Below are positions 1 through 11,580 of a stretch of DNA of 11,580 nucleotides, in pieces. The stretch lies in assembly GCA_002687935.1 (NCBI GenBank), contig NZBN01000005.1, positions 2,578-14,157 of the forward strand, read 5' to 3'. The first letter of the stretch is position 1. Each line of letters starts with the position of its first letter. The position numbers and the translations under genes were made by a program. The stretch is from Methanobacteriota archaeon (GTDB lineage Archaea > Undinarchaeota > Undinarchaeia > Undinarchaeales > Undinarchaeaceae). Below the pieces are notes generated by a model that did no database searches, was not told where the DNA came from, and was given only the letters and a program-made list of their open reading frames with translations.

Positions 1-498
1 CTCTGCTGTATAAATGCTAGTGTCTACCTGAGCTCGTTGTCCCTCTTTTGTAACTTCTGCAGTGTATTTAGAAAGATCAGACTGAATTCTCTGGGACTCC
101 TTTGTTATTTCAGCACTATATTCAGATAAGTCAGATTGAATCCTCTGAGCTTCCTTCTGCACCTCGGCACTATATTCTGAAATATCTGACTGTATTCTCT
201 GGCCTTCTTTGGATACTTCTGCACTATATACTCCCAACTCTGTCTGATATCTTTGACTAGCTTCTTGAGCCTCTGCTTGGAAATTAGCTACACCTGTCTG
301 AACCCGCTGTCCTTCTTTCTGAACTTCTGCACTATATTTGGCAAGTTCAGTTTCAACTCTACTTGATTCCTTGCCAAGCAAAGTAGTAAACCTTGAGGCA
401 TCTCCCTGAATCCTCTGCATTTCTTTTGCCATATCTTCCTGATGCTTCTTTAGATCACCCTCAAATCCTGCACTGGCTTTTGATATATCTTGTTGCCA
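1..498 (-). repeat. In-frame 54-nt / 18-aa tandem repeat (at least 9 full units plus a partial)
   Basis: Aromatic residues fall exactly every 54 nt (codons starting at 498 W, 444 H, 390 F, 336 Y, 282 F, 228 Y, 174 Y, 120 Y, 66 Y, 12 Y). Consensus is about YSAEVxKExQRIQSDLSx. Confidence 0.92.
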
Positions 499-1797
499 TT
501 TACTTAAAGCAGAGTTAGCTCTCTGGAGTTCTTGAGCAGCTGTCTGAATAGTTGCCTGAGTCATCTCCTCGTCTTCATCTGCAAGCCAAGTTTGTGCAGA
601 AGAAGAAGAACCAGTTCCACCAGGAGCACCATCTATTAAATTTTTAGCTTTATCCAGAGCATCCTGAAAATCAGCAGGAATCTCTGGTATTGCAATTGTA
701 GGAATACTTGTTGATAAAGAAAATTCAGTCGGTAGCGTTATAGAACTAACGTCGATAGCCGCTGGCACACTAGTCCCAACAGCAATTGCACTCGGCAATG
801 TTGATGTAACAGAATAACCAGTTGGTAATGAAGTAGCGAGTGAATCTGTAAAACCTCCAGGCAATGAGGAAGATATAGCCATACTACCAGGTAAGGAAGT
901 CGCCAATGAAGAAAATCCATCAGGTAAACTACTCGATATCGCTATACCACTTGGCAAAGAAGAACTAAGACTTATAGTCACATCTGGTAGACTACTTGAT
1001 ATAGCTATCGCACTTGGCAATGCGGAATCAACTGTTATTGCAGTTGGTAAACTAGCAGTGCTCATATCTATTGCTGTAGGGAGACTGCTTGATAGTGCCA
1101 CTGCACTTGGCAATGAAGAATTAACTACTATTGCGGTAGGTAAGCTATATGATCCCATACTAATTGCAGTAGGCAGAGCACTAGATATTGCTAAGTCTGC
1201 ACTAACATCCGCAATAGCATCAAATACCGTAGTATCTGAATCAAGATCAGTAGGTAATAGAGAATTTAAATTCGCCATTTTATTATGCAAAAGTTGTGCT
1301 GATGCAAATAAAATTACTGCATGATATAACTCACTAGGAAAATTACTTATACTTGTACCATCATAGGCAACTGTAACATCAGGTAAGACTATACTTACTA
1401 TCGCTGTTTGCGTTGCTGTTGGGGTAGGTTTAACAATAAGCACCTTATTATCAATGTAATAAACAGGAGAATCTTTTCCTGCATAATAGATACTATCAGT
1501 ATTGATAACATTACTCCGATAAGCAGCATTCACTGGGCTACATTTTAAAGCCTCGGCAGTTCCATCGTCAGCATTATTCCTGACCACATCTATTATTTTG
1601 CTATTAGTAGTAAGTGAAAGAGTCGTAGGAGAATTGCTTAAAGTACTCGCCTGAGCAAATAATGGTAATAAATTTGGATTGGCCTTCTCAATCTGATTTA
1701 TAACCCACTTAACTCCAGCCCTTAGGAACGAAGTAATAGCTGCGTCTTTGCCAGTTACACTTCCTGCATAATAACTTATATCTGTACTAAAAGCCAT
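1..1797 (-). CDS. Virion structural protein, >=599 aa, C-terminus beyond the window: probable head-tail adaptor N-terminal domain fused to Ser/Leu/Pro repeats and an 18-residue helical repeat
   Basis: Hand translation from ATG at 1797 (TAATG overlap with the upstream stop) gives no stop to position 1: MAFSTDISYYAGSVTGKDAAITSFLRAGVKWVINQIEK...DSIYYAGKDSPVYYIDNKVLIVKPTP...ISNFPSELYHAVILFASAQLLHNKM...repeats...AQTWLADEDEEMTQATIQTAAQELQRA...YSAEVQKEAQRIQSDLSE. It is missing from the ORF track because it has no stop in the window. The CDS is secure; the adaptor call rests on position after the capsid gene and remembered motif pattern (about 0.5). Confidence 0.9.
   Translation of the reverse strand, partial: MAFSTDISYYAGSVTGKDAAITSFLRAGVKWVINQIEKANPNLLPLFAQASTLSNSPTTLSLTTNSKIIDVVRNNADDGTAEALKCSPVNAAYRSNVINTDSIYYAGKDSPVYYIDNKVLIVKPTPTATQTAIVSIVLPDVTVAYDGTSISNFPSELYHAVILFASAQLLHNKMANLNSLLPTDLDSDTTVFDAIADVSADLAISSALPTAISMGSYSLPTAIVVNSSLPSAVALSSSLPTAIDMSTASLPTAITVDSALPSAIAISSSLPDVTISLSSSLPSGIAISSSLPDGFSSLATSLPGSMAISSSLPGGFTDSLATSLPTGYSVTSTLPSAIAVGTSVPAAIDVSSITLPTEFSLSTSIPTIAIPEIPADFQDALDKAKNLIDGAPGGTGSSSSAQTWLADEDEEMTQATIQTAAQELQRANSALSKWQQDISKASAGFEGDLKKHQEDMAKEMQRIQGDASRFTTLLGKESSRVETELAKYSAEVQKEGQRVQTGVANFQAEAQEASQRYQTELGVYSAEVSKEGQRIQSDISEYSAEVQKEAQRIQSDLSEYSAEITKESQRIQSDLSKYTAEVTKEGQRAQVDTSIYTAE
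676..1179 (-). repeat. In-frame 10-12-aa (S/A/T)-(L/V/I)-P repeat array, 16 units
   Basis: Pro codons start at 1173, 1140, 1110, 1080, 1047, 1017, 987, 954, 924, 891, 861, 825, 795, 765, 732 and 702. Example units: SLPTAIVVNS, SLPSAVALSS, ALPSAIAISS, SLPSGIAISS, SLPGSMAISS. Confidence 0.92.
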
Positions 1798-2000
1798 TAG
1801 GTTTCTTGTCCTTGTCTAGTCCTAGCCATTTTTTCGCTCTTACTCATTTTCTTAGCTTTAGGAATTTTTCTATTGACTTTTTTAGCTGTAGATAACAATT
1901 TACCACGAGATACTCCCATCTTAGAGGCGTAGTACTTTATAATAGACATCCTATTCTTTCTCATAGCAGTCATGAGCACTTTCGCTACTGCACTAGTCAT
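1797..2000 (-). CDS. Small basic protein, 67 aa (13 K, 6 R, 2 E), possible helix-turn-helix
   Basis: Both ends overlap neighbours (ATGA at the start, TAATG at the stop), which indicates translational coupling. The segment YYASKMGVSRGKLLSTAKK resembles an HTH turn (A-x-x-h-G-V-S-R). Confidence 0.8.
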   Translation of the reverse strand: MTSAVAKVLMTAMRKNRMSIIKYYASKMGVSRGKLLSTAKKVNRKIPKAKKMSKSEKMARTRQGQET

Positions 2001-2131
2001 TTTTTACTCTTCTTGGTAACTTTTATCTTACCACGATCTTTTATATTTTGTTGTCTGCGGCTATTATCATTGACTTCTTCTTTTCCAGATTGCCAGGGGC
2101 CACCGACATCATTACTTGTTACTATTTTCAT
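1997..2131 (-). CDS. Hypothetical 44-aa protein MKIVTSNDVGGPWQSGKEEVNDNSRRQQNIKDRGKIKVTKKSKK (not in the ORF track)
   Basis: ATG at 2131 is preceded by the SD-like GAAAGGT. Its TGA overlaps the ATG of the next gene (ATGA). It fills the gap after the capsid gene. Confidence 0.75.
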   Translation of the reverse strand: MKIVTSNDVGGPWQSGKEEVNDNSRRQQNIKDRGKIKVTKKSKK

Positions 2132-2148
2132 ATTTACCTTTCCAGTAT

Positions 2149-2169
2149 GGGGGGCCATAAAGACCCCCC
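2149..2169 (-). other. GC-rich stem-loop just downstream of the capsid stop codon
   Basis: The minus strand reads GGGGGGUC-UUUAU-GGCCCCCC (8 bp including one G-U). No U-tract follows. Confidence 0.7.
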
Positions 2170-2182
2170 TTAAATTACTGAA

Positions 2183-3610
2183 TTATGCGAACTTTAACAA
2201 GGTATGAGTTTCTGGTAAAGATATTTCTAGACCTGCTTCGGTCAAGATTTGATCTTTCCGTCCATCAACATTGTTATTTTGCACATTAGTGATAATGTGC
2301 GTATCTCTCGATGTGCCATTAGCAGCTAACGGACGATAAGCTACATTCTTTAGATCAACCATAACGGCATAGTCTTCCCACATACCCCTGAATAAAGGTT
2401 GCTCGACTAAATGTAAATCACCGTAAAGAGTATTTACTCGTGTTACATTATGCCCGAATGAACCCTTAACATTCTGGATATCTACGGAATAACCATTTGA
2501 TCCACCGCTAGTTGTAGCTGTGTGACCAAGTGCCATTGTGTTGCCTAAGAAAGAGCTTCCGCCAAGTTTGTTAAAGTAACTTAATACTTTACGTGAAGCA
2601 AGTACAAGTTTGTTTCCACTATTACCTGATTCAGGTGAGAAAACATCTTCCATTGCGTCAATAAAGTCATCATACGTTGAGGAAGCATAAGTAAAGGTCT
2701 TAATCTTTCCATAAGCTTCTGTGTAAGGTACGATTCCCCACGAACGACGAACAGGCCCTGTTGATGTAGAATCATCTGATCCTATACCAAATAACATTGC
2801 ATGCTCTAAGTCCATTTTGTGTTCCATTAACTTTTCTTGCCAGACTCGCTTGTACTCATTAGATACACCACGATAGCGGGTAGCTAATGAAGTTCCACTA
2901 AATAAAGAGATTGCCGTTTTAAATATCTGACAATATCCTTCTCTATCATAGAACTCGTCTTTCCATCCTTCAGGATCAGTTGATCCCTCAGCCCATGCTG
3001 AACCTACAACCTGACATTTAGCATCCGCACGATGAATCAACTTGGAAGCAGAAGCTTCAGTTATTTCACCACTAACAGATGATGTAGGTTTGTAGACAAC
3101 TTTAATAAAGGTTAAGTCAATCTCAGCATAAGCAGAATTGCTTAAATCTGGATCAGCATTAACTTTATAATATGCAATTGCAGCGGTTTCTGAGCCAACA
3201 CCAGCATCGGTACCGTTAGCATCATATTCTACTTCAATAGCTACCATTTGCCCACTTAATATAAAATTAGGGGCAACAGCAGTTGTTACAACACGACCAT
3301 ATTTGTCATAGAGACAGTCCACCTGCAGGTTAGTAAGATTAAAGTTAGCATCTGTTCCACTATGAGCTGAACTAGTCATAGCTGTTTTAACTTCAAAATT
3401 ACGACGCTGCCATTGATGACGCTGCTCTAAAAATTTAAAAACAGGATCATCAGTAGGTTTCTTTGCTACTTTAGACAAGTATGTAAAGAATGGAGACTGT
3501 TTAGGAGCGAGTTCAGCAACTTTTTCTCCAAAATTGTACATTCGTCTTGAATGATCAATTGAGGATGACTGCATACCGCCACCAGCGGTAATACTATATA
3601 CGTTTGCCAT
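2183..3610 (-). CDS. Major capsid protein (HK97 fold, SU10/DUF5309-like), 475 aa
   Basis: Follows portal and scaffold, with SD GGAG ahead of the ATG. Motifs SPFFTYLSKVAKKPTDDPVFKFLEQR, VGSAWAEGS, YCQIFKT, EHKMDLEHAMLFG and DGRKDQILTEAGLEISLPETH match my recollection of this capsid family. Confidence 0.9.
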   Translation of the reverse strand: MANVYSITAGGGMQSSSIDHSRRMYNFGEKVAELAPKQSPFFTYLSKVAKKPTDDPVFKFLEQRHQWQRRNFEVKTAMTSSAHSGTDANFNLTNLQVDCLYDKYGRVVTTAVAPNFILSGQMVAIEVEYDANGTDAGVGSETAAIAYYKVNADPDLSNSAYAEIDLTFIKVVYKPTSSVSGEITEASASKLIHRADAKCQVVGSAWAEGSTDPEGWKDEFYDREGYCQIFKTAISLFSGTSLATRYRGVSNEYKRVWQEKLMEHKMDLEHAMLFGIGSDDSTSTGPVRRSWGIVPYTEAYGKIKTFTYASSTYDDFIDAMEDVFSPESGNSGNKLVLASRKVLSYFNKLGGSSFLGNTMALGHTATTSGGSNGYSVDIQNVKGSFGHNVTRVNTLYGDLHLVEQPLFRGMWEDYAVMVDLKNVAYRPLAANGTSRDTHIITNVQNNNVDGRKDQILTEAGLEISLPETHTLLKFA

Positions 3611-3629
3611 CTTTAACTCCTAGTTAGTT

Positions 3630-4562
3630 TTAACTCCAAGGATTCTGCTTATTATAGTCAGAAATCATACTGTCTATAATCTTATCTTCTACAGAGCCCT
3701 CATTCTGTCTCGTTTGAGAAGGCATAACTCCCATCGAAGCAGGTATTTGCTGTGCCCTCTTAACCTGTTGAAACTCACCAGAGGGTGAATTCGTAGGTTG
3801 CTGAGGGGAGCCATAGCCCCTATCCGATGCATATAATTTCCAAAGGTTGTCAAGACTAATAGAATTCGGATCAGACATAACTCTAACGAAATCATCTGCA
3901 ACTTGTGAATCAACTTTATATTGATCCATAATTTGACTTCTTATTCCGTTCATTTGTTCTGCCTGCTTTTGTTCAGCGTCACGACGCTGTATATCATCTT
4001 GACGATCCTTGCGTAACTTTCCTCTCTCATCTTCCATCATAGCCATTTGGTACTCGAACTGTAAGTTCTTATATTCATCCATTTGGTCACGCCAAACCTG
4101 CTCACTTTGAACAAATCTAGCACTTTCAGATGAGGGGTCGGATAACGCCTCGTCCATTGAGAAATTATAAGGTTTCTGCGGCTTCTCTGGTGGGTCTGGA
4201 AACTCTGGTTCGGGTTCCGCTACTGGTTCAGGCTCTTGCTGAGCAGGTGTCTGCTGAGTTGCAAGCTGATTGAACTGCTGCTGCAATTGATCACGCTCAT
4301 TCTTCATTTTATCAGCCTGAGACTGCCAATATTGGTATCTTACTTCATCATTATCCTTGGGTGCTTCAACTTGAACTTCCTGCTGGGGTACAGATTCTGG
4401 CTCAGCAATTGCTTGCTCAACTTCATCTGTTCCTTCAAAAGCATCAGCTACAGACCCCTTTTCACCACCGAATATGACATCATCAACTAATGAGCTATCA
4501 TCCTGTAAGTCAACTGAATGGACTTCAGGTTGAGAGGTTGTCAATTGTTCTGTTTCTGCCAT
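3630..4562 (-). CDS. Probable capsid scaffolding protein, 310 aa
   Basis: Lies between portal and capsid genes. Acidic, Q/E/P-rich, with predicted helical/coiled-coil segments (YWQSQADKMKNERDQLQQQF). SD AGGAG. Confidence 0.75.
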   Translation of the reverse strand: MAETEQLTTSQPEVHSVDLQDDSSLVDDVIFGGEKGSVADAFEGTDEVEQAIAEPESVPQQEVQVEAPKDNDEVRYQYWQSQADKMKNERDQLQQQFNQLATQQTPAQQEPEPVAEPEPEFPDPPEKPQKPYNFSMDEALSDPSSESARFVQSEQVWRDQMDEYKNLQFEYQMAMMEDERGKLRKDRQDDIQRRDAEQKQAEQMNGIRSQIMDQYKVDSQVADDFVRVMSDPNSISLDNLWKLYASDRGYGSPQQPTNSPSGEFQQVKRAQQIPASMGVMPSQTRQNEGSVEDKIIDSMISDYNKQNPWS

Positions 4563-4570
4563 AATATCTC

Positions 4571-6763
4571 CTATTTTTTAGACTGCTTCTTCTTAGGGCT
4601 TGAAGAAGGTGAGCCTGGTTTAGAGGAAGCTTCCGCTACCTCTTTTTTAACTTGCCCTAAAGCGTCATCTAGGCGTTTCTCGAATAGAGTGCCAGACATT
4701 TTCGCCCGATTTTCAGTTCCCTTCAAATTGGACTTCGTTTTTTCGATCTCGGCTTTCATTTTGGCGTGATAAATTTCACGCTCTCTTGTCTGCAAGTCTC
4801 CTTGCATACTTTTTATAGTCTCAGTTGCTTGCTCCAATTGGCCTTTCAACTGATCTATTAAATCTGTTCTTTGTAATACGCCTTCCATATCGAAGACCTC
4901 TGTCTTCTTTAATACTTCTTGCTTATCAATAATACCCTTTTCATACGCATCCATATACATTTCAAGTTGAGCCATCCTATTCGTCGGCATCGTTGACCCT
5001 GTAACTACAACTACATCGTACTTTCCAACTGTTATGTCATTTAAAACTTTAATCTCGCCTGAATGGTCATCGTACATCCGTTTATTAACGACATACTCGC
5101 TCATACTGTTATTAGGCTGAATTAACCTAACAATCTTCTGAGTAGTGTATAATTGCTGCATCATAGGAATAACTATCTGTCCCAACCTGTTTAATCCAGC
5201 CTCTATATCGGCAAGTTTACTCTTCATCTTTCGCTGACCAAACTCATCTAGACTTACAGTGGCCTTATATGTATGAGGAGCAACAGCTGAATTACCCATT
5301 GTCATCTCATATAAACCCAATTGATGATCAATGTCATTCTTAGCAGTAGTCTCATTGTTATATAGCTCGTTCGGTAGGGGAGTTGGCTGAACTGGTGTTG
5401 GCTGCCCTTGATCAAAATCAACCTCGATGGCTACTCCAGGCTGGGCCCATTTCTGCTCGAACTCCCTCATATCTACCGAACCTGATGGTATTAAAATCTT
5501 TGTATTAGTACTAGTGGTGGCATGGGCAATAATTAAACTTCTCGTTTTATTGATGTATTCCTGCATACCCTTAACCATACGAACATCTGACATTGGATAG
5601 GGAGTACGGGTATGTTGGTTCATAAAGAACACAATAGGATACTTATCAATTGGGAGGATACGAGAATATAAATGTTTATCGCCCATGATCACACATTGCT
5701 TAATTCTTTTTGTTGGGACTGTGACCACTTCAATAGCTCCCGATTGGACAAGATCAGCAAATGTTATCTCCTGGACATCAGGCTCTTCTGGTAACTCTAG
5801 GTTACCCTGAGCTCTACCTTGCTCTAATTGCTGCTGATAAATTTGCTGTAATTGCTGAATAGCAGCCTGAGCTTCTTCTGGCTCTACAACAGTCTGCCCC
5901 TGAATTATCCAGGCGGGTTGTCGTAGATACTCCTCAAACTCCTTATCATCCAATAAGTCCTCATCCCCAGTCATACTCTCATAGACCCTATGATGATCAA
6001 TCATTAAAGAATAATATCTTTCATATCCCCTAATATACTCATCGCTATCACCAAAGTTTGCTATTGTCTGTACTTCTGGAGACTCAGGCCAAGTCGTCTC
6101 ACCATCGTCTTCTCTTCCAGTGGATGGCCTGTCTGTCATAAAATTTTCTGTAGAGGCATTACCAATAGCCTTCTTATACATTGGGTATAAGGCCTTAGCC
6201 TGGTCTTTAGTGTAAAGCCTTGATATAATTACATTTTCTGCATCATCACCATGAGGACTTCTAGAATTAGGGTCTATATAGACATCTAGCGGATCAATAT
6301 CATGTATACAAACTTCGCCCTTCCCCATATCCATCATTGGGTCTATATACACTAACGCACAGCCAAGTCCAGTAACATAATAATCGTCTACAACTCTTCT
6401 TAAAACAGTATTACCCTCTGATATCTGCCATATATATTCTAATAATCCATTTACAGCCTGTGCTACTTTGTTATCACTATCTTCTCTTGGGGATACTCTG
6501 AATTGAGGTTTATTTGCAGTTATGAGAGCCTTAGCAGCCTCTACTGCTGGATGGATACGATTAACAACAAGGGCTGCTTGTCCTCGTTCTTCTAAAATTC
6601 GCCTCTGATCTGACGTCCATTGCTTACCTAATCTGAATTCACGATCTTCTTGAGCATGGTGTGCCCATCGTTCACGCTTTTGAGAGTAGGTTTTCCAGAG
6701 ACTTTGCGTCTCTTCAACGAGTTTTTTGCCCGATTTCTGTGATTTGGAGTTATAAGCCATCAT
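4571..6763 (-). CDS. Portal protein, P22-like, about 730 aa (start at 6763 or 6760)
   Basis: Directly after TerL. N-terminal EDREFRLGKQW...LVVNRIHPAVE...KPQFRVSPRE pattern, KYDVVVVTGSTMPTNRMAQL, and a long C-terminal coiled coil (barrel-like), all typical of P22-type portals. Confidence 0.9.
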   Translation of the reverse strand: MMAYNSKSQKSGKKLVEETQSLWKTYSQKRERWAHHAQEDREFRLGKQWTSDQRRILEERGQAALVVNRIHPAVEAAKALITANKPQFRVSPREDSDNKVAQAVNGLLEYIWQISEGNTVLRRVVDDYYVTGLGCALVYIDPMMDMGKGEVCIHDIDPLDVYIDPNSRSPHGDDAENVIISRLYTKDQAKALYPMYKKAIGNASTENFMTDRPSTGREDDGETTWPESPEVQTIANFGDSDEYIRGYERYYSLMIDHHRVYESMTGDEDLLDDKEFEEYLRQPAWIIQGQTVVEPEEAQAAIQQLQQIYQQQLEQGRAQGNLELPEEPDVQEITFADLVQSGAIEVVTVPTKRIKQCVIMGDKHLYSRILPIDKYPIVFFMNQHTRTPYPMSDVRMVKGMQEYINKTRSLIIAHATTSTNTKILIPSGSVDMREFEQKWAQPGVAIEVDFDQGQPTPVQPTPLPNELYNNETTAKNDIDHQLGLYEMTMGNSAVAPHTYKATVSLDEFGQRKMKSKLADIEAGLNRLGQIVIPMMQQLYTTQKIVRLIQPNNSMSEYVVNKRMYDDHSGEIKVLNDITVGKYDVVVVTGSTMPTNRMAQLEMYMDAYEKGIIDKQEVLKKTEVFDMEGVLQRTDLIDQLKGQLEQATETIKSMQGDLQTREREIYHAKMKAEIEKTKSNLKGTENRAKMSGTLFEKRLDDALGQVKKEVAEASSKPGSPSSSPKKKQSKK

Positions 6764-6776
6764 TTAATATTACAAC

Positions 6777-8315
6777 CTACATAGTTAACCAGTCAAGTAT
6801 TTTATTGCTTTTTATTTCAGCCCCCTTCTTTGGGTCAAATTCATCCCTTTTTATCCTACAAGGTCTCGAACCTTCTAATGCAGTCCATATCGCATCCATC
6901 ACATCATCATTCTTTCCTCTGGGGTAAGATAAGAACTCTTGTTGAGCTGTCAAATCCTGGGGTCTGAAATAAAATTGACCCTTAGCAAAGATGGGTACTA
7001 ATGATAACAGTCTTTCACTCTTTCTGTTCCGTGGTTTTACACCTTTTTCTAACCCTGGTATATACAGATTCTTCTCTAGCATCAATGCTCTAGTCGCACT
7101 CCTTAGAGCTTCCTGATATGCAACTGTCTCAATTTTCATTCTTTTTGGATGGAATCTTTCATAAATATCAATAATCTTTTGAGGTTGTCTCGCAGGATCG
7201 AGCCTTTCCCTAAAAATGTCGACAACATACTTGTTATTATCAGCATCAATAGCAATGGTAGCAATAACAAAATAGTCAGCACGGGCACTAAGGCTTGATG
7301 CAGGATCAACTCCAGTATAGAGTTCGACTGGTATAATTTTCTTTTCATCTCCCACCTCTCTTACCAAACAAGGTTGGCTATTAATTCTTTCGAAATCGTA
7401 ATGATGCAATTTTATATAATCTGGTTTAAATGGGGCATCATCTGGAGACTGTGCAATATTCATGTATTCCTGGTAGAATCCATTTATATTACCAACACTC
7501 TCAAATTCACTTTTTATTTGTAATATCCTATCTTTGGGGAACCTTTCGGGCCAGATACTATTCTCATCATCATCCCAGATACTGTACCAGAGCGTCTCCC
7601 AAGTTGGACTATCCTTCGCCCAATATAAGAAACAATCCTCAGAAATCACAGTACCAATCATTATTATTCTACCATCATCAGAAAGTGAAGGTATAACAGC
7701 CTCCGTCATCCATTTCCTATTCTTAGTTCTACCCTCAGGCGTAAAAGCATTCAACTCAGACTCGAAATCATCAACAATAATTACATTGGGCCTCGTGTCC
7801 CCCTCAATAAACCCACGAACCCTCTGCCCAGTACCAACAGCAACTATACGAGTCCCATTCTTGAGTATAATATCTGCACCAGTCCATCGCTTAGACGTAG
7901 CTGAACTAAAATCTCCAAATATATGCTTGAAATTATCACTATGTTCTAGATGATACTTTATTCTAGATAAGAAGTTTACTGACTGAGCTTGAGACTCGGA
8001 TACAACAACAATAAACAAATCCTCTGTAGGCTTCTTGTATGCTATTTTATATAAAGGAAAGATCAAAGAACACACGGTACTCTTGGCAGTCCCCCTAGGG
8101 GCTGCAATAAGTATACGCTTCGTCTCATCATTCTTTAAATTTTTATATATATCTCTATGAAAAGACGGAGTATCCTTAGCTAAGGCAGTTGGGAAACAAT
8201 ACTTCCCAAACCAACCCATGTCACGCTGGAATTCTTTCTTCTCTTTGTCAAGAGTATACGAAGCCTCGTAATCAATATTTCGGTTTTTTAGTCCTTTTTG
8301 GACTATTGCTTCCAT
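6777..8315 (-). CDS. terL: Terminase large subunit, 512 aa
   Basis: Walker A APRGTAKST, Walker B IIVDDFE, coupling motif IGT, RNase H-like nuclease motifs YTGVDPASS and NDDVMDA. Confidence 0.95.
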   Translation of the reverse strand: MEAIVQKGLKNRNIDYEASYTLDKEKKEFQRDMGWFGKYCFPTALAKDTPSFHRDIYKNLKNDETKRILIAAPRGTAKSTVCSLIFPLYKIAYKKPTEDLFIVVVSESQAQSVNFLSRIKYHLEHSDNFKHIFGDFSSATSKRWTGADIILKNGTRIVAVGTGQRVRGFIEGDTRPNVIIVDDFESELNAFTPEGRTKNRKWMTEAVIPSLSDDGRIIMIGTVISEDCFLYWAKDSPTWETLWYSIWDDDENSIWPERFPKDRILQIKSEFESVGNINGFYQEYMNIAQSPDDAPFKPDYIKLHHYDFERINSQPCLVREVGDEKKIIPVELYTGVDPASSLSARADYFVIATIAIDADNNKYVVDIFRERLDPARQPQKIIDIYERFHPKRMKIETVAYQEALRSATRALMLEKNLYIPGLEKGVKPRNRKSERLLSLVPIFAKGQFYFRPQDLTAQQEFLSYPRGKNDDVMDAIWTALEGSRPCRIKRDEFDPKKGAEIKSNKILDWLTM

Positions 8316-9115
8316 TACGCTTCCTCTTTATCACTTTCTTCTTTTTTTTCTGCTGCCTGTTCCAACCCATGCTTCTCCTCCGTTTGTGTTGCTTTAAAAA
8401 GTTTCTTCTTCTCTTTGATATCAGCAAGAGTGTGTTCTACGGTAGAAGCTTCTATCTGGTGAGTAGTAATAACCCTACCCTTACTCTTCATATCGTTCAT
8501 ATCCATTAACTTATCCAATATGGATACTGCTATCTTGGAATCACCATCCTTACCCATCTTATCCCCATCCCAGTCCATAGCTCTGTCTAATACGGCTGCT
8601 AGGGCTCTAGCTGTATCCATCTTACCTATTGGAAATTGCTCGACTATCTTATCTAATTCATCGTTTACCATGCGTCTAAAGACCTCCATTCTCATTGTCT
8701 TATTTAGTGAATATCGTTTATTATCAGGCAAATGCCCGAATACTAACCTAATAGCAGCTTTCTTTGTCATACCAGGCTGTGCCATAAGATGTGCTAACTT
8801 CTTAAAGTTATCACTCTTCGACACAAACTTACCACGATTATTTTTACCACTCTCGGTATAGTTGTTAATTCTTCCTATTGATTTTATATCATCCTCACCA
8901 GAACGTACGAATGACGGCCCCCAAGGATACTTTACCTTGAGAGTCCCACCCTTCATTTGACTCCTCTTTAGGCATACGGATACCTCTTCATCTGACGATA
9001 TCCCGTAATCTCCCTCTGAAACATCAAAAGGGTGTTTATACGACAAACCCAGCTCATCCGCCTCTTTACGTGAATAAACTGGGTATTCTTTTCCAGATAC
9101 GATTTCGTATCTCAC
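8315..9115 (-). CDS. Probable terminase small subunit with an extra N-terminal region, 266 aa, GTG start
   Basis: Immediately upstream of terL with a TAATG overlap. Helical C-terminal half (TARALAAVLDRAMDW...IAVSILDKLMDM) followed by a charged tail. The start is uncertain because the SD-like GAGGT lies 15 nt upstream. Confidence 0.6.
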   Translation of the reverse strand: MRYEIVSGKEYPVYSRKEADELGLSYKHPFDVSEGDYGISSDEEVSVCLKRSQMKGGTLKVKYPWGPSFVRSGEDDIKSIGRINNYTESGKNNRGKFVSKSDNFKKLAHLMAQPGMTKKAAIRLVFGHLPDNKRYSLNKTMRMEVFRRMVNDELDKIVEQFPIGKMDTARALAAVLDRAMDWDGDKMGKDGDSKIAVSILDKLMDMNDMKSKGRVITTHQIEASTVEHTLADIKEKKKLFKATQTEEKHGLEQAAEKKEESDKEEA

Positions 9116-9124
9116 AAATAAAAG

Positions 9125-9232
9125 TTACTTACCTCTTTGACTATACGAACCACGTACAACCTCAGGGGCTTTCTTCTCAACTTTCTTTACAGCTTTTTTT
9201 ACAGCTTTCACTGCTTTTTTCTCTTTCGCCAT
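9125..9232 (-). CDS. 35-aa cationic peptide MAKEKKAVKAVKKAVKKVEKKAPEVVRGSYSQRGK (not in the ORF track)
   Basis: Strong SD AAGGAG 6 nt before the ATG at 9232; TAA at 9127-9125. Fills the endolysin-TerS gap. Net charge about +10. Confidence 0.8.
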   Translation of the reverse strand: MAKEKKAVKAVKKAVKKVEKKAPEVVRGSYSQRGK

Positions 9233-9258
9233 TCCTGACTCCTTCCATACAAGCATTA

Positions 9259-9729
9259 TTATGCTTCCATTGCTCGTCTAATCCAACCAACAATAAAGTC
9301 AGCTAGCTTAGGTTTTCTTGTTATCAGATCAGTGTAGAATAGAATCCTAAACACTTTTAGTCTTGAATCATCAATCCTTTTTGATTCTCTTAGAGTATTC
9401 CTTCCTATAAGACCATCTACGACTAACTTGCACCCCTTCGAGTTACAAGCTTTCTGTAAAATCTTTACAGCTCTTCGCTGTCCCATATTAACTACCATGT
9501 CAAAATATGTCTCTTGTAAACTACCTGGAAGAGAGGAAGCCTTTGATGGCGTCCAATACTCCTTCTCATATATCTCAGTAGCCCGTTCTTTCGTAAGATT
9601 CTTTATATCTTCCTTAGGATGACTCCTCTTAGCTATGCCATACTTAGTTTCCCCGCCAGGATCACTCGGATGGTCTACATATCCACCCTCTCTTTTAAGG
9701 ATACCACCTATTAAATCTTTAAACTCCAT
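9259..9729 (-). CDS. Endolysin, glycoside hydrolase family 108, with a peptidoglycan-binding C-terminal part, 156 aa
   Basis: Signature EGGYVDHPSDPGGETKYGI, then FDMVVNMG, AVKILQ...VDGLIG and a terminal GWIRRA. The ATG at 9729 overlaps the upstream TGA (TGATG), so it is preferred over the TTG at 9732. Confidence 0.92.
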   Translation of the reverse strand: MEFKDLIGGILKREGGYVDHPSDPGGETKYGIAKRSHPKEDIKNLTKERATEIYEKEYWTPSKASSLPGSLQETYFDMVVNMGQRRAVKILQKACNSKGCKLVVDGLIGRNTLRESKRIDDSRLKVFRILFYTDLITRKPKLADFIVGWIRRAMEA

Positions 9730-10034
9730 CAAGTATTTCTCCCGTTTATCCTACCTTTGAGATACGCAAGATCATCAGTAACATCGTTTAATTCTTTCAC
9801 AATATCTTCCCTATGTCTTTGACTAAGATCATCTGATTTATTCCATCTTTCGATCAATTTTATTGTAATCCCCTCAACATTTTGCATTGTCGTTTCAATT
9901 TTAGAAATATGCACTCTCATATCATCTAAATCTTCATTTTGGAGCTTCTGGCTCTTGATCAGATTCATTATCATCATTACAAACAATGATACAATTATTC
10001 CAATCGCACCGTACTCCATGTATACTTCCATCAT
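9729..10034 (-). CDS. Holin-like membrane protein, 101 aa (one N-terminal TM helix plus a coiled coil)
   Basis: Hydrophobic stretch YGAIGIIVSLFVMMIMNLI followed by a heptad-rich soluble region; translationally coupled to the endolysin. Confidence 0.65.
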   Translation of the reverse strand: MMEVYMEYGAIGIIVSLFVMMIMNLIKSQKLQNEDLDDMRVHISKIETTMQNVEGITIKLIERWNKSDDLSQRHREDIVKELNDVTDDLAYLKGRINGRNT

Positions 10035-10086
10035 ACAACTTTAGCCTTGCATCCCCAGTGTTATTCATAATCCACTCAACATTAGG

Positions 10087-10107
10087 AAAAATAAGAGGGG
10101 CCCCTCT
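10087..10107 (-). terminator. Possible weak intrinsic terminator or attenuator after the 71-aa gene
   Basis: Perfect 14-bp palindrome AGAGGGGCCCCTCT (10094-10107). On the minus strand it gives a 5-bp stem with a GGCC loop followed by UAUUUUU. Confidence 0.45.
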
Positions 10108-10321
10108 AAAACGGTACTTCATCGATCTCAGCATTAACGCTCGCATTGTGCGAGATTTCGCCATTATTAAGACTCTCGAAGAGTCCGACGACTCTGTGGT
10201 AATGATCTTCTCTTCTTGTCTGAGCCATGAAGCCCGTCATTTCTTCCATATCTCTATAAATCTTTTGATAATCCAACGATTCATCGCTTCTAATATAGTC
10301 ATTAATATTGAAACTAGACAA
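10106..10321 (-). CDS. Hypothetical acidic protein, 71 aa, TTG start, C-terminus IDEVPF
   Basis: SD AGGAG 7 nt before the TTG; the SD overlaps the stop codon of the upstream 44-aa gene. Composition is protein-like. Confidence 0.8.
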   Translation of the reverse strand: MSSFNINDYIRSDESLDYQKIYRDMEEMTGFMAQTRREDHYHRVVGLFESLNNGEISHNASVNAEIDEVPF

Positions 10322-10331
10322 TGATTTTCTC

Positions 10332-10466
10332 CTATTTCCCCTGACCTCTGTATCTCTTAGTATAACGCCTTTTAGAGCCCTTGTGACTGTATTTTGTTAG
10401 TTTACTACTCCCTTGAGTAGTCTTTTTACCTCGTTTCTGAGGTTTGTAACCCTGTGATGTCTGCAT
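10332..10466 (-). CDS. 44-aa very basic peptide MQTSQGYKPQKRGKKTTQGSSKLTKYSHKGSKRRYTKRYRGQGK (not in the ORF track)
   Basis: ATG at 10466, TAG at 10334-10332 fused to the next gene's SD (TAGGAG). 10 K, 5 R and no D/E. First ORF downstream of the leftward promoter. Its own SD is weak. Confidence 0.75.
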   Translation of the reverse strand: MQTSQGYKPQKRGKKTTQGSSKLTKYSHKGSKRRYTKRYRGQGK

Positions 10467-10525
10467 AATTAGAATCCAAAATCTTATCTTAAGAAGGAAG
10501 TCGTTTATTTTTACCTATAATTTAT

Positions 10526-10555
10526 ATAATAATATACACTATATGCAATAGTCAA
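10526..10555 (-). promoter_or_regulatory. Sigma70-like leftward promoter for the late operon
   Basis: TTGACT (10555-10550), an 18-nt spacer, then TATTAT (10531-10526), in an AT-rich context about 60 nt upstream of the ATG at 10466. Confidence 0.6.
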
Positions 10556-10615
10556 GGCTTACTTTATCCTTCTTCGTTAAGATTAACAATATCAACAGTA
10601 TAAGGAAACCCTGGA

Positions 10616-10759
10616 TTTTTTTAAAAAATATATTTTAGAATAGAGTAGGGAATCCTACTAGCTCGGTTTCCCAAAAATTAATTTAGATTGGGATTACGAG
10701 ATATACAGGTTGCTACACCCCCTCGAATTTCACGGGGTGGGTTGCCGTCCCCGTTGAAA
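10616..10759. repeat. Cluster of short inverted repeats and palindromes in the divergent intergenic region
   Basis: TTTTTTAAAAAA 10617-10628; AAAATATATTTT 10625-10636; AGTAGG-GAAT-CCTACT 10644-10659; TCCCAA...TTGGGA 10669-10693 enclosing AAATTAATTT; CACCCC...GGGGTG 10716-10739; TTTCACGGGG...CCCCGTTGAAA 10728-10759. Confidence 0.75.
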
Positions 10760-10793
10760 CTCTCGTTGGCTTGCAAGATAGCCCCCCTCTAAC

Positions 10794-10840
10794 TACTGCA
10801 AGTAGTTTAGCTTGCAGTATCATAGTATCTATGATATCTT
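10794..10840 (+). promoter_or_regulatory. Sigma70-like rightward promoter overlapped by two operator-like inverted repeats
   Basis: -35 TTGCAG (10812-10817), a 17-nt spacer, -10 TATCTT (10835-10840). IR1 is TACTGCAAG-N8-CTTGCAGTA (10794-10819); IR2 is TATCATAG-TAT-CTATGATA (10818-10836). Confidence 0.6.
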
Positions 10841-10866
10841 TCTCACTTAACCATAAGGTAAACCAT

Positions 10867-11235
10867 ATGGCTGACGCAATAAAGACTGAAAATAACATCG
10901 TAGACGATGCTACATTCAGCAATACTGCAGCAGGCACCACCTTCCGTGGCGACTTTGAACCAGAGCGTGACCGCACTGGCAAGATTCTGTACACACAGAA
11001 CTTCAAAGTACGCACACTGCAAGTTGACCGCACATTCCCAGCTGTTATCACAGCTAAGAGTGTTGCTAAGATTGCCAAGGCTTCAGAGAAGCTTGAGCAA
11101 CCTCTCAACTCTGCTGAAGGTGTTGATTACCGCCTTAGTGGCGAACCCACACAGTACGAAGGTACTGATGAGTTACCACCAGCGGCAATTGCCTACTATA
11201 AGCCTATCGTCCTCAGGGACTCCATCAGTTTCTGA
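10867..11235 (+). CDS. Hypothetical protein, 122 aa (MADAIKTENN...VLRDSISF), probably the first gene of the divergent (early?) module
   Basis: The ATG at 10867 has SD TAAGGT upstream and lies downstream of the predicted promoter, so the track's longer TTG start at 10771 is unlikely. Strongly biased codon usage; a terminator follows. Confidence 0.85.
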   Translation: MADAIKTENNIVDDATFSNTAAGTTFRGDFEPERDRTGKILYTQNFKVRTLQVDRTFPAVITAKSVAKIAKASEKLEQPLNSAEGVDYRLSGEPTQYEGTDELPPAAIAYYKPIVLRDSISF

Positions 11236-11257
11236 TGTAGGCTATGGTAGCACCTGC

Positions 11258-11307
11258 AAGATATACATACGAGCCTCGCAAGCTACGGATGTGTGTATAT
11301 CTTTTTT
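11258..11307 (+). terminator. Intrinsic terminator
   Basis: AAGATATACATAC (11258-11270) pairs with GTGTGTATATCTT (11291-11303; one G-U), running into a T6 tract at 11302-11307. Confidence 0.75.
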
Positions 11308-11395
11308 ATTGTCTGTATATAGAGTCAGGGCGTTATAACAGTAACGCATAGGCTAGTACAGGCATATAATCCAATAGATAAGAGGTAATTAAACT

Positions 11396-11580
11396 ATGAT
11401 AAATGGATATTTAGCAAAATATTTTAAACATATAGCAGGGTGGAGCAGTCTGGTAGCTCGTCAGGCTGATAACCTGAAGGTCGTAGGTTCGAATCCTATC
11501 CCTGCAACAACATTGCTGTTAGTATATTCTAAGCATAGACGTATGTTGAAGCTGTGGCTCGCTGCAATACGGGGTTCAAA
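11396..11580 (+). CDS. Possible ORF (>=61 codons, open at the window edge) reading through the tRNA: MINGYLAKYFKHIAGWSSLVARQADNLKVVGSNPIPATTLLLVYSKHRRMLKLWLAAIRGS...
   Basis: SD GAGGT at 11382-11386, ATG at 11396, and no in-frame stop to 11580. Coding status is doubtful because the middle is simply a translated tRNA. Confidence 0.3.
   Translation, partial: MINGYLAKYFKHIAGWSSLVARQADNLKVVGSNPIPATTLLLVYSKHRRMLKLWLAAIRGS
11434..11510 (+). tRNA. tRNA with initiator (fMet)-type body but a GAU (Ile) anticodon; encoded 3' end is CAA, not CCA
   Basis: Full cloverleaf. Acceptor AGCAGGG/CCCTGCA with an A1xA72 mismatch; D stem GAGC/GCTC; anticodon stem TCAGG/CCTGA with loop CT-GAT-AA (anticodon 11468-11470); T arm GTAGG-TTCGAAT-CCTAT; discriminator A73 at 11507. 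Confidence 0.9.

Follow-up and report, generated by a model that had tools for sequence, protein, structure and literature searches.

An initiator tRNA gene with an isoleucine anticodon in a marine phage population

Engineered systems for orthogonal translation initiation are built on initiator tRNAs whose anticodons have been altered. In initiator tRNAs, C34 is the main determinant for methionyl-tRNA synthetase (MetRS) and the unpaired 1:72 position excludes EF-Tu. Work on an Escherichia coli initiator with an engineered GAU anticodon is reportedly associated with Pallanck and Schulman, in 1991. That such an RNA starts translation at AUC in vivo, as stated in the original prediction for the DNA studied here, is borne out by the literature: on an AUC-start reporter E. 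coli metY(GAU) yielded 12266 units, compared with 7838 units for the AUG:CAU combination (PMC3643588). In vitro, flexizyme-charged tRNAini-GAU starts mainly at its cognate codon AUC, and transcripts with G34 are prone to misfolding unless the fold is stabilised (PMC11744186). The elements read by the formyltransferase are an unpaired 1:72 and R11:Y24, along with G2-C71 and C3-G70, while isoleucyl-tRNA synthetase (IleRS) relies strongly on the anticodon, A37, A38 and A73 and to a minor extent on C4-G69, U12-A23, C29-G41 and G16 (PMC9976931).

The gene described here combines an initiator body with GAU, as do metY(GAU) and tRNAini-GAU, which are the sole experimental model of such an RNA (PMC3643588; PMC11744186). 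The engineered molecules are, however, laboratory constructs used with a designed AUC reporter, whereas the present tRNA occurs naturally in a phage, and the 14.4 kb inspected contain no start codon that matches it. In the literature searched, we found no description of a natural, population-fixed initiator with an isoleucine anticodon. Our analysis establishes a real anticodon-switched initiator tRNA of a phage; its use at AUC or AUU is not supported by the DNA inspected (14.4 kb).

The phage contig and its tRNA gene

The window, i.e., the whole stretch of 11,580 nucleotides that was analysed, corresponds to positions 2578–14157 of contig C5 (14,157 nt), which had been assigned to an archaeal metagenome-assembled genome (MAG). 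Four of its protein-coding genes are informative about its origin:

2183–3610, minus strand: gene for an SU10-type major capsid protein (Pfam PF17236, E 1e-30)
4571–6763, minus strand: gene for a P22-like portal protein (Pfam PF16510, E 1.3e-67)
6777–8315, minus strand: gene for the large terminase (Pfam Terminase_6C; 496 relatives among viral contigs)
9259–9732, minus strand: gene for an endolysin with a GH108 and a peptidoglycan-binding domain (Pfam PF05838, E 9e-26; PF09374)

The portal, capsid, terminase and endolysin genes identify C5 as part of a tailed bacteriophage of a bacterium that was mis-binned into the archaeal MAG, in agreement with the phage origin that had been proposed for the contig. 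A bacterial host is indicated by the GH108 endolysin. The rest of the MAG is archaeal (DPANN) and is marked by tRNA genes with introns and by an initiator of the archaeal type with A1-U72, and it has an ordinary tRNA-Ile(GAU) gene on contig C2; none of its other contigs resembles the related phages in tblastx comparisons. The 496 terminase relatives retrieved from IMG/VR are mostly marine, and no cultured phage is close, with portal identities of at most about 30%.

The only tRNA gene in the window, called by ARAGORN as a tRNA-Ile(gat), is located 72 nt from the end of the contig and has the following features:

11434–11508, plus strand: gene for a tRNA whose body is of the initiator (fMet) type and whose anticodon is GAT (ARAGORN, Rfam, standard numbering)
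11434, plus strand: A1, unpaired against A72 at 11506 (Rfam alignment, standard numbering)
11468–11470, plus strand: anticodon GAT; G34 (11468) is derived, with C in the tRNAs of sister phages (L254–L259)
11507–11510, plus strand: discriminator A73 followed by CAA; CCA is not encoded (ACAAC after position 72 as in L162/L256)

The Rfam model RF00005 concurs with ARAGORN and scores the gene at 63.5 bits (E 3.5e-12), above its cut-off of 29 bits, with 1:72 as the sole non-canonical pair. In standard numbering, the acceptor stem is made up of A1xA72, G2-C71, C3-G70, A4-U69 and G5–7 opposite C66–68, the D stem of G10-C25, A11-U24, G12-C23 and C13-G22, and the anticodon stem of U27-A43, C28-G42, A29-U41, G30-C40 and G31-C39, closing the loop C32 U33 G34 A35 U36 A37 A38. 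Besides 1:72 and one G49·U65 wobble in the T arm, all stem pairs are Watson-Crick pairs, and the bases that make tertiary contacts are all kept. ARAGORN, Rfam, standard numbering and the comparison with E. coli tRNAs therefore uphold the initiator-type body with GAT that had been noticed from the sequence, together with every feature that had been listed for it.

Alignment of the window tRNA with genes of E. coli K-12 gave an identity of 83.1% for metZ, compared with 55.8% for metT, 54.5% for ileV and 51.3% for ileX. Across 5426 complete E. coli genomes, its best match lies within metZWV, the initiator cluster flanked by mltA and amiC, and the best matches in the phage database are genes annotated as tRNA-Met. 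With E. coli tRNA-fMet (metZWV, metY) it shares the unpaired 1:72, G2-C71, C3-G70, A11-U24, A73, the CU...AA loop and the bases for tertiary contacts; the formyltransferase elements are among these. It differs from tRNA-fMet by A1 in place of C1, by A29-U41 in place of G29-C41, which leaves two of the three pairs of the initiator GC triplet 29–31/39–41, by GAU instead of CAU at 11468–11470, and by the unencoded CCA. The window tRNA is thus a member of the initiator tRNA family by descent and architecture, with an anticodon that is foreign to that family. In its anticodon loop it has the identity of tRNA-Ile: the strong IleRS determinants G34 A35 U36, A37, A38 and A73 are all present, just as in E. 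coli ileV, the gene for tRNA-Ile(GAU). The body, on the other hand, is not that of a tRNA-Ile. There is no 1:72 pair, and the minor determinants C4-G69, U12-A23, C29-G41 and G16 are absent, their places being taken by A4-U69, G12-C23, A29-U41 and U16.

Bacterial genes for tRNA-Ile(GAU) normally sit in rRNA operons, as ileV does in the comparison made here, and the tRNA is abundant for that reason. This abundance, the mere 54.5% identity to E. coli tRNA-Ile and the retention of the A1xA72 mismatch, which selection for elongation would be expected to replace by a pair, argue against the idea that an anticodon shift turned an initiator gene into one for an elongator tRNA-Ile that decodes AUC and AUU, even though ARAGORN types the gene as Ile and shifts between methionine and isoleucine identity need only position 34 (PMC3923123; PMC9976931). 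As the lineage keeps 1:72 unpaired, we regard an elongator role as very unlikely.

Origin of the cassette and spread of the GAT allele

The surroundings of the tRNA gene were compared with those in related phages, which led to the delineation of four further elements:

11381–11398, plus strand: Shine-Dalgarno sequence and ATG of a small open reading frame of the relatives, conserved (sequence comparison with relatives)
11399–11410, plus strand: recombination breakpoint (L146, L148, L206 and L203 align to 11409 and then diverge)
11403–11433, plus strand: 5′ flank of the tRNA cassette, common to CAT-bearing contigs (BLAST against L254, L255, L258 and L259, from C5 position 13980)
11512–11580, plus strand: conserved element 3′ of the tRNA, truncated where the contig ends (98.6% identical to positions 3886–3954 of L255)

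The nearest relatives, L146, L148 and L206 (~98% nucleotide identity) as well as L203 (93.5%), run collinear with the window as far as position ~11409; in them the conserved Shine-Dalgarno sequence and ATG lead into a 46-codon open reading frame, which takes the place of the tRNA. Since these relatives diverge past ~11409, the window tRNA sits just beyond a recombination breakpoint. Extending through the tRNA, the open frame at 11396–11578 is a relic of the start of the small reading frame with an accidental run-through; an exact-protein look-up with this frame retrieved L271 only. The element at 11512–11580 continues in L271, L283 and L289, and L255 contains a 111-nt segment plus the 11512–11580 tail (98.6%) in the same order as L269. 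We rejected a second tRNA at 11512–11580, which found no support from ARAGORN or Rfam and folds no better than shuffled sequences (z = -0.83).

Homologous tRNA genes of six sister-phage contigs (L254, L255, L256, L257, L258 and L259) all carry CAT. Four of them (L254, L255, L258 and L259), found by scanning viral contigs with the 3′ half of the tRNA, combine A1xA72 and CAT with the 31-nt 5′ flank present in the window and differ from the window gene in the D loop and at position 34 only. The acceptor stem, the anticodon stem including A29-U41, the variable loop, the T arm and the uncoded CCA are the same in these podophage initiator genes, whereas the D loop comprises 8 nt in the sister genes and 9 nt, the canonical bacterial initiator form, in the window. 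In L162/L163, the terminase is 92% identical at the amino acid level, and a tRNA gene with 93.6% identity, C1xA72 and CAT is located elsewhere in the genome. Judging from these comparisons, the tRNA belongs to a small cassette exchanged among these mosaic phages, and its ancestral anticodon is CAT. As the sister CAT genes share A1xA72, A29-U41 and the uncoded CCA, these traits are inherited, and only C34>G and the change in the D loop are new. The CAA end is likewise ancestral and not a mutated CCA, because the same ACAAC follows position 72 in L162/L256. A reading of the sister CAT genes as tRNA-Ile2 of the lysidine type, by which GAT would be a switch within the same amino acid, was discarded on account of their unpaired 1:72, A11-U24 and initiator-type sequence, and of the mere 51% identity of the shared window body to ileX.

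Occurrence of CAT in close relatives had been named beforehand as a sign of an error or a private mutation in the window. The relatives do indeed carry CAT, but G has gone to fixation in its population and is not private to one genome. The same GAT gene is found in six assemblies, namely the window, L269/L284 (ERR594290), L271 (ERR2752152), L283 (ERR594345), L289 (ERR594346) and L290; those besides the window were fetched via exact-protein look-ups, and the six span at least four sequencing runs and two studies. L269/L284 are MEGAHIT k127 contigs, L271 is from Logan, L283 is a contig of 17.5 kb and L290 is a Tara scaffold.

A sequencing error at 11468, or an assembly that is chimeric within the conserved tRNA core, would be conceivable in principle given that 72 nt separate the gene from a contig end and that its core 30-mers are common to many bacterial tRNA-fMet genes. 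The latter are the source of a deep G>C signal at 11468, which derives from short contigs with tRNA-fMet genes of other organisms. A 4363-nt Logan contig with a depth of 48.5 from another study (run X2), however, spans positions 11100–11580 with G at 11468 and deviates from the window by SNPs at 11218, 11339 and 11353, none of which is inside the tRNA. The same junction and GAT are also found in MEGAHIT k127 contigs of three further Tara runs, and independent assemblies agree on the G of position 11468 and the A of position 11434. Sequencing error, about which the original prediction had voiced a caveat, is rejected on these grounds, and we rate the probability of an artefact of either kind as very small.

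Within the population, which is ~99.7% identical, GAT is present in all contigs that reach the site. Three GAT haplotypes can be distinguished by a 111-nt indel and a flanking SNP at 11412: the 111-nt segment follows the tRNA in L269/L284 and is absent in the window, L271 and L283, and the 11412 SNP occurs in L289 and L290. Divergence among the haplotypes amounts to ~0.2–0.3%. Across the six assemblies, no polymorphism was found in the 75 nt of the tRNA and three SNPs in the 134 nt upstream, a difference that is not significant. The GAT allele has therefore reached fixation in a population of marine podophages that is represented in several ocean samples, and it is neither an error nor a mutation of one genome.

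Anticodon variants on other initiator bodies

In IMG/VR, a search with the body pattern of the window tRNA returned CAT in more than 115 cases among the matches listed and GAT in none. When the pattern was restricted to bases other than C at position 34, two matches were obtained, both with TAT (L279, L280), and a restriction to bases other than A at position 35 resulted in a single match, CTA on an A1xA72 body (L281). The original prediction had proposed to look for independent fMet-body/GAT tRNAs in viral data; the pattern search of IMG/VR returned none, and no GAT lineage besides that of the window emerged from 2.9 million viral contigs. Among 241 million metagenome records, five contigs with GAT were detected, three of them with intact genes (L227, L228 and L229), all unrelated in context, and two with truncated or degenerate copies (L226 and L230). 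The gene in L227 is part of a bacterial Ser-X-Asp-Phe tRNA cluster, and Pfam searches revealed nothing useful about the neighbours of the GAT tRNAs in L228 and L229. A set of 185,579 species genomes yielded 19 matches without C34 (4 GAT, 7 AAT and 8 TAT), many of which are truncated, degenerate or located at contig ends.

Anticodon variants of this kind arise sporadically and affect, as a rough estimate, 1 in 10^3 to 10^4 genes. A recurrent class of GAT initiators was considered and rejected, since the contexts are unrelated and G is not in excess over A or T at position 34; with no preference for G, nothing indicates that GAU initiators form a recurrent class under selection. The sporadic variants (GAT in L227, L229, L245/L228, L247 and L249, TAT in L279 and L280, CTA in L281) resemble the window gene in that a non-CAU anticodon resides on an initiator body. 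They differ from it in that they belong to unrelated lineages and are in many cases truncated, degenerate or at contig ends, and fixation in a population is apparent for the window gene alone.

The IMG/VR material also allows the other traits of the window gene to be put into perspective. In 86 distinct initiator-like CAT tRNAs, position 1:72 is mostly mismatched or weakly paired, being CxA in 39, U-A in 17, UxU in 11, AxA in 4 and one of several rarer states in 15 (counted from fixed offsets, as ARAGORN 3′ ends vary), and an anticodon stem with A29-U41, present in 35 of 88 distinct tRNAs of this kind, is the commonest form. A1xA72, A29-U41 and the CAA end, which had been singled out as special, are ordinary in the sister CAT genes and in phage initiator tRNAs, and we no longer consider them peculiar to the window gene.

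Start codons and possible roles of the RNA

Start codons were inspected in 14.4 kb of DNA, consisting of C5 and sequence beyond the window and representing about a third of the genome. On C5, the genes for the terminase, portal, capsid and endolysin, the gene after the portal gene and the tail-side genes start with an ATG that lies no more than a few codons from the upstream stop; with the exception of that of the portal gene, each of these starts is preceded by a Shine-Dalgarno sequence. A lone ATC adjoins a Shine-Dalgarno sequence (C5 65–847) and is directly followed by a better-spaced ATG. The next open reading frames past the tRNA, in L271 (277 nt beyond the window) and in L255, also have an ATG with a Shine-Dalgarno sequence. 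Neither the ~14 C5 genes nor the next reading frames in L271 and L255 start with ATC or ATT. The proposal that the phage starts translation at AUC or AUU thus found no example in the 14.2-kb contig and the 277 nt beyond it, and genes without ATG, GTG or TTG that would match the tRNA, the mark of a private start codon, are absent from the inspected third of the genome. Some 30 kb of the genome lie outside the inspected sequence, including a rightward early region of which the tRNA is the first gene. When viral contigs were scanned with the sequence beyond the window, no match to the rest of the phage genome was obtained.

Our preferred reading, held tentatively and with somewhat less than even confidence, is that the gene represents a tolerated change-of-specificity allele that has lost the function of an AUG initiator and is carried in a successful phage lineage. 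An fMet-type initiator tRNA was gained with a small mobile cassette that carries the CAU version of the tRNA in the sister phages, and its anticodon was converted from CAU to GAU by a single C34>G exchange. According to identity rules, this exchange is predicted to abolish charging with methionine and reading of AUG. Because the strong IleRS determinants and those of an initiator are kept, the sole role in translation left for the RNA would be that of an Ile-charged initiator which, if active, should act at AUC and more weakly at AUU. The GAT allele would be carried along, probably neutrally, and would not serve a dedicated private start-codon system. We consider a tolerated allele most likely because no gene in 14.4 kb needs a start at AUC or AUU and because the novelty is limited to C34>G and the D loop; CAT ancestry, restriction to a single lineage, the background of sporadic variants and the lack of target codons all count in its favour.

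Several points weigh against a tolerated allele. Phage genomes usually shed useless DNA, the gene exhibits no decay, and all its differences from the CAT alleles are located in loops and none in stems. By our own arithmetic, two to four random, independent changes would all miss the stems with a chance of ~0.04–0.2. The lack of SNPs in the tRNA, compared with three in the 134 nt upstream, points the same way, but weakly and without significance, and some 30 kb of the genome, with the early region, lie beyond the inspected DNA. On the other hand, the GAT haplotypes are only ~0.2–0.3% divergent, so a disabled gene would not yet show decay. An inert gene would mean that one base change ended the function of a phage tRNA cassette which nevertheless spread across ocean samples, and it would call for caution with automatic annotation, which labels the gene as a plain tRNA-Ile. 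As engineered metY(GAU) is as active at AUC as the wild type is at AUG (PMC3643588), the RNA is nevertheless expected to be active and not inert, and activity would amount to a natural, virus-made reassignment of a start codon and provide a ready-made scaffold for orthogonal initiators.

A second possibility, which we judge to be real but rather unlikely, is that the RNA is a natural orthogonal initiator in use, which would be charged with isoleucine by IleRS, formylated and delivered by IF2 to the P site for starts at AUC or AUU. Its targets would be phage genes beyond the visible 14.4 kb or host genes that start with AUU. In E. coli, infC and pcnB are such genes. Use of the RNA for phage genes would provide a private start codon for the unseen early region, and its use for host genes would force the expression of AUU-start genes such as that for IF3 and rewire the fidelity of initiation in the infected cell. 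Consistent with such a role, all initiator determinants are kept together with the strong IleRS determinants (sets from PMC9976931), the allele is fixed across at least four runs and three haplotypes in a gene without decay, and the reporter values for metY(GAU) and the cognate AUC starts of tRNAini-GAU given above (PMC3643588; PMC11744186) illustrate that an RNA of this type can work. In addition, the gene is on the plus strand just 3′ of the conserved regulatory region with the Shine-Dalgarno sequence and ATG and is probably transcribed together with the rightward genes. A scan for sigma-70 promoters and terminators did not reveal a plus-strand promoter around the tRNA; phage promoters may differ.

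Arguments against an initiator in actual use are the lack of ATC and ATT starts among the ~14 C5 genes and the next reading frame, the use of CAT by the sister phages, the failure of 2.9 million viral contigs to yield another GAT lineage and the fact that genomic variants without C34 have G no more often than A or T. The absence of the minor IleRS determinants C4-G69, U12-A23, C29-G41 and G16 points in the same direction, and so does the predicted folding of the unmodified transcript: its minimum-energy structure is not a cloverleaf, and G34 enters an alternative helix, the kind of misfolding to which G34 transcripts tend (PMC11744186).

Finally, the gene could have a role outside translation, as a decoy or resistant substrate of a VapC-type host nuclease that cleaves initiator tRNA, as a source of tRNA fragments, or as a recombination or attachment sequence. 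Enteric VapC targets tRNA-fMet, and phage tRNAs with a changed anticodon loop have been proposed to evade host tRNases (PMC10264068). A tRNA with GAU cannot, however, replace a cleaved fMet tRNA, Pfam searches revealed no nuclease, ligase or integrase gene in the contig, and a full-length cloverleaf with perfect pairing exceeds what an attachment site requires. We consider roles of this kind improbable, without overlooking that the tRNA is situated at a mosaic junction and that the truncated or degenerate GAT copies in L226 and L230 are of the kind left at integration sites. In the same vein, one Logan contig (run X1) joins the 3′ half of the tRNA, from position 35 onwards, to unrelated sequence.

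Affiliation of the contig

The window, and with it the entire contig, is a fragment of a tailed bacteriophage, as it carries genes for a portal protein, an SU10 capsid protein, a terminase and a GH108 endolysin. Because the remaining contigs of the metagenome-assembled genome (MAG) carry archaeal, intron-bearing tRNA genes, the contig has almost certainly been mis-binned into this archaeal assembly. None of the other contigs of the MAG showed any likeness to the related phages.

Surroundings of the tRNA gene

Three features adjoin or span the tRNA gene with the GAT anticodon:
Window 11396-11578: open frame running through the tRNA, preceded by a strong Shine-Dalgarno sequence
Window 11512-11580: conserved element after the tRNA, continuing in L271, another assembly of the same phage population (4018-4110, window orientation), and in the sister phage contig L255 (3886-3975)
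L269/L284 (same population) after the tRNA, and L255 3774-3885: 111-nt segment separating the tRNA from the conserved tail

In L271, gene callers annotate a 65-aa protein on the frame across the tRNA. This frame, probably not a genuine gene, represents the beginning of an ORF that has 46 codons in the nearest relatives and was cut off here when the tRNA cassette inserted. The conserved element ends, as continued in L271 and L255, in the T-arm-like sequence GGTTCAAATCC. Neither ARAGORN nor Rfam called a tRNA in it, and its predicted fold was not better than that of shuffled sequences. Each of the three marine runs covering the stretch contains versions with about 90% identity, located on contigs that are short and of high depth. 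Some haplotypes carry the 111-nt segment; the window, L271 and L283 (same population) lack it. It is an indel polymorphism inside one phage population.

A Logan contig of 170 nt and depth 19 from the public sequencing run X1 matches the window exactly from tRNA position 35 through 11580, while the sequence 5' of the join (window 11468/11469) is unrelated and ends in ...GGGAATC. This join could be a half-tRNA junction, for example an attachment-site-like remnant, or a branch in the assembly graph.

Initiator-like tRNAs in other phages and bacteria

In bacterial initiator tRNAs, the C1xA72 mismatch is near-universal. Position 1:72 is much more variable in the 86 distinct phage initiator-like CAT tRNAs among the IMG/VR matches listed, where we counted CxA in 39, U-A in 17, UxU in 11, AxA in four and other states in 15. 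Anticodons other than CAT were found on similar bodies at several loci:
L281 5209-5283 (IMG/VR phage contig): CTA (amber) anticodon, A1xA72, A29-U41 stem
L279 2341-2414 (IMG/VR phage contig): TAT anticodon
L280 7630-7704 (IMG/VR phage contig): TAT anticodon
L227 1429-1505 (metagenome contig, bacterial tRNA cluster): initiator body with GAT
L228 4866-4940 (metagenome contig) and L245 1270-1347 (betaproteobacterial MAG): the same odd GAT tRNA

The CTA tRNA could act as an amber-reading initiator or as a suppressor, and the TAT tRNA of L279 adjoins a cluster of five further tRNAs. In the L227 cluster (Leu-Ser-X-Asp-Phe), X is the GAT tRNA, the initiator body of which is fully canonical (C1xA72, three G-C pairs, CCA), with GAT replacing CAT. 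The tRNA shared by L228 and L245 has the same acceptor stem, anticodon stem and GAT anticodon as that of the window but differs by U1.G72, U73 and a CCC end; its neighbours encode a ParB-domain protein and proteins without Pfam hits.
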